NCBI GenBank assembly: GCA_963734175.1
Contig: CAVTGC010000005.1
Coordinates: 6,329 to 70,328, forward strand
Direction of reading: 5' to 3'
DNA: 64,000 nucleotides
Origin: an uncultured Candidatus Rokubacteria bacterium
GTDB taxonomy: Bacteria; Methylomirabilota; Methylomirabilia; Rokubacteriales; CSP1-6
The notes under the pieces were generated by a model, which did no database searches, had not been told where the DNA came from, and saw only the letters and a list, made by a program, of their open reading frames with translations. This document shows positions 1-64,000 of the stretch, in pieces (within the stretch, counting starts at the first letter, position 1; each line of letters begins with the position of its first letter). A program made the translations under genes and the position numbers.

Positions 1-687
1 AGGCGCAGGCCGACGCCACGCGGCCCATTCGCGCCGGTGCCGAACGGCTTCCGACGGATGGACCTGCTGACCAACGAAGGCCGCTCCTGGTATCAAGGCG
101 TGCGCATCGCCGTCCAGCATCGGACCGACGCCGCTCATCCTCACGGCGTCCTACACGCTATCGAAGTCGGAGGATCGGTTGAATCACTGGTTCTCGCCGG
201 AAGACAGCTCCGATCCCGAGCTCGATCGCGGCCCGACCGGCGCCGACACGCCGCACAATCTGGTGACCAGCGTCACGTGGAATGTGCCGGGCAGCGGCCC
301 GGTCCTGAGCGGCTGGCGGCTCAGCTCGGTGTCGCATCACCAGAGCGGGACGCCCTATACGATCCGCTACGCCGGCGATCCGACCGGCGGTGGATTGACC
401 GGCGGCTGCAGCAACCGCGGATGCCAGTCGAGCCAGCCCGGCGGACGCAACACGGAACGCGGCAAGTTCATCAACTACGCCGACATGACGCTGCGCGCGA
501 ACGTTCGCCGTTGGACCCGACAAGATCGAGATTCGCGCCGACATGTTCAACGCGTTCAACAACCAGAACCTGCTCGCGGGCGGCTATCATCGGCCTGGTC
601 GGAAACCCGAGGTTCGGCCAGCACGCGGGTGGCGCAAACGTCTTTCCCGGGCGGCAGTTCCAGTTCGCGGCGACGTATCGATTCTGA
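1..687 (+). CDS. TonB-dependent receptor (Oar-like outer-membrane beta-barrel), 3' part only, frameshifted
   Basis: Pieces in three frames join to ...LTNEGRSWYQGVRIAVQHR / TPLILTASYTLSKSEDRLNHWFSPEDSSDPELDRGPTGADTPHNLVTSVTW...SGTPYTI / MFNAFNNQN / ...GRQFQFAATYRF-stop. The C-terminal aromatic barrel signature and FNxFN motif are typical of Oar-type TBDRs. Shifts near 127, 535 and 590. Confidence 0.75.
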   Translation, partial: RRRPTPRGPFAPVPNGFRRMDLLTNEGRSWYQGVRIAVQHRTDAAHPHGVLHAIEVGGSVESLVLAGRQLRSRARSRPDRRRHAAQSGDQRHVECAGQRPGPERLAAQLGVASPERDALYDPLRRRSDRRWIDRRLQQPRMPVEPARRTQHGTRQVHQLRRHDAARERSPLDPTRSRFAPTCSTRSTTRTCSRAAIIGLVGNPRFGQHAGGANVFPGRQFQFAATYRF

Positions 688-797
688 CGATGGTCGCCAC
701 GGCATCGCAGGACTCGACCACGGCTCCGGCAGGAGGTCGAAGCCGATCGACCGATCGCCGTCAGAGCCGCGCAGATCGCGGTGGCTGCGGGTCGGTC

Positions 798-1440
798 ATG
801 ACTCGAGCACTGCAGATGTTCGCTGATCCTGCACTGCCGTGGCGGCTTGCGGTATCGCCACGATCGTCGACGCCACGCCCGTGCGGGCAGCCGCGCCGGT
901 GCGCGTTCGCGTGCAGACCGAGCTGGGCGACATCGTCGTCGAGGTCGATCAGGCGCGCGCGCCGATCACGTCGGCCAACTTTCTGAAGTATGTCGATGCC
1001 GGGCACTACGACGGCGGACGTTGGCATCGCACCGTCAAGATGGACAACCAGCCGGAGAGCACCATCAAGATCGAAGTGATCCAGGCGGGCGTGAATCCCG
1101 AGCAGGCGCAAAGAGGGTTTCCGGCGATCACGCTCGAGCGGACCAACGTCACCGGCATCACTGCACAAGGACGGCGTCGTGTCGATGGCGCGCGGCATGC
1201 CCGACAGCGCGACGTCCGGCTGGTTCATCTGCATCAACGATCAGCCGTCGCTCGATTTCGGCGGCAGCGCAATCCCGACGGCCAGGGATTTGCCGCCTTC
1301 GGACGCGTCGTCTCCGGCATGGACGTCGTGCGGAAGATTCAGATGGCGCCCTCGTCCAGCCGACCGAAAGACGAACACCGAGGCGCAGCGCCTGACGCCG
1401 CCGATCAAGATCGTGAAGAGTGGCACGGGTAATGAAGTAG
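798..1440 (+). CDS. Cyclophilin-type peptidyl-prolyl cis-trans isomerase (secreted), frameshifted
   Basis: TELGDIVVEVDQARAPITSANFLKYVD.G.YDGG.WHRTV, then VVSMAR..PDSATSGWFICINDQPSLDFGG, then NPDGQGFAAFGRVVSGMDVVRKI, distributed over several frames (shifts near 830, 1163, 1265, 1370, 1420). Probable end IVKVARVMK-TAG at 1440. Confidence 0.8.
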
Positions 1441-1450
1441 GACCCCTTCG

Positions 1451-1531
1451 GGTGGGACCGCTCACTATGTTCGCGGTGGGACCGGCTCGCTTTCGCTCGC
1501 CGGTAGGGGGCTCGCCGTCCGGCTCGCCTTC
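1451..1531. repeat. REP/BIME-like cluster of three intergenic hairpins
   Basis: GGTGGGACCG direct repeat at 1451 and 1475. Stems ACCGC/GCGGT (1457-1477), ACCGGC/GCCGGT (1481-1504) and GGGGGC/GCCTTC (1506-1531), with recurring GCTCGC-like loop motifs. Confidence 0.45.
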
Positions 1532-1550
1532 AGAAATCCGCCGAACCTGG

Positions 1551-1952
1551 TTGGTCTTTTTCGTCCTTCTGTCCTCAATTGGCTGTCAGTCTGGACCCAC
1601 CTCGGTGAGTCCCCCGCCGGCCACAACCTCGCCTGCGGTTGCCCTGTATCCTCAGCCGATCGGTTCGTCGTTTACGGCCCGCGAGCGCCCTAGATCGCAC
1701 ACGTGAAGCCGATCGATTTGGACGGCGACGGCCTCATGGACGTGATCGCCTGCGACGTCCTCCAGCACCGCGTCGTCTGGATTCGACAGTCGCCGAGCGG
1801 GACCTTTACGGAAACGGCGATCGGCGACACCGTGCTGGCGCCGGCACATACCGAGGTGGCAGATCTCGATGGTGATGGGGATCTCGATGTCATGGTCGCC
1901 AGCCTGGGCGTGCTCTTTCCGAGCAACGCGAAAATCGGCGCTGTGATCGTGC
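1551..1952 (+). pseudogene. FG-GAP/VCBS repeat lipoprotein, N-terminal fragment truncated at ~1952
   Basis: Hydrophobic stretch plus lipobox LSSIGC, then (shift ~1695) DLDGDGLMDVIACD and ADLDGDGDLDVMVASLG repeats. The sequence stops resembling the family after KIGAVIV. Confidence 0.7.
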
Positions 1953-3507
1953 GCCCATGCCGCCGGCCCGCCGGCGCCCGCCCCCGGCAAGCCGGGCGGC
2001 GTCTTGAATCTGCTGCAGCGCGAGGAGACCTCGCACCGGGTTCGCCATCCACGGACCGCGACCATCGCCACCGTGTGGCCGGCCTCGCCGTGCTTCAACA
2101 ACCTGGTGGTCTTCGATCCGTTCAAGCCGCGTGAGACGGCGGACTCGATCGTCGGGAGCTGGCCGAGCGCTGGTCGTGGCAGGACGGCTACCGCAACCTG
2201 GTCTTCTTCCTGCGCCGCGACGTGCGCTGGCACGACGGCCAGCCGTTCACCTCGAAGGACGTGAAGTACACATTCGACCTGGTGCGGGAGGCGCCCGAGC
2301 AGCCGGCCCGCCTGCGCCTGAACCCCCGCAAGGACTGGTACGCCAACGTCGAGGCCATCGAGGCCCCCGACCCGACCACGGTCGTGTTCCGGCTCAAGAA
2401 GCCGCAGCCGTCGATCCTGATCATGCTGGCCTCGGGCCAGTCGCCGGTCTATCCCGCCCACATCCCGTCCGCCGAGATGCGCAGCCGCTGCGTCGGCACC
2501 GGGCCGTTCAAGCTCAAGGAGTGGCGGCGCGGCGAGCTGATCGAGTACGTCCGCAACCCCGACTATTTCGAGAAGGGCCGCCCGTACCTCGACGGCCTGC
2601 GCTACTACATCGTGGCCGATCGCGGCCGCCAGGCCAGCGCGCTGCAGGCCGGACGGGTCGACGTCTCGTTTCCCGGCGACACCACGCGGCCGATCGCCGA
2701 CCAGCTGCGGGCGCGGTGCCGGGGCTGGTCATCACCGAGGTCGCCAACAACACCTCGCCCAACCTGCTCGTGAACATGACGCGACCGCCGTTCGCCGACG
2801 TTCGCGTGCGGCTGGCCGTCAGCCACGCGATGGACCGGCGCGCGTTCATCCAGGCCGTGCGCCAGGGCGCCGGCGTCCTCGGCGCCGGCATGCTGTCGCC
2901 GCCGCGCGGGAGCTGGGGCCTCGGCGGGCCCGAGCTGGAGCGGCTGCCCGGCTACGGCAAGGTGGCCGACGAGCGGGCCAAGGCCAAGCGACTGCTGGCC
3001 GAGGCGGGCTTCACCGCCGCCAACCCGCTCAAGCTCGAGATCACCACCCGGGCCATCGCGTCCTACCTCGACTTCTCGGCGTTCGTCGTCAGCGAGCTCA
3101 AGCGGGTGGGCGTGGAGGCCACGCTCAAGCAGGTGGACACGGTGCAGTGGTACTCGGTCACCACCCGCAAGGAGTTCCAGCTCGGCGCCAACGTGAGCGG
3201 CTTCGGCATCGACGACCCCGACGCGATCTTCTACGAGAACTACGGCTGCGGCTCCATCCGCAACTACACGGGCTACTGCAACGAGCTGGTGACCAGGCTC
3301 ATCGACCAGCAGTCGCAGGAGCTCGACCCCAAGAAGCGGGCCGCGCTGGTGCGCCAGATCCTGATCAAGCTGGAGGAGGACGGCGCCCGGCCCACCATGG
3401 GGTGGTCGCTCGACGCCTTCACCCACTGGCCCCACGTCCGCAATCTCGTGCCCCACCACGGCATCTACAACTGGGGGCGGCTCACGCACGTCTGGCTCGA
3501 CCGGTAG
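1953..3507 (+). CDS. ABC transporter substrate-binding protein, family 5 (DppA/OppA-like); lacks start and signal peptide, frameshifted
   Basis: AHAAGPPAPAPGKPGGVLNLLQRE...CFNNLVVFDP / ELAERWSWQDGYRNLVFFLRRDVRWHDGQPFTSKDVKYTF...VGTGPFKLKEWRRGELIEYVRNPDYF / ...WGRLTHVWLDR. Shifts near 2025-2055, 2155 and 2712. Confidence 0.85.
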
Positions 3508-3514
3508 CGCCTCT

Positions 3515-3559
3515 AGCGGCGGGCGCGGCGGGGTCCCGCCGGCGCGTCCGCCGGCCGCT
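3515..3559. terminator. Long GC-rich hairpin between convergent genes (possible bidirectional terminator)
   Basis: Nested stems AGCGGC/GCCGCT, GGGCGCG/CGCGTCC and GCGG/CCGC; no clear U-tract. Confidence 0.35.
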
Positions 3560-3618
3560 GTCAGACCGCATGCGGGCTGCGCTCATGGGTAGCAGCGGTG
3601 ATCAGTGCTGCTCAATGG

Positions 3619-4150
3619 TCAGGGCATCCGGGTGGTCGGATCGGATCGCGCCCGGAGCGACGCGATGCGGTCACGGGCGACCACGTCGCGGTTCTGCATG
3701 GCCAGGGCCATCGCCACGTCGAAGGCGCGCTCGGCCACCGCATGATCGCCGAGCGCGGCGAAGGCCTCGCCCGCGCGCGCGACGGCGTGGGCATCCCGGC
3801 GCTCGCGCGCCTGGAACAAGGCCGTGAGGTAGATGCGTCGCGCCCGGGCCACGGCTGCCCGCCGGTCGGTGCCGGTCGCTCCGATCCGAAGATAGGCATG
3901 GCCGACCTCGAGCATGACGTCGGGCTCGCCGTGTCTGCATCGCCGCCTGGTAGGCCTCATCCAACGCCTGCCGGGCGCCGCGCGCGTCGCCGGCGGCGAG
4001 GGCGGCGTCGGCGCGCCGGAGGGCCCCGCGCCCGGCGGCCGTCGGCGAGCGTGTGGCGTCACTGCCGATCAGCGAGGACAGGACCGCCAGGCTGGCGATC
4101 GAGCAGGCGAGCCCATAGGCGGCGATTCGAGCCTGGCCCGCGCGGTTCAT
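3619..4150 (-). CDS. Hypothetical membrane-anchored helical (TPR-like) protein, frameshift ~3935
   Basis: MNRAGQARIAAYGLACSIASLAVLSSLIG (TM segment)...LRRADAALAAGDARGARQALDEAYQAA continues in another frame as DVMLEVGHAYLRIG...AGEAFAALGDHAVAERAF; stop at 3619. Confidence 0.55.
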
Positions 4151-4347
4151 CGCTGCCCATCGGCGTGCTTCTCCAGCTCCATCCGGTACGCGTGCCAGTC
4201 CCGCAGGGCCTGTTCGTAGCGGCCGAGGACCTCGGAGCGCTGCCGGTCGTACCACATCCGATCGATCACGACGCCCGCCAGCATCCCCATCCCGATCAGG
4301 TACGCGCCGAGACCGAGGCTGATCAGCGCCTTCCTCCACGTATTCAC
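4147..4347 (-). CDS. Small hypothetical single-TM protein (66 aa)
   Basis: GGAGG RBS before GTG at 4347; MNTWRKALISLGLGAYLIGMGMLAGVVIDRMWYDRQRSEVLGRYEQALRDWHAYRMELEK; ATGA overlap with the next gene. Confidence 0.65.
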   Translation of the reverse strand: MNTWRKALISLGLGAYLIGMGMLAGVVIDRMWYDRQRSEVLGRYEQALRDWHAYRMELEKHADGQR

Positions 4348-4389
4348 CGCGGACCTCCTGGATGTGTGATCGACGACGCGCAGGAGCAG

Positions 4390-4405
4390 AGCAGGGCGCA
4401 TGCCA
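4390..4405 (-). promoter_or_regulatory. Putative sigma54 (-24/-12) promoter
   Basis: Minus strand TGGCATGCGCCCTGCT = GG-N10-GC, about 45 nt upstream of the GTG at 4347. Confidence 0.5.
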
Positions 4406-4577
4406 CACCTGAATGTCCTGGTTCCGCGAACTTACGAGGGTGGTCAGGTGGTCAGCCGCCGGGCGGTGGTCCGCGGGACCAGCGAAATCGGACCAGGCGA
4501 CGACGGCGGTTCGGTGAAAAAGTCGCCGGGCGGTGGCGGCGGGCTCCGTGCTACCGTTCCGGCCCGGAGGTGCCGCG

Positions 4578-5528
4578 ATGGCTCTCGATCCGCAGGTGAA
4601 GGCCGTGCTCGAGCTGGTCGCCAAGGCGGGGCGCCCCGCCTATCACACGCTCTCGCCCAAGGAGGCGCGCCAGCTCTTCATCGAGACGCGCCCGGCCTCG
4701 ACGCCCACGCCGCCCGAGATCGGCAGCGTGAAGAACGTCGCCGCCGCGGCGCCGCACGGCCCGATCCCGCTGCGTGTCTACCGCCCCGCCGGCGTTGCCG
4801 ATGCGACGCCGCTGCCGGCCTACGTCTACTTCCACGGCGGCGGCTGGGTGATCGGCGACCTGAACACCCACGACGTGCTGTGCCGCCAGCTGACGGCGGC
4901 CTCGGGCGCCAGCGTGGTCTCGGTCGACTATCGCCTGGCGCCGGAGCAGAAGTTCCCGGCGGCCGCCGACGACGCGTGGGCGGCCACGACGTGGGTCGTC
5001 GGCCACGCGGCCGAGCTGGGGCTGGACGCCACCCGGCTGGCGGTCGGCGGCGACAGCGCCGGCGCCAACCTGGCCGCGGTGGTGGCGCTGATGGCGCGCG
5101 ACGCCGGCGGCCCGGCCATCGCGCTGCAGGTCCTGATCTATCCGGTCACCGACGTCTTGCGGGAGACGCGCTCGTACACCGACTTCGCCGACGGGTACAT
5201 GCTCACGCGCGACAGCATGCGCTGGTTCATCGCCCACTACCTGGCCTCGAAGGAGGACGCCCACGACTGGCGGGTGTCACCGCTGCGGGCGCCCTCGCTG
5301 GCCGGGCTGCCGCCGGCGCTGATCATCACCGCCGGCTTCGATCCGCTGCGCGACGAGGGCGAGGCCTACGCGGGACGGCTGCGCGACGCCGGCAACATGG
5401 TCGACTACGTCTGCTACGGCGGCATGGTTCACGGCTTCATGGGCATGGGCAAGCTGCTCGACACCACCGGGCGCGCCATCGCCCACGTCGGCGGCTCGCT
5501 GCGGCAGGCGTTCACGCCGGGCCGCTGA
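4578..5528 (+). CDS. Alpha/beta hydrolase, HSL-family esterase/lipase
   Basis: YFHGGGWV, GDSAGAN, DPLRDEGEAY and HGF motifs; GGAGG RBS. Confidence 0.92.
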   Translation: MALDPQVKAVLELVAKAGRPAYHTLSPKEARQLFIETRPASTPTPPEIGSVKNVAAAAPHGPIPLRVYRPAGVADATPLPAYVYFHGGGWVIGDLNTHDVLCRQLTAASGASVVSVDYRLAPEQKFPAAADDAWAATTWVVGHAAELGLDATRLAVGGDSAGANLAAVVALMARDAGGPAIALQVLIYPVTDVLRETRSYTDFADGYMLTRDSMRWFIAHYLASKEDAHDWRVSPLRAPSLAGLPPALIITAGFDPLRDEGEAYAGRLRDAGNMVDYVCYGGMVHGFMGMGKLLDTTGRAIAHVGGSLRQAFTPGR

Positions 5529-6808
5529 CCGCCCGCGGCACCCGGCCGGCGACGGCGCGCACCCGGCGGGGCGCCGCCCGCCAGATGGCCAGCGACGACA
5601 GCGCGCAGCAGGCGATGCAGATCCAGAACGCCACCGCGTAGCTGCCGGTGGCGTCGTAGAGCGCGCCGGCCACCCAGGGGCCGGCGGCGCCGCCGCCGAT
5701 GGCGGCCAGCATCAGCGTGCCGAAGATGACGCCGTAGTGCCGGCCCTGGAAGATCTCGGCCGGGATGGCGCCGATCACCGAGGTCAGCCCGTAGCCGAGC
5801 ATGCCCTGCGCGAGCACCATCACCCACAGCAGCGCCGGCGTCGGGTGATCGTGCAGCATCAGCAAGGCCAGGTAGCACACCGTGAAGCCGAGGTTGCCGG
5901 CGGTCCACACCCACTCGCGCCCGATCCGATCGGAGACGTGGCCGAGCACGATCTGGCCGGGGATGCCGGCCAGGCTGACGAAGCCGAGCGCCCAGGCCGC
6001 GTAGGTGGGAGTGAAGCCGACCTCGATCAGGTACTTGGTCTGATGCACCTGCACCGCGTACCACGCGAACAGGCCGCACAGGAATCCCAGCGCGAGCCAC
6101 CAGAAGCGCGTCGTGCGCATCGCGCGGGCCAGCGTCCAGTCGATGGCGGCCCAGGCCGGATCGACGACGTTGGCGGCGGGGCCCGTGGCGGCGGCGCCCG
6201 CGGTTCGATCGCCGTCGGGCTCGAGGCCGAGGTCCTCGGGCCGGCGCTTGAGCAGCAGGTTGAGCGGGGCCAGCACGACCACCACCAGGATGCCGAGCGC
6301 GACGCAGGCGGTGCGCCAGCCGGCGCGCCCGATGATGGCCTGGATCGCCGGCAGCAGGATGATCGACCCCACGCCGACGCCGGCGAAGGCCAGGCTCATG
6401 GCGAGGCCGCGGCGGCGCACGAACCAGCTCGGCAGGTAGAGCGACTGGCCGGTGTAGCTCAGGCACACGCTGCCGCCGCCAACCAGCACGCCGAGCGTGG
6501 CGTAGAGATGCCACGGCTGCCGGACCAGCGGCGCCAGCAGCAGGCCGGCCGCCGACCAGGAGCACGCCCATCTCCATGACGAACCGCGGCCCCCGCCGGT
6601 CCATCAATCGGCCAAGCGACGGGCTCAGGACGGCGGAGACGAGGAAGCCGAAGGAGAAGGCCCCGGCCGTCACCCCGCGCTCCCAGCCGAACTCGGCGAG
6701 GATGGGCGGGAACAGCAGCGAGAAGGCGGTGCGCGCGTTGACGCCGAGGCCGGTGGTGACGAAGGCGACGGCCACGATGATCCAGCCGTAGAAGAAGGGC
6801 AGGCGCAC
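5512..6808 (-). CDS. MFS transporter, frameshift ~6548
   Basis: MRLPFFYGWIIVAVAF...GRLMDRRGPR (MFS motif A); C-terminal half in the next frame (GHVSDRIGREW, GALYDATGSY). Confidence 0.85.
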
Positions 6809-6826
6809 GAGCGATCCTCGGAGGAT

Positions 6827-7798
6827 CTAGCGGATCTGATTCGCCGGGGGCTCGCCCCGGGCGGCCCGGGCGATGTTCTCGGCGATGAGAGCGGCGCGCG
6901 CGTCCATCATGCCCTCCGTCCAGCCGGACACGTGCGGCGTCATGAGCACGTTCGGCAGCTCGTGGAAGGGCTGGCGCGCGGGCAACGTCGGCACGGCCTC
7001 GGTCGGATAACGATACCAGACGTCGAGCGCGGCGCCGGCCAGACGCCCCTCGGCCAGAGCCCGGTAGAGCGCGCCCTCGTCGACGATATCGGCGCGGGAG
7101 ACGTTGACGAGCACGGCCGTGGGCTTCATCGCGCGGAGCTGGGCCTCGCCCATCAGCCCGCGCGTCGCCGGCGTGAGGGGCAGCGTGAGCACGAGGTGAT
7201 CGGCGCGCGGGAGCGCCTCGTCCAGGATCTCCGGGCCGCCGAGCAGGTCGAGGTCGTCTCCGGCCGACTGCCCGACATCCCGGCGGATCGCCAGGATCTT
7301 CATGTCGAAGGCGCGGGCGCGGCGGGCGAGCGCCTGGCCGATCCGCCCGTAGCCGACGATCGCGAGCGTCTGGCCCGCCAGCTCCGGCCACAGCGGCGGC
7401 GGCGGGGCGCCCACCGCCCACTGGCTCTGCCACACTCCGCGGCGCAGCGCGGCGTCGAGCCGGCCGAAGTCGCGGGTCAGCGCGAGCATCGCGCCCAGGA
7501 CGTACTCGGCGATCCCGGTCTCGTGGCCGTAGGCATTCGCGAGCCAGGCCCCGGCCGGCAGCGCGGCGCGGTCGATCCGATCGAGGCCGGCGCCGGGGAC
7601 CTGCACGAGCTTGAGCCGGGTGCCGGCGGCCCCCATGGCCGGCGTGAACGCCATGGTGACGAGGACGTCGACCTTGCCGAGGCTCGACACGATCGCCGAC
7701 TCGTCGGCCACGCTCACCTCGCAGGGGACGGCGAGACGGGCGCGGACCCGCGACTCCAGGCTGGCCGAGAAGGTTCCGGCGAAGGCGACGTGGGTCAT
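6827..7798 (-). CDS. D-isomer-specific 2-hydroxyacid dehydrogenase
   Basis: IVGYGRIG, MKPTAVLVNVSRA, GAALDVW and TPHVSG motifs; ATG at 7798 overlaps the stop of the upstream regulator. Confidence 0.9.
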   Translation of the reverse strand: MTHVAFAGTFSASLESRVRARLAVPCEVSVADESAIVSSLGKVDVLVTMAFTPAMGAAGTRLKLVQVPGAGLDRIDRAALPAGAWLANAYGHETGIAEYVLGAMLALTRDFGRLDAALRRGVWQSQWAVGAPPPPLWPELAGQTLAIVGYGRIGQALARRARAFDMKILAIRRDVGQSAGDDLDLLGGPEILDEALPRADHLVLTLPLTPATRGLMGEAQLRAMKPTAVLVNVSRADIVDEGALYRALAEGRLAGAALDVWYRYPTEAVPTLPARQPFHELPNVLMTPHVSGWTEGMMDARAALIAENIARAARGEPPANQIR

Positions 7799-8643
7799 GA
7801 CGGGCTCCCGGCCGCGGCCCAGTCCCGGAAGCTCTGGGCCGTCGCGTCGTCGACGGGGAAGAAGCACTCGATACGGATCTCTTGCAGCGTCACGTCGTGG
7901 GGGGTGCCGAGGGTCGCGAGAGTCGAGAACAGGCGGAGCGAGGTCTCGTCGCGGCGGAAGTGAATGACGAGGACCGGCGCCTGCCGCTCGTCGGGCGGCA
8001 GCACCGTGGACAGGGCGGGGGCGCCAGGCACGGACAGGAGCTGCTCGAGCAGCGCGGCGGTCTCCGGCGTGCCGTCGGCGACGGCGTCGGCCTGCACGCC
8101 CCGGAGGAAATAGAGCACGACCTCTTCCCAGTTCACGATGAAGGGCCGCAGCCCGGCGGGCGAGACCAGCGCCACGGCGAGGTTCACGGGATCCCCGGGC
8201 GGGGCCGGGGCCGCCGGCGCCGGACCCGTGAGGAACTCGGTCAAGCGGACGGCACCGGCATTGGCGCGCAGCAGGTTCCACCGCCGGTCGAGGACGAACG
8301 CCGGGTAGGGCTCCTGCTGGGCCAGCATGTAGTCGAGGGCGCCGTTCACACGGGCCAGCTCCGGGGCCGACAGCTCGCTCTCGCGCCAGGCCGGTGCGTA
8401 GCCGGCGGCCAGGAAGAGCGCGTTCTGCTGACGCAGCGGCAGGTCGAGCGCGGCCGCCAGCCGCAGGATCATCTCGCGGCTGGGCGCGGATCGCCCCGAT
8501 TCCAGGAAGCTGACGTGGCGCTGGGGCGTGTCGGCGGCGGCGGCCAGGGCGAGCTGCGACAGCCCCCGGCGCTCGCGCCACCAGCGCAGCCGGGCGCCGA
8601 AGCCGCCCGCCGCCGCCATCCGGGCTCGCTGTGCGTTCGTCAT
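7795..8643 (-). CDS. XRE-family HTH regulator with MmyB-like ligand-binding domain
   Basis: LRWWRERRGLSQLALA...RHVSFLESGRSAPSREM; PAFVLDRRWNLLRAN; FSTLATLGTPHDVTLQEIRIECFFP. Confidence 0.88.
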   Translation of the reverse strand: MTNAQRARMAAAGGFGARLRWWRERRGLSQLALAAAADTPQRHVSFLESGRSAPSREMILRLAAALDLPLRQQNALFLAAGYAPAWRESELSAPELARVNGALDYMLAQQEPYPAFVLDRRWNLLRANAGAVRLTEFLTGPAPAAPAPPGDPVNLAVALVSPAGLRPFIVNWEEVVLYFLRGVQADAVADGTPETAALLEQLLSVPGAPALSTVLPPDERQAPVLVIHFRRDETSLRLFSTLATLGTPHDVTLQEIRIECFFPVDDATAQSFRDWAAAGSPS

Positions 8644-8712
8644 GCAGCCACCCTGAGCCATCGGGGTGGGGAGATCAATTCCCTGGGAGGGAATGGCGGG
8701 GCGACGGCCTCG

Positions 8713-9546
8713 CTACGCCGCCGTCTGGGGATCGAGCACGTCGCGCAGGCCGTCGCCGAGCAGGTTCAGGCCCAGCACGGTGAGCAGGATCGTCAGCCCC
8801 GGGAAGATCGACACGTGGGGGGCGGTGCGCAGGAAGTCGCGGGCCTTGGCGAGCATCGTGCCCCACTCCGGCGTCGGCGGCTGGGCGCCGAGGCCGAGGA
8901 AGCCGAGGTAGGCGGCCGACAGGATGGCGGTCGCGAACAGCAGCGTCGACTGCACGAGCAGCGGCGGCAGGCAGTTGGGCAGGACGTGGCGGAGCACGAT
9001 GCGCCACTCGCCGGCCCCCGAGGCGCGCGCACCCTCCACGAAGCTCTGGGCCTTCACGCGGAGCACGGCGGCGCGGGTGAGACGCGCGTAGAGCGGCACC
9101 TGGGCCACGCCGATGGCCAGCATCGCGTGGCCGAGGCCGGGGCCGAAGATCGTGATGACGACGATGGCCAGCAGGATGGTCGGGAACGACACCAGCACGT
9201 CGACCGCCCGCATCAGCAGGCGGTCGGTCCAGCCGCCGATCCACGCCGACAGCGCGCCGAGCGGCAGCCCGCCCGCCATGGCCAGGCCGACGGAGACGAA
9301 GCCGATGGTGAGCGAGATGCGGGCGCCCCAGATCGTGCGCGACAGCACGTCGCGGCCGAGGCTGTCGGTGCCGAACGGATGGCCCCACGAGGGGCCCTGG
9401 AGGTTGGAGCCGAGCGCCATCGCCTCCGGGTCGTAGGGCGCGACCCACGGCGCCAGCAGCGCGGCCAGCGCGAAGGTGAGTGCGACGGCGGCGCCGAAGC
9501 GGGCGCCGCCGTGCCGGGCCAGTCGCCGCCAGGCCGGGTTGCTCAC
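8713..9546 (-). CDS. Peptide/nickel ABC permease (DppC-like)
   Basis: HPFGTDSLGRDVLSRTIWGARISL; EAA loop FVEGARASGAG; PPTPEWG. Confidence 0.92.
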   Translation of the reverse strand: MSNPAWRRLARHGGARFGAAVALTFALAALLAPWVAPYDPEAMALGSNLQGPSWGHPFGTDSLGRDVLSRTIWGARISLTIGFVSVGLAMAGGLPLGALSAWIGGWTDRLLMRAVDVLVSFPTILLAIVVITIFGPGLGHAMLAIGVAQVPLYARLTRAAVLRVKAQSFVEGARASGAGEWRIVLRHVLPNCLPPLLVQSTLLFATAILSAAYLGFLGLGAQPPTPEWGTMLAKARDFLRTAPHVSIFPGLTILLTVLGLNLLGDGLRDVLDPQTAA

Positions 9547-10463
9547 TCCGGTCGCACGCGCGGGTCGAGCGCGCCGTAGGAGAGATCGACCAGCAGGTTG
9601 ATCAGCACGACGGCGGCGGCGAAGACCAGGATGGCGCCCTGCACGGCCGGATAATCGCGCTGGCCGATCGCGTCGATCAGGTAGCGGCCCATCCCCGGCC
9701 ACGAGAACACCGTCTCGGTCAGGATCGCGCCGCCCAGCAATCGCCCGAACTGATCTCCGAGCACGGTGACCACCGGGATCAGCGCGTTCTTGAGCGCGTG
9801 CTTGATCACCACCCGCCGCTCGGGCAGCCCCTTGGCCCGCGCCGTCCGCACGAAGTCCTGGCCCAGCACCTCCAGGAGACCGGAGCGCGTCTGCCGGGCC
9901 AGCACGCCGGCGCCGAAGAGCCCCAGGCTCACGGCGGGCAGCACCAGGTGGCGCAGGGTGCCGGAGCCCCCGGCCGGCAGCCATTCCAGCGTGACGGAGA
10001 AGAGCAGGATGAGGATGAGGCCGGACCAGAAGATCGGCGTGCTGATGCCGGTGAGCGCCAGCGCGGTCGCCAGGTAGTCGATCAGGGTCGAGCGGCGCAC
10101 GGCGCTGACGATGCCGGCCGCGATGCCGACGAGCGCGGCCACCGCGATGGCGGCCACGGCCAGCTGAAGCGTGCGCAGGAAGCGCTCGGTCAGCTCCGGC
10201 GCCACCGGCGTGGAGGTGGCGATCGAGCGGCCGAGATCGCCCCGCAGCAGCCCACCCAGGTAGGCGACGTACTGCAGGGGGAGGGGATCATCGAGCCGCC
10301 AGCGCTGGCGCAGCTCGGCGATGACCTGCTCGGTGGCGAAGTCGCCGGCCAGCAGCCGGGCCGGATCGCCCGGGATCAGCCGGACGATCGCGAACACGCA
10401 GACGCTGACCGCCAGCAGCGTCGGCACGCCGATCGCCAGCCGGCCGAATATCAGACGGAGCAG
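9543..10463 (-). CDS. Peptide/nickel ABC permease (DppB-like); probable CTG start
   Basis: PGDPARLLAG, GDLGRS, DFVRTARAKGL, RDYPAVQG. There is an in-frame stop at 10470-10472. The only start that includes the expected N-terminal LRLIFGRL segment is CTG at 10463, 10 nt after GAGGA. Confidence 0.88.
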   Translation of the reverse strand: MLRLIFGRLAIGVPTLLAVSVCVFAIVRLIPGDPARLLAGDFATEQVIAELRQRWRLDDPLPLQYVAYLGGLLRGDLGRSIATSTPVAPELTERFLRTLQLAVAAIAVAALVGIAAGIVSAVRRSTLIDYLATALALTGISTPIFWSGLILILLFSVTLEWLPAGGSGTLRHLVLPAVSLGLFGAGVLARQTRSGLLEVLGQDFVRTARAKGLPERRVVIKHALKNALIPVVTVLGDQFGRLLGGAILTETVFSWPGMGRYLIDAIGQRDYPAVQGAILVFAAAVVLINLLVDLSYGALDPRVRPE

Positions 10464-10469
10464 GTGCGG

Positions 10470-12020
10470 CTAATCCTCGAAGAAGGCGGCGTGCAGCGAC
10501 TGGATCGACTCCAGCGGATTCCACTCCAGGCCCTTGAGCGTGCGCCGGGCCGCCCAGATCTGGGGCTCGCCGTAGAGCCACAGCGCCGGCATCTCGTCCA
10601 TGAGGATCTCCTGCATGCGGTGCAGGGCCTCGAGCCGCTTCTTGCCGTCGAGCGTGCTCTGCTCGAAGGTCAGCAGACGGTCGAACTCCTCGCTCTTCCA
10701 GAACGAGCCGTTGTTGCCCTTGGGACGCCAGAAGGCCGAGCCGAAGTCCTGGATGGCGCTGTCGATGTCGCCGTTGACCGAGCGCCAGCCGAACAGCACC
10801 GCCTGCACGGTGTTCTTCTCGACGGGCTGCGCGGTCAGCTGGGAGAGCGCGCCCCACTCGAGGTCGGTCACGCGCATCGTCACCCCGACCTGCTTGAGGA
10901 AACCCTGGACCGCCTCGACCACCTGGCCCGAGAGCAGGTAGCGGCCGGGCGAGTGGTGCAGCGTGAAGGCCAGATTGGTGGCGCCGGCCTCCTTGAGCAG
11001 CTGCCGGGCGTGCTCGGGGTTGTAACCCCAGCGGTCGAACCTGTCCGTGTAGCCGTGGCTGCCGACGGGGCCGGGCGAGTGCAGGGCCTTGGCGGTGCCG
11101 GCGAAGATGTTCTTCACGATCGAATCGCGGTCGATCGCCTGGTAGATCGCCTGACGCACGCGCTTGTCCTTGAACGGCTCCCGCTGGGTGTTGAGGTAGA
11201 CCCAGATGACCCGGGCCGAGGGCGGCGTGGCGACCGTCAGGTTGACGTTCCGGGCCAGGCGCGCCGCCTCCTGGGGCGGGACGTGGAAGATCAGGTCGAC
11301 GTCGCCGCTCTCCAGGGCCAGCATGCGCGCGCCCTGGTCGGGGTAGGCGCGGCTGACGATCGCGCGCAGCCTCGGCTTGCCGCCCCAGTACTGGTCGTTG
11401 GCCTCCAGCCGCACCTCCTGGCCGCGCTTGTGGTGCACGAACTTGAAGGGCCCGGTGCCGACCGGCGCCGTGTGCAGGTTGTCGTCGCCCACCTTGAGGA
11501 TCTGGGTGGGGCTGTAGACGACGATCCAGTGGTAACCCAGCGAGTTGATGAACGGCGCGAACGGCGCCTCCGTCGTCACCTTGAGGGCATGCTCGCCGGC
11601 CACGTCCATGGACTTCACCATCGCCAGCGTGGCCTTGCCGATCGAGTGCTTGCGAAAGCGCTCCAGGTTGAAGCGCAGCGCCTCGGCGTTGAACGGCGTG
11701 CCGTCCGTGAACTTGACGCCCTTGCGCGTGTTCAGCGTCCACGTCCGGCCGTCCTTCGACTGCTCCCACGACTCCACCAGCCACGGCACCACCTTGCCGT
11801 CGGTGGTGAGCCGCACCAGCGGCTCCGAGACCTGGTTGAGGATGCCGCCGTTGTGCAGGCCGGTGGCCTTGTGCGTATCGAAGATCGGCACGTCGGTCGG
11901 CATGCCGACGACCAGGGTGTCCTTGGCGGCGGGCGCGGTGCCGACGACGACCACCACCAGCGTGGCGGCCAGCGCCACCACGAGCCAGCGCATCTGCTCC
12001 CGCGTTCTCCGCCGAGCCAT
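10470..12020 (-). CDS. ABC substrate-binding protein, family 5 (DppA/GsiB-like)
   Basis: Signal peptide; LVESWEQSKDGRTWTLNTRKGVKFTDGTPFNAE, PVGTGPFKF, RVRQAIYQAIDR. Confidence 0.92.
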   Translation of the reverse strand: MARRRTREQMRWLVVALAATLVVVVVGTAPAAKDTLVVGMPTDVPIFDTHKATGLHNGGILNQVSEPLVRLTTDGKVVPWLVESWEQSKDGRTWTLNTRKGVKFTDGTPFNAEALRFNLERFRKHSIGKATLAMVKSMDVAGEHALKVTTEAPFAPFINSLGYHWIVVYSPTQILKVGDDNLHTAPVGTGPFKFVHHKRGQEVRLEANDQYWGGKPRLRAIVSRAYPDQGARMLALESGDVDLIFHVPPQEAARLARNVNLTVATPPSARVIWVYLNTQREPFKDKRVRQAIYQAIDRDSIVKNIFAGTAKALHSPGPVGSHGYTDRFDRWGYNPEHARQLLKEAGATNLAFTLHHSPGRYLLSGQVVEAVQGFLKQVGVTMRVTDLEWGALSQLTAQPVEKNTVQAVLFGWRSVNGDIDSAIQDFGSAFWRPKGNNGSFWKSEEFDRLLTFEQSTLDGKKRLEALHRMQEILMDEMPALWLYGEPQIWAARRTLKGLEWNPLESIQSLHAAFFED

Positions 12021-12027
12021 CACGCCA

Positions 12028-12855
12028 TCACCGCTGCGACAGGTAGTGTTGAGCGACCTGGATCGGGGTGGCGACCCACACGTCACCCTTGCCGAGGATC
12101 AGCTCGATGAGCCGCGACACCATCCGCATGCGCGAGGGGCGGCCGATCACCTGGGGATGCCCCATCAGGTTGAAGAACCCGCCCTCCTCGTAGGCGCCCT
12201 CGAACTCTTCCTTCCAGATCTCGAACACGTCTTCCTGGCTCCAGATGCCGTTGCCGACCGGCGGCACCGCGCTGAAGCCGAAGAAGGGGAAGTCGTTGTT
12301 GCACCACGCCGTCGGCAGCTCGACCAGCTCGCCGTGCACGGTCTTGTGGCAGTAGGGCAGGTCGGTGTCCATGAGGTTCGAGTGGTAGACGAAGCCGTGC
12401 TTCTTGAGCAGCGTCATCGTGTGCTGGGAGGGATCGGCCGAGGGGGCGCGGGAGCCGAGCGGCGTGACGTCGAGGATCGTCTTGAAGATGTCCATCGACT
12501 TCAGGAGCAGCGCCTCCTCCTCGGCGAGGCCGCCCTGCATGAAGAATGGCTTCTCGTGCAGGTAGCCGTGGTGGCCCACCTCGTGGCCGCGCTGCACGAT
12601 CTCGCGGCAGAGGTCCGGGTAGCGCTCGACGATCCAGCCGGGAATGAACCAGCCGGCCTTGATGCCGTAGCGGTCGAGCACGCGCAGGATGCGGGGGGCG
12701 CCGGTCTTCGGCCCGTAGGCGCCCATCGACATGTGCAGCGGCCGCTCGGCCAGGCCGGCGTCGCGGTGGATCCACGGGCTCTCGCCGTCGAGATCGAACG
12801 AGATGGTGAATGCGCACCGCTTGCCCTTCGGCCACTTGATGGTCGGCTGCTCCAT
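12028..12855 (-). CDS. Polysaccharide deacetylase (CE4, PuuE/HpPgdA-like)
   Basis: TISFDLD, YGPKTGAPRIL, HEVGHHGYLHE and MGHPQVIGRPSR motifs. Confidence 0.85.
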   Translation of the reverse strand: MEQPTIKWPKGKRCAFTISFDLDGESPWIHRDAGLAERPLHMSMGAYGPKTGAPRILRVLDRYGIKAGWFIPGWIVERYPDLCREIVQRGHEVGHHGYLHEKPFFMQGGLAEEEALLLKSMDIFKTILDVTPLGSRAPSADPSQHTMTLLKKHGFVYHSNLMDTDLPYCHKTVHGELVELPTAWCNNDFPFFGFSAVPPVGNGIWSQEDVFEIWKEEFEGAYEEGGFFNLMGHPQVIGRPSRMRMVSRLIELILGKGDVWVATPIQVAQHYLSQR

Positions 12856-12899
12856 GACTGCCTCCGTGGCGGGACGTCGAACGAGCCCCGTGTGGCTTG

Positions 12900-12928
12900 C
12901 GTATACCGGCGGGCCGCGAGGCTGTCAA
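12900..12928 (-). promoter_or_regulatory. Sigma70-type promoter for the deacetylase/ABC operon
   Basis: Minus strand TTGACA (12928-12923), 17-nt spacer, TATACG (12905-12900). Confidence 0.7.
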
Positions 12929-12949
12929 GCCGACCGCCCCCGGGCGCTG

Positions 12950-12958
12950 TGCTAGACT
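12950..12958 (+). promoter_or_regulatory. Extended -10 element for the NitT/TauT operon
   Basis: TGC-TAGACT, followed by GGAGG and GTG at 12986. Confidence 0.5.
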
Positions 12959-12985
12959 CGCGCCCTGTCGCGCGGAGGATCGCAC

Positions 12986-13816
12986 GTGGCCTCGTTCCTG
13001 AGCAGTGTGCCGGAGCTGATGGACGCGGGATTGCGCGGCCCCCGCCTGCCGCGCGGGCGCGCCCTGACCCTGCAGCTGGGCGCCGTCGCCGCCTTCCTCG
13101 CTCTGTGGAGCCTGCTGGCCGGCGTCGTCGTCATGTTCGAGCTCTTCAACCCGATCTTCCTGCCCGGCCCCTGGCTCGTGCTGGGCGCCCTCGTGGAGCT
13201 GGCCGCGAAGGGCCAGCTGTGGATCCACCTCACCGCGACGCTCGAGCGGGTGGCGATCGGCTTCGGCACCGGCGCCGCCCTCGGGGTGGGGCTGGGGCTG
13301 GCGGCCGGTTACCTGACGCCGGTCCGCAACGTGGTGGAGCCGCTCGTCGAGCTGCTGCGGCCGGTGCCTCCGCTGGCCGTGCTGCCGCTGTTCATCGTGT
13401 GGGTCGGCATCGGCGAGCCCTCCAAGATCGGCTTCATCACCTACGCGACCTTCTTTCCGATCTTCCTCACCACCGTCACCGGCGTGCGGCAGATCGACCC
13501 CGTGCTCCTGCGCGCGGCGCAGAGCCTCGGCGCCCGCGGGCTGCCGCTGTTCACCCGCGTGATCCTGCCGGCCGCGCTGCCCGACGTGCTGACCGGGCTG
13601 CGGCTCGGCGTGGCGCTGGCCTTCTTCGTCATCGTCATCTCGGAGTTCATCGGGGCCGAGCACGGCCTCGGCTACCTCATCAACGACGGCCGCAACTTCT
13701 TCCTGGTGCCGCAGATGCTCGGCGCCGCCGTGGTGCTGGGGCTGCTGGGCTACGCCGGCAACGCGCTCGTACGGCTGGTCGAGCGCCGCGTGATGCGCTG
13801 GCAGCAGCCGGCGTGA
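12986..13816 (+). CDS. NitT/TauT/SsuC-type ABC permease
   Basis: LLRPVPPLAVLPLF; LLRAAQSLGA; RVILPAALP. Confidence 0.9.
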   Translation: MASFLSSVPELMDAGLRGPRLPRGRALTLQLGAVAAFLALWSLLAGVVVMFELFNPIFLPGPWLVLGALVELAAKGQLWIHLTATLERVAIGFGTGAALGVGLGLAAGYLTPVRNVVEPLVELLRPVPPLAVLPLFIVWVGIGEPSKIGFITYATFFPIFLTTVTGVRQIDPVLLRAAQSLGARGLPLFTRVILPAALPDVLTGLRLGVALAFFVIVISEFIGAEHGLGYLINDGRNFFLVPQMLGAAVVLGLLGYAGNALVRLVERRVMRWQQPA

Positions 13817-13818
13817 CG

Positions 13819-14592
13819 ATGGCCGCCGGCCCCAAGATCCAGGTCCAGCGCGTCACCCGGGCGTTCGGGCCGCCGGGGCGGGCCATCCCCGCGCTGGCCG
13901 AGGTCGACCTCGACGTGGCCGAGCGGGAGCTGGTGTGCCTGCTGGGGCCGTCGGGGTGCGGCAAGTCGACGCTGCTGAACATCATCGCCGGCTTCCTGGC
14001 CCCCTCCAGCGGCACCGTGCGGGTGGACGGGCACGCGGTGACCGGCCCGGCGCCCGAGCGGGGCGTCGTGTTCCAGGAGTACGCGCTGTTCCCGTGGCTG
14101 ACGGTGACCGGCAACGTCGAGTTCGGTCCCCGCCTGCGGGCCCGGCCGGCCGCCGAGCGGCGGCAGACCGTGGACCGTTATCTCGACCTGGTCGGCCTGC
14201 GCGCCCACGCCGACAAGTATCCGACCCAGCTCTCGGGCGGGATGAAGCAGCGGGTGGCCATCGCCCGCGCCCTCGCCAACGACCCCGCCGTCATCCTGAT
14301 GGACGAGCCGTTCGGCGCCCTCGACGCCCAGACTCGCGAGACGCTGCAGGACGAGCTGTCCAAGATCCAGCGGGTGGAGCACAAGACGATCCTGTTCGTC
14401 ACCCACTCCATCCGCGAGGCCGTCTACCTCGCCGACCGTGTCGTCGTGATGACCTCGGTACCGGGGCGCATCCGGCAGATCTTCTCGATCAAGCTGCCGG
14501 AGGTGCGTGACCGCTTCGCGGCGGAGTTCACGCAGTACGAGAGCGACATCACGCGGATCGTGAAGGAAGAAGTGGCCAAGGTGCGGGAGTGA
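13819..14592 (+). CDS. NitT/TauT/SsuB-type ABC ATPase
   Basis: Walker A GPSGCGKST, LSGGMKQRV signature, ILMDEPFGALD, FVTH. Confidence 0.95.
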   Translation: MAAGPKIQVQRVTRAFGPPGRAIPALAEVDLDVAERELVCLLGPSGCGKSTLLNIIAGFLAPSSGTVRVDGHAVTGPAPERGVVFQEYALFPWLTVTGNVEFGPRLRARPAAERRQTVDRYLDLVGLRAHADKYPTQLSGGMKQRVAIARALANDPAVILMDEPFGALDAQTRETLQDELSKIQRVEHKTILFVTHSIREAVYLADRVVVMTSVPGRIRQIFSIKLPEVRDRFAAEFTQYESDITRIVKEEVAKVRE

Positions 14593-15350
14593 GCCCGGCG
14601 GTGGTGCGGACCGCGGCGATCGCCGGGGGGCTGGTGCTGTGGGCGGCGTTCACGGCCGTCAACGCGCGGGTGGGGTTCGTCAACCCGGTGCTGCTGCCGA
14701 CGCCGCTGGACGTGGGGCGCGTCGCCGTGGACCTGATCGGCAGCGGCGAGCTGGCCCGCCACGTCGCGACGTCGCTGGGGCGGGTGGCCCAGGGCTTCGG
14801 CGTGGCCACGGTGGCCGCGCTCGCCCTCGGCCTGCTCGTCGGCCTCTGCGTGCCGCTGCGGCTGATGGCCGAGCCGGTCATCGAGCTCGTGCGGCCGATC
14901 CCGCCGCTGGCCTTCCTGCCGATGTTCCTGGTGTGGTTCGGCCTCGGCGAGGCCTCCAAGGTGGCGTTCATCGGCTACACCACGTTCTTCCCGATGTTCG
15001 TCGCCATCGCGGCCAGCGTGCTGCGCGTGGACGTGGTGCTGCTGCGGGCGGCGGCCAGCCTGGGCGCCTCGCGCGCCGACCTCGTGCGCCGCGTGATCCT
15101 GCCGGCCGCGCTGCCCGGCATCGTGGTGGCCCTCCGCGTCGGCATCGGGCTGGCGCTGTTCGTGATCGTCGGGGCGGAGTTCATGGGCGCCGACGCCGGC
15201 CTCGGCCACCTCATCATGGAAGGGCGGGTCTTCTTCAATCCGGCCCAGATCGTCATGGGAGCCCTGGTGCTGGGGCTCCTGGGCTCGCTGGTCAACACGC
15301 TGTTACTGGTCGCCGAGCGCCGCCTGCTCCACGGGCGCGCCGCATCCTGA
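14589..15350 (+). CDS. NitT/TauT/SsuC-type ABC permease (second)
   Basis: RPIPPLAFLPMF; LLRAAASLGAS; RVILPAALP. Confidence 0.9.
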   Translation: MSPAVVRTAAIAGGLVLWAAFTAVNARVGFVNPVLLPTPLDVGRVAVDLIGSGELARHVATSLGRVAQGFGVATVAALALGLLVGLCVPLRLMAEPVIELVRPIPPLAFLPMFLVWFGLGEASKVAFIGYTTFFPMFVAIAASVLRVDVVLLRAAASLGASRADLVRRVILPAALPGIVVALRVGIGLALFVIVGAEFMGADAGLGHLIMEGRVFFNPAQIVMGALVLGLLGSLVNTLLLVAERRLLHGRAAS

Positions 15351-15364
15351 AAGGAGCCACACCC

Positions 15365-16393
15365 ATGCGTAGCCTGCTCGCCGCTCTCCTGACTGTCGCC
15401 GCTCTCGCCGGCGACGCCCTCGCCCAGGGCAAGCCCGAGCTCACCGAGATCGACGCCTGGCTCGTGCGTGACGCCCAGATGTCCTCGCAGTTCGCGGTGG
15501 CCGACGCGCTCGGCTACTTCAAGGCCGAGGGCATCAAGGTCAACCCGCGCTGGTACATCTCCGGCCCCGACCTGCCGTCGATGTGGGGCGCCGGCAACAT
15601 CCACCTGGCCACGGCGACGGCCACCATGGTGGTGCCCATCGCCGCCGCCGGCCAGACCATCTACAACATCGCGCCCCAGACCGACGTGGCCGGCACCCAG
15701 CAGATCGTCCTCGGCAAGAAGGGGCAGGAGATCGTCCGCTCGCCCAAGGACTTCGAGAAGCTGAAGATCGGCATGCCCAAGGGCGCCTCGGTGACGATGG
15801 CCATCCAGGCCATGGCACGCGACCACGGCATCGACTTCAACAAGATCCAGTTCGTGAACCTGTCGCCGCCCGACGCGGTGACGGCGCTGGCCAAGGGCGA
15901 CATCGACGCCATGGCGGCGTGGGCCCCGTGGGTCTTCAACGCCGTGAAGCAGGGGGGCGGCAAGGTCTACTTCACCGGCAACAAGAGCATGATCCCCGGC
16001 AAGGAAGGCCAGGTCGACTGGCTGCACGTGCACGCCGGCGTGGTGGCCAGCGGCAAGATGCTGAAGGAGAGCCCCAACACGCTGAAGGCCATCCTCCGCG
16101 CCCTCCGCAAGGCGACCGACACCATCAACAGCGACCGCGAGACCGCGGTGAAGATCGTCTCCCGCGAGATGAAGACCGACGAGGCGCTCACGCGCGACAT
16201 CATGGCCCTGAACATCTACTCGATGGAGATGAACGAGAAGATCTACAAGGGCATGGTCGAGTTCGTCGACTTCCTGCACTCGCTCGACCGGATCAAGCAG
16301 AAGTTCCCGGCCGAGAGCGTGATCTACACCAGGCTGCTGGAGGAGACCGACCCCTCCCTGGTGAAGTGGAAGTCGAAGACCGAGGTGAAGTGA
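15365..16393 (+). CDS. NitT/TauT-family ABC substrate-binding protein
   Basis: Signal peptide ending ALAQ; GYFKAEGIKV, ALAKGDIDAMAAWAP. Confidence 0.85.
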   Translation: MRSLLAALLTVAALAGDALAQGKPELTEIDAWLVRDAQMSSQFAVADALGYFKAEGIKVNPRWYISGPDLPSMWGAGNIHLATATATMVVPIAAAGQTIYNIAPQTDVAGTQQIVLGKKGQEIVRSPKDFEKLKIGMPKGASVTMAIQAMARDHGIDFNKIQFVNLSPPDAVTALAKGDIDAMAAWAPWVFNAVKQGGGKVYFTGNKSMIPGKEGQVDWLHVHAGVVASGKMLKESPNTLKAILRALRKATDTINSDRETAVKIVSREMKTDEALTRDIMALNIYSMEMNEKIYKGMVEFVDFLHSLDRIKQKFPAESVIYTRLLEETDPSLVKWKSKTEVK

Positions 16394-16959
16394 CCGCCGC
16401 GCCCGCGGCAGGGCCGCCGGATGCGGCGGCCCTGCTGGCCGGCGCCCGCGCCGAGCTGGCGCGGATGCCCGAGATCCTGGCCGGGCTGCTCGGCGGCCTC
16501 GACGCCGCCGCCTGGCGCGCGCGGCCGGCGCCGGCCGAGTGGGCGCCGGTGGAGATCGTCTGCCACCTGCGCGACGAGGAGACGGAGGACTTCGGCGCCC
16601 GGGTCCGCGTGATCGTCGAGGGCGGCCGGCGCTTCGCGCCGAACGATCCGGAGCGCCTGGCCATCGAGCGGCGCTATCGGGACGACGACGGCCCCCGCGC
16701 GCTGGCCGCGTTCCGCGAGCGTCGCGCTGCCAGTCTCACCTTCCTGGCCGGGCTCGCCCCCGAGCGTCTCGAGGGGGCCGTCGAGCGTCCGAGCGGAGGC
16801 GCGCTGTCCGGGCTCGACCTGCTGGCGTCCTGGGTCGCCCACGATCGCCTCCACCTCGCGCAGCTCGCCGCCACCCTTGCCCGCGGCTGGGCCGACCGGT
16901 GGGCGCCGCTCCGTGTGGACTACGCGGGGCCGATCCCGTACGGCTCGCCGGAGGCCTGA
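16390..16959 (+). CDS. DinB-family protein
   Basis: WAPVEIVCHLRDEE...WVAHDRLHLAQL (His metal triad). Confidence 0.8.
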   Translation: MTAAPAAGPPDAAALLAGARAELARMPEILAGLLGGLDAAAWRARPAPAEWAPVEIVCHLRDEETEDFGARVRVIVEGGRRFAPNDPERLAIERRYRDDDGPRALAAFRERRAASLTFLAGLAPERLEGAVERPSGGALSGLDLLASWVAHDRLHLAQLAATLARGWADRWAPLRVDYAGPIPYGSPEA

Positions 16960-16962
16960 CCG

Positions 16963-17379
16963 CTAGGTCGCCCGGTCGTACACCGTGAGCTCGACCAGGT
17001 TCTCGTCGGGGTCGCGGAAGTACACGCTGGTCGACAGCCCCCGGGCGCACGTGCGTGGCCCCGGCCCCGCCTCGATCGCGATGCCGTTGCGCGTGAGGAG
17101 GTCCAGCACCTGCTCGACCGTGCCCTCCCATTCGAAGCAGAAATCGGCGGCGCCCGTCGTGGGCCGCCGGGCGCCGAGATAGCCGGGCCGGGCCGGCCAG
17201 TCCGTCTGATGCACGTTGATCTTCTGGGCGCTGCCGACGCGGATGGTCGGCATGCCGCGGCCGGGACGATTGGGACGCGCCTCCCAGGCGATCGCGAATC
17301 CCAGCCCCGCGTAGAAGGCGAGCGTGCGCTCCAGATCCGCGGCGACGATGACCCAGTGGTCGATGCCCTTGACGCCCAT
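16963..17379 (-). CDS. VOC/glyoxalase-family protein
   Basis: IDHWVIVAADLERTLAFY...SVYFRDPDENLVEL; GGAGGA RBS. Confidence 0.85.
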   Translation of the reverse strand: MGVKGIDHWVIVAADLERTLAFYAGLGFAIAWEARPNRPGRGMPTIRVGSAQKINVHQTDWPARPGYLGARRPTTGAADFCFEWEGTVEQVLDLLTRNGIAIEAGPGPRTCARGLSTSVYFRDPDENLVELTVYDRAT

Positions 17380-17440
17380 GCTGATCCTCCGGACCCGATG
17401 ATAGTCGCCGCGGTATGCTTCGAGCCCGGGAGGATTCCAC

Positions 17441-17986
17441 ATGGCACGGTTGACGCCGATCACGAGCAAGGAGCAGGTACCCGCCAAGGACCACGCGATC
17501 GTGGACGGCATCGTCCAGAGCCGCGGGGCGCTGCAGGGGCCGTTCACGATGTTCCTGCATTCTCCCGAGCTGGCCGGGCGCCTGGCCCACCTCGGCGCCT
17601 ACGTGCGCTTCGAGGGATCGCTCGACATGCGGGTGCGCGTGCTGGCCGCCATGACGGTGGCGCGCGAGCTGGAGGCGGTCTACGTGTGGGGCGCCCAGAC
17701 GGGCGGCGCCCGGCGGCTCGGCGTGCCCGAGACCACCATCACCGCCATCCGCGAGAACCACTCACGCGGCATTCCGGCCGAGGACGCCCAGATCGTCGAG
17801 TTCACGCGTGCGCTCCTGCGCGCGCACCGCGTGGATGACGCCACCGCGAAGGCGATCCGGGCGCGCTTCGGCGACGACGGCTTCATCCAGCTGACCGGCG
17901 CCATCGGCTATTACAGCATGCTCGCCATGACCGTGAACGCCTGCGAGCTCGAGGCCGCTCCCGGCGCCGAGGTCCTGACCCGCTAG
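17441..17986 (+). CDS. Carboxymuconolactone decarboxylase/AhpD-like family protein
   Basis: GPFTMFLHSPEL, AIGYYSML pattern; helical AhpD-like fold inferred. Confidence 0.7.
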   Translation: MARLTPITSKEQVPAKDHAIVDGIVQSRGALQGPFTMFLHSPELAGRLAHLGAYVRFEGSLDMRVRVLAAMTVARELEAVYVWGAQTGGARRLGVPETTITAIRENHSRGIPAEDAQIVEFTRALLRAHRVDDATAKAIRARFGDDGFIQLTGAIGYYSMLAMTVNACELEAAPGAEVLTR

Positions 17987-18032
17987 GGCGGTGGTAGACT
18001 GCCGCCATCGGCAGGCCAAGGGAGGATCAGCC

Positions 18033-19310
18033 ATGCTCTCTCGCGAGGACAACGCGCTCCTGACCCGGGTCGATCGCGGCACCCCCATGGGCACTACCCT
18101 GCGCCGGTACTGGATCCCGGCCCTGCTGGCCAGCGAGCTGCCGGAGCGGGACGGCGCGCCGGTCCGGGTGCGGCTGCTCGGCGAGGATCTCGTGGCCTTT
18201 CGCGACAGCCAGGGCCGCATCGGCCTCCTCGACGAGTACTGCCCGCATCGCCGCGCCTCGCTGTTCTTCGGACGCAACGAGGAGTGCGGGCTGCGGTGCG
18301 TCTACCACGGCTGGAAGTTCGACACCGACGGCCGCTGCGTGGACATGATGAACGAGCCAGCCGAGCTGCAGTTCAAGGACAAGGTCTTCGCGACGTCCTA
18401 CCCGACGCTGGAGCTGGGCGACCTCATCTGGACGTACATGGGACCGCCCGAGCGGATGCCGGCCCCGCCGAAGTTCGGCTTCACCCAGGTGCCGGCCTCG
18501 CACCGCCAGGTGTCGAAGGTCATCCAGGAGAGCAACTGGCTGCAGGGCGTCGAGGGCGGCATCGACACGTCCCATGCGCCGATCATGCACCGGCTGCTCA
18601 CGGTCGACTCCACGCGCCCCGGCTTCAAGCCGACCAACCCGTTCGTGCGCGGCAAGGCGCCGAAGCTCGAGATCGACCCGACCGACTATGGCTACCAGTA
18701 CGCCGGGGTGCGCCCCCTGGACGAGGACAGCGTGCACGTGCGCACCTACCACTTCATCCTGCCGTTTCACCAGATCCGGCCCTCGCAGTCCGAGCGGGGC
18801 TTCCCGCTGATGGCCGGCCACGCGTGGGTGCCGATGGACGACGCCACCACGATGGTCTTCAACTGGGAGGTCAGCACGACCGCGGAGCCGCTGACCGACG
18901 CGGACCGCATCGAGCTGGAACGCCGGCTCGGCAACGGGCCGGACGACGTCGATCCGACGACCTTCCGGTCGATCCGCAACCGCCAGAACAACTACCGGCT
19001 CGATCGGCACGTGCAGAAGACCGAGTCGTTCACCGGCATCGACGGCATCAACACGCAGGACCGGGCGATCCAGGAGAGCATGGGCGCCGTCGTCGACCGC
19101 AGTCGTGAGCACCTCGGTCCCGCCGACCGGGCGGTGATCCAGGCCCGCAAGCTGCTGATGGAGGCCCTGCGCACCACCGAGGCCGGCGGCGCCCCTCACG
19201 GCACCGCGCCGACGTACTACGCGCTGACCGCCGGCGAGGCCGTCCTGCCGCGCGGGACCGATTGGCGGGAGATCGCCAACCCGGTGCGCGAGGCCGCCAC
19301 CCCGCGCTGA
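18033..19310 (+). CDS. Rieske aromatic oxygenase alpha subunit (phthalate 4,5-dioxygenase/LigX-like)
   Basis: Rieske CPHR...CVYHGW; mononuclear-iron EGGIDTSHAPIMH and QDRAIQE. Confidence 0.9.
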   Translation: MLSREDNALLTRVDRGTPMGTTLRRYWIPALLASELPERDGAPVRVRLLGEDLVAFRDSQGRIGLLDEYCPHRRASLFFGRNEECGLRCVYHGWKFDTDGRCVDMMNEPAELQFKDKVFATSYPTLELGDLIWTYMGPPERMPAPPKFGFTQVPASHRQVSKVIQESNWLQGVEGGIDTSHAPIMHRLLTVDSTRPGFKPTNPFVRGKAPKLEIDPTDYGYQYAGVRPLDEDSVHVRTYHFILPFHQIRPSQSERGFPLMAGHAWVPMDDATTMVFNWEVSTTAEPLTDADRIELERRLGNGPDDVDPTTFRSIRNRQNNYRLDRHVQKTESFTGIDGINTQDRAIQESMGAVVDRSREHLGPADRAVIQARKLLMEALRTTEAGGAPHGTAPTYYALTAGEAVLPRGTDWREIANPVREAATPR

Positions 19311-19312
19311 CC

Positions 19313-19873
19313 ATGCGACGTCGCTTTGCGTGGCTCGTCGCCGCCACGCTCGGGGTGGGGGCGACGGCCGCGCCGGCGGCCGAGCCGGTCTGGGAGGCGC
19401 TGCGCACCCCCGGCAGCGTGGTGGTGCTCCGCCACAGCTACGCGCCCGGCTCCTTCGATCCGCCGGATGCCCGCCTGGACGACTGCTCGACCCAGCGCAA
19501 CCTCGACGAGGCCGGCCGTGCCCAGGCCCGCCGCGTCGGCGACGCGTTCCGGCTGAACGGCATCACCGTGGGGATGGTGCTGTCGAGCCCGCGATGCCGG
19601 TGTCTCGATACCGCGCGCCTGGCGTTCGGTCGAGCCGAGGCCTGGAACGTGCTGCAGGGGGCGCTGCAGGACACCGAGCTGCGCCGGCGCCTGCTGACCG
19701 GGGTTCGCGCGCGCGTCGCCGAGCATCGCGAGGGGCCGCCGCTGGTGCTGGTCACCCACGGCTCGGTCGTCAGCGACCTGACCGGCCTCGACGTCCGCAT
19801 GGGCGCCTTCGTGGTCTTGCGGCGGGGAGCGGACGGGACGCACGCGGTGGCGGGACAGCTCTATGTGGACTGA
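19313..19873 (+). CDS. Histidine phosphatase (phosphoglycerate mutase) family, exported
   Basis: VLRHSYAPG, RNLDEAGRAQA, SSPRCRC.DTA and LVTHG motifs; signal peptide. Confidence 0.85.
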   Translation: MRRRFAWLVAATLGVGATAAPAAEPVWEALRTPGSVVVLRHSYAPGSFDPPDARLDDCSTQRNLDEAGRAQARRVGDAFRLNGITVGMVLSSPRCRCLDTARLAFGRAEAWNVLQGALQDTELRRRLLTGVRARVAEHREGPPLVLVTHGSVVSDLTGLDVRMGAFVVLRRGADGTHAVAGQLYVD

Positions 19874-20246
19874 GGGCCGCCGGCGGCTCGGCGGTGCCGT
19901 GCTCGGCCTGGCGCTGGTGGGCGCGGCAACGCCCGCCGCCTCGCAGGTGTACCGTTCCGCCGAGGAGCGGTTCTTCAAGCTCGAGTGGCAGCTGGAGCGC
20001 GCCGGTGACCGCGACGCGGCGATCGTGGGGGTGCTGGACAACCCGTATCTGTACCGGCTGCAGCGCGTCCAGCTCCACGTGCAGGTTCTGGACGCCAACG
20101 GCCAGACCGTCCACGAGGCCTCGGCGCCCATGAGCGACGTGCCGCCGGGCGGCCGCGCCAGCTTTCGACTGCCGCTCCCGGACCCCGGCGCCCGGTACGT
20201 GGTGACCGTGCACGCCTTCGAGTTCGGTCCCGGCGAGAGCCCCTAG
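19863..20246 (+). CDS. Exported hypothetical protein, FxLYD-like Ig fold
   Basis: Signal peptide; IVGVLDN...VQLHVQVLDANG...DVPPGGRASFRL beta pattern. Confidence 0.55.
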   Translation: MWTEGRRRLGGAVLGLALVGAATPAASQVYRSAEERFFKLEWQLERAGDRDAAIVGVLDNPYLYRLQRVQLHVQVLDANGQTVHEASAPMSDVPPGGRASFRLPLPDPGARYVVTVHAFEFGPGESP

Positions 20247-20249
20247 CCG

Positions 20250-21347
20250 CTAGTCGAACGTCAGCACCGTCCGCGCGACCTCGCCGGCCTTCATGGCCCG
20301 GAACGCATCGTTGATGTCGCCGAGCTTCCCGCGCCGCGTGACCATCTCGTCGAGGAGCAGCCGGCCCTGGCGGTAGAACTCGAGATAGCGGGGGATGTCG
20401 GTCCGGAACTGGTTGGAGCCCATGCGCGAGGTCTGCACCTTGCACTCCGGGCGGATCGCCATCCACGGGAACTCGATCATCGCGTCGGGCGGGAGCACGC
20501 CGACGATGGTCGCGGTGCCGCGGATGGCCAGGCTCTCGATGGCCTGGCGCACCAGCGTCGTGTTGCCGACCGCCTCGAACGCGTGGTCGACGCCGGCGCC
20601 GCCGGTGAGGGCGCGGATGGCCTTGACCGGATCGTCCTTGGCGCTGTTGACGACGTGGGTGGCGCCGACCCGCGTGGCCATCTCCAGCTTGCCGTCGAAC
20701 ATGTCGACGCCGATGATCCGGCTGGCCCCGCCGATGCGCGCGCCCTGCACGATGGCCAGCCCCACGCCGCCGCACCCGAACACCGCCACGGTCTGGCCGC
20801 CCTGCAGGCCGGACGTCCGCAGCGCGGCGCCGACGCCGGTGAGGACGCCGCAGCCGACCAGCGCGGCCCGGTCCAGTGGCAGGTCGGCGTCGATCTTCAC
20901 CAGCGAGTTCTCGTGCAGCAGCATGCGCTCGGCATAGCTGCCGATGGCGGCGAACTGCTGGAGCCCCTGGCCGCGCTGGGACAGCCGCGGCGCCGCCGAC
21001 GCGGCGCGGGTGACCACGCCGCCCACGCACAGGTTGGGGTGGCCGCCCAGGCACTGCGCGCACGTCCCGCAGAAGCCGGACAGGCACGCGACCACGTGGT
21101 CGCCCGGCCGCACCGTCGTGACCTCGGCGCCGACCGCCTCCACGACCCCGGCGCCCTCGTGGCCGAGCACGAACGGCCGGTCCAGCGCGTAACGCGACTG
21201 CCCCTCCACCACGTGCAGGTCGCTGTGGCAGACGCCGGTGGCGGCGGTGCGCACCAGCACCTCGCGCCCCCACGGCTTGTCGACCTCGACCGTCTCGACC
21301 GTGAGCGGCTCGTGCACCTTGCGGAAGACGGCGGCCTGCATGTCCAT
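20250..21347 (-). CDS. Zn-dependent alcohol dehydrogenase (class III-like)
   Basis: GVCHSDLH, GHEGAG, CGTCAQC, VFGCGGVG. Confidence 0.92.
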   Translation of the reverse strand: MDMQAAVFRKVHEPLTVETVEVDKPWGREVLVRTAATGVCHSDLHVVEGQSRYALDRPFVLGHEGAGVVEAVGAEVTTVRPGDHVVACLSGFCGTCAQCLGGHPNLCVGGVVTRAASAAPRLSQRGQGLQQFAAIGSYAERMLLHENSLVKIDADLPLDRAALVGCGVLTGVGAALRTSGLQGGQTVAVFGCGGVGLAIVQGARIGGASRIIGVDMFDGKLEMATRVGATHVVNSAKDDPVKAIRALTGGAGVDHAFEAVGNTTLVRQAIESLAIRGTATIVGVLPPDAMIEFPWMAIRPECKVQTSRMGSNQFRTDIPRYLEFYRQGRLLLDEMVTRRGKLGDINDAFRAMKAGEVARTVLTFD

Positions 21348-21357
21348 TCTGTTTTCC

Positions 21358-22509
21358 TCAGGCTCGCGTGGTCGCGGCCGTGTAGTGCGGCATCACCTCT
21401 GCGGCGAACAGCTCGATCGAGCGCATCGCTTGCTCGTGGCTCAGGTCGCCCCACTGGAACGAGCACACGAAGTAGTTGGCGCCGGTCGCCACGTACTCGT
21501 CCATGTACTCGCGCACGGCGGCGGGCGTGCCGGCCAGGGCCACGCCGCCCAGGCGGTTGGGATGCTCGCGGCGGGCGGCCTGGTCGAAGCGCTCCAGCTC
21601 GGAGTCGATGTCCCGGCGCGTCTCCCGCGAGGGCAGTCCGGCCGGACGGTCGCCGACGAAGCCGAACGAGCCGTCCTTCGTGGACTGGAACTGCGTGAGC
21701 CCGCGCTTCTCCGCCTCCAGCCGACGCGGTGCCGCCAGGTTCCAGCGGTACTTCTCCCAGGCCGGCTTGGCCGCGGCCATCGCTTCCTCGTTGGTCTCGG
21801 CCACGACCAGGTGGACGACGAGGCCGATCATCGGCCGGTCGCCCTGGGCGGTGCGGCCGTCGGTGCCCTGGTGCTCTTCCCAGGCGGCCCGGTAGCGCGG
21901 CACCGCGGCGGCGAGGCCGTCGAGGGAGCCGACGATGATCGTGTGCATGCCCTCCATGGCCGCCGTCACCGGGTTGCGCATGTACCAGAGCGGCGGATAC
22001 GGCGCCTGCAGCGGCCGCAGGTACATCGGCAGCGCCTCGAAGCTGTGGAAGCGGCCGGCGTAGGTGAGGTGATCGTGGCTGAGCCCTTCCTTGATGATGG
22101 CCAGCGTCTCGAGGTAGCGCGCGTAGTTCGTCTCGGAGTCGGCCTCCTGGCCCCAGAAGAACGCCTCCATGACGCCGCCGCGCCCGACGCCGATCTCGAG
22201 GCGTCCGTCGGAGAGGTTGTCGAGCATGCTGATCTCCTCGATCAGCCGCAGCGGATGGTGCAGCGGCAGCACGTACACGCAGGGGCCGAAGCGCAGGCGG
22301 CGGGTGCGCTGGGCCACCGCGGCCAGGAACACGTTCTGGGAGGGAGCCAGGCTATGGATGGCCGGCGTGTGGTGCTCGGCCAGGTGGTAGGCGTGGAAGC
22401 CGGCCGCGTCGAGGCGCTCGACCTGCAATAGCCGCTCGCGGTAGATCCGGTCCAGGCGCAGGCCCGGCACCGGCTCGATGTGATCGAAGACCCCGAATCG
22501 CAGCGTCAT
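21358..22509 (-). CDS. Luciferase-like (LLM) flavin-dependent oxidoreductase
   Basis: HLAEHH, HPLRLIEE...LDNLSDGRLEIGVGRG. Confidence 0.9.
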   Translation of the reverse strand: MTLRFGVFDHIEPVPGLRLDRIYRERLLQVERLDAAGFHAYHLAEHHTPAIHSLAPSQNVFLAAVAQRTRRLRFGPCVYVLPLHHPLRLIEEISMLDNLSDGRLEIGVGRGGVMEAFFWGQEADSETNYARYLETLAIIKEGLSHDHLTYAGRFHSFEALPMYLRPLQAPYPPLWYMRNPVTAAMEGMHTIIVGSLDGLAAAVPRYRAAWEEHQGTDGRTAQGDRPMIGLVVHLVVAETNEEAMAAAKPAWEKYRWNLAAPRRLEAEKRGLTQFQSTKDGSFGFVGDRPAGLPSRETRRDIDSELERFDQAARREHPNRLGGVALAGTPAAVREYMDEYVATGANYFVCSFQWGDLSHEQAMRSIELFAAEVMPHYTAATTRA

Positions 22510-22588
22510 GGCGCCTCCTCGCTGGCCCCGAGCTCAAGCGCCCAATGATAGACTGCCCGTGCCCCGTCGGGGAGGAGGAGTCTGGCCC

Positions 22589-23437
22589 ATGAATATCGGG
22601 ATCTCCGTGCCGCTGCCCGCCTACAACGTGGACGTCGCCTTCATGGCGCGCACGGCCGAGCAGCTCGGCTTCGAGTCGTTCTGGTGCGCCGAGCACCCGT
22701 TCATCCCCGTGAACACGACCAGCCGGTTCCCCGGCTCCGAGGACGGCGTCATCCCCGAGAGCTACTCGCACTTCGTCGATCCGTTCGTGGCGCTGGCCCG
22801 CGCCTCCGGCGCGACGACGAAGATCAAGCTGGGGACGGGCATCGTGCTGGTGCCGGAGCGCAACCCGCTCCTGCTGGCCAAGGAGATCTCCACCCTCGAC
22901 CTGTTCAGCGGCGGCCGCTTCCTGTTCGGGATCGGCGCCGGCTGGCTGCGCGAGGAAACGCAGATCATGGGCGGCGACTTCGACCACCGCTGGAGCCAGA
23001 CGCGCGAGTCGATCCTGGCCATGAAGGAGCTGTGGACGAAGCCTCAGGCCGAGTTCCACGGCAAGTACTACGATTTCCCGCTCGTGAAGTCCAACCCCAA
23101 GCCGGCCCAGAAGCCGCATCCGCCGGTGATCCTGGGCGGTCACGCGAAGACCGTGCTCGAGCGCGTGGTGGCGTGGGGCGATGGCTGGCTGCCGAACCGG
23201 ACCACGCCCGAGCAGCTGGTCGAGAGTCGGCGCACGCTCGACCGGCTGGCCAAGGACGCCGGGCGCGATCCGGCCGCCATCACGATCTCCGTGCACGGCC
23301 AGCCGGCCGACCGCGATCTCCTCCGACGCTTCCACGACGCCGGCGCCACCCGCGTGATCGTGCGGCCGCCGACGGTCAAGACGGAGGCCGAGATGGGCGT
23401 GGAGCTGACGAAGATCGCCGAGGCGGTGCTGCGGTAG
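22589..23437 (+). CDS. LLM-class, probably F420-dependent oxidoreductase (Rv2161c-like)
   Basis: WCAEHPFIP, DPFVALARA, LDLFSGGRFLFGIGAGWLREE; TGA-TAGACT extended -10 at 22546-22554. Confidence 0.88.
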   Translation: MNIGISVPLPAYNVDVAFMARTAEQLGFESFWCAEHPFIPVNTTSRFPGSEDGVIPESYSHFVDPFVALARASGATTKIKLGTGIVLVPERNPLLLAKEISTLDLFSGGRFLFGIGAGWLREETQIMGGDFDHRWSQTRESILAMKELWTKPQAEFHGKYYDFPLVKSNPKPAQKPHPPVILGGHAKTVLERVVAWGDGWLPNRTTPEQLVESRRTLDRLAKDAGRDPAAITISVHGQPADRDLLRRFHDAGATRVIVRPPTVKTEAEMGVELTKIAEAVLR

Positions 23438-23438
23438 G

Positions 23439-24350
23439 TCAGCCGACCAGCACGCAACCGACCGGCGGCAGCCCCTTGGCGGCCAGCTCCCAGCGCGCGC
23501 CGGCGTCGAGCGAGCGGTAGACGCGACCGTCGCTGGTGCCGAACACGACGAGCGGGCCGGCGGCGGCCAGGCACGCGGTGTCGATGTTGTCGTCGAACCA
23601 CCGCGGTAGCCCCGTCTCGCAGCGCTCGAATCGCGTGCCGCCCTCGAGCGGCCTCCGGTAGATGGCCGACCGTCGCCCGTGGAAGCCGGCCGAGGCCGAG
23701 ACCAGCACGTCCTCACCGGCCACCGCGACCGCGCGCAGGTAGTGCGCGTGCAGGCCGGCCGTCGCGAACTGCCAGGTGTCGCCGCCGTCGCGGCTGAGCC
23801 CGAAGCCGTCGGCCGCGGCGAGCAGCACGACTCCGGGGCGCGTGGGATGGGCGAGCACCTGGTGGACGTCGACCTCGATGTCGACGGTCGGCGCCCACGA
23901 CGTGCCGGCGTCGCGCGAGCGCGCGACGCCGCCGACGTGGACGTTGACGTGCACGGTGCCGTCGCCGGCGACCGAGAGGGAGCGCACGTCGGCCGGATCT
24001 CCCCACGGCGTGTACCAGGCGGCCCGACCCTCGACGCCCTCGAACGACTCGACGCGCGCGAGCCCCCCCGCGGTCAGACGCAGCAGGTGCCCCCGCTCGG
24101 TGCCGACCAGCACGCCGCCGTCGGCCGCCGCCACGCACGTCGCCGGCGGGCCGTCGAGCGTGGCGCGCGCTGTCCAGGCGCCGTCCCGCCCCTCCCACAA
24201 CGCCGTGCCGTCCACGATGACCCACGTCCGTGGACCATCGAGCGCCAGCGCGGTGACGGCGTGGCCGGCCAGCGCCTCCACCGACCGGGCACCGTCGCCC
24301 GTGAGGTCCCACAGCCCGCCTGCGGTGCCGACGAGGATGCTCGGCTCCAT
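23439..24350 (-). CDS. BNR/Asp-box beta-propeller hypothetical protein
   Basis: Asp-box repeats SRDAGTSW, SRDGGDTW and SLDAGARW. Confidence 0.7.
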   Translation of the reverse strand: MEPSILVGTAGGLWDLTGDGARSVEALAGHAVTALALDGPRTWVIVDGTALWEGRDGAWTARATLDGPPATCVAAADGGVLVGTERGHLLRLTAGGLARVESFEGVEGRAAWYTPWGDPADVRSLSVAGDGTVHVNVHVGGVARSRDAGTSWAPTVDIEVDVHQVLAHPTRPGVVLLAAADGFGLSRDGGDTWQFATAGLHAHYLRAVAVAGEDVLVSASAGFHGRRSAIYRRPLEGGTRFERCETGLPRWFDDNIDTACLAAAGPLVVFGTSDGRVYRSLDAGARWELAAKGLPPVGCVLVG

Positions 24351-24382
24351 GTCCAAATGATACTCTCGGGCGCCAGGGCGCC

Positions 24383-25180
24383 ATGAAGACCGACCTGCTC
24401 CTGATGCCGATGGGTGCGCGCTGGGCCGACATGCGTGCCGCCGCGCTCGCCGCCGAGGCGGCGGGGTTCGACGGCCTGTGGACGTGGGATCACCTGCGCG
24501 ATCCCGACGACGACGGCACCGGGCCCGGTGTGCCGGAGGCGTGGACCGTCCTCACCGCGCTGGCCGAGGTCACCCGCCGCGTGATGCTGGGGCCGCTCGT
24601 GCTGAACGTCGCCAACCGCCACCCGGGCGTGCTGGCCAACATGGCGGCGACGCTGCAGACGGTCTCGGGCGGGCGGCTCTTGCTGGGGCTGGGCGCCGGG
24701 GGCAGCCGCCGCACACCCTACGCCGTCGAGCAGGCGGCGATCGGTCAGGGCGTCGAGCGCGACGCAGTTCGTGCCCAGCGCGTGGTCGACGCCATCGCGC
24801 TGATCCGCACGCTCTGGGCGGGTGAGGCGGGGTTCCTCCGGCCGGCGCCGCCACCGCCGATCGTCGTGGGCGGCTTCGGTCCCCGCATGGCGGCGATCGC
24901 CGGCCGCCATGGCGACGGCTTCAACACGCAGGCCTTGCATCCGCAGCTCGCCGATCTCCTGCGCGTCGCGCGGGACGAGCACGGCAAGTCCGGGCGCGCG
25001 GCGTCGGGCTTCGTGGCGACGGTGTTCGCGGGGCTGGAGGATCGCTGGTTGCGCGCCGACTCGCGCGCCCGCCAGATGGTCGAGCGGGCCGGCGTCGACC
25101 GGCTGATCCTGCTGGTGGCCCCGCCGTTCGATCCGGGGCAGATCCAGCAGGCGGGACGGGTGCTCGGCGCTCGGCCCTGA
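24383..25180 (+). CDS. LLM-class flavin-dependent oxidoreductase
   Basis: LWTWDHL, EAWTVLTALA, NRHPGVLANMAATLQTVSGGRLLLGLGAG. Confidence 0.85.
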   Translation: MKTDLLLMPMGARWADMRAAALAAEAAGFDGLWTWDHLRDPDDDGTGPGVPEAWTVLTALAEVTRRVMLGPLVLNVANRHPGVLANMAATLQTVSGGRLLLGLGAGGSRRTPYAVEQAAIGQGVERDAVRAQRVVDAIALIRTLWAGEAGFLRPAPPPPIVVGGFGPRMAAIAGRHGDGFNTQALHPQLADLLRVARDEHGKSGRAASGFVATVFAGLEDRWLRADSRARQMVERAGVDRLILLVAPPFDPGQIQQAGRVLGARP

Positions 25181-25192
25181 GCGCCGCTGGCG

Positions 25193-26014
25193 TCAGCGCC
25201 CGGCCACGCGCACGAGGTGCTCGCGGCCGGCCAGCATGTCGTCCAGCGAGCCGAAGGCCAGCATGTAGTGGCCGCGGTAGCCGCCGTCCTCGAGCCGAGC
25301 GAACAGGCGGCCGAAGTCGATCGTGCCCTGGCCGGGCTTCAGATGCTCCTCCCACCGGCCGTGGCTGTCGGCCAGGCGCACCTCGCCGCAGCGGCCGACC
25401 TCCATGGCGTCGAGGAAGCCGTCGATCCCCTCCGGCACCAGGTGGGCGTGGTTCACCGTGAAGGCCCAGCCGAGGCTGGCCGAGCGGATGCGACCGAAGT
25501 ACTCGCGGCACTCCACCAGGTTGTGGGCGAGGTAGCGCACCTCGGCGTGCTCGGGCTCGCGATTGAGATTCTCCAGCAACAGGCGCGCCCCGGCCCGCTC
25601 GGCGTGCGTCGCCGCCCGCTGCAGCCGCTCGACGCTGGCGGCCAGCCGCGCCGCGTAGTCACCGGTGAAGTGATAGCCGCCGTGCACGACGATCCACGCG
25701 GCGCCGAGCCGCCCCGCCACCTCGACGTAGGTCTTCAGATATTGCTCGGCCGCGTCGGCCAGCAGCGGCGAGGTCTCGGCGATGTTCACGGCCGAGGCGG
25801 AGTGCAGGCCGAGGTGGATGCGATGGCGCTCGCAGGTGGCGCGCACGGCGGCGGCGCGCTCGGCCGTCCACGAGGCGGGCGCGTTGGGATGGTCGGGGGC
25901 GCCCTCCAGGCAGGCGTCCACGTAGTGCACGTCGTGATCGGCCGCCCAGGCCAGGCCGTCCTCGAGGCGGCGGCGGCCGCCGAGGTCGACGCCGATGCGC
26001 TCGCGGAGGGTCAC
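25193..26014 (-). CDS. Sugar-phosphate isomerase/epimerase (AP endonuclease 2 TIM barrel) family
   Basis: IVVHGG, LLLENLN, NHAH, RLAD and EEHL.PGQGTIDF metal-binding pattern; GTGA-coupled to comE. Confidence 0.75.
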   Translation of the reverse strand: MTLRERIGVDLGGRRRLEDGLAWAADHDVHYVDACLEGAPDHPNAPASWTAERAAAVRATCERHRIHLGLHSASAVNIAETSPLLADAAEQYLKTYVEVAGRLGAAWIVVHGGYHFTGDYAARLAASVERLQRAATHAERAGARLLLENLNREPEHAEVRYLAHNLVECREYFGRIRSASLGWAFTVNHAHLVPEGIDGFLDAMEVGRCGEVRLADSHGRWEEHLKPGQGTIDFGRLFARLEDGGYRGHYMLAFGSLDDMLAGREHLVRVAGR

Positions 26015-26583
26015 GCCCGTGCGGCGTCGGCCAGGGCCTGGCCGAATCGCGCGGCGATCTCCCGGCCCGAGTAGGGCGGCAGCGGCGCCGGCGCGGCGGG
26101 CCGCTCGCTGGCGACGGCGACGATGACACGAGCGCCGCCTCGCGCGAGCCACGCGTCGAGGGCCTCGCCGAGCGCGGCCGGCGTGTCGACACGCTGGGCG
26201 GCCAGGCCGCAGCCGCGGGCGACGGCCGCCAGGTCGGTCCCGGCCGAGGTCGCGGTCGGCTGATAGCCGGTGGCGCCGTGCGATCCGTTGTCGACGACCA
26301 GGTGCAGGTAGTTGGGCGGCGCGTAGCGGCCCTCGGTCGGCAGGCTGCCGAGGTTATAGAGAAGGGCGCCGTCGCCGTTGAGCACGATGACCCGCTCGGA
26401 GCGCGACAGGGCCAGGCCGAGGCCGATCGAGGGGGCCAGGCCGAACGAGCCGAGCATGTAGAAGTTCCGCGGCCGATCCTTCAGGCTGCACAGCTCGAAG
26501 CTGGCGTCGGCGATGTTGGAGACCACGATGACGTCGTCGGCGATGCGCGCCAGCACCGCCCGGATCACGTCGGGCCGGGTCAC
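26011..26583 (-). CDS. comE: Sulfopyruvate decarboxylase beta subunit (ThDP-binding)
   Basis: RPRNFYMLGSFGLAPSIGLGLA; ThDP motif GDGALLYN...VVDNGSHGATG.Q.T. Confidence 0.68.
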   Translation of the reverse strand: MTRPDVIRAVLARIADDVIVVSNIADASFELCSLKDRPRNFYMLGSFGLAPSIGLGLALSRSERVIVLNGDGALLYNLGSLPTEGRYAPPNYLHLVVDNGSHGATGYQPTATSAGTDLAAVARGCGLAAQRVDTPAALGEALDAWLARGGARVIVAVASERPAAPAPLPPYSGREIAARFGQALADAARA

Positions 26584-27110
26584 CAGGGGCTCCAGAACGT
26601 CCGCTTGCTCAGGAAGGCCACGCTGGTCCGGTGGCGGCGGTGGGCCTCCAGCTCGACCTCGAAGCGCAGGGCGTCGGCGGGCTTCTCGAGCAGGACCACC
26701 CGGATGCCGAGGAGCTCGAGCAGGCGCTCGGTGCGGTCGCCCATGGGGATCTGGGCCGGCACGCGCTCGAGCTCGTCGCCCCGGTACGTCACGATCAGAC
26801 ACAGCGGGAGACCGTAATGGAGGTTCAGCGAGCAGTAGGCGTTGACCATGTTGCCGAGGCCGGAGTTCTGCAGCAGCATCACGGCTCCGCGCCCGGCCAG
26901 GGCCGCGCCGGCCGCGATACCGAGCCCCTCCTCCTCCCGGCTGGGGTACATCAGCGTGAAGCGCGGATCCTGCTCGGCCTCCACGATGAGGCGCGCGATG
27001 TACTTGCAGGGCACGGTGACCGCCAGGTCGATACCGTTGCGGGCCAGCGTATCGAGCACGACCATCTCGACCGGTCGATCCAGCGTGCGCGGACGAGCGT
27101 AAGTAGTCAT
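26580..27110 (-). CDS. comD: Sulfopyruvate decarboxylase alpha subunit
   Basis: TVPCKY, SREEEGLGIAAGAALAG, LQNSGLGNMVNA, YRG..E..PAQIPMG. Confidence 0.68.
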   Translation of the reverse strand: MTTYARPRTLDRPVEMVVLDTLARNGIDLAVTVPCKYIARLIVEAEQDPRFTLMYPSREEEGLGIAAGAALAGRGAVMLLQNSGLGNMVNAYCSLNLHYGLPLCLIVTYRGDELERVPAQIPMGDRTERLLELLGIRVVLLEKPADALRFEVELEAHRRHRTSVAFLSKRTFWSPW

Positions 27111-27187
27111 CGGGCGCGAATCTATCACCCGGGGCGGCGCCCCGCGTCGGGGAAACCCCCACACCACCCCCGGGGGCCGGGGACGCC

Positions 27188-28123
27188 TCAGCGGGCGCCG
27201 GGTCGGTTGCGCCGGACGGCCTCCGGGTTGGTGGAGTCGGCCCCCATGTAGATACCCTTCTCCCACGTGCGCTTGAGGGGATCCCGCACGTTCAGCCGCA
27301 TGCGGCCGATGCCGTGGATCTCGAAGTCGACCACCTCACCGTCCTGCAGCGGCCCCAGCCCCTCGTGGTTGGTGCCGCACGCGATGAGGTCCCCGGAGTT
27401 GAGGGTCATGATGCCGCTGGCGAACTCGACCAGGGCCGGCACCAGGTGCTCCATGTCGTCGGTGTTGTAGTTGTGGCGGAGCTGGCCGTCCACCCAGAAC
27501 TGCACGTGGACGTCGTTGGGGTTGGCGATCTCGTCCAGCGTGGCGATGCAGGGGCCGATCGGCGCGAAGGTGTCGAACGACTTGCCGAGCCAGCTCCCGG
27601 CCTTCCACGTCCGCCGGCCCTCGCCGCGCGCGGAGACGTCGATCATGCCGGTGTAGCCGAACACGGCGCGCCGCCAGTCGGCCTGCCGGACGTGCTTGGC
27701 CGGGCCCTTGATGACGAGCGCCAGCTCCGCCTCGTGCATGAAGATCCACGGCTCGGTCATCTCCGGCAGCACGATCGTGTCGCCGGGGCCGATCACGGCG
27801 TCGGGGTTCTTGAGGAACATGTTGAGCGCGCGCGGCTCGAGCGCTCCGTGCTCCCAGTAGTTGGCGATGCAGGCCAGGATCTTGCCGGGGCGAGGCAAGG
27901 GCGCGCGCAGCCGGACCTCGTCGAGCGGCCGGGCGGGGCCGGAGCGGGCCAGCCGCTCCAGCGCGGGGCGCAGCCGATCGAACTCGTCGATGAGGCCTTG
28001 CATCGTCGCCTGGGGCGTGTGGCCGGCCCGCACCGCTTCCGCAACGGACACGACGCCGCGCTCGGTCAGCAGTCCCGGCACGGGCTCGCGACCTGCCGCG
28101 GGTTCGAAGAGCACGAGTCTCAT
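27188..28123 (-). CDS. Fumarylacetoacetate hydrolase family protein
   Basis: PGKILACIANY, FLKNPDAVIGPG, HEAELALVI, KSFDTFAPIGP. Confidence 0.9.
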   Translation of the reverse strand: MRLVLFEPAAGREPVPGLLTERGVVSVAEAVRAGHTPQATMQGLIDEFDRLRPALERLARSGPARPLDEVRLRAPLPRPGKILACIANYWEHGALEPRALNMFLKNPDAVIGPGDTIVLPEMTEPWIFMHEAELALVIKGPAKHVRQADWRRAVFGYTGMIDVSARGEGRRTWKAGSWLGKSFDTFAPIGPCIATLDEIANPNDVHVQFWVDGQLRHNYNTDDMEHLVPALVEFASGIMTLNSGDLIACGTNHEGLGPLQDGEVVDFEIHGIGRMRLNVRDPLKRTWEKGIYMGADSTNPEAVRRNRPGAR

Positions 28124-28252
28124 GCCGACCTCCTGACGTCGATGGTCTCGGATGCGCTGCGACGCGAACCCGCACTGGCACCAGCCGACCGACGTCTACG
28201 CGGAGTTCTCCGAGGCCGACTTCCGCCACGACCCCGCCCGCCCAGCCGTAGC

Positions 28253-29791
28253 CTACCGCCTGAGCTTCACGTCCTCGTAGGGCCCCGAGTAGGCGAAGCC
28301 CGGGATCAGGCCGATCCCCGACTCCTCGACGCGTGGCCCCACGCCGTTGAGGAATCCCAGCTGCCAGATGGGCGCGTACACGACCCGCTCGTGCAGGATC
28401 TGCTGGATCCGGTGCAGGGTGGCCTCCCGCCGCTTGGCGTCGAGATCGGCACCCTGCTCGTCGAACAGCCCGTCGAGGTCGGGGTAGCTGCCGTAGACGT
28501 AGGCGCCGCCGGTGGCGACGAAGGCCTCGAGCCGGGTAGCGGCGTTGCCGAAGGCGCCGCTCGACCCCTGGACGATGTTCTTGAACTTCTTCTCGGCGTA
28601 GCCGCTGAAGAACGCCGCCCGCTCCAGCGGCCGCAGGCGGGCACGGATGCCGACAGTCTGGAGATCGTTGAGCACGGCCTCGCCGAGGTTCGCGTAGGAG
28701 GTGTCGCAGAAGTACTCGCCGGCGTCGAAGCCGTTGGGGAAGCCGGCCTCGGCGAGGAGCCGGCGCGCCCGGGCCGGGTCGTGCACGGCCGCCGGCGGCT
28801 TCCAGAAGAACTCGAAGATGTCGGGAATGATGCTGTTGGGGATCCGGGAGTAGCCGAGCGTCTCCGCCTGGTTGACACCCTGGCGGTCGATGGCGAGGTT
28901 CGCGGCCTGCCGCACCTTCAGGTTGTGCCAGGGGGACTTGGCGTCCCACTGCTCGGGGAAGTAGAGCCAGAACGTTCCCTGCAGCACCGTCGGCGCCAGC
29001 TTCAGCCCCTCGGTGCGTCGGAGCTCTTCGGCCAGCGCTCCCCGGACCGAGTAGACGATGTCGACCTCGCCGCGCTTGAGCGCGGCCAGTCGCGTGGCCT
29101 CGTCGGGGACGACCTTGAACACCAGCCGCCGCACGGACGGGCGCTTGCGCCAGTAGCCGTCCACCGCCTCCAGCACGAGCGAGACGCCCGGCGTGAACGA
29201 GACGAACCGGTAGGGCCCGGCGCCGATGGGCGCCTTCTTGAAGCCCTCCTCGCCGACCTTCTCGACGTACTTCTTCGGAACGATCCAGCCGGCCCCGGTG
29301 GCCGTCGCGTAGAAGTTCAGGAAGTCCGGCCACGGCCGCTTGAGCCGGAAGCGGACCCGGCCGGGGTCCACCACCTCCACGGCGGCCACGCGCTCCTTCA
29401 GCGTCTTGGAGGCAGCGCCGCGGTAGCGCTCGAAGGAGAACTTCACGTCCTCCGCCGTCACCGGCTCGCCGTTGTGGAAGCGGGCGGCCTTGCGGAGCAC
29501 GAACTCGTGGACGAGGTGGTCCTTGGAGACGGTCCACGACTCGGCGAGGGCCGGCGCCAGCGGCTGGCCGGGCAGGGGCTTGGCCAGGGCGTCGTGCAGC
29601 GCGTAGTAGATCATGTACGGCGTGATCATCCCCGACGCCTCGGCGGGATCGAACCACGTGGGCGCCAGCGAGATGTGCACACCCCACGTGAGCTGATCGC
29701 TCTGGGCGGTGGCCGGCGCCGGCGCCGCCAGCCACGCGAGCACGAGCAGGAGCAGGACGGGGACGGTCGAGCGACCACGACGTGACGTCAT
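28253..29791 (-). CDS. ABC substrate-binding protein, family 5 (orphan)
   Basis: Signal peptide; LAESWTVSKD, FHNGEPVTAEDVKFS, PIGAGPYRF; TGATG-coupled to the upstream amidohydrolase. Confidence 0.9.
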   Translation of the reverse strand: MTSRRGRSTVPVLLLLVLAWLAAPAPATAQSDQLTWGVHISLAPTWFDPAEASGMITPYMIYYALHDALAKPLPGQPLAPALAESWTVSKDHLVHEFVLRKAARFHNGEPVTAEDVKFSFERYRGAASKTLKERVAAVEVVDPGRVRFRLKRPWPDFLNFYATATGAGWIVPKKYVEKVGEEGFKKAPIGAGPYRFVSFTPGVSLVLEAVDGYWRKRPSVRRLVFKVVPDEATRLAALKRGEVDIVYSVRGALAEELRRTEGLKLAPTVLQGTFWLYFPEQWDAKSPWHNLKVRQAANLAIDRQGVNQAETLGYSRIPNSIIPDIFEFFWKPPAAVHDPARARRLLAEAGFPNGFDAGEYFCDTSYANLGEAVLNDLQTVGIRARLRPLERAAFFSGYAEKKFKNIVQGSSGAFGNAATRLEAFVATGGAYVYGSYPDLDGLFDEQGADLDAKRREATLHRIQQILHERVVYAPIWQLGFLNGVGPRVEESGIGLIPGFAYSGPYEDVKLRR

Positions 29792-30996
29792 CACTTGCCC
29801 GCGGCGGCGGCCGCGTCGGCCTTCGCGAAGTGCGCGTCGGTGAAGCCGTAGAGATGGGCACCGCCCATGAAGATCTGGGCGGCGATCTCGCGCGGCACGT
29901 TCTTCATGAGGTTCTCGGCCACGTGCGGGAAGTTGGAGTCGAAGTGCGGGTAGTCGGTCGAGATGCACATGCGGTCGGCGCCGATGAGGCCGGCCGTGGC
30001 CTCGATCTCCGGCTCGCTGCCCTCCACCGCCGCCCAGCAGTTGCGCCGGAAGTACTCGCGCGGCGTCATGGCCAGGTACGGCGCGTGGGTGTCGCGGTAC
30101 TGCGGATAGTCCCACTCGATGCGCGAGAGCAGGCCGGGCACCCAGGAGTTCTGGGCCTCCAGGAAGCCGACCCGCAGCTTGGGGTGGAACTCGAACACGC
30201 CGCCGATGATCATCGCGATCAGCGCCTGCTGCATCTCGATCCAGTGGCTGGCCACGTGGCGGTAGAAGCGGTTCTCGCCGTAGAGCACGTTGTGGTACGA
30301 GTAGTGCGCGCCCGTTCCCTCGTGGAACCCCCAGGTGACGTTCAGGTCCTCGTGCACGGTGTAGAGCGGGTCCCAGTAGTTGGAGTGCCAGTAGCGGCCG
30401 TTGACCATGTTGGGTCGGATGAACGAGCCCACCGCGCCCAGCTCGCGCACGCACCGCACCAGCTCCCGGCAGGCCACGTGCACGTCGTGCACCGGCAGCA
30501 TGGCCACGAACTTGAGGCGGTCGGGGCTGTACCGGCAGAACTCGTGGATCCAGTTGTTGTAGGCCTGGCAGACCCCCAGCGACAGCTCCGGGTCGAGGTC
30601 GTTGCGCGCGAGCAGCGACAGCCCGTTGGTCGGGTAGAGGACGGCGATGTCCACGCCCTCCATCTGCATGCCCATCACCTGGGCCTCGGGGTCGTAGCCG
30701 CGCTGGATCGCGAAGTCCAGGCGACCGGTGTCGGCCAGGCGCGAGCCGGACAGCGGCTGCGTGCTCTGGGTGGCGCCGGCCCGCGACCGCTTGCGGAACT
30801 GCTGCATGTCGGCGTCGCCGGTGCCGGGCAGGCCGTCGATGATCGTCTGCGCGGAGGTGCCCCGCCGGGCCTTGCCGTCGGCACCGATCGGCGTCAGGAC
30901 GCGGCCCTTGAACTTCGGATCGAGATAGCGCTCGAACAGATCGGGCGGCTCCATGATGTGCATGTCGGAGTCGACGAACCGCAGGCCGTCTTTCAT
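29791..30996 (-). CDS. Amidohydrolase family 2 protein
   Basis: DSDMHIME, FHEG, VFEFHPKLRVGFLEA, STDYPHFD. Confidence 0.9.
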   Translation of the reverse strand: MKDGLRFVDSDMHIMEPPDLFERYLDPKFKGRVLTPIGADGKARRGTSAQTIIDGLPGTGDADMQQFRKRSRAGATQSTQPLSGSRLADTGRLDFAIQRGYDPEAQVMGMQMEGVDIAVLYPTNGLSLLARNDLDPELSLGVCQAYNNWIHEFCRYSPDRLKFVAMLPVHDVHVACRELVRCVRELGAVGSFIRPNMVNGRYWHSNYWDPLYTVHEDLNVTWGFHEGTGAHYSYHNVLYGENRFYRHVASHWIEMQQALIAMIIGGVFEFHPKLRVGFLEAQNSWVPGLLSRIEWDYPQYRDTHAPYLAMTPREYFRRNCWAAVEGSEPEIEATAGLIGADRMCISTDYPHFDSNFPHVAENLMKNVPREIAAQIFMGGAHLYGFTDAHFAKADAAAAAGK

Positions 30997-31029
30997 CGCA
31001 CCCTCCTCTGCATTGACGAGCGGTGGTGG

Positions 31030-32538
31030 TCAAGCGCCGCCGACGTAGCGGGCGACGTGGTACGGCACGTGGGCGAGCCCGGGACAGAACCGGCCGACGA
31101 TCGGCGCCAGCCGTTCGTAGAGCGCCTTGTTGGGCGCGGTGACCTCGACCAGCCGCCGCCGGGCCGCCTCGACCTCGCGGGCGAGGGCAGGCACGTCCAC
31201 GGTCGTCACCCGACGGTGCTCGACGACCAGGCGACCGCCGATCATCACGTGGGTCACCGCACTGCCGTCCTCGGTGTGGACGAGCTGGTTGGTGCCGTCA
31301 TTGAGCGGGATCCAGTTCGGATGCGCGAGGTCGAGGAACACGACGTCGGCCTTGTAGCCCGGCGCCAGCCGACCGATCTGGCCTTCGAGACCGAGCGCCC
31401 GGGCGCTGCCCTCGGTGGCCGCCAGCGCGACCTCGTCGGTGCGCACCCACCGGGCCACGTCGGGGCCGCGGCCCTTGGACACCAGCGAGGCCAGCCGCAT
31501 CGACTCGTACATGTTGAGGTTGTCCGAGCAGTTGGCGCCGTCGGTGCCGATGGCGACGTTCACCCGGCGCTCGAGCATCGCCCGCATGTCGGCCAGGCCG
31601 TTGCCGAGGCGCAGGTTGCTGCCGGGGTTGTGCGAGACCGAGGCGCCGTGGTCGCCCAGGCGCTTCATGTCGTCCTCGTCCAGCCACACGCCGTGGGCGA
31701 CCGTGAAGTTCGGCCCGAGGGCACCGAGGGCCTCGAGGTGGGCGGTCAGGGTCTTGCCGTATCGCTGCAATCCCACCACGGCCTGCACCTTCGACTCCGC
31801 CACGTGGCTGTGCAGACCCACGCCGTGTTCCTTGGCGAGGTCGGCGCAGGCGCGGATGAACTCATCCGAGCAGTGGTGGGGGATCGTCGGCGCCACCGCC
31901 AGCCGGACGTGCTCGCGATCGAGCGTCCACCCTTTCAGGGCGGCGGCGAGGCCGGCCAGCGTGGTCTTCCACGCCGGCGGCCGTAGCGCCTCGACCTCCT
32001 GGCGCAGCCCCGGCGTGAGCACGTCGTGCAGACCGGGGATCGCCTCGAAAACCGAGCGGTCGGCCACCATCGGCGCGATCACCGCGCGCATGCCGACGTC
32101 CGCGTAGCCGCGCGCCACCGCCTCCGCGCCCTCCAGCGTGGGGACCGGCAGCTCCAGCGGCAGGTCGTAGGCGGCCGTGCAGCCCTTGAGGACCATCTCG
32201 ACGGCGCCGAGCTTGGCGCTGAGGTGGCGGTCGTGCATCGTGCGGCCGGCGTTGATCCAGCTCCCGGCCGTGAGCAGCAGCTCGAGCGTCCACAGGTCGC
32301 CCATGCCCTTGGCGAGGTTGCCGTGGGCGTGCGTGTGGCCGTTGATGAGCCCGGGGTGCAGCAGCAGACCCCGCGCGTCGATCACCCGGGCGTCGCCGGG
32401 GGCGGCCAGCCCCGGGCCGCCGACCTCGGTGATGGTGTCGCCGGTCACGAGGATGTCGGCCGCTTCCGCGCGGTGGGCCCGGATGTCGAGCAGGAGGCCG
32501 CCGCGGATGATCGTCGCCGGGCCGGTCGAGGTCGTCAT
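31030..32538 (-). CDS. Metal-dependent amidohydrolase/deaminase (AtzA/TrzN/MTA-deaminase-like)
   Basis: PGLINGHTHAH, HSHVAES, AHGVW, HNPGSN, GTDG motifs. Confidence 0.85.
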   Translation of the reverse strand: MTTSTGPATIIRGGLLLDIRAHRAEAADILVTGDTITEVGGPGLAAPGDARVIDARGLLLHPGLINGHTHAHGNLAKGMGDLWTLELLLTAGSWINAGRTMHDRHLSAKLGAVEMVLKGCTAAYDLPLELPVPTLEGAEAVARGYADVGMRAVIAPMVADRSVFEAIPGLHDVLTPGLRQEVEALRPPAWKTTLAGLAAALKGWTLDREHVRLAVAPTIPHHCSDEFIRACADLAKEHGVGLHSHVAESKVQAVVGLQRYGKTLTAHLEALGALGPNFTVAHGVWLDEDDMKRLGDHGASVSHNPGSNLRLGNGLADMRAMLERRVNVAIGTDGANCSDNLNMYESMRLASLVSKGRGPDVARWVRTDEVALAATEGSARALGLEGQIGRLAPGYKADVVFLDLAHPNWIPLNDGTNQLVHTEDGSAVTHVMIGGRLVVEHRRVTTVDVPALAREVEAARRRLVEVTAPNKALYERLAPIVGRFCPGLAHVPYHVARYVGGA

Positions 32539-32592
32539 GGGCCGTCCTTCACCTGCGAGGTCGTCGTGGTTGTGGCAGTATACGCGAGCGTC

Positions 32593-33606
32593 ATGCGAAT
32601 CGGCTTTCATCTCACCCCGTTCTGGAGTCCGACCGATCGACCCCCGACCCGGATCATCGACGAGGCCATCGAGGTCGTCGCCGCCGCCTCGCGGATGGGC
32701 TTCGCGTGGGTGTCGATCGGCCAGCACTGGCTCTCGCACCCCACGGTGTGGCCGCAGCCGCTGCCGATGCTCGCGCGGCTGGCGCCGGAGACGGGCGCCA
32801 TGCGGCTGAAGACCTCCGTGCTGCTGCTGCCGATCCTCAACCCGGTCGAGGTCGCCGAGGGCGTCGCCACGCTCGACCACATCACGCACGGGCGGCTCGA
32901 CGTCGGCGTGGCCATCGGCTATCGCGAGCTGGAGCTGGGCGTGGCCGGCCTCGTTCGAGCCGACCGGGTGCCCAAGCTCGAGGAGTCGCTCGCGCTCATG
33001 AAATCGCTCTGGCGCGGCGAGGAGGTCACCTTCAAGGGTCGCTACACGCGCGTGGAGGGCGGCCGCCTGGGCTTCACGCCGTACCAGACGCCGCACCCGC
33101 CGCTCGAGATGGGCGCGCAGAGTGAGGGAGCCACCCGCCGGGCCGCGCGATTGACCGATGGCGTGTTCTTCGGCCCCCAGCTCGGCTGGGCCGACGTCGC
33201 CCGGTTCGGCGCGATGTTCCGCGAGGAGCGCGCCGCCGTCGGGGCGGCCACCGCCGGCTACGTGGGCGCCTCGCGCAGCCTGATCGTCGGCGCGTCGAAG
33301 GAAGCCGCGGCGGCGGCGGCGCGCGGCTATCTGGAGAAGACGTTCACCATGTACCGCACGTGGCGCATGCAGGAGTCCACCATGGGCCGCCTGCAGCTCG
33401 GCTTCGAGGCCAGCCTGGACGACTGGACCATCCACGGCTCGCCGGCCGACTGCGTGGAGACGATCGAGCGGGCTCGCGCCATGGGCCTCGAGCGCATCGG
33501 CTTCACGATCTACAGCCTGCCGCCCGACGTCCGCGCCCGCATCGACTACCTACAGATGATCGCCGAGCGGATCGTGGCGCCCGTGAGCGATGCGCGTCGC
33601 CCGTGA
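32593..33606 (+). CDS. LLM-class flavin-dependent oxidoreductase
   Basis: SIGQHW, NPVEVAEGVATLDHITHGRLDVGVAIGYR. Confidence 0.88.
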   Translation: MRIGFHLTPFWSPTDRPPTRIIDEAIEVVAAASRMGFAWVSIGQHWLSHPTVWPQPLPMLARLAPETGAMRLKTSVLLLPILNPVEVAEGVATLDHITHGRLDVGVAIGYRELELGVAGLVRADRVPKLEESLALMKSLWRGEEVTFKGRYTRVEGGRLGFTPYQTPHPPLEMGAQSEGATRRAARLTDGVFFGPQLGWADVARFGAMFREERAAVGAATAGYVGASRSLIVGASKEAAAAAARGYLEKTFTMYRTWRMQESTMGRLQLGFEASLDDWTIHGSPADCVETIERARAMGLERIGFTIYSLPPDVRARIDYLQMIAERIVAPVSDARRP

Positions 33607-34033
33607 GGTCGCCCTGGCCGCGCCGACCGAGATCGTGTGGCGGCTCCTGTGGGACGTGCCGCGCATGGTCGGCTGCGTGCCGGGCTGCGTGGAGGCGCGC
33701 GAGGTGGAGCCGCGCCAGCGCTACCAGGCGCGCATGAGCCAGCGGGTGGGGCCGATCGCGCTGTCGGTGCCGCTCGACATCCGCGTCACCGAGGAGGCGC
33801 CGGGCCGGCTGGCGCTGCAGGCCCGCGGGCGCGACCGTCTGCTCGCGGCCGAGGTCCACATGTCGGTGCATCTGGCCGTCGACGGCACGGAGGCTGGGAG
33901 CCGGCTGGTCATCGAGGCCGAGGGCCGGGTGCTCGGCGCGCTGGGCGCCCTCGGCGCCAGCGTCATCCAGCGCCGGGCCGAGGATCTGGTGGACGAGTTC
34001 GTGGCCCGCCTGCAGGGCGCCCTCGGCGGCTGA
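33590..34033 (+). CDS. CoxG/SRPBCC-family protein
   Basis: VWRLLWDVPRMVGCVPGC; G.LGALG.SVIQRRAE. Confidence 0.8.
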   Translation: MRVAREVALAAPTEIVWRLLWDVPRMVGCVPGCVEAREVEPRQRYQARMSQRVGPIALSVPLDIRVTEEAPGRLALQARGRDRLLAAEVHMSVHLAVDGTEAGSRLVIEAEGRVLGALGALGASVIQRRAEDLVDEFVARLQGALGG

Positions 34034-34036
34034 CCC

Positions 34037-34930
34037 GTGCTGCGCGCCTTCGAGCTGCATCGACCGACGACGGTCGCCGAGGCGGCGGCGCTGCTGGCCG
34101 CGCGGCCCGAGGCCGCGCTCTACGCGGGTGGCACCGAGCTGCTGCTCCTGATGAAGGCCGGCCTCGTGCGACCCGCCGACGTGATCGACCTCAAGCGTAT
34201 CCCCGGTCTCGACGGCCTCGCCGAGGCGGCCGGTGGACTGGCGATCGGCGCCACCGTCACCCACCGGGCGCTCGAGCGCGACCCGGTCGTCCGCGCCCGG
34301 TGGCCGCTGGTCGCCGCCGTGGCCGCCCACGTCGCCAACGTGCGCGTGCGCAACGTCGGAACCGTCGGCGGCAACCTGGCCTTCGCCGACCCGCACAGCG
34401 ATCTCGCCACGCTGTTCCTGCTCTTCGACGCGACGGTGGGACTGGCCTCGGCGACCGGCGCCCGCGAGCTGCCGCTGGCCGAGCTGATCCGCGGCCCCTA
34501 CGAGACGGCGCGTCGACTCGACGAGGTGCTCACCGGCGTACGGTTGCGCGCGTGGCCGGCTCGCACGGTCGGTGTCTACGTGAAGTTCGGCCTGCACGAG
34601 CGGCCCACGCTCGGCCTCGGCCTGGCCGTCACGCTCGACGCGAGCGATCGCGTCATCGCCGCCCGCCTGGCCGTGGGCTGCGTGAGCCCGCGACCCCACC
34701 GCGTCGAGGCGGCCGAGCGGGCGCTGGTCGGCCACCCGGTCGGCACGCGCGCCGACGAGGTGGCCACGCTGGCGGCGGCGGCGGTGGACCCGCTGAGCGA
34801 CCTGCACGGCGGCGCCGACTACAAGCGAGAGCTGACGCGCGTCTTCACCCGACGGGCGCTCGCCGCCGTCACCGCGCGCGCCCACAGCCGTCCCCTCGAC
34901 GCCCGATACCCGCATGCCATCGTCGTTTGA
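34037..34930 (+). CDS. Molybdenum hydroxylase FAD-binding (medium) subunit
   Basis: AGGTELL, VRNVGTVGGNLAFADPHSD, D..G.ADYKR. Confidence 0.9.
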   Translation: MLRAFELHRPTTVAEAAALLAARPEAALYAGGTELLLLMKAGLVRPADVIDLKRIPGLDGLAEAAGGLAIGATVTHRALERDPVVRARWPLVAAVAAHVANVRVRNVGTVGGNLAFADPHSDLATLFLLFDATVGLASATGARELPLAELIRGPYETARRLDEVLTGVRLRAWPARTVGVYVKFGLHERPTLGLGLAVTLDASDRVIAARLAVGCVSPRPHRVEAAERALVGHPVGTRADEVATLAAAAVDPLSDLHGGADYKRELTRVFTRRALAAVTARAHSRPLDARYPHAIVV

Positions 34931-37685
34931 CGTCCGCCTGCGCGTGAACGGCCGGGCCACGGCGCTGGCGCTCCCGGCCGAGGCGCTCTTGCTCGACGTG
35001 CTGCGCGACCGGCTCGGTCTCAAGGGGGCCAAGCGCTCGTGCGACAGCCAGGTGTGCGGGGCCTGCACGGTGCTGGTGGACGGCGCCGCCGTGAGCGCGT
35101 GCACGTACCTGGCCGTGGAGGCGGACGGGCGCGAGGTGCTCACCGTCGAGGGGCTCGCCGCGGACGGGCGACTCGGGCCCATCCAGCAGGCGTTCGTCGA
35201 CCGCGGCGCCGTGCAGTGCGGCTTCTGCACGGCCGGCATGCTGATGACCGCCCGGGCGCTCGTGGCCGAGCAGCCGGCGCCGACGCGCGAGATGGCGCTG
35301 CATTACCTGCGCGGCAGCCTGTGCCGCTGCACTGGCTACCGCAAGATCGTCGACGCGATCGTGGGCGAGGCGGCGCCGGTCGAGCGCCCGGTCAGCGGGG
35401 CGGGGGCGCTCCGCGTGGTGGGTCGCTCGGTGCCCCGCACCGACGCCGTCGACAAGGTCACCGGTCGCGCTCGCTACGTGACTGACCTGGAGCTGCCGGG
35501 CATGGCCCACGCCCGGCTCCTGCGCTCGCCCTACGCGCACGCGCGCCTGGTCCGCGTCGACGTGAGCCGCGCGCGGGAGCTGCCAGGCGTGTACGCCGTG
35601 CTCACCGGGGCCGACCTCACGTGGTGCGATCCGTACCACGGGCCCGCCTTCCGCGACCGGCCCGTGCTGGCCATCGACGTCGTTCGCCACGAGGGTGAGC
35701 CGGTGGTCGCGGTAGCGGCGGTTGATGCCGCCACCGCCGCCTCCGCGCTGGACCTGGTCGAGATCGAGTGGGAGGAGCTCCCGGCGGTCACTACGCTGGA
35801 GGAGGCGCTGGCCCCGGGGGCGCCGCTGGTGCACACGACGGCACCGCTGTCCGGCCACTTCGCCGATCTCTCCAGCCTGCGCCCGCGACCCGGCACCAAC
35901 GTGTGCCATCAGTTCGGCTACGCCCGTGGTGACGTCGAGGCCGCCCTGGCCGCAGCCGACGTGGTCGTGGAGGACACCTTCACCTTCCCGCGCGTCCAGC
36001 ACGTGGCCTTGGAGCCGCACGCCGCCATCGCCGCCTGGGACGACGCCGACAGCCTCACGGTGTGGGCCTCGACCCAGAACCCGTTCTCGGTGCGCGTCGA
36101 GCTGGCCAAGATGTTCGACGCGCCGCTCGGGCGCATCCGTGTCGTCGTGCCGCTGGTCGGCGGCGGCTTCGGCAGCAAGACGTACGCGAAGCTGGAGCCC
36201 GTCGCCGCCGTCCTCGCCCGGGCCGCCGGCCGTCCGGTGCGGGTGGCCATCTCCGCCGAGGATGCCTTCCGCACGGTGCGCCGCTGCGATGCCCGCACGC
36301 AGGTGCGCCTGGGGTTCCGCCGCGACGGGACGCTGGTGGCGGTGGACTGCCACGCCGACTTCGACGTGGGCGCCTACGCCGACATCGGGCCCCGCATCAT
36401 CCAGAAGGGCACGTACACCGCGACCGGCCCCTATCGTGTTCCCCACGTGCGGCTGGCCAGCACCGCCGTCTACACGAACACGACGCCAGGTGGCGCCTTC
36501 CGCGGCTTCGGGGTGCCGCAACTGGCATGGGCGGTGGAGTCGCTGGTGGACGAGGCGGCGCGGCGACTCGATCGCGACCCCGTCGAGCTGCGCCGGCAGA
36601 ACCTCCTGGCCCACGGCGAGGAGTTCGCGCCCGGCGACACGCCGATCGACGGCAAGTTCGAGGAGAGCCTGTCGCGGGCGGCCGAGGCGATTGGCTGGAC
36701 GCAGGCGATCGCCGCCGACCGGGCTCGCGGCGTGGCCATGATGCTGAAGGCCAGCATCGCACCGTCGGTGTCGGAGGCGATCGTGCGGCTGCATGCCGAT
36801 GCCAGCGTGACGGTGCTGGCCAGCACCGTGGAGCTGGGGCAGGGCGCACGCACGGTCATGGCCCAGATCGCCGCCGAGGTGCTGGCGGTGCCGCTCGATC
36901 GCGTGACGGTGCTGCTGCCCGACACCAGCGTGACGCCCTACGACCAGACGACCAGCTCCAGCCGCTCGACCACGATGGTCGGCAAGGCCGTGCAGGAGGC
37001 GGCCGGCGACGTGGTCGAGCAGCTGCTGCGGATCGCCGCCCGCGCGCTCGGGGCGCCGGGCGCCGCCCTCCGCGTCGAGGCCGGCGCCGTCTGCCACGGG
37101 GACGGCCGGGTCGAGTACGCCGCCCTGCTGCGCGCGCACTTCGGCATGGCCGGTGGCGAGCTGATCGGCCGCGGCGTGGTCGCGCCGGGGCCGAGCGCGG
37201 CCCCGCTCGGCGGGAGCACGCCGTTCTGGGAGACCGCGGTCGGCGCCGCCGAGGTCACGGTGGACGTCGAGACCGGCGCCGTCACCGTGGAGGACTACGT
37301 CTCGGTCGCCGACGTCGGCCGCTGCATCAACCCGCTGTCGTGCGAGACCCAGGACGAGGGCGCGGTGGTGCAGGGCCTCGGCCACACCCTGTTCGAGGAG
37401 ATGGTCTACGACGGCGGCCAGCTCATGAACGGCACGCTCCTGGCGTATCGGGTGCCGCGGGCCGACGATGTGACGGGCCGGCTGGAGTGCCGGTTCGTCG
37501 AGAACGCCGACGGGCCGGGGCCGTTCGGGGCCAAGGGGGCGGGCGAGGGGAGCCTGGTGCCCGTGAGTCCGGCCGTCGGTAACGCGCTCACCCGGTTGAC
37601 TGGCATCCGGTTCCGCGAGCTGCCGCTCACCCCGGAGCGTGTGTGGCGCGCGCTCCGTCAACGCGAGCCGAGGAGGACACCATGA
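34914..37685 (+). CDS. Fused [2Fe-2S] small plus molybdopterin large subunit, xanthine dehydrogenase family
   Basis: CDSQVCGAC, QCGFC and CRCTGY, followed in frame by GGGFGSK, GGAFRGFG and KGAGE (catalytic Glu). Confidence 0.9.
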   Translation: MPSSFDVRLRVNGRATALALPAEALLLDVLRDRLGLKGAKRSCDSQVCGACTVLVDGAAVSACTYLAVEADGREVLTVEGLAADGRLGPIQQAFVDRGAVQCGFCTAGMLMTARALVAEQPAPTREMALHYLRGSLCRCTGYRKIVDAIVGEAAPVERPVSGAGALRVVGRSVPRTDAVDKVTGRARYVTDLELPGMAHARLLRSPYAHARLVRVDVSRARELPGVYAVLTGADLTWCDPYHGPAFRDRPVLAIDVVRHEGEPVVAVAAVDAATAASALDLVEIEWEELPAVTTLEEALAPGAPLVHTTAPLSGHFADLSSLRPRPGTNVCHQFGYARGDVEAALAAADVVVEDTFTFPRVQHVALEPHAAIAAWDDADSLTVWASTQNPFSVRVELAKMFDAPLGRIRVVVPLVGGGFGSKTYAKLEPVAAVLARAAGRPVRVAISAEDAFRTVRRCDARTQVRLGFRRDGTLVAVDCHADFDVGAYADIGPRIIQKGTYTATGPYRVPHVRLASTAVYTNTTPGGAFRGFGVPQLAWAVESLVDEAARRLDRDPVELRRQNLLAHGEEFAPGDTPIDGKFEESLSRAAEAIGWTQAIAADRARGVAMMLKASIAPSVSEAIVRLHADASVTVLASTVELGQGARTVMAQIAAEVLAVPLDRVTVLLPDTSVTPYDQTTSSSRSTTMVGKAVQEAAGDVVEQLLRIAARALGAPGAALRVEAGAVCHGDGRVEYAALLRAHFGMAGGELIGRGVVAPGPSAAPLGGSTPFWETAVGAAEVTVDVETGAVTVEDYVSVADVGRCINPLSCETQDEGAVVQGLGHTLFEEMVYDGGQLMNGTLLAYRVPRADDVTGRLECRFVENADGPGPFGAKGAGEGSLVPVSPAVGNALTRLTGIRFRELPLTPERVWRALRQREPRRTP

Positions 37686-38083
37686 CGCGACAGAACATCC
37701 AGCCCGAGGCCCTTGCCAAGCGCGTGGTCGGTGGCCATGTGCTCTACTCCCACGTGGTCGTCGTGGAGGCGAAGAAGACGATCTTCGTCTCCGGCCAGCT
37801 CGCCCGCAACGCCCGGGGCGAGGTGGTGGGCAAGGGAGACATGGGCGCCCAGATCCGCCAGACCGGGGAGAACATCAAGGCTGCGCTGGCCGCGGCCGGT
37901 GCCACGCTGAACGACATCGTCAAGACCAACACCTACGTCACCGACATCGAGGAGTTCTTCAAACATACGGACGTGCGCATGGAGTACTTCGGCGCCCTGC
38001 CGACGAGCACGACCGTGGAGGTGCGCAAACTGGCCCATCCCGACCTCATGGTCGAGGTAGAGGTCATCGCGATGGTGCCCTGA
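37682..38083 (+). CDS. RidA/YjgF-family protein
   Basis: YSHVV, IFVSGQ, QIRQTGENI, PTSTTVEVRKLAHPDLMVEVEVIA. Confidence 0.88.
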   Translation: MTRQNIQPEALAKRVVGGHVLYSHVVVVEAKKTIFVSGQLARNARGEVVGKGDMGAQIRQTGENIKAALAAAGATLNDIVKTNTYVTDIEEFFKHTDVRMEYFGALPTSTTVEVRKLAHPDLMVEVEVIAMVP

Positions 38084-38128
38084 GCTCCCGAAAGTCGTTG
38101 GCCCAGTATAAGCATTAACCCAAGCGCC

Positions 38129-39169
38129 ATGAGTACCCGGCGAGAGTCGGCGGCCGAACAGGAACGGCTGGAGCAGTTCCTTGCCTGGCGGCAGGCCCAC
38201 GGACGGGGACCTCGGCCTCCCCGGAGGCGGTGGCCGGCCGGAGCCGTCGTGGCCGGCGTCCTGGTGGCGCTGGCCGTGTCGCGTCTCGACGACCCGGCCG
38301 ACTTGGTGCGTGAGCGAACACCGGTGGCGCCCAAGCCCGAGAGGGTCGTGGCCCCCGCCCGGCCCGGAGCCCCGGCCCCGGCACCGCCCCCGACGGTCCA
38401 GCGGAGTTCGCCACCGACTCCCGAGCCGGTCGTCAGCGCCGAGGTCGAGGCGCCGAGCCTCGAGTTGCCCCCGCGGGTGCTACGGTCCCACGTGCTACCG
38501 GGCGCCCCGCTGCCGCCCCGGGGGCGTCGAGAGTTGCCGGATTACCTGGCGGAGCCCGCTCCGACCGCGGCCGAACCCTCGACCACCGCCACCGAGCCGT
38601 CGGCCGCGGTCCCGGAGCGCATCGTCCCCGAGCCTGGCCGTGGGTCCGAGCGTCCGGCCCCGGACCTGTGGAGCTCCGACACCGCCGCTGACGCCCTGGC
38701 CTCGGTGAAACGCGCCTCGCCCCCACCAGCGCAGGCGACTCCCCAAGCATCGGCGTCGGCCCCAGTGCCGACAGCGACGCCAGCGCCGGCACCGACGAGC
38801 AAGGTCGCGCCGTCCCTTCGGGCGTCGGTCCCGCCGCCGCCTGCCGTTGCCTCAGCGCCTCCGGTACCACCCCCGGCACCGGCGCCCCGGCCGGCGGAGC
38901 GGGCGACGCCGCCACCGCCTGCCGCTGCCTCAGCGCCTCCGGTATCACCCCCGGCTCCGACATCCCGGCCGGCGGAGCGAGCGACGCCGGCCACGACGGT
39001 CCCCGAGGTCGAGGCCAAGCCCCTGCCGTTCCGGCTCGATGCGCTGAAGCGGCTGATCCAGCACGCGCCGGAGGTGCGGCTGGCCCGGGCCCTCGTGCGG
39101 TGGGTCCAGGAGCAGGGGCCGGCCGAGCAAGAAACGGCGCCGGAGCCCCGGCGCCCGCAGTCGCGCTGA
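38129..39169 (+). CDS. Hypothetical single-TM protein with long Pro/Ala-rich linker
   Basis: Basic N-terminus, TM AGAVVAGVLVALAV, ~250 aa P/A/S/T-rich region and a short helical C-terminus (LDALKRLIQHAPEVRLARALVRWVQE). Confidence 0.55.
   Translation: MSTRRESAAEQERLEQFLAWRQAHGRGPRPPRRRWPAGAVVAGVLVALAVSRLDDPADLVRERTPVAPKPERVVAPARPGAPAPAPPPTVQRSSPPTPEPVVSAEVEAPSLELPPRVLRSHVLPGAPLPPRGRRELPDYLAEPAPTAAEPSTTATEPSAAVPERIVPEPGRGSERPAPDLWSSDTAADALASVKRASPPPAQATPQASASAPVPTATPAPAPTSKVAPSLRASVPPPPAVASAPPVPPPAPAPRPAERATPPPPAAASAPPVSPPAPTSRPAERATPATTVPEVEAKPLPFRLDALKRLIQHAPEVRLARALVRWVQEQGPAEQETAPEPRRPQSR
38831..38986 (+). repeat. Imperfect 78-bp tandem duplication (26-aa repeat) inside the Pro-rich gene
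   Basis: PPPPAVASAPPVPPPAPAPRPAERAT (38831-38908) and PPPPAAASAPPVSPPAPTSRPAERAT (38909-38986). Confidence 0.85.
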
Positions 39170-39178
39170 CGCATCGTC

Positions 39179-39910
39179 CTACGCGGCCAGGCTCTCCAGC
39201 AACCGGCCGTAGCCGGTGATCTTTGGCGACAGCTTCAGCGCGCGGAAGGCCGCCCAGATGCTGGCCTGGTTCGACGAGACGACGGGCTTGCCGGTGCGAC
39301 GCTCCAGCTCGGCCACGGCCTCGACCGAGCGCCACGCCGTGCACGAGCACAGCAGCGCGTCGGCCTCGGGCCGGCAGACCTTCGAGGCGAAGGCCACAAC
39401 CTCCTCGGGGTCGTGATCGTTGATGCCCTGGTTGCCGGAGGCGGCGGCGCCCGGCTCGCCCTCGACGTTGAGCACCTCGAACCCGAGCGCCTCGAGATAC
39501 GTGCGCAGCTGCTGGTTGTTCCAGTCGGGGTAGGGGGTGGCGACCGAGACGCGGCGAGCGCCGAAGAAGCGCAGTGCCTCGACCACCGAGGGGCTGGTGG
39601 CGACGGCCGGCACGCCGGCGGCGCGCTGGATGACGTCGAGCATCTCCCGATCCCAGCCGGGCCCGCGATAGAAGCTGCCGGTCGTGCAGCCGTAGGCGAC
39701 CACGCCGACCTTTGCCGTGGCCAGGTAGCGTGCGCCCGACTCGATCTCGGCATTCATGCGGTCCATGCCGGCCGCGCCCGCCGCATCGTTGGTGAGCCAC
39801 AGCCGCTGGCCGTGGATGGTGACGTCCTTCGGTGTGACCAGCTGGAAGTCGGCCTCGAAGGTCGTGTTCGTCGAGGGCACCATCACCCCGATCCGCGTGC
39901 GCAGGCTCAT
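39179..39910 (-). CDS. Maleate cis-trans isomerase / Asp-Glu racemase family
   Basis: GVMVPSTNTT.E, YGCTTGS, SCTAW and PVVSSNQA; both catalytic Cys present. Confidence 0.85.
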   Translation of the reverse strand: MSLRTRIGVMVPSTNTTFEADFQLVTPKDVTIHGQRLWLTNDAAGAAGMDRMNAEIESGARYLATAKVGVVAYGCTTGSFYRGPGWDREMLDVIQRAAGVPAVATSPSVVEALRFFGARRVSVATPYPDWNNQQLRTYLEALGFEVLNVEGEPGAAASGNQGINDHDPEEVVAFASKVCRPEADALLCSCTAWRSVEAVAELERRTGKPVVSSNQASIWAAFRALKLSPKITGYGRLLESLAA

Positions 39911-40896
39911 GCTCCGCTCCTTCCGGCGAGCTCGTAGGCCTGATCGATGAGACGCACCACCGGCACCAGGTCGTGCACGCTGACCGGCGGCGGCTCGCCG
40001 CGCCGGGCGCGCTCGATGATCTCGCGGACGGCTGTCGGATAGAGCGGCGCGGCCGGCGGCGCCGTCGTGGTCGTCTCGCCGTCGGCGGTGAGGAGCCGCA
40101 GCGTGTCGTCATGGTAGGCGACCAGGATTCCGTCGCGTCCGGCGATCTTGAACTCGCCGTCGGAGCCCGCGTACGGCACCGTGTTGCCCAGCTCGATGGT
40201 GCCCAGCACGCCGCCCGCGGTGCGCAGCTGCACGGAAGCGTAGTCCTCCACGCGCTGACCCAGGGCCCGCGCGCTGAGCTGCGCGCCGGTCACGCGGGCC
40301 GGCTCGCCGGTGAGCTGCAGGAACAGGTCGAAGCAATGCGAGCCCAGATTGCGCAGGCAGCCGCCGCCCGCCAGCGCCGGGTCGAGCATCCACGGCGAGT
40401 CCCAGGCCGGGTAGCGTGCCGAGGTCGGCCGGTTCAGGCGCAGGTAGAGGTGTGACAGTGGCCCCAGCCGGCCCTCGGTCATGAGCTGGCGCGCGCGGGC
40501 CACGAACGGCGAGTGGCGCTGAGGCAGCGGCACCGCCACGAAGGCGTTCCGGGCGGCCGCCTTGTCGGCGATGCCCTGGACCTCGGTGGCGTTCAGTCCC
40601 ATCGGCTTCTCCATCAGGAACGGCACGCCGTGATCCAGCAGATCGTGGGCGGTCCGCGCCATGCGGGCGTGCTGGCCGAGAGCGACGACGAAGTCGGGCC
40701 GGGTCTTCGTGAGCATCTCGCGATGATCGGTGAAGACCGGGGGGTTGCCGAGCGCGGCAGCCCGCCGGGCCACGATATCCGGGCTGGGGTCGTGCAGGCC
40801 GACCAGCTCGACGTCGGGGATGCCGGCCAGGATGCGCAGGTAGGCCGCGTCGTGAAGCGAGTGCCAGTGACTGACCTCGACGGCGGCGACGCGCAT
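39907..40896 (-). CDS. Gfo/Idh/MocA-family oxidoreductase
   Basis: FLMEKPMG, GGGCLRNLGSHCFD. Confidence 0.88.
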   Translation of the reverse strand: MRVAAVEVSHWHSLHDAAYLRILAGIPDVELVGLHDPSPDIVARRAAALGNPPVFTDHREMLTKTRPDFVVALGQHARMARTAHDLLDHGVPFLMEKPMGLNATEVQGIADKAAARNAFVAVPLPQRHSPFVARARQLMTEGRLGPLSHLYLRLNRPTSARYPAWDSPWMLDPALAGGGCLRNLGSHCFDLFLQLTGEPARVTGAQLSARALGQRVEDYASVQLRTAGGVLGTIELGNTVPYAGSDGEFKIAGRDGILVAYHDDTLRLLTADGETTTTAPPAAPLYPTAVREIIERARRGEPPPVSVHDLVPVVRLIDQAYELAGRSGA

Positions 40897-41759
40897 CACC
40901 AGTCGAACCCGTAGCGCGTGCGCATCTCCTCCAGGTACTGCTCCTCGGACATCGCGCGGCCGCCGGCGACGTATTCCTCGTCGGTCATCCGCTGCCGGCC
41001 CGCCACCAGCAGCGTGGCGTCGTCGCCGACCAGCCAGCGCAGCCGCGGCTGCTTCGTGGTGGCCGCCTCGTAGATGACGGCGGCGGCGTCGGCGGGCTGG
41101 GCCGCGCGGGGCATCTGCTTCTGGTAGAACAGCAGCAGGCGGCGGACGTGGTCGAAGTAGGGGGAGGCGGGGTCGGCGAAGCGCCTGGCCTTGCTGAAGA
41201 TCGGGGTGACGACGACGCCGGGCTCGACGATGGCCACGCGGATGCCGAAGCGCTCCACCTCCTGGGCGAGCGCCTCGCTCAGCGCCTCCAGCGCGTGCTT
41301 CACCGCCGAGTAGTGGCCGTGGCCGGCGATGGCCAGCCGCCCCGCGATGGACGACACGTTCACGATGGCGCCGGCGCCACGCTGGCGCATCCCCGGCAGC
41401 ACCGCCTGCACCACGCGCACGACGCCGAAGTAGTTCGTCTGGAAGAGCCCCTGGGCCCAGTCGACCGGCACGTCCTCGATGGGCCCGCCGCCGCCGATGC
41501 CGGCGTTGTTGACGAGCACGTCGATCCGTCCGGAGGTGGCCTTCACCTCGGCCACGCCGCGCTGGACGGAGGCGGCGTCGTCCACGTCGAGGGCGAGGAC
41601 GCGAACGGCCAGCCGGTCGCGCTCGATCGCCTCGCGCAGCTCGGTGGCCCCGCTCGGGTTTCGAACGCCGGCCCAGACCTCGTGACCTTCCCGCGCAAAA
41701 TGCACGGCGGTGGCCAGGCCGATGCCGCTGCTGGTGCCGGTGATCAGGGTGACGGCCAT
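40896..41759 (-). CDS. Short-chain dehydrogenase/reductase
   Basis: ITGTSSGIG, LVNNAG, NVSS, YSAVK. Confidence 0.92.
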   Translation of the reverse strand: MAVTLITGTSSGIGLATAVHFAREGHEVWAGVRNPSGATELREAIERDRLAVRVLALDVDDAASVQRGVAEVKATSGRIDVLVNNAGIGGGGPIEDVPVDWAQGLFQTNYFGVVRVVQAVLPGMRQRGAGAIVNVSSIAGRLAIAGHGHYSAVKHALEALSEALAQEVERFGIRVAIVEPGVVVTPIFSKARRFADPASPYFDHVRRLLLFYQKQMPRAAQPADAAAVIYEAATTKQPRLRWLVGDDATLLVAGRQRMTDEEYVAGGRAMSEEQYLEEMRTRYGFDW

Positions 41760-41818
41760 GGACGACCTCCTCGGGGTCCCCAGGAGACTACACCGAGTGA
41801 GGTGATACCATCTACCGG

Positions 41819-43492
41819 ATGGACGAGTCGTCGAAGCCCAGCAACTTCATCCGCGACATCATCCTGGAGCACAACCGCACCGGGCGCTTCGAGGGCAAGG
41901 TGGTCACGCGCTTCCCGCCGGAGCCGAACGGGTACCTCCACATCGGCCACGCCAAGGCGATCAGCATCGACTTCGGCCTCGCCCGCGAGTTCGGCGGCCG
42001 CTGCCACCTGCGGTTCGACGACACCAACCCCACCAAGGAGAGCCAGGAGTACGTCGACGCGATCACGCGCGACATCCGCTGGCTCGGCTTCGACTGGGGT
42101 TCGCACCTCTATCACGCCAGCGACTACTTCGAGCAGCTCTACCAGTGGGCCGAGCAGCTCATCGGGGCCGGGAAGGCCTACGTGGACGACCTCACCGGCG
42201 AGCAGATCCGCGAGCACCGCGGGACCCTGACCGAGGCCGGGCGGCCGTCGCCGTTCCGCGATCGCCCGGTCGAGGAGAACCTCGACCTGTTCCGGCGCAT
42301 GCGGGCCGGGGAGTTCGCCGACGGCAGCCGCACGCTGCGCGCGAAGATCGACATGGCCTCGCCCAACATCAACCTGCGCGACCCCGTGATGTACCGGATC
42401 CGCAAGGCGAGCCACCAGCGCACCGGGGATGCGTGGTGCATCTACCCGATGTACGACTGGGCCCACGGGCAGTCCGACTCGATCGAGGGCGTGACGCATT
42501 CCATGTGCTCGCTGGAGTACGAGGACCACCGGCCGCTCTACGACTGGTACCTGGACGCGCTCGGCATCTTCCATCCGCAGCAGATCGAGTTCGCGCGGCT
42601 GAACCTGAGCCACACGGTGATGAGCAAGCGCAAGCTCCTGCAGCTCGTCGACGGCGGCCAGGTGCGCGGCTGGGACGATCCCCGCATGCCGACGCTGGCC
42701 GGCCTGCGCCGCCGCGGCTACACGCCGGAGGCGCTGCGCGACTTCGTCGAGCGCGTGGGCGTCACCAAGGCCGCCAACGTCGTCGAGCTGGCCTACCTGG
42801 AGCACTGCCTGCGCGAGGACCTGAACAAGCGGGCCGAGCGGCGGCTGGCGGTGCTCCGCCCGCTGAAGCTGCTCATCGAGAACTATCCGGCCGGGCAGGT
42901 GGAGGAGTTCGAGGCCGTCAACAACCCCGAGGACCCGACGGCCGGCTCGCGCAAGGTGCCGTTCTCGCGCGAGCTGTACATCGAGCAGGACGACTTCCGC
43001 GATCCGGCCCCGCCCAAGTACTTCCGGCTGTCGCCCGGCGCCGAGGTGCGGCTGCGCTACGCCTACATCGTCAAGTGCACCGGCGTGACGCGCGACGCGG
43101 CCGGCCACGTCACCGAGGTGCGCTGCACCTACGACCCCGACTCGCGCGGCGGCGACAGCAAGGGGCGCAAGGTGAAGGGGACCATCCACTGGGTCTCGGC
43201 CGCCCACGCCGTCGATGCCGAGGTGCGGCTGTACGACACGCTGTTCACCGTGGGCAAGCCCGACGACGTCGAGGACGCCACCAGCGTGCTCAACCCCGCC
43301 TCGCTGGAGGTCGTCACCGGCGCCAAGGTCGAGCCGGCGCTGGCCGGGGTGGCGCCGGAGGCGCGCGTGCAGTTCGAGCGCACCGGCTACTTCGTCGCCG
43401 ACTGGCACGACCACACGCCGGCCCGGCCGGTGTTCAATCGCGCGGTCGGACTGCGCGACACCTGGGCCAAGATCGAGAAGGGCGGCGGCTGA
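41819..43492 (+). CDS. glnS: Glutaminyl-tRNA synthetase
   Basis: [65 protein letters not shown]. Confidence 0.97.
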
Positions 43493-43499
43493 GGGGCTC

Positions 43500-44654
43500 G
43501 TGCGTATCGTCGACGTCCGTGAGCGCTCCATCCCCATCTCGCGGTTCCAGGATCCCTCGTTGCCCTCGGGCGGTCTCACCACCAGCGCCGTCGCCCTGAT
43601 CACCGACGTCGTCCGCGAGGGGCGGCCCGTCGTCGGCTACGGCTTTGCGTCCATGGGGCGCTTTGCCCAGGGAGGCCTCATCCGCGAGCGGTTCGCCCCC
43701 CGCCTGCTGGCCGCGGCCGAGGTCGATCTCGTGAGCCCGGACGGCCGGAACATCGATCCGCTGCGGGCGTGGACAGTCATGATGGCCGGCGAGAAGCGCG
43801 GCGGCCACGGCGAGCGCTGCGTGGCCGTCGGCACCCTCGACATGGCGCTGTGGGACGCCGCCGCCAAGATTGCCGGGCTACCCCTGCACCGGTTCCTGGC
43901 CGGGCGGTTCGGTCGCCGGTCGACGCCGCTGGTGAGGCTGTACGCCGGCGGCGGCTATCCCTATCCGGCCGACGACCCCGCGCGCCTGGCCAACGAGCTG
44001 CGCCGGATGCTCGATGGTGGCTATACGCGCATCAAGATCAAGATCGGCGCGGGCCCGCTCGCCCACGACCTGCAGCGGCTGGACGCCGCGCTGGCGGTGG
44101 TGCCGGCCGAGCGCCTGGCCGTCGACGCCATGAACCTCTACGACGCGCGGGCTGCGCTGGCGGCGGCGGCGGCGCTGGCGCCGCGGGGGCTGTGGTGGTT
44201 CGAGGACGTCTGCGCACCGCTCGACCTCGAGACCCACGCCGCCGTCGTCGCCACCTATCCGGGCCCCATCGCCGCCGGCGAGGCGCTGTTCTCGTCCGAC
44301 GAAGCCCGTCTGCTCGACCGCTACGGCGGGCTGCGGCGTGACCGCGACGTCCTCCTGTTCGACCCCGTGCACTGCTACGGGCTGACGGGCTTCCTGGAGA
44401 TCGTCGACGTGCTGGAAGCACGCGGCTGGTCGCGCGGCGCGTTCTGGCCACACGGCGGCCACCTGTTCGCGCTGCACGTGGTGAGCGCGCTGGGGCTGGG
44501 CGGTGCCGAGGTCAACCCGTTCTCCTTCGCGCCGTTCGGCGGGCTGGCCGACGACGCCAAGATCGTGGAGGGCAGCGTGGCGCCGCCCGAGCGGCCCGGC
44601 ATCGGCTGGGACGGCAAGGCCGAGGCGTGGCGCCTGTTCACGGCGCTCACGTAG
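43500..44654 (+). CDS. Enolase-superfamily (mandelate racemase subgroup) enzyme, D-tartrate dehydratase TarD-like
   Basis: RIVDVRE, TDVVREG, GGLIRERFA, EK.GGHGER..AVGT.DMA.WDA.AK, KIKIG, metal D/E/E ligands, PHGGH. Confidence 0.85.
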   Translation: MRIVDVRERSIPISRFQDPSLPSGGLTTSAVALITDVVREGRPVVGYGFASMGRFAQGGLIRERFAPRLLAAAEVDLVSPDGRNIDPLRAWTVMMAGEKRGGHGERCVAVGTLDMALWDAAAKIAGLPLHRFLAGRFGRRSTPLVRLYAGGGYPYPADDPARLANELRRMLDGGYTRIKIKIGAGPLAHDLQRLDAALAVVPAERLAVDAMNLYDARAALAAAAALAPRGLWWFEDVCAPLDLETHAAVVATYPGPIAAGEALFSSDEARLLDRYGGLRRDRDVLLFDPVHCYGLTGFLEIVDVLEARGWSRGAFWPHGGHLFALHVVSALGLGGAEVNPFSFAPFGGLADDAKIVEGSVAPPERPGIGWDGKAEAWRLFTALT

Positions 44655-44727
44655 CTGCAACTTCCAGAGGAGGCCACCCGGACTACATGATCGAGCTGGA
44701 AGCGATCGCGGTGATCTGAGGTGCCGG

Positions 44728-45171
44728 TCAGCGGCGCTGGTCGGAGATCTTGATCGAGAGCTGGTGCAGGCGCTCCAGGGTCGGCGGGCTCAGCGTGGCG
44801 GCGAACCCGTTGGGGTCGGTGCGGCCGCGGTCGAGCGCCTGCGCCATCGCGGTGGCGTCGCCCCCCGAGGCCTGGGCGAGGTCGCGGAAGACGTCGGCGG
44901 CGAGGGCGAACACCTCCTGGGCGAGCGCGTCGGAGCCGGCGAGCGAGCGGGCCTGCTGATCGGCGGCGCCGGCCTGCGGGTTGCCGGCGATGGCGGCGCC
45001 GCGCAGCGTGGGATCGAGCAGCACCCTCAGGGTCGTCGCCAGCGCCTCACTGGCCGCCGGGTCGAGCGACTGGGCACCCGCCGGCGCCCCGGTGGCGAGC
45101 ACAAGAAGCAGCGTCAGCGACACCGCCAGCCACCGTGAGCTCGTCGTCCGCGCGCGTCCTTCGTGGCTCAT
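44728..45171 (-). CDS. Exported hypothetical helical protein
   Basis: Signal peptide ending APAGAQ; GC-biased codon pattern; TACGAT -10-like element 5 nt before ATG. Confidence 0.6.
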   Translation of the reverse strand: MSHEGRARTTSSRWLAVSLTLLLVLATGAPAGAQSLDPAASEALATTLRVLLDPTLRGAAIAGNPQAGAADQQARSLAGSDALAQEVFALAADVFRDLAQASGGDATAMAQALDRGRTDPNGFAATLSPPTLERLHQLSIKISDQRR

Positions 45172-45232
45172 GAGTCATCGTAGCCGATCGAGCACCGATG
45201 GCCCAACGCCCACCGGGTCGAGCCCGAGCCCG

Positions 45233-46165
45233 CTAGAACACGGCGAGGGGATTGGCGGGGGAGCCCGTCCCTCCGATGACCGGTAGCGGCGAGATCACCA
45301 GCATGAACTCGTCGCGCCCTTCCTCCGCACACGCCTGGGCCAGCGGCTCCAGCAGCGCGTTGTCGAGGAGCGCCACGCCGTACGCGAAGATGGCGGCGTG
45401 CACGGCCCACGGCACGTCGTAGCCGATCGGCAGGTGGTCGAGCATGTCCCACACCAGCACGCTGACGTCGTGATCGCGCAGGAACGGCAGGCAGGAGATG
45501 TGCAGCCCGGGGCGCGCCGGCGGCGTGGGCCCGAACGGCTTGCTGTAAGCGCGTTCGGGATCCTGCGCCTGCCAGGCCTCGCGTCCCGCGTACACGCAGA
45601 CGGCGTCCCCGGGCTCGAGCCGGATGTTGCGCTTGCTGAGGATGTCGTCGAGCTCCCAGCCGTGCACTGGCCTGTCCTGCGTCACGAACGGGGTGCCGCG
45701 ATGGCGGGGGACGTCGAGCATGACGGCGCGGGTGATGATGCCCTCCTGCCAGTGCTCGATCGAGCCGAAGCGGGCCCCGTCGAAGGTGATCTCCTTCTTG
45801 GGGTCGCGCCCGTTCCACATCGCCTCCTCGTCCCAGGTGTGGCAGAGGGCGTCGATGTGGGTGGAGGCCACGCCATGATAGTAGATGCCATAGTAGTCGG
45901 CCGAGAACCCGCCCTTGCCGCGCACGGAGGTCTTCATGAAGTGGTGAGCGGGCATGGAGTTGTTCGGGCCGGGCTCCTTGGGGAACGGCCGGCTCAGCGA
46001 GACGCTGCGGCCGCTCTGGACCAGCCGCGCCGCGGCCGCCCGCTTGGCCGGCGTGACGAGATTCAGCGCGCCCTTCTGATCGTCCTTGCCCCAGCGCCCC
46101 CAGTTGCGTCGCTCACGGATCCAGCCGAGGACTTCCTTCTCTGACGGCAGTGGCCGCTCGGGCAT
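45233..46165 (-). CDS. Cyclase-family (kynurenine formamidase-like) metal hydrolase
   Basis: NWGRWGKDDQKGALN, HGVASTHIDALCH, LLDNA.LE, GTGSPANP. Confidence 0.85.
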   Translation of the reverse strand: MPERPLPSEKEVLGWIRERRNWGRWGKDDQKGALNLVTPAKRAAAARLVQSGRSVSLSRPFPKEPGPNNSMPAHHFMKTSVRGKGGFSADYYGIYYHGVASTHIDALCHTWDEEAMWNGRDPKKEITFDGARFGSIEHWQEGIITRAVMLDVPRHRGTPFVTQDRPVHGWELDDILSKRNIRLEPGDAVCVYAGREAWQAQDPERAYSKPFGPTPPARPGLHISCLPFLRDHDVSVLVWDMLDHLPIGYDVPWAVHAAIFAYGVALLDNALLEPLAQACAEEGRDEFMLVISPLPVIGGTGSPANPLAVF

Positions 46166-46320
46166 CGTCGCCTCCCGGGTGATGGTGATGGCGCCGGTAT
46201 GGTACCAGTGCCGGCGCTACCTGCGACCGAGGCGTCGCAGCCTCCTCCCTCCGAGAGTGGACCGGCGGGGGCCGGCGTCAATCACGATTCCGCCACGCGG
46301 TTGGGATACACTCGACCGCG

Positions 46321-47283
46321 ATGGCCGCCGAACCGAACGCCTCGTTCTTCTCGCTCACGCCCGATCGCGTCCTCGACGCCGTGGAAGTGGGCGGGCTGCG
46401 CAGCACCGGGCGCTGCCTGCCGCTGCGCGCCTTCGAGAACCGCGTGTACGAGGTGGAGCTGGAGGACGAGAGCCGCCTGGTCGTGAAGTTCTATCGGCCC
46501 GGGCGCTGGTCGCGCGAGACCATCCTGGACGAGCACGCCTTCCTGGCCGACCTCGCCGAGGCCGAGGTGCCGGTGGTGGCGCCGATGGACCTCGGCGCCG
46601 GCGTCACCCTGAACGAGATCGAGGGGATCTACTACGCCGCGTTCCCGAGGATCCGCGGGCGCTCGCTGGACGAGCTGGACGCCGAGCACCGCCGGCAGAT
46701 CGGCCGCACGCTGGGTCGCCTGCACGCCGTCGGTGCCGCCCGCCCGGCGCCGCACCGGCCGAAGGTGGGCGTGGAGTACTACATCCACGAGCCGCTCCGG
46801 ATCCTGATGGAAGGCGACTTCATCCCCGGCACGCTGGCGCCTCGCTACCGCGACGTCGCCCTGCGCATCGCCGATCTGGCGGCCAAGCCGCTGGCCGCCG
46901 CCCGCATGCAGCGCATCCACGGCGACCTGCACTGGGGCAACATCCTGTGGACGCGCGACGGCCCCGTCCTGGTCGACTTCGACGACAGCGCCATGGGGCC
47001 GCCGATGCAGGACCTGTGGCTGCTGGCCCGAGGCCGCGACGAGGAAGCCAAGAAGGCCCGCGAGGATCTGCTCGAGGGCTACGAGGTCTTCCGCGAGTTC
47101 GACCGGGCGTCGCTGGCGCTGATCGAGCCGCTGCGGGCCATGCGCATCGTGTACATGTCGGGCTGGATCGCCAAGCGGTGGGACGATCCCTCGTTCCCCC
47201 ACGCATATCCGAACTTCAAGGACGTGCGGTACTGGATGCAGGAGTACGAGGCGCTGGTGGAGATTGCCGAGCAGCTCGCCTAG
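46321..47283 (+). CDS. srkA: Stress-response Ser/Thr kinase SrkA/RdoA (YihE)
   Basis: FENRVY, KFYRPGRWS..TILDEH, RIHGDLHWGN, DFDD, QDLWLL, IEPLRAMR...WIA.RW.DP.FP. Confidence 0.9.
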   Translation: MAAEPNASFFSLTPDRVLDAVEVGGLRSTGRCLPLRAFENRVYEVELEDESRLVVKFYRPGRWSRETILDEHAFLADLAEAEVPVVAPMDLGAGVTLNEIEGIYYAAFPRIRGRSLDELDAEHRRQIGRTLGRLHAVGAARPAPHRPKVGVEYYIHEPLRILMEGDFIPGTLAPRYRDVALRIADLAAKPLAAARMQRIHGDLHWGNILWTRDGPVLVDFDDSAMGPPMQDLWLLARGRDEEAKKAREDLLEGYEVFREFDRASLALIEPLRAMRIVYMSGWIAKRWDDPSFPHAYPNFKDVRYWMQEYEALVEIAEQLA

Positions 47284-47290
47284 CCCCCCG

Positions 47291-47968
47291 CTGTCCCGTC
47301 GCCGGCTCGTCCTGGCGGGCCTGGCCGCCGCCCTGTGGCCACGCCGGGCGCTCGGGGGGGCGGCCGTCGTGGTCGAAGACTGGAGTGCGCCTCCCCTCGG
47401 GCTGCACGGCGTGCCTCCGGGCTGGAGGAGCTACGAGACGCCGGGGGGCCATCCGCGCTACGACTTCACCGTCGTCGAGGACAGTGGGCGCCGCGCGCTC
47501 GAGCTGAAGAGCGAGAACGAGCACTCCACGATCGCCCGGGAGATCGACGTCGACCTGGCCGCCACGCCCGTGCTCGAGTGGGCCTGGCGCGTCATCATCC
47601 AGCCCGCCGAGGCCGATCTCACGAAGCGGACGACCTCGGACGCGAGCGGCCACGTCTTCGTCGTGTGGCCGCGATTTCCGGCCATGCTGCGCTCGCGCCT
47701 GATCGGGTACATCTGGGACCCGGTGATCCCCGTCGACACGATCGTGCCCAGCCCGAAGACCAGCCTGGTGTCGTTCGTGGTGGCGCGCTCGGGGCCGCGC
47801 GGCCTGGGCCAGTGGTCGATCGAGCGGCACGACGTGGCCGCCGACTACCGGCGGATCTACGGCGAGCCGGCGCCGAAGCCGGGCGCCGTGGCCCTGTCGA
47901 TCGACACCAACGACACCCGGGCCAGCGCCGCCGCGCGCTTCGGCCGGATCGCGTTCCTGCCGCGCTGA
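47291..47968 (+). CDS. DUF3047-family protein, probable Tat substrate (start uncertain)
   Basis: SRRRLVLAGL signal; TPVLEWAWRV, IGYIW, W..ERHDVAADYRRIYG, IDTNDT. Confidence 0.75.
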   Translation: MSRRRLVLAGLAAALWPRRALGGAAVVVEDWSAPPLGLHGVPPGWRSYETPGGHPRYDFTVVEDSGRRALELKSENEHSTIAREIDVDLAATPVLEWAWRVIIQPAEADLTKRTTSDASGHVFVVWPRFPAMLRSRLIGYIWDPVIPVDTIVPSPKTSLVSFVVARSGPRGLGQWSIERHDVAADYRRIYGEPAPKPGAVALSIDTNDTRASAAARFGRIAFLPR

Positions 47969-48822
47969 TGGACCGCGCCTTCCCGATCGTCAGGCACCCG
48001 GCGCCGGACCGGCGCACGCCCGTTCTGGTGAGCGTGCCCCACTACGGGACCGAACCCCTGCCGCACATCACCCGCGAGGACTACGTCGAGCCGCGGTTCG
48101 AGACCTTCGCTTACGGGTTCGCCGACACCTTCGCCAGCGACCTCTACGGCGACCTGCACGAGCACGGCGCCACCGTCCTGGCCACCCCGGTATCGCGGAT
48201 GTTCGTGGACGTCAACCGACGGCGCGACGATTTCGAGCTGCACGACGGCGAGGTCCGCTCGCGCCGCGGGGTGGTGCGCACGCACACGATGCGGGAGGTG
48301 GCCATCTTCGCCCGGCCCCTCGGGGTGGCCGAGCTGGAGGAACGCCTGCGGGCGCTCTACGACCCGTACTACGCCACGCTGGAGCGACTGCTCGGCGAGC
48401 TGCAGCAGACCTACGGGCACGCGCTGCTGCTGGACGGGCACACCGGCAGCCCCCGCCGGATGCACGACCACCAGGTCATCATCGGCACCCGCCACGACGC
48501 GACGTGCGACGCGCGGCTGGCCCTGGCCGTGGGCGAGATCTTCGGCCGCCACGGCTTCGAGGTGCACCAGAACGTCAGCGGCTACACCGGCGGCAACATC
48601 GTCGCCACCTACGGCCACCCGCAGGCGCGGCGGGTGCACGCCCTGCAGCTGGAGATCAACGCTTCGCTGCTGATGACCACCAGCCGCGAGGAGTACATCG
48701 CGCACATCACGCGGGGAGGCGTGCCGGAGAAGGCGGAGGCGAACATTGCGCGGGTGCGCGCGTGCCTGCTGGAGGTGGTGGCGGCGCTGCCGGCGGTGCT
48801 GGCGTCCGTCTGCGAGGCGTAG
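47968..48822 (+). CDS. N-formylglutamate amidohydrolase family
   Basis: LVSVPHYG, ADTF, SRMFVDVNR, YDPYY, LLDGHT, HALQLEIN. Confidence 0.85.
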   Translation: MDRAFPIVRHPAPDRRTPVLVSVPHYGTEPLPHITREDYVEPRFETFAYGFADTFASDLYGDLHEHGATVLATPVSRMFVDVNRRRDDFELHDGEVRSRRGVVRTHTMREVAIFARPLGVAELEERLRALYDPYYATLERLLGELQQTYGHALLLDGHTGSPRRMHDHQVIIGTRHDATCDARLALAVGEIFGRHGFEVHQNVSGYTGGNIVATYGHPQARRVHALQLEINASLLMTTSREEYIAHITRGGVPEKAEANIARVRACLLEVVAALPAVLASVCEA

Positions 48823-48919
48823 TCGAGGTCGAGCGGCGCCGGTGGCTCGGACCGGCGGCCGCAGTCTCGTATGGGCAAGACCGCAGCGTGGACGTATTCT
48901 TCCCGGCAGGGAGGCCGCC

Positions 48920-49945
48920 ATGACGCGTGCCGCTGCCGAGGTCGCCGTCGCCGGCTGGACGGAGGCCGTCGAGGCGTACTTCGAGCGAGGCTGGACCGAC
49001 GGCCTGCCGGTGGTGCCGGCCACCGCCGAGACCGTGGGCCCGTTCCTGGCGGCGGTCGGCCGGGCTCCCGGCGACGTGGTGCTGAGCGAGACGACGCGGC
49101 GGCGTACCATCACCGCCGAGAAGGTGGCGATCAACGCGGTGCTGGCCGGCTGCCGGCCGGAGTACATGCCGGTGCTGCTCGCCGCGCTCGAGGCGATGGC
49201 CGACCCCGCGTTCACGCTGCACGGTGCCATCACCAGCACGGGCGGCTCGGCCACGCTGGTCGTCGTCAACGGTCCCATCCGGGAGCGCCTCGGCCTCAAC
49301 GCCGCCGGCAATGTCTTCGGCCCCGGCTGGCGGGCCAACGCCACCATCGGCCGCGCCATCCGGCTCATCACGCTCAACTGTCTCGGGGCGCTGCCGGGGC
49401 TGCTCGATCGCTCGACGCAGGGCCACCCGGGCAAGTACTCCTACTGCATCGCCGAGCTGGAGGAGGAGAATCCCTGGGAGCCGCTGCACGTGACGCGCGG
49501 ACTGGCGCCAGGGACGAGCGCGGTGACCGTCTTCGCCGCCGAGGGGCCGCACAACGTGCTGAGCCACTACGGCGAGACGGCGGAGTCGGTGATCGTGGCG
49601 ATGGCCGACACGATGGCCAGCCTGGGTAGCTTCAGCCCCGGCGAGTCCTTCGTCGTCCTGGCCCCGGAGCACGTCCAGATCCTGCACCGCGACGGCTGGA
49701 CGAAGCCGAGCATCCGTGAGGCCCTCTACGCGCGCGCCCGCCGCACCGTTGCCGACCTCAAGCGGGGCGGCAAGACGGCCGGGGCAGTGGTGCCGGCCGA
49801 CGAGACGACGTGGGTGCATCGCGGCCGTGGGCCGGACGACATCCACCTGGTGGTGGCCGGCGGCGGGGCCGGCGGGCACTCGGCCTTCATCCCGTCCTGG
49901 AGCCGCGACCGCAACTCGCTGGCGGTCACAAAGGAGATCCGATGA
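48920..49945 (+). CDS. Conserved uncharacterised partner of UGSC-family (seleno)proteins
   Basis: GWTDGLPVVP, NAVLAGCRPEY, STGG...VVVNGP, RANATIGRA.RL, GHPGKY; GGGAGG RBS; ATGA overlap with the next gene. Confidence 0.75.
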   Translation: MTRAAAEVAVAGWTEAVEAYFERGWTDGLPVVPATAETVGPFLAAVGRAPGDVVLSETTRRRTITAEKVAINAVLAGCRPEYMPVLLAALEAMADPAFTLHGAITSTGGSATLVVVNGPIRERLGLNAAGNVFGPGWRANATIGRAIRLITLNCLGALPGLLDRSTQGHPGKYSYCIAELEEENPWEPLHVTRGLAPGTSAVTVFAAEGPHNVLSHYGETAESVIVAMADTMASLGSFSPGESFVVLAPEHVQILHRDGWTKPSIREALYARARRTVADLKRGGKTAGAVVPADETTWVHRGRGPDDIHLVVAGGGAGGHSAFIPSWSRDRNSLAVTKEIR

Positions 49946-50475
49946 CCCTGAAGATTCTCGATCCGACCGTGAGCGCCGACGCGGCGACCGACGTCGCCGT
50001 CGCCAAGCGCGTCCCCGACCTCGACGGCAAGGTGCTGGGCCTGCTGCACAACGGCAAGGTCAACGGTGATCGCCTGCTCCAGCTCGTCGGCGAGCATCTC
50101 GCGACGCGCTACGGGCTGCGCGACGTGATCGCCGTGCGCAAGCCCAGCGCCAGCCGGGTGGCCGAGGACGTCATCCTCGACCGGCTCGCACGGGAGTGCG
50201 ACGCCGTCGTCACCGCCATCGGCGATTGAGGGTCCTGCTCCACGTGCAGTTTGCACGACGGGATCGAGCTGGATCGACGAGGGGTACCGGCGGCGGTGAT
50301 CTGTACCGATCAGTTCGTGGCCAGCGCCAGAGCCCAGGCAGAGATCTGCGGCAACCCGGGCTATGAGTTCGCGGTCGTGGCCCATCCGCTCGGCAGCCTG
50401 ACGGCCGCCGAGCTGCGGGACCGGGCGGCCGCCGCGGTGCCGCAGGTGATCGCGATCCTCACGGGCACGGCGTGA
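49942..50475 (+). CDS. UGSC-family selenoprotein (177 aa, Sec at codon 96)
   Basis: AAGGAG RBS; the reading frame continues through TGA 50227-50229 as AIGD-U-GSCSTCSLHDGIELDRRGVPAAVIC...HP; SECIS-like hairpin immediately 3'. Confidence 0.88.
50230..50265 (+). promoter_or_regulatory. Putative bacterial SECIS element
   Basis: Lower stem GGTCCTG (50231-37) / CGGGATC (50259-65); upper stem CGTGCA (50243-48) / TGCACG (50252-57); apical loop GTT starting with G, 20 nt after the UGA. Confidence 0.75.
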
Positions 50476-50523
50476 CGCCGCCCGCCGCCCGCCGACGTAT
50501 GCTTGCCAGCTAAGGAGACCGAC

Positions 50524-51576
50524 ATGCGCCACAAGATCGCGTTGATTCCCGGGGACGGCATCGGCAAGGAGGTCGTGCCGGCCGCAGCCCGGGTGCTGGA
50601 CGTCGCCGGCAAGCGGTTCGGCTTCGAGTTCGAGTGGCAGACGTTCGACTGGTCGTGCGAGACGTACGCCAGGACCGGCCGCATGATGCCGGAGGACGGG
50701 CTCGAGCAGCTCCGGAGGTTCGAGTCGATCTTCCTCGGGGCCGTCGGCTTTCCCGGTGTGCCCGACCACGTGTCGCTGTGGGGGCTGTTGATTCCCATCC
50801 GGCGCGGGTTCCACCAGTACATCAACCTGCGCCCCGTGCGGCTGCTCAAGGGGGTGAAGTCGCCGCTGGCCGGGCGGGGGCCGAGCGACATCGACATGCT
50901 GATCGTGCGCGAGAACAACGAGGGCGAGTACTCGGAGATCGGCGGCCGGCTCTACAAGGGCGCGCCGGAGGAGATGGCCGTGCAACAGGCCATCTTCACG
51001 CGCAAGGGGTGCGACCGGGTCATGCGCTTCGCCTTCGAGCAGGCCAAGAAGCGGCGCCAGCACGTGACCTCGGCCACCAAGTCCAACGGCATCATCCACA
51101 GCATGCCGTACTGGGACGAGCGCTTCGCCGCGATGAGCAAGGAGTACCCGGGCATCAAGACCGCGCAGTTCCACATCGACATCCTCACCGCCCACTTCGT
51201 GCAGCACCCCGACTGGTTCGACGTGGTCGTCGGCTCCAACCTGTTCGGCGACATCCTGTCCGACCTCGGCCCCGCCATCGCCGGCTCGATCGGCATCGCG
51301 CCTGGCGGCAACATCAACCCCGAGAAGGAGTACCCGTCCATGTTCGAGCCGGTGCACGGCTCGGCGCCGGACATCGCCGGCAAGAACGTCGCCAACCCGA
51401 TCGCCCAGATCTGGACTGGCGCCATGATGCTCGATCACCTCGGCCACCCCGACGCGGCCACGGCGGTCGTCGGCGCCATCGAGAAGGTGGTCGAGGAGGC
51501 GAAGACGGTCACCCGCGACCTTGGTGGCAAGGCCAGCACGACCGAGGCCGCCGACGCCGTCGCCGCGCTGCTGTAG
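50524..51576 (+). CDS. ttuC: Tartrate dehydrogenase / D-malate dehydrogenase (decarboxylating)
   Basis: IPGDGIGKEV, VPDHVSLWGLLIPIRR, RENNEGEYS, TSATKSNG...MPYWD, NLFGDILSDL, FEPVHGSAPDI. Confidence 0.85.
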   Translation: MRHKIALIPGDGIGKEVVPAAARVLDVAGKRFGFEFEWQTFDWSCETYARTGRMMPEDGLEQLRRFESIFLGAVGFPGVPDHVSLWGLLIPIRRGFHQYINLRPVRLLKGVKSPLAGRGPSDIDMLIVRENNEGEYSEIGGRLYKGAPEEMAVQQAIFTRKGCDRVMRFAFEQAKKRRQHVTSATKSNGIIHSMPYWDERFAAMSKEYPGIKTAQFHIDILTAHFVQHPDWFDVVVGSNLFGDILSDLGPAIAGSIGIAPGGNINPEKEYPSMFEPVHGSAPDIAGKNVANPIAQIWTGAMMLDHLGHPDAATAVVGAIEKVVEEAKTVTRDLGGKASTTEAADAVAALL

Positions 51577-51580
51577 CCCG

Positions 51581-52024
51581 GTGCTCATCCGCCGCTACAG
51601 GCCGGACGACTTCGAGGGCGTCACCGACCTGTGGCGGCGGGCCCGTGTCCACGCCTATGGCGACTTCCAGGTGCGCAAGGGCTACACCCTCGAACGGGAT
51701 CGCGAGTACTTCCGTGAGGTCGTCCAGGTCAGGAACGACCTGTGGGTGGCCGAGGTCGACGATCACCCGGGGGCGTTCATGGCGCTCGCCGGAGACTTCA
51801 TCGACCAGCTCTTCGTCGCGCCGGAGCACCAGCGACGGGGGCTGGGGACGGCGCTGCTCGCGCACGCACGGGGGCTGTCGCCGTCGGGGTTGAGGCTCTA
51901 CACCTTCCAGTTCAACGGCAACGCGCGCGCCTTCTACGAGAAGCACGGGTTCGTCGTGGCCTGCCTCGGCGTCAGCCCGCCGCCGGAGTCCGAGCCCGAC
52001 GTCGAGTACCACTGGCGCCCGTGA
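51581..52024 (+). CDS. GNAT-family acetyltransferase
   Basis: IDQLFVAPEHQRRGLGTALL; N..ARAFYEKHGF. Confidence 0.88.
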   Translation: MLIRRYRPDDFEGVTDLWRRARVHAYGDFQVRKGYTLERDREYFREVVQVRNDLWVAEVDDHPGAFMALAGDFIDQLFVAPEHQRRGLGTALLAHARGLSPSGLRLYTFQFNGNARAFYEKHGFVVACLGVSPPPESEPDVEYHWRP

Positions 52025-52659
52025 ACTACCTCGGCCATGCCGCCGTCGCGACCTGGCGCAGCGACGACCGCGCCTTCGTGCTGGGCGCGATGCTGCCCGA
52101 CTTCGCGACGATGCTCGGCACCCGACCTCCGAGGACGGCGCACGCCGGCCTGGAGTCTGGAATGCAGTTTCACTACCGGACCGACGAGGTGTTCCACCGG
52201 TCCGCCGGTTTCCGGGAGCTGACGCGCTCGGCCTTCGACTGGCTCCTGGCGCGCGGCATGGAGCGGGGGCGGGCCCGCGCGATCGCCCACGTCGGTGTCG
52301 AGCTGCTGCTCGATGCGGACCTGGCGCGCGCGGAGCCGGTGCGCCGGGCGTACGTGGCTGCGCTCCACGGCGGCGCCGAGCACGATCTCGGCCGCCACCT
52401 GAGCTGGGCCGCCCCCGAGGGCCGACTCGGGTTCGAGGATCTCCGGGCGCGGCTGCTCGTACGGGGCGTGGGGGCGGAGGATCCGGCGCCCGCGGTGACG
52501 TCGCAACGCCTTCGGCGAGCGCTGTCCGCGCGTCCGCGACTGGCGCTCGACGACGCCGCTGAGCTCGTCGCGCGCGACTGGGTGACGATGGCGCAGCCCC
52601 ACGTCACGGCGCGGGCCGCCGGGCTCGCGCGCGAGCTGGCCGAGCGTCTCGGCGCCTAG
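52021..52659 (+). CDS. Hypothetical protein, distant AcpH (ACP phosphodiesterase)-like
   Basis: MNYLGHA, LGAMLPDF, GMQFHYRTD..FH, HVGVELLLD resemble the AcpH/HD-like metal-binding pattern. Confidence 0.5.
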   Translation: MNYLGHAAVATWRSDDRAFVLGAMLPDFATMLGTRPPRTAHAGLESGMQFHYRTDEVFHRSAGFRELTRSAFDWLLARGMERGRARAIAHVGVELLLDADLARAEPVRRAYVAALHGGAEHDLGRHLSWAAPEGRLGFEDLRARLLVRGVGAEDPAPAVTSQRLRRALSARPRLALDDAAELVARDWVTMAQPHVTARAAGLARELAERLGA

Positions 52660-53816
52660 CGAGCCGCGTGGGCCAGCGCCCAGGCGCTGGCGCAGAGGAC
52701 GAGGCCGGCCACGATCAGGGGCCGTGAGAAGCTGCCATCCCCGCCGATCGTGTACCTGACCACGATCGGCCCGGCGATCTGGCCGATCGAGAAGGCCGCG
52801 GCCATGGAGGCGATCATCCGGGTGGCGTGGGCCCCGCCGACGCGTCGCCCCTCCTGGAAGCCCGCCATCGTGATGACCGTGAGGGTGCCGCCGACCAGCA
52901 GTGCGCTGGCGATGATGGCGCCGAGCCCCGGGTGAAGGGCGGGCGCGACGACGCCGACCGCCATCACCAGGTGGCCGACGATCCACAGTCGCCGGGTGCC
53001 GAGCGCGGTGACGAAGGTGCCGGCCAGGAACGTCGAGGCGGCGGCAGCGGCGCCGAAGACGGGCCACGCCCAGCCGAAGACGGCCGGGTCGCTGACGACC
53101 TGGCGGGCCATGACGGGCAGGAACGTCGCCGGCACGATGTAGCCGAAGCCGAATGCGCCGTAGCAGATCACGAGCCGTGTCGACTCGGGATGGCGGCGAG
53201 CGGGCTCGGCGAGCTCCGCCCGCGCGACGGGTGAGCGGCTGCCGTCGTCGCCGAAGGAGCGCCAGACGATCGCCGTCAGGGCGAGCGTCAGCCCGCCCAG
53301 GATGATCCAGGCCGTACTGGAGCGCGTCGACACCTGCATGAGCGCGAGGCAGACGCCGCCGGCCGCGGCGATGCCGACGCCGAAGCCGGCGAAGACGGTG
53401 GCGCGCAACGCGGGGGGCTGCTGGGCCAGCCGTTCGAGTGCCCAGGCCGACGTCAGCGGCAGGACCCAGCCCGTGGCGGCGCCGGCGAGCGCGCGCAGGA
53501 CAATCCAGACGGGGAAGGAGCTCTCGAGCCCCATCATGATCGTGGCGGCTCCGATGACGACGAGCCCGCCGCGGATCGCCGCCGGCAGCTGCACCCGCAC
53601 GGCCATCGCGGCCAGCGCTCCCAGGAGCGTGCCGGCGTAGTTGGCGAAGGCGAGCCAGCCGCCGGCCGTGATCGACAGGCCGGCGTCGGCCTGCATCATC
53701 GGCAGGATCGGCGTGAACGCGAACCGGCCGATGCCCATGGGGATCGCCAGGGCCACCATGCCGACGAGCGCCGTGACCAGAGGGGAGCGCGCGGGCGACT
53801 TCGCCGACGTCACCAT
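52656..53816 (-). CDS. YbfB/YjiJ-family MFS transporter
   Basis: MGIGRFAFTPILPMMQ, ANYAG.LLGA, FGFGYIVPATFLP. Confidence 0.88.
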   Translation of the reverse strand: MVTSAKSPARSPLVTALVGMVALAIPMGIGRFAFTPILPMMQADAGLSITAGGWLAFANYAGTLLGALAAMAVRVQLPAAIRGGLVVIGAATIMMGLESSFPVWIVLRALAGAATGWVLPLTSAWALERLAQQPPALRATVFAGFGVGIAAAGGVCLALMQVSTRSSTAWIILGGLTLALTAIVWRSFGDDGSRSPVARAELAEPARRHPESTRLVICYGAFGFGYIVPATFLPVMARQVVSDPAVFGWAWPVFGAAAAASTFLAGTFVTALGTRRLWIVGHLVMAVGVVAPALHPGLGAIIASALLVGGTLTVITMAGFQEGRRVGGAHATRMIASMAAAFSIGQIAGPIVVRYTIGGDGSFSRPLIVAGLVLCASAWALAHAAR

Positions 53817-53844
53817 CGACGTCGGCGAAGGCTTCGCCTGATTC

Positions 53845-55005
53845 CTACCGTGCCCCGTCGTTCGACAGCACCAGCGTTCCCGCCGCTGACAGCATTCCGC
53901 CCATGCCGTTCACCAGCGAGGTCTTGAGGTTGGGCACCTGGCGGGCGTCGCACTCGCCCCGCAGCTGACGGGCGGCCTCGATGATCGGGAAGATGCCGTA
54001 CATGCCGGTGTGCGTGTAGGACAGGCCGCCGCCGTTGGTGTTGATGGGCAGCGAGCCGCCCGGCGTCGAGCGTCCTTCGGTGAAGTACTGCACGCCCTCG
54101 CCGCGCTTGGCGATGCCGAGCGACTCCAGCATGATCGGCGGCCCCGACGTGAAGGCGTCGTACAGCATGATGTGCTGGAAGTCGGTGGGGCCGACGCCGG
54201 CCATGCGGAAGGCCTTGTCGCCCGAGATCCGGGTCGCCTCGCTGAACGTGAGGTCCTTCATCTGGGTGAGGCTGACGTGCTCGGTGCCCTCGCCGAGGCC
54301 CCGCACGTACACGGGCTTCTTGGCGCAGTCCTTCGCGCGATCGGCCCGTGTGAGCACCACGGCGCCGCCGGCGTCGGTGACGAGGCAGATGTTCAGGACC
54401 GTGAACGGCCACACGACCGGCCGCGCCTTCAGCACGTCCGCGACGGTGAGGGGATCGCGCCGCAGCGCCTTGGGGTTGAGCGAGGCCCACTTGCGAGTGG
54501 AGACGGCCACCTGGGCCCACTGCTCGAGCGTGGTGCCGTACTGGTGCATGTGGCGGGTGGTGATGAGACCGAACATCGTCGGCGCCGGGCCGAAGCCGTA
54601 GGGAGCCTCGAACTGGCCGGGGATGGCGGTGTCGCGGCGCGGGCTCACGCCCACCTGCGAGCGGCCGGACTCGCCGTGCGAGATGACGGCCACGTCGCAG
54701 AGGCCGTGGTGGAGGGCGGCCACCGCGTGACCGACCATGATGATGAACGAGCAGCCGCCCACGCTGGTGCCGTCGATGTAGCGCGGCGTGATGCCGAGCG
54801 CCTCGCCGATGGTGGCGGGGGAGTGCTGGCCGGCCGTGAAGATGCCGTCGACGTCGGACACCTTGAGGCCGGCGTCGCGCACGGCGTTGGTGACGGCCTC
54901 GACGTGGAGGCTGAGCTGGCTCTTGTTGGGGAGCGTACCGATCTCGTCGGACTCGTCCACGCCGACGATGCAGGCCACGTTGGAGAGGTCGCGCAGGTTG
55001 GCCAT
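53845..55005 (-). CDS. SCP2-type thiolase-like protein
   Basis: GGCSF, ICLVTDAGGA, MLYDAFT, PINTNGGGLS, IIEAARQLRG. Confidence 0.88.
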   Translation of the reverse strand: MANLRDLSNVACIVGVDESDEIGTLPNKSQLSLHVEAVTNAVRDAGLKVSDVDGIFTAGQHSPATIGEALGITPRYIDGTSVGGCSFIIMVGHAVAALHHGLCDVAVISHGESGRSQVGVSPRRDTAIPGQFEAPYGFGPAPTMFGLITTRHMHQYGTTLEQWAQVAVSTRKWASLNPKALRRDPLTVADVLKARPVVWPFTVLNICLVTDAGGAVVLTRADRAKDCAKKPVYVRGLGEGTEHVSLTQMKDLTFSEATRISGDKAFRMAGVGPTDFQHIMLYDAFTSGPPIMLESLGIAKRGEGVQYFTEGRSTPGGSLPINTNGGGLSYTHTGMYGIFPIIEAARQLRGECDARQVPNLKTSLVNGMGGMLSAAGTLVLSNDGAR

Positions 55006-55010
55006 GGCCC

Positions 55011-55430
55011 TCACCGTCCCGCCGGCTGGAAGAGTGGCAGCGTGACCTCGTCGGTCAGCTTCTGGAACACGACCTCCACCGGCATGTCGCACTTGAGCTT
55101 CTTGGGATCGGCCTCGACGTTGATGAGGTTGGACAGCAGGCGCGGCCCCTCGGCCAGCTCGACCATGGCCAGCACGTAGGGGGTGGGCACCTTGAAGGCC
55201 TTGTTGAACGACTGGTAGCCGATCTCGAACGAGTGCAGGGTGCCGCGTCCCTTCGACTGGATCCAGCCGATGTTGCGCGCCGAGCACTTCGGGCAGGCCA
55301 CGCGCGGGTACCAGAACACGTGGCCGCAGGCGCCGCACTTCGGCAGCATCAGCTTCTGCTCACGGAGGCCGTCCCAGTAGGGCTTGGATTCCGGCGTCAT
55401 CGGGTTCGGCAGCGGACGATCGATGTCCAT
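55011..55430 (-). CDS. DUF35 Zn-ribbon/OB-fold protein
   Basis: PYWDG, CGACG...PR..CPKC, PYVLAMVELAEGPRLLSN. Confidence 0.9.
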   Translation of the reverse strand: MDIDRPLPNPMTPESKPYWDGLREQKLMLPKCGACGHVFWYPRVACPKCSARNIGWIQSKGRGTLHSFEIGYQSFNKAFKVPTPYVLAMVELAEGPRLLSNLINVEADPKKLKCDMPVEVVFQKLTDEVTLPLFQPAGR

Positions 55431-55459
55431 GGGGCTCCTCTCCTTGTCGGGCGTGCCCG

Positions 55460-55488
55460 AGGCTAGTCGGCGCCCCAGGTCGTGTCAA
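55460..55488 (-). promoter_or_regulatory. Sigma70-type promoter for DUF35/thiolase
   Basis: Minus strand TTGACA (55488-55483), 17-nt spacer, TAGCCT (55465-55460). Confidence 0.6.
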
Positions 55489-55567
55489 GCCTCCCGTGGC
55501 TCCGCATTTCCACCGTGCACGACCGAGAAGCCGAGCGATAATCGGCTCCTCCGGGAGGACGAGACCG

Positions 55568-56665
55568 ATGACGCCGATCATCTCCGCCGACTCACACATC
55601 ACCGAGGCGCCCGGGACCTACCTGGACCGCATCGACCATCGCTTCAAGGACCGGGCGCCGCGGATCGTCCACGATCCCGTGCGCGGCGACCTGTTCGTCA
55701 TCGAAGGGCTCGCCAAGCCCATCCCGATGGGGCTCATCGCCGCCGCCGGCAAGAGTGCCGAGGAGCTGGCGATGTTCAATGCGCGGTTCGAGGACATGCA
55801 CCGGGGCGGCTGGGACCCGGAAGCGCGGCTGCTCGACCAGGACCGCGACGGGGTGCACGGCGAGATTCTCTACCCGACCGTCGGCATGATGATCTGCAAC
55901 CATCCCGACTTCGACTACAAGCAGGCGTGCTTCGACGCCTACAACCTGTGGATCGCCGAGTATTGCGCCGACCATCGCGACCGCTTGTTCGGCATCGGCC
56001 AGACCGCCATGCGCTCGGTCGAGGCCGGCATCGCCGACCTGGCGCAGATCAAGCGGCTGGGACTGCGCGGCGTGATGATGCCGGGCAACCCCGCCGTGGC
56101 CGACTACCACGATCCCATCTACGACCCGTTCTACGAGGCGGCCATCGACCTGGGCTTCCCGCTGAGCTTCCACATCCTGACCAGCAGCGAGGACCAGGGG
56201 CGCACGCGGGGCCCCAAGCTCAACGCCTTCATGCGCATCATCCGCGGCTGCCAGGACATCATCGGCACCTTCGTGTTCGGCGGCGTGTTCGAACGCCACC
56301 CGAAACTGAAGGTGGTCTGCGTGGAGGCCGACGCCGGTTGGGCGCCCCACTTCATGTACCGCATGGACCACGCCTACGACCGCCACCGCTACTGGCTGAC
56401 CTCGGGCATGCTGGCCCGGAAGCCCAGCGAGTACTTCCGCGAGAACGTCTACATGACGTTCCAGGACGACTGGTCGGCCTTCCAGGTGAAGGACCTCTGC
56501 AACATCCGCCGCCTGCTGTGGGCCAACGACTTCCCCCACAGCGACTCCACGTGGCCCAACTCGCAGGCCCTGCTCGCCCAGCACGCCGCCCACCTGACCG
56601 ACGCCGAGCGCCGGCTGGTGCTGCACGACAACGTCGCCGAGCTGTACGGGCTCAGCCGCCCTTAG
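55568..56665 (+). CDS. Amidohydrolase family 2 protein
   Basis: SADSHITE, LSFHIL, VFERHPKLKVVCVEA, WANDFPHSDSTWP. Confidence 0.9.
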   Translation: MTPIISADSHITEAPGTYLDRIDHRFKDRAPRIVHDPVRGDLFVIEGLAKPIPMGLIAAAGKSAEELAMFNARFEDMHRGGWDPEARLLDQDRDGVHGEILYPTVGMMICNHPDFDYKQACFDAYNLWIAEYCADHRDRLFGIGQTAMRSVEAGIADLAQIKRLGLRGVMMPGNPAVADYHDPIYDPFYEAAIDLGFPLSFHILTSSEDQGRTRGPKLNAFMRIIRGCQDIIGTFVFGGVFERHPKLKVVCVEADAGWAPHFMYRMDHAYDRHRYWLTSGMLARKPSEYFRENVYMTFQDDWSAFQVKDLCNIRRLLWANDFPHSDSTWPNSQALLAQHAAHLTDAERRLVLHDNVAELYGLSRP

Positions 56666-57614
56666 GAAAGTCGTAGAGCGTCGCCGGGTTCTCCACCAGG
56701 ATCCGGTGGCGCACCTTCTCGTCGGGCACCCAGTCGCCGAGGAGATCGAACAGCACCGCATCGTCGGGGAGCTGCTTGGACTGCTCGGTCGGGTGGGGCC
56801 AGTCGCTGCCCCACACGCACCGCTCCGGCATGGCCTTGGCGTAGGCGCGGGCGACGGCGCTGGTGTCGGCGTACGTCGGCGCTCCTACCTTGGTGTCGCC
56901 GTAGGCGCCCGACAGCTTGACCCACGTGCGGCCCTTGTCCATCAGCGCCCGCACCTGGGCGTAGAGCGGATGGTTGACGCCCTCCGGCTGCGGGATGTGC
57001 GCGAGGTGGTCGAAGACGATCGGCGAGGCCACCTTCTGCAAGATGGGCATCACCTCCATGATCTTGGCGGCGGCGGCGTTGATCTGGATGTGCCAGCCGA
57101 GGTCGTTGACCCGCTTGGACAGCGGCTCCATCATCTCGGGTGTCGTCGCCCCGGCCTGGGCGAGGTTGAAGCGAATGCCGCGGACACCGAGCGCGTGCAT
57201 GCGCTTGAGCTCCTCGGTCGTCACGGTGTCGTCGACGACCGCGACCATGCGGGCGGTGGGGCCGAAGGCGGCCAGTGCCTCGAGGTGCGCGCGGTTGTCG
57301 GTGCCGTACGTCGACGGCTGCACGAGCACGTTGCGCGTCGTCCCGATGCGCTTCTGGAGCGCGCGGTAGTCTTCCACCGAGGCATCGGCCGGCCGGAGCG
57401 TGGCCTTGGGATCGACCGGGTACTTGGCGTTGTAGACGTGATGGTGGCAGTCGGTGGCGTTGGCCGGCGCCTTCAGCTTCGGCGCGTCGGTGCCGGCCGA
57501 CCACTTGACGGACTGCGCGGCCGCGGGCCGCGCGGAGGCGGCCAGCAGCGCGCCGGCGGCCGCGATCGACATCGTGTGCAGCACTTGCCGCCGGTTCACG
57601 TGCGCTGACTTCAT
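56652..57614 (-). CDS. Tat-exported amidohydrolase (LigI/lactonase/lactone-isomerase-like)
   Basis: NRRQVL twin-arginine signal; DCHHHV, VQPSTYGTDN, GVRGIRFN, FDHLAH, WVKLSG, WGSDWPH. Confidence 0.85.
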   Translation of the reverse strand: MKSAHVNRRQVLHTMSIAAAGALLAASARPAAAQSVKWSAGTDAPKLKAPANATDCHHHVYNAKYPVDPKATLRPADASVEDYRALQKRIGTTRNVLVQPSTYGTDNRAHLEALAAFGPTARMVAVVDDTVTTEELKRMHALGVRGIRFNLAQAGATTPEMMEPLSKRVNDLGWHIQINAAAAKIMEVMPILQKVASPIVFDHLAHIPQPEGVNHPLYAQVRALMDKGRTWVKLSGAYGDTKVGAPTYADTSAVARAYAKAMPERCVWGSDWPHPTEQSKQLPDDAVLFDLLGDWVPDEKVRHRILVENPATLYDFPKGG

Positions 57615-57717
57615 GCCGTCCTCCTCGTCGGCGCCGCTCGCGCCGTGCCCGGAGCCTATCACGGGGTCCGTCCGAGCGATCGGGCCGCCCACTCGTCGTG
57701 ATGGTATCGTCGGCCGC

Positions 57718-59604
57718 GTGAGGCTGAACCACCTGCGGCTCGCAGCCGTCCTGCTCGGCGTCGCCTCGATCGCCTCCGCGCAGTCTCCACCGGATGCCGG
57801 GTGGCCCACCTACGGCAACGATCCCGGCGGTGCCCGGTACTCGCCCGCGGCCCAGATCGACCGCTCGAACGTGGGTCGGCTGCGCGTCGCGTGGACGTAC
57901 CGGACCGGCGCGCTGCAGCCGGAGAGCGCGCTCAACCGCAAGGCGGCGTTCGAGGCCACTCCCATCCTGGTCGACGGCACGCTCTTCCTGAGCACGCCGT
58001 TCAACCAGGTCATCGCGCTGGATGCGCGGACCGGCGCTCAGCGGTGGGTGTACGACCCCGCCATCGACCGCTCACGTGGCTACTCCGAGGTGACCTCACG
58101 GGGGGTGTCGGCGTGGCGGGACGGCAAGGCCACCTCGGGTCAGCGCTGCGCGCTGCGCATCTTCGCCGCCACGCTCGACGCCCGGCTGATCGCTCTCGAC
58201 GGCGACACCGGTCGTCTCTGTCCCGACTTCGGAGTGAACGGCCAGATCGATCTCACCCGCGGCGTCGACCTGCGTGACCTCGGCCAGTACCAGGTGACCT
58301 CGGCGCCGGCCATCGCCGGCGACGTCGTGATCACCGGCTCGTCGATCGGCGACAACCGTGCGGTCGACGTGGAGCGGGGGATCGTGCGCGCCTTCGACGC
58401 GCGCACCGGAGCGCTGCGCTGGTCGTGGGATCCGATCCCCTGGGCCAGCCAGACGACGCCGCGCACGGGTGCCGGCAACGCGTGGTCGACGCTGTCCGTC
58501 GACGCCGAGCGCGGCCTCGTCTTCGTGCCGACCGGCAGCGCGAGCCCGGACCACTTCGGCGGCATGCGCCGGGGCGACAACAAGTGGGCGAACTCGGTCG
58601 TGGCCCTGCGCGTCGCCACCGGCGAGCTGGTCTGGGGGTTCCAGGTCGTGCACCACGACCTCTGGGACTACGACGTGTCCGCCCAGCCGACGCTGTTCAC
58701 CTGGAAGGACGGCACGCCGGCCGTCGCGATTGCGACGAAGATGGGCCGCATCTTCGTGCTCAACCGGCTCACCGGCGCCCCGCTCATTCCGGTCGAGGAG
58801 CGCACCGTGCCGGCCAGCGACGTGCCGGGCGAGGACGCGTCACCCACACAACCGTTCTCGGGCATCTCGCTCATTCCCGAGCGGCTCGGCGCCGACGAGG
58901 CTTGGGGCGCCACGCCGGAGGACCGGGCGTGGTGCCGGGAGAAGATCGCCGCGTCGCGCTCGGAGGGCATCTTCACCCCGCCGAGCCTGCGGGGCACGAT
59001 CGTCTTCCCCGGCCTCGTCGGGGGCGTGAACTGGGGGAGCGGGGCCTACGATCCCCAGCGGCACCTGCTCGTCGTGAACACGAACCGCCTGGCGTTCCAC
59101 GTCCGGCTCATTCCCCGCGAGAAGCTCGCCGAAGAGGCGGCTCGCGCGAACCAGGCCGGCGGTGTCCGCGCCGAGCTGGCCGAGCAGCGGGGGACGCGCT
59201 ACGGCATGGCGCGGGCACCGCTGCTGGCGCCGGGCGGACGGCCATGCAACGCGCCGCCGTGGGGCACCGTCGCCGCGGTCGATCTCTTTTCGGGGGCCGT
59301 CCGGTGGGACGTGCCGCTCGGCAGCATGGTTCCGGGGGTGCCGACGGGAACGCCGAACCTCGGCGGGCCCATCGTGACCGCGGGCGGCCTCGTCTTCACG
59401 GCCGCCGCCATGGACGGCCGGCTGCGCGCGTTCGACTCGGAGACGGGCAAGGAGCTCTGGGCGTTCGAGCTGCCGGCGGGTGGCCAGGCCACGCCCATGA
59501 CGTATAGCCTCGACGGCAAGCAGTACCTGGTCATCGCCGCCGGCGGCCACGGCAAGATAGGTACGAAGCTGGGGGACTATGTGATCGGCTTTGCCCTGCC
59601 CTGA
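57718..59604 (+). CDS. Periplasmic PQQ-dependent (glucose/quinate-type) dehydrogenase
   Basis: Signal peptide with no N-terminal membrane domain; WPTYGND, FEATP, SRGV, WGFQVVHHDLWDYD, G.NWG, GGPIVTAGGL, ATPMTY. Confidence 0.88.
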   Translation: MRLNHLRLAAVLLGVASIASAQSPPDAGWPTYGNDPGGARYSPAAQIDRSNVGRLRVAWTYRTGALQPESALNRKAAFEATPILVDGTLFLSTPFNQVIALDARTGAQRWVYDPAIDRSRGYSEVTSRGVSAWRDGKATSGQRCALRIFAATLDARLIALDGDTGRLCPDFGVNGQIDLTRGVDLRDLGQYQVTSAPAIAGDVVITGSSIGDNRAVDVERGIVRAFDARTGALRWSWDPIPWASQTTPRTGAGNAWSTLSVDAERGLVFVPTGSASPDHFGGMRRGDNKWANSVVALRVATGELVWGFQVVHHDLWDYDVSAQPTLFTWKDGTPAVAIATKMGRIFVLNRLTGAPLIPVEERTVPASDVPGEDASPTQPFSGISLIPERLGADEAWGATPEDRAWCREKIAASRSEGIFTPPSLRGTIVFPGLVGGVNWGSGAYDPQRHLLVVNTNRLAFHVRLIPREKLAEEAARANQAGGVRAELAEQRGTRYGMARAPLLAPGGRPCNAPPWGTVAAVDLFSGAVRWDVPLGSMVPGVPTGTPNLGGPIVTAGGLVFTAAAMDGRLRAFDSETGKELWAFELPAGGQATPMTYSLDGKQYLVIAAGGHGKIGTKLGDYVIGFALP

Positions 59605-59736
59605 AGGTGGGCGGCGTCGCGGCTCGGTGGCAATTACTCCAGGCTCTGCATCGGAAACATCTAAAACTGCTGGAATAACGCCGCATCGGCACTTCCGGAT
59701 ACGGGCCCGATAGCATGCTCGATAGACGCGATGGGT

Positions 59737-59753
59737 CTGGCGTACCGGTTGCA
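59737..59753 (+). promoter_or_regulatory. Putative sigma54 (-24/-12) promoter
   Basis: CTGGCGTACCGGTTGCA: GG-N10-GC with TTGCA at -12, close to consensus TGGCAC-N5-TTGCA. Confidence 0.7.
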
Positions 59754-59888
59754 GTATGTCGGGTGACCGGGCCTGATGTTCACAGCCCCGTTGACGATTC
59801 GGCAAGAAACGTAGACAGTGCGGTAGCCAAACCCCTGACGCACGACGATCGGTCGGTAACATTGCGCCGTCGTCAGAACGGACACGAG

Positions 59889-62390
59889 ATGCTCACGCTG
59901 CGTCCCTGCGGTCTGCGATCGGCATTCCTCGTAGCAAGCGTGGTCCTGGTCCTGTGTGGGTTGGGCGCGCCCGCCCCCCTGCAGGCGCAGACCGCGTCGG
60001 CGCTCAGCGCGACTCCGAGCAGCATCACGTTCCAGTACACGCAGGGGGGCGCGCTTCCTCCCTCGCAATCCGTCACGGTGACGGTGCCCGGGTGGGGTCA
60101 GTGGTCCACGTTCGACCTCTCTCCCTTCTACGATGCCACGGCCGCGTGCGCGTTCGGGACGTGTCGCTCGGGTTCATCCACGAGACTCACGCCATCACCG
60201 AGGATGACGGCGATGCCCGTGGGGACGCACGAATCGACCCTCACGGTGAGCGCGAACGGCTTCCCGGAGCTGGTTATTCCGGTCACCTTGATCGTCTCGG
60301 CGGCCGGGTCTTCTCCACCGGCGCCGGCGCCCCCGCCGCCCCCCGACTCGATCACGACCAATCCGACCAGCGTGACGTTCTCGTACACGAGAGGCATGGC
60401 GCTCCCGGCTCCGCAATCCGTCACCGCGACAGTCCCCGGAGGGGGGAAGTGGTCCACGTTCGATGTGTCCCTCTTCTACGATGCAAGTCCGGGATGCTCA
60501 TACGGGACGTGTGCTTCGGGTTCGTCGACGGTCCTCACACCGTCGTCCGGAATGCTGGGGCTTCCCGTGGGGACGCACTTCGCGGCTCTGACGCTGAGAG
60601 CCAGCGGCGTGTCCGATGTCGTGGTGCCCGTGACCGTGATCGTCTCCGAGGCATCCGGATCGCCCACCCCGCCGCCGTCCGGCGCGCCGACGCTGTACGT
60701 CGCCCCGTCCGGGAGTGACGGCAATCCCGGGACTCTCGCGCAGCCATTCCTGACCCTCGAGAAGGCACGCAACGTCGTCCGCACCTTGAATGGCGCGATG
60801 ACGGCAGACATCACCGTTGTGCTTCGAGGAGGCGAGTATCGGTTGCCGGCGACGCTGACCTTCGGGGCCGAGGATTCGGGCACGAATGGGTTCAAGGTCG
60901 TGTACCGGGCGTACCCCGGTGAACGACCGATCCTCACCGGAGGCCAGAAGATCACGGGCTGGACCGCCGTCGGTAATGGCGTGTACAGGGCGCCGACGGG
61001 GGCCCTCCGCTTCCGGCAGCTCTACGTCAACGGCTCGCGTGCTGTCAGGGCCCGGACGCCCAACGACGGTAGTTTCGAGACCATTCTCGGCTGGGACGAA
61101 GGCGGTCGCCGGATCCAGATCCGAAGCTCGCTCATCAGGCAGTGGTCGCGCCTGGATCAGGTCGAAATGGTGATTCTCGGCGCGGGCGTGAACCAGGCCA
61201 ATCTGAGGATCTCGTCGTTCACGACCTCCGGATCCAGTGCCTTCGTCGTGCCGCGTGAACCCGAGCGGGCTCGCCTCTTCTCTCAGGGCTACCCGGCCAA
61301 GACGATCCGCCCCTTTTATTTCGAGAATGCGATCGAGTTCCTGGATGCGCCCGGCGAATGGTACCTGAGCACCCAAACGAGCGAGGTGTTCTACAAGCCG
61401 AGGCCGAACGAGAACATGTCCACGGTCGACGTCGTCGCCCCCGTCCTCGAGACGCTGGTGGCGCTGCGGGGCACCCTGGCTCAGCCGGTGCACCACATCC
61501 AGTTCCACGGCCTGACGTTGCAGAACTCGACGTGGCTGATCCCCGATAACGAAGGGTATGTCGGCGACCAGGCGAGCATCGTGTACACCCAGGCTCTCCC
61601 GAGCGACGAGATCGCCTCGTACCCTGGCCACCGGCTCCCGGCCGGGTTCCATCTGGAAGCCGCCGACCACATCCGGCTGGAGCGCAACACGTTCCGGAAC
61701 ATGGGGGCGTCGGCCGTCAATCTCTACGTGGCGGCCAGTGACAACGTCCTGATCGGCAACGTGATCATCGACGTCGCCGGGAGCGGCATCTCCGTCGACC
61801 TGAATCTGGAGGGGAATCCCGCCGATCGCCGGAAGATCTCCCGGCGCAATGCCATCACGAACAACTACATCGCCCGGACCGGTCGCGACTACTACCAGAC
61901 CGTCGGCATCATGGTGGGGTACGGGGAGGCGACGGTCATCGAGCACAACGAGCTGGTGGACATGCCGTTCAGCGGCATCTCGGTGGGCTGGGGCTGGGCC
62001 GATCGGGACAACGCCGCTCGGGACAACATCATCCGCTACAACGATGTGTCGCGGGTCTTGCGGCTCATGGATGACGGCGGCGGCATCTACACGCTGTCAC
62101 GACAGCCGGGGACCGTGGTGGCGGAAAACTACGTGCACGACCTGGGCCGGCCCCCCGACCCCATCGCGGGCATCTATGGGTTCGGAGCGATCTTTCTCGA
62201 CAACGGCAGCAACCTGATCACCGTGCGCGACAACGTGATCGCGGATATCGCCGATGACGTCCAGCTCATCAAGACCAACGACAACGGCCCCGGCAACAGC
62301 CTGACCAACAACGCCGGCTCGTCCGCGGCGACCGTGGCCAACGCCGGTCTGCAGCCGGCGTATCGGGACATCCGCCCCGGTTCGCCCTGA
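59889..62390 (+). CDS. Large secreted protein: two Ig/BACON-like repeats plus right-handed beta-helix (GH141/DUF1565-like) domain
   Basis: Signal peptide to PLQAQ; two 99-aa repeats; LYVAPSGSDGNPGT...PF.TLEKAR, LRGGEY, LDAPGEWY, YSGISVGWGW-like and DGGGIYTL motifs. Confidence 0.8.
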   Translation: MLTLRPCGLRSAFLVASVVLVLCGLGAPAPLQAQTASALSATPSSITFQYTQGGALPPSQSVTVTVPGWGQWSTFDLSPFYDATAACAFGTCRSGSSTRLTPSPRMTAMPVGTHESTLTVSANGFPELVIPVTLIVSAAGSSPPAPAPPPPPDSITTNPTSVTFSYTRGMALPAPQSVTATVPGGGKWSTFDVSLFYDASPGCSYGTCASGSSTVLTPSSGMLGLPVGTHFAALTLRASGVSDVVVPVTVIVSEASGSPTPPPSGAPTLYVAPSGSDGNPGTLAQPFLTLEKARNVVRTLNGAMTADITVVLRGGEYRLPATLTFGAEDSGTNGFKVVYRAYPGERPILTGGQKITGWTAVGNGVYRAPTGALRFRQLYVNGSRAVRARTPNDGSFETILGWDEGGRRIQIRSSLIRQWSRLDQVEMVILGAGVNQANLRISSFTTSGSSAFVVPREPERARLFSQGYPAKTIRPFYFENAIEFLDAPGEWYLSTQTSEVFYKPRPNENMSTVDVVAPVLETLVALRGTLAQPVHHIQFHGLTLQNSTWLIPDNEGYVGDQASIVYTQALPSDEIASYPGHRLPAGFHLEAADHIRLERNTFRNMGASAVNLYVAASDNVLIGNVIIDVAGSGISVDLNLEGNPADRRKISRRNAITNNYIARTGRDYYQTVGIMVGYGEATVIEHNELVDMPFSGISVGWGWADRDNAARDNIIRYNDVSRVLRLMDDGGGIYTLSRQPGTVVAENYVHDLGRPPDPIAGIYGFGAIFLDNGSNLITVRDNVIADIADDVQLIKTNDNGPGNSLTNNAGSSAATVANAGLQPAYRDIRPGSP
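60003..60647 (+). repeat. Two 297-nt (99-aa) domain repeats separated by a Pro-rich linker
   Basis: 60003-60299 and 60351-60647 share P.S.TF.YT.G.ALP..QSVT.TVPG.G.WSTFD.S.FYDA...C..G.C.SGSST.LTPS..M..PVGTH...LT..A.G.....PVT.IVS. Confidence 0.85.
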
Positions 62391-62396
62391 GCGGCC

Positions 62397-63584
62397 TCAG
62401 CCCTTCGGCAGCCCCAGCACGCGCTCGCCGAGGATGTTGCGCTGGATCTCGCTGGTCCCGGCCGAGATCGTGTACTGCCGCGCGGCCACCAGGCGATTGA
62501 ACCAGCGGGGCGCGTCCGGCACCAGCTCGCTGCCCTGGTTGACGAGCGCGTGCATGCCCAGCAGCTCGCCGGCCGCGTCGGCGATGCGCACGCCCAGCTC
62601 GGAGCCGGAGAGCTTGAGGATCGAGCCCTCCGGGCCCGGCGCCTCCCCGCGGATCTGGCGGGTGAGCGCGCGGAAGCGCGTGTACTTCATCGCCTCGCAA
62701 TCGACGTAGAGCTGCGACAGGCGCTGGCGGATGCGGGGGTCGTCCCAGGCGGTCCCGCCGTCCAGCGGCAGGCGTCGGGCCACCGCGATGAGGTCGCGCA
62801 CCTGGCCGATGGGGTTGCGGGCCCCGGAGGCGTGGCGCTCGTACATGAGCGTGGTCGTCGAGACCTTCCACCCCTGGTTGATCGGCCCCAGCAGCTGGGT
62901 CTTCGGGACCTCGACGTCGGTGAAGAAGACCTCGTTGAAGTGGTGATGGCCGGTGGCCAGCACCAGCGGCCGCACGCTCACCCCGGGCGACTTCAGGTCG
63001 ACCAGCAGGCACGTGATGCCGTTGTGCTTGGGCGCGTTGGGATCGGTGCGCACGAGCAGGATGATCGAGTCGGCATACTGCGCGCCCGAGGTCCACACCT
63101 TCTGGCCGTTGACCACGTAGTGATCGCCCCGGTCCTCGGCCCGCGTGCGCAGGCTGGCCAGGTCGGAGCCGGCGCCCGGCTCCGAGAAGCCCTGGGCCCA
63201 GATCTCGTCGGCGTTGAGGATCTTGGGCAGGTACTGGCGCTTCTGGGCGTCGGTGCCCCAGTGGATGATGGTCGGCCCCACCAGGTTGAGGCCCATGCCG
63301 GGCAGGATGGGCGCCCGCGCCCGCGAATATTCCTCGTCCCAGATCACCCGTTCGATGATGGGGGCACCGCGCCCGCCGTACTCCTTCGGCCACCCCATGC
63401 CGACCCAGCCCGCCTTGTGCATGGTCTTCTGCCACGCCACGCGCCGCTCGAACATCTCGCGGGTGGAGGCGACGCGGTCGTCGGCCGGATCGTCGACGCA
63501 GAGGTCGGGCGGCAGGTTGGCCTCCAGCCAGCCGCGGAACTGCTTGCGGAACGCTTCCTGCTCGGGCGCGTATTCAAAATCCAC
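62397..63584 (-). CDS. Acyl-CoA dehydrogenase (FadE-like)
   Basis: WAQGFSEPGAGSDLASL, VNGQKVWTS, FNEVFF, ISAGTSEIQRNILGERVLGLP. Confidence 0.92.
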   Translation of the reverse strand: MDFEYAPEQEAFRKQFRGWLEANLPPDLCVDDPADDRVASTREMFERRVAWQKTMHKAGWVGMGWPKEYGGRGAPIIERVIWDEEYSRARAPILPGMGLNLVGPTIIHWGTDAQKRQYLPKILNADEIWAQGFSEPGAGSDLASLRTRAEDRGDHYVVNGQKVWTSGAQYADSIILLVRTDPNAPKHNGITCLLVDLKSPGVSVRPLVLATGHHHFNEVFFTDVEVPKTQLLGPINQGWKVSTTTLMYERHASGARNPIGQVRDLIAVARRLPLDGGTAWDDPRIRQRLSQLYVDCEAMKYTRFRALTRQIRGEAPGPEGSILKLSGSELGVRIADAAGELLGMHALVNQGSELVPDAPRWFNRLVAARQYTISAGTSEIQRNILGERVLGLPKG

Positions 63585-63594
63585 GGGTCGCCTC

Positions 63595-64000
63595 TCAGAG
63601 TCCGTACAGCGTCCGCGCGTTGTCGCAGAGGATGCGACGGCGGGAGGCGGTCGGAACGTCCTTGAAGTTGTCCTCGATGGCCTTCTGCGACTCCGGCCAC
63701 GTGCTGTCGGCGTGGGGATAGTCGGAGGCCCACATCACGCGGTCGTCGCCGAGCACGTCCAGCAACCGCAGGCCGGCGTGGTCGGTCTGGAACGTCGCCC
63801 AGACCTGGCGCCTGAAGTAGCGGCTCGGCTCCATGGTGAGGGCCAGCCCGCCGTTGCGCTTCCAGAACTCGGCGGCGTCCAGGAACTTGTCGTAGGTGTC
63901 GTCCAGTCGCTCGAGCATGTAGGGCAGCCAGCCGATCCCGGTCTCGGCCAGCACGATCTTGAGACCCGGATGGCGCTCGAGCGCGCCGGAGAAGATCACG
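63595..64000 (-). CDS. Amidohydrolase family 2 protein, C-terminal part (runs off window)
   Basis: LERHPGLKIVLAETGIGW, MWASDYPHADSTWP, NARTLY. Confidence 0.88.
   Translation of the reverse strand, partial: VIFSGALERHPGLKIVLAETGIGWLPYMLERLDDTYDKFLDAAEFWKRNGGLALTMEPSRYFRRQVWATFQTDHAGLRLLDVLGDDRVMWASDYPHADSTWPESQKAIEDNFKDVPTASRRRILCDNARTLYGL

What the first reader, a model, noticed from the sequence alone, without database searches (positions are those of the whole stretch)
49942..50475. Hidden selenoprotein: in-frame UGA in a U-G-S-C-x-x-C motif with a SECIS-like hairpin
Seen: the ORF track splits this locus into 49810-50229 and 50251-50475, but both pieces are in one frame separated only by TGA (50227-50229). 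Reading through gives AIGD-U-GSCSTCSLHD. Directly 3' lies a two-stem hairpin (GGTCCTG/CGGGATC, CGTGCA/TGCACG) with a G-starting apical loop 20 nt from the UGA, the geometry of bacterial SECIS elements. Established: UGSC-motif proteins are a recognised selenoprotein family of unknown function, and automatic annotation usually breaks them. Inference: a U96-x-x-C99-x-x-C102 redox centre, and the organism should encode selA/selB/selC/selD elsewhere.
Basis: partly seen in the sequence, partly recalled or inferred. Interest (0 to 1): 0.85.

Follow-up and report, generated by a model that had tools for sequence, protein, structure and literature searches.

The report
UGSC-family selenoprotein gene, split by annotation
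The two small reading frames are one gene for a known but uncharacterised selenoprotein (UGSC family). Its in-frame UGA is read as selenocysteine with the help of a conserved RNA hairpin, so it is an ordinary member of a catalogued family, always found beside an unnamed partner gene.

Summary
ATG 49942 to TGA 50475 is one frame interrupted only by TGA 50227-50229.

- **Family:** read through, the 177-aa product is a full-length member of Pfam PF24696 (UGSC) and passes the curated cut-off of NCBIfam NF041046 "UGSC family (seleno)protein".
- **Sec/Cys column:** in 80 genome loci, 45 homologous genes carry TGA and 42 carry TGC/TGT at this column.
- **SECIS:** only the apical 6-bp stem with its GUN loop (50243-50257) is supported. 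It is perfect in 37/41 Sec forms against 3/42 Cys forms. It has three compensatory pairs and is built from codons that are very rare in this genome.
- **C102:** it is not a family-conserved residue. Its codon forms one arm of the hairpin, so a U-x-x-C-x-x-C centre is not supported. U96-x-x-C99 is invariant.
- **Fold:** the predicted fold is flavodoxin-like, not thioredoxin-like. There is weak, recurrent similarity to PrdB/GrdB selenoprotein B.
- **Partner:** a translationally coupled 341-aa gene (48920-49945) of a large unnamed family accompanies UGSC in about 75 of 80 loci and is often fused to it.
- **Not tested:** Sec machinery could not be examined beyond the window.

The family has been known since at least 2007, so this is a new member of a known kind.

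The parts
48920..49945 (+). Partner gene (341 aa) of a large unnamed family; its TGA stop (49943-49945) overlaps the UGSC start codon
   Evidence: Found on the same strand next to UGSC in about 75 of 80 genome loci. No Pfam, NCBIfam or PDB match. The family has 5216 50%-identity cluster representatives, about a quarter of the best 150 being fused to a UGSC domain.
49931..49936 (+). Shine-Dalgarno-like AAGGAG, 5 nt before the ATG
   Evidence: Read directly from the sequence.
49942..50475 (+). UGSC-family selenoprotein gene: 177 codons including UGA-Sec at codon 96, ending at TGA 50473-50475
   Evidence: PF24696 at 195 bits, positions 1-171 of 172. NF041046 at 143.8 bits against a cut-off of 125. 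Alignment with Cys and Sec homologues.
50227..50229 (+). In-frame UGA, predicted selenocysteine codon (U96)
   Evidence: 45 homologous genes have TGA and 42 have TGC/TGT at this column. The frame and the GSCS motif continue after it.
50243..50257 (+). SECIS core: 6-bp stem CGUGCA/UGCACG with loop GUU (50249-50251)
   Evidence: Perfect in 37/41 distinct Sec forms against 3/42 Cys forms, Fisher p = 1.6e-15. 98.4% of cells paired, three pairs with compensatory double changes and no one-sided change. The loop codons AGT and TTG are 0.9% of Ser and 1.3% of Leu codons in the window.
50231..50265 (+).
   Evidence: 76% of cells paired; pair 8-36 is unpaired in 29/41 sequences; only one pair (9-35) shows a two-sided change, in 2 of 41 sequences. 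Mean 5.3 pairs in Sec forms and 4.7 in Cys forms.

Best explanation
49942-50475 is a single gene for a selenocysteine-containing member of the UGSC protein family.

Shown by sequence comparison: UGA 50227-50229 occupies the column where about half of the homologues have a Cys codon. It is followed 13 nt later by a conserved 6-bp hairpin with a GU-starting loop.

Inferred: this hairpin is the bacterial SECIS that recruits SelB with Sec-tRNA(Sec), so that U96 is inserted instead of terminating. U96 sits with C99 (the invariant U/C-G-S-C-S) at the N-terminal end of a helix that follows strand 3 of a flavodoxin-like alpha/beta domain. Together they form a selenol/thiol redox or nucleophilic pair.

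Inferred from gene order, translational coupling and many gene fusions: the protein works as one enzyme with the product of the upstream gene 48920-49945. That partner is the larger, probably substrate-binding subunit and has near-invariant Cys78 and Cys176.

The best available analogy, not a demonstrated homology of function, is selenoprotein B of D-proline and glycine reductases (PrdB/GrdB). There a U-x-x-C selenocysteine attacks a substrate held by the partner subunit, and the resulting Se-S bond is then re-reduced.
For: Family membership and the Sec/Cys column:
- Full-length family match above the curated threshold.
- Cys/Sec column and continued conservation after the UGA in 87 genes from several phyla.
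- Five independent Rokubacteria/Methylomirabilota assemblies keep the TGA (L001-L005).

SECIS:
- Apical hairpin with compensatory changes UA->GC/AU, GC->CG and CG->GC, and no one-sided changes.
- The hairpin is nearly absent from Cys forms.
- Ser103 is AGT in the 39 Sec genes that share this hairpin type, and rare AGT-TTG codons are used here.
- GC3 drops from 0.94 to 0.80 just after the UGA.

Protein:
- High-confidence model of a Cys homologue (pLDDT 94.6) with the motif at a strand-helix junction.
- Invariant residues G94, U/C96, G97, S98, C99, S100, D106, F125, H148 and P149.
- 26/45 members weakly match the PrdB model and 14/45 the GrdB model. Four selenoprotein-B models (GrdB, the general selenoprotein-B model, GrdH, GrdF) map window residues 68-71 onto profile positions 320-324.
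- PrdB is also a UxxC selenoprotein. Its Sec attacks the substrate alpha-carbon.

Partner:
- Adjacent in about 75 of 80 loci, with an ATGA overlap.
- UGSC-partner fusions in both orders. Partner fusions to AhpC/TSA-redoxin CxxC domains instead of UGSC.

Literature: UGSC is a recognised selenoprotein family of unknown function.
Against: - No direct evidence of Sec insertion. No selA, selB, selD or tRNA-Sec lies in the 64-kb window, and the rest of the genome could not be searched.
- Alone, the hairpin is not more stable than shuffled sequence.
- Both arms of the stem lie in codons of residues that are common in Sec forms (Cys102, His105), so part of the conservation could be protein-driven.
- The PrdB/GrdB similarity is far below curated cut-offs (18.7 bits against 602). 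Residue-level alignment of Sec on Sec was not shown.
- The partner shows no similarity to PrdA/GrdE or to anything else.
- Several fused UGSC domains have lost both Cys, so the domain may also have a purely structural role.
Confidence: 0.9

Rival explanations
1. The TGA is a sequencing or assembly error, or a recent nonsense mutation (pseudogene), in a Cys-type UGSC gene.
For: TGA differs from TGC/TGT by one base, and many homologues have Cys there.
Against: The same TGA is present in 45 genes from independent assemblies, including five Rokubacteria/Methylomirabilota relatives at 68-94% amino-acid identity. The downstream frame stays intact and conserved. The SECIS-type hairpin and rare loop codons co-occur specifically with TGA.
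Confidence: 0.02
2. UGA is a true stop. The locus makes a 95-aa N-terminal protein and possibly a separate 74-81-aa C-terminal protein from the TTG at 50251.
For: Gene callers produce exactly these two products. Termination always competes with Sec insertion, so some truncated product is likely in vivo.
Against: The predicted fold is a single continuous alpha/beta domain, with the break at a strand-helix junction. The TTG at 50251 lies inside the hairpin loop and has no ribosome-binding site. Cys homologues are always one chain. The invariant G-S-C-S immediately after the stop would have no purpose in a spacer.
Confidence: 0.04
3. UGA is decoded, but not as Sec: for example by near-cognate Trp or Cys read-through, or by Cys inserted through the Sec pathway when selenium is scarce.
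For: The Sec machinery was not seen.
Against: TGA is used as an ordinary stop by the partner gene and by this gene's own end, so the genetic code is standard. The hairpin has the features shared by bacterial SECIS elements, a small apical loop containing G. The family is a recognised Sec/Cys family.
Confidence: 0.04

Closest known systems
UGSC family (seleno)protein (NCBIfam NF041046; Pfam PF24696); 'UGSC-containing protein' of Zhang & Gladyshev (PMC1976440, PMC2398784)
   Same: Full-length match above curated thresholds. The U-G-S-C motif is at the family's Sec/Cys column. Same length of about 180 aa. The SECIS lies directly 3' of the UGA. Function is unknown here as in the family.
   Different: Nothing essential; this is a member. 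The literature guessed a thioredoxin-like fold, but the model here is flavodoxin-like.
Selenoprotein B of D-proline, glycine, betaine and sarcosine reductases (PrdB, GrdB, GrdH, GrdF; TIGR04483, TIGR01917, TIGR01918)
   Same: U-x-x-C selenocysteine motif. Weak but recurrent and colinear profile similarity around the motif. Works with a second, larger subunit encoded next to it.
   Different: Scores are far below the family cut-offs. The partner is not PrdA/GrdE-like and no pyruvoyl proprotein is recognisable. The hosts are mostly aerobic soil and groundwater lineages rather than Stickland fermenters. Many family members use Cys, whereas PrdB U151C was inactive.
Bacterial SECIS elements (E. coli fdhF type; bSECISearch consensus)
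   Same: A stem-loop within the coding sequence just after the UGA, with a small apical loop that starts with G and U. The UGCA-loop-UGCA core resembles the fdhF upper stem (from my own knowledge). The spacer from UGA to the stem is 13 nt, comparable with 11 nt in fdhF (from my own knowledge).
   Different: The loop is very short, 3 nt or 5 nt if the A-U closing pair opens. There is no conserved bulged U and no conserved lower helix. SelB binding was not tested.

Membership tests
UGSC family (seleno)protein (NF041046 / PF24696) | Whole-protein score above the curated cut-off, covering the full model | tested here: met
   NF041046 at 143.8 bits against a cut-off of 125. PF24696 at 195.3 bits against 25, profile positions 1-171 of 172.
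UGSC family (seleno)protein (NF041046 / PF24696) | [U/C]-G-S-C motif at the conserved column, with Cys homologues aligned to the UGA | tested here: met
   C/U96, G97, S98, C99 and S100 are invariant. 45 TGA and 42 TGC/TGT genes share the column.
UGSC family (seleno)protein (NF041046 / PF24696) | Selenium actually incorporated at residue 96 | not testable with these tools
   Needs 75Se labelling or mass spectrometry.
Bacterial SECIS element | Stem-loop immediately 3' of the UGA with a small apical loop containing G | tested here: met
   6-bp stem at +17..+31 with loop GUN in 39 of 41 distinct Sec forms. The feature is as described in PMC1088965.
Bacterial SECIS element | Structure maintained by compensatory change and specific to Sec forms | tested here: met
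   Apical helix: 98.4% of cells paired, 3 pairs with two-sided changes, no one-sided change. Perfect in 37/41 Sec forms against 3/42 Cys forms. The lower helix fails this test.
Bacterial SECIS element | Bound by SelB; the genome encodes selA, selB, selC and selD | not testable with these tools
   No tRNA-Sec and no SelA/SelB/SelD signature motifs in the window or in the loci held.
PrdB/GrdB selenoprotein B | Score above the curated cut-off of TIGR04483, TIGR01917 or TIGR01918 | tested here: not met
   18.7 bits against 602 and 17.5 against 65. Best member E-values are 7.6e-6 (GrdB) and 1.6e-4 (PrdB). At most a distant relative.
PrdB/GrdB selenoprotein B | Adjacent pyruvoyl-forming proprotein (PrdA/GrdE) | tested here: not met
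   The adjacent conserved gene matches no Pfam or NCBIfam family.
Thioredoxin-fold oxidoreductases (fold suggested for UGSC in PMC2398784) | Thioredoxin fold | tested here: not met
   The model (pLDDT 94.6) is a five-strand alternating beta-alpha sandwich. The best PDB matches are flavodoxin, WrbA, SsuE and lumazine synthase at TM about 0.45-0.5, and no thioredoxin appears among the top 50.

The most novel reading that the evidence does not exclude
UGSC and its unnamed 340-aa partner together form a widespread, completely uncharacterised two-subunit (seleno)thiol-dependent enzyme. The partner family has at least 5,000 50%-identity clusters, no Pfam or NCBIfam model and no solved structure. The enzyme may be a soil and groundwater counterpart of the PrdAB/GrdBE-type substrate reductases. 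The partner would be the catalytic subunit and would accept interchangeable CxxC or UxxC electron or nucleophile modules: UGSC, AhpC/TSA-redoxin, NifU-like or FTR-like.
Probability: 0.3. Interest if true: 0.7.

Novelty: new member of a known kind. Interest (0 to 1): 0.3.

Why it matters
For the genome, it corrects two bogus small ORFs into one selenoprotein gene. It also flags the organism as a selenocysteine user.

For the field, it adds little on its own, because the UGSC family has been catalogued since 2007 and now has Pfam and NCBIfam models. The useful by-products are:
- a precise, covariation-supported SECIS core for this family;
- evidence that the third Cys seen in Sec forms is an RNA-imposed residue rather than a catalytic one;
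- a flavodoxin-like rather than thioredoxin-like fold;
- a near-obligate partner gene of a very large unnamed family, often fused to UGSC.

The partner gives a concrete route to the still unknown function: co-expression, pull-down and structure of the Cys-type pair from cultivable actinomycetes.

Tried and rejected
- **Rfam:** no family at gathering threshold over the whole window, and only noise at E <= 10 around the site.
- **Single-sequence folding against shuffles:** not significant, so the argument rests on comparative data.
- **PDB sequence searches:** the UGSC profile and two partner profiles found nothing credible.
- **Fold search with the partner model (pLDDT 73.8):** no significant match. 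The best hits were IRG1/MmgE-PrpD and the selenophosphate-synthetase C-domain at E about 0.15 and TM below 0.2, which I do not trust.
- **Source contig:** an exact-protein look-up failed. The closest genome locus is L002 (a Rokubacteria MAG) at 94-99% amino-acid identity.
- **Wider gene context:** it varies between clades. Luciferase-like monooxygenase occurs in 24 loci, Zn-ADH in 19, IclR in 18, Amidohydro_2 in 17 and NHL propeller in 13, with housekeeping genes in others. It gave no specific substrate hypothesis. A first clustering was polluted by alternative-frame ORFs of high-G+C DNA.
- **Other in-frame TGA candidates in the window:** 34031, 50473, 25195 and 31032 are simply ends of genes followed by in-frame neighbours.
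- **Sec machinery:** motif scans for SelA, SelB and SelD and tRNA-Sec scans of the window and loci were negative. These results are uninformative about the whole genome.

Full report
**1. The observation**

ORF 49810-50229 and ORF 50251-50475 are in the same frame and are separated only by TGA 50227-50229.

Translating 49942-50475 gives 177 codons with one internal stop...CDAVVTAIGD*GSCSTCSLHDGIELDRR....

The real start is ATG 49942:
- close homologues begin MT(MT)LKILDPTV;
- AAGGAG lies at 49931-49936;
- the ATG overlaps the TGA stop of the upstream gene as ATGA.

That fold (-23.7 kcal/mol) is no better than dinucleotide shuffles of this 71% G+C sequence (z = -0.35). The hairpin therefore cannot be judged from this one sequence.

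**2. What the protein is**

With U written as C, the product matches Pfam PF24696 (UGSC family) over positions 1-171 of 172 at 195 bits. It matches NCBIfam NF041046, "UGSC family (seleno)protein", at 143.8 bits, above the curated cut-off of 125.

A search of the 5.8-billion-protein collection returned 113 relatives:
- about 80 are full-length (175-190 aa) and read G-D-C-G-S-C-S at the site;
- about 25 are fragments of 97-112 aa that stop at ...TAIGD, which are Sec forms cut at the UGA by gene callers. The closest, P0001 (85% identical), lies on a contig where the caller produced the same 97-aa plus 74-aa split.

A scan of one genome per species returned 80 loci. In these, 45 UGSC genes have TGA and 42 have TGC/TGT at the identical column, and the frame and the GSCS motif continue after every TGA.
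- Sec forms are in Rokubacteria/Methylomirabilota, Dehalococcoidia and other Chloroflexota, Terriglobales, Dormiibacterota and Binatia.
- Cys forms are mostly Actinomycetota.

The best locus, L002, is from a "Candidatus Rokubacteria" MAG. It is 94% identical in this protein and 95-99% identical in the neighbouring proteins. The window very probably comes from a close relative. Five independent assemblies of this clade (L001-L005) keep the TGA, which rules out a sequencing error or a recent nonsense mutation.

**3. The SECIS**

I extracted the 45-63 nt after each UGA. Counting from the U of UGA, the stem pairs positions 17-22 with 26-31 (window 50243-50248 with 50252-50257).
- It is perfect in 37 of 41 distinct Sec forms but in only 3 of 42 Cys forms (Fisher p = 1.6e-15).
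- On the alignment of Sec forms, 98.4% of its cells are paired. Three of six pairs show changes on both sides (U-A to G-C or A-U; G-C to C-G; C-G to G-C) and none shows a one-sided change.
- All register-shift controls collapse.

The compensatory changes alter amino acids on both arms. Cys102/His105 becomes Ala/Ala, Ser/Leu or Trp/His, the last with a synonymous Val GTG to GTC change opposite. The pairing, not the residues, is therefore what is kept.

The loop is G-U-N in 39 of 41 Sec forms. Its G and U come from Ser103, which is AGT in those 39 Sec genes. In this window AGT is 0.9% of Ser codons and TTG is 1.3% of Leu codons, yet AGT-TTG are used side by side in the loop. GC3 falls from 0.94 before the UGA to 0.80 after it.

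A small apical loop containing G, directly 3' of the UGA, is the shared feature of bacterial SECIS elements.

Across Sec forms, however, only 76% of its cells are paired, one pair is unpaired in 29 of 41 sequences, and only one pair shows any two-sided change, in two sequences. It scores about the same in Cys forms, 4.7 against 5.3 of 7 pairs. It is most simply a by-product of the conserved codons GGN-TCN-TGC and GAC-GGN-ATC.

**4. The redox motif**

Across 45 diverse full-length members the invariant residues are G94, U/C96, G97, S98, C99, S100, D106, F125, H148 and P149.

C102 is not among them. The proposed U96-x-x-C99-x-x-C102 centre is therefore not supported, while U96-x-x-C99 is.

**5. 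Fold and distant relatives**

The model is confident (pLDDT 94.6). It is an alternating beta-alpha domain with five strands, and the motif sits between strand 3 and the following helix. Its best PDB neighbours are flavodoxin-like proteins (WrbA, SsuE, flavodoxin, lumazine synthase) at TM about 0.45-0.5. No thioredoxin appears among the top 50, and nothing is close. No solved structure matches by sequence. The "Trx-like fold" suggested in 2008 is therefore unlikely.

There is a weak but recurrent similarity to selenoprotein B of substrate reductases:
- 26 of 45 members match the PrdB model (best E = 1.6e-4) and 14 of 45 match the GrdB model (best E = 7.6e-6).
- For the window protein, four selenoprotein-B models (GrdB, the general selenoprotein-B model, GrdH, GrdF) map residues 68-71 onto profile positions 320-324. 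That places U96 near position 347-351. From memory, the GrdB selenocysteine is residue 350, so Sec probably aligns with Sec, but I could not show this residue by residue.
- PrdB is also a UxxC selenoprotein. Its Sec attacks the alpha-carbon of D-proline held on the pyruvoyl group of PrdA.

All these scores are far below family cut-offs, so this is an analogy and a possible distant relationship, not membership.

**6. The partner gene**

The upstream gene 48920-49945 (341 aa) has no Pfam or NCBIfam match. It has no PDB match, even with a diverse profile. Its moderate-confidence model (pLDDT 73.8) has no significant structural neighbour.

A homologue lies on the same strand directly beside UGSC in about 75 of the 80 loci. 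It is upstream in Rokubacteria and most Dehalococcoidia and downstream in Actinomycetota. The genes often overlap by 4 nt.

The family is large. There are at least 8000 word-sharing candidates, all named "hypothetical", and 5216 representatives of 50%-identity clusters at E <= 1e-3.

Among the best 150 representatives, roughly a quarter are fused to a UGSC domain:
- 9-10 carry a complete N-terminal UGSC domain;
- 22 begin with only the post-Sec half, so the gene call starts after an in-frame TGA. These are selenoprotein fusions;
- 5 end with the pre-Sec half, which is the reverse domain order, cut at the TGA.

Other members carry different domains instead:
- an AhpC/TSA-redoxin CxxC domain (P0314, P0334, P0341);
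- a weak NifU-like match below the Pfam cut-off (P0383, E = 0.008), with P0250 similar by eye;
- by eye, a CPC...CPC...CHC segment like the catalytic subunit of ferredoxin:thioredoxin reductase (P0282).

Cys78 and Cys176 of the partner are nearly invariant.

A UGSC fusion with an "Unknown_1" domain was already noted in 2008. These data argue that the two proteins are subunits of one enzyme and that the small subunit supplies a selenol/thiol (or dithiol) function. A caveat is that several fused UGSC domains have lost both Cys, so the domain also has a structural role.

The wider gene context differs between clades: luciferase-like monooxygenase, Zn-ADH, IclR, Amidohydro_2, NHL propeller, or housekeeping genes. 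It gives no substrate.

**7. Sec machinery**

The window has one tRNA (Leu) and no tRNA-Sec. It has no SelA, SelB or SelD signature motifs. No other convincing in-frame UGA gene was found, and the loci held have no tRNA-Sec either. This says nothing about the whole genome, which I could not search.

A 2026 review reports a Methylomirabilota MAG with 63 predicted selenoprotein genes. Selenocysteine use is therefore documented in the phylum named in the titles of two of the next-closest loci (L004 and L005).

**8. Comparison with what is known, and verdict**

The UGSC-containing protein was listed as a selenoprotein of unknown function in 2007. It was one of the most abundant selenoprotein families in the Global Ocean Sampling data (255 Sec and 21 Cys sequences). 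It is in current catalogues as NF041046, still uncharacterised.

The finding is therefore correct but not new: it is a new member of a known kind, mis-split by ORF calling. The most novel reading still open is that UGSC and its unnamed partner form an uncharacterised two-subunit selenoenzyme distantly analogous to PrdAB/GrdBE.

Noticed in passing
window 48920-49945 (+), and P0234-P0383: The gene upstream of UGSC belongs to a very large family (5216 50%-identity clusters) with no Pfam, NCBIfam or PDB match. Members are fused to UGSC in both orders, to AhpC/TSA-redoxin domains or to a weak NifU-like match, or occur as tandem duplicates of about 710 aa.
   Followed up: partly
L008:15656 and L014:15607: A second UGSC paralogue (UGSCSSALAADATRL) lies 5.4 kb from the first in two Dehalococcoidia MAGs. 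It has a different hairpin: a 7-bp stem GUCGGCC/GGCCGAC with a 5-nt loop CUUGC or CUGGC, without the GU loop start seen in all other Sec forms.
   Followed up: no
P0303, P0284, P0357, P0365 (fusion proteins): In several UGSC-partner fusions the UGSC domain has lost both the Sec/Cys and the second Cys, for example GFGWSGVYTIW and AAADIGAAMSW. This suggests a structural role independent of redox chemistry.
   Followed up: no
window 50230-50380: GC3 drops from 0.94 before the UGA to 0.80 in the 50 codons after it. The rare codons AGT and TTG sit in the hairpin loop, a visible footprint of RNA-level selection inside a coding region.
   Followed up: yes
window 34031 (+): A TGA joins two high-GC3 ORFs in one frame (33587-34033 and 34034-34930). 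The residues after the stop (PVLRAFELHRPTTVAEAAALL...) look like a separate protein beginning right there, so I read it as a gene junction, not a Sec codon. Neither ORF was run against a family library.
   Followed up: partly
window 47264-48822 and 50524-52024: The module's immediate neighbours are DUF3047, an N-formylglutamate amidohydrolase-family gene, a tartrate dehydrogenase (TIGR02089, 566 bits) and a GNAT acetyltransferase. The relative L001 has an extra SBP_bac_5 solute-binding gene inserted between UGSC and the dehydrogenase.
   Followed up: partly
P0017 (ENA metagenome protein): One full-length homologue reads G-D-R-S-S-C-S-A-C at the motif, with Arg at the Sec/Cys column. This may be a CGA variant of TGA or an assembly error.
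   Followed up: no
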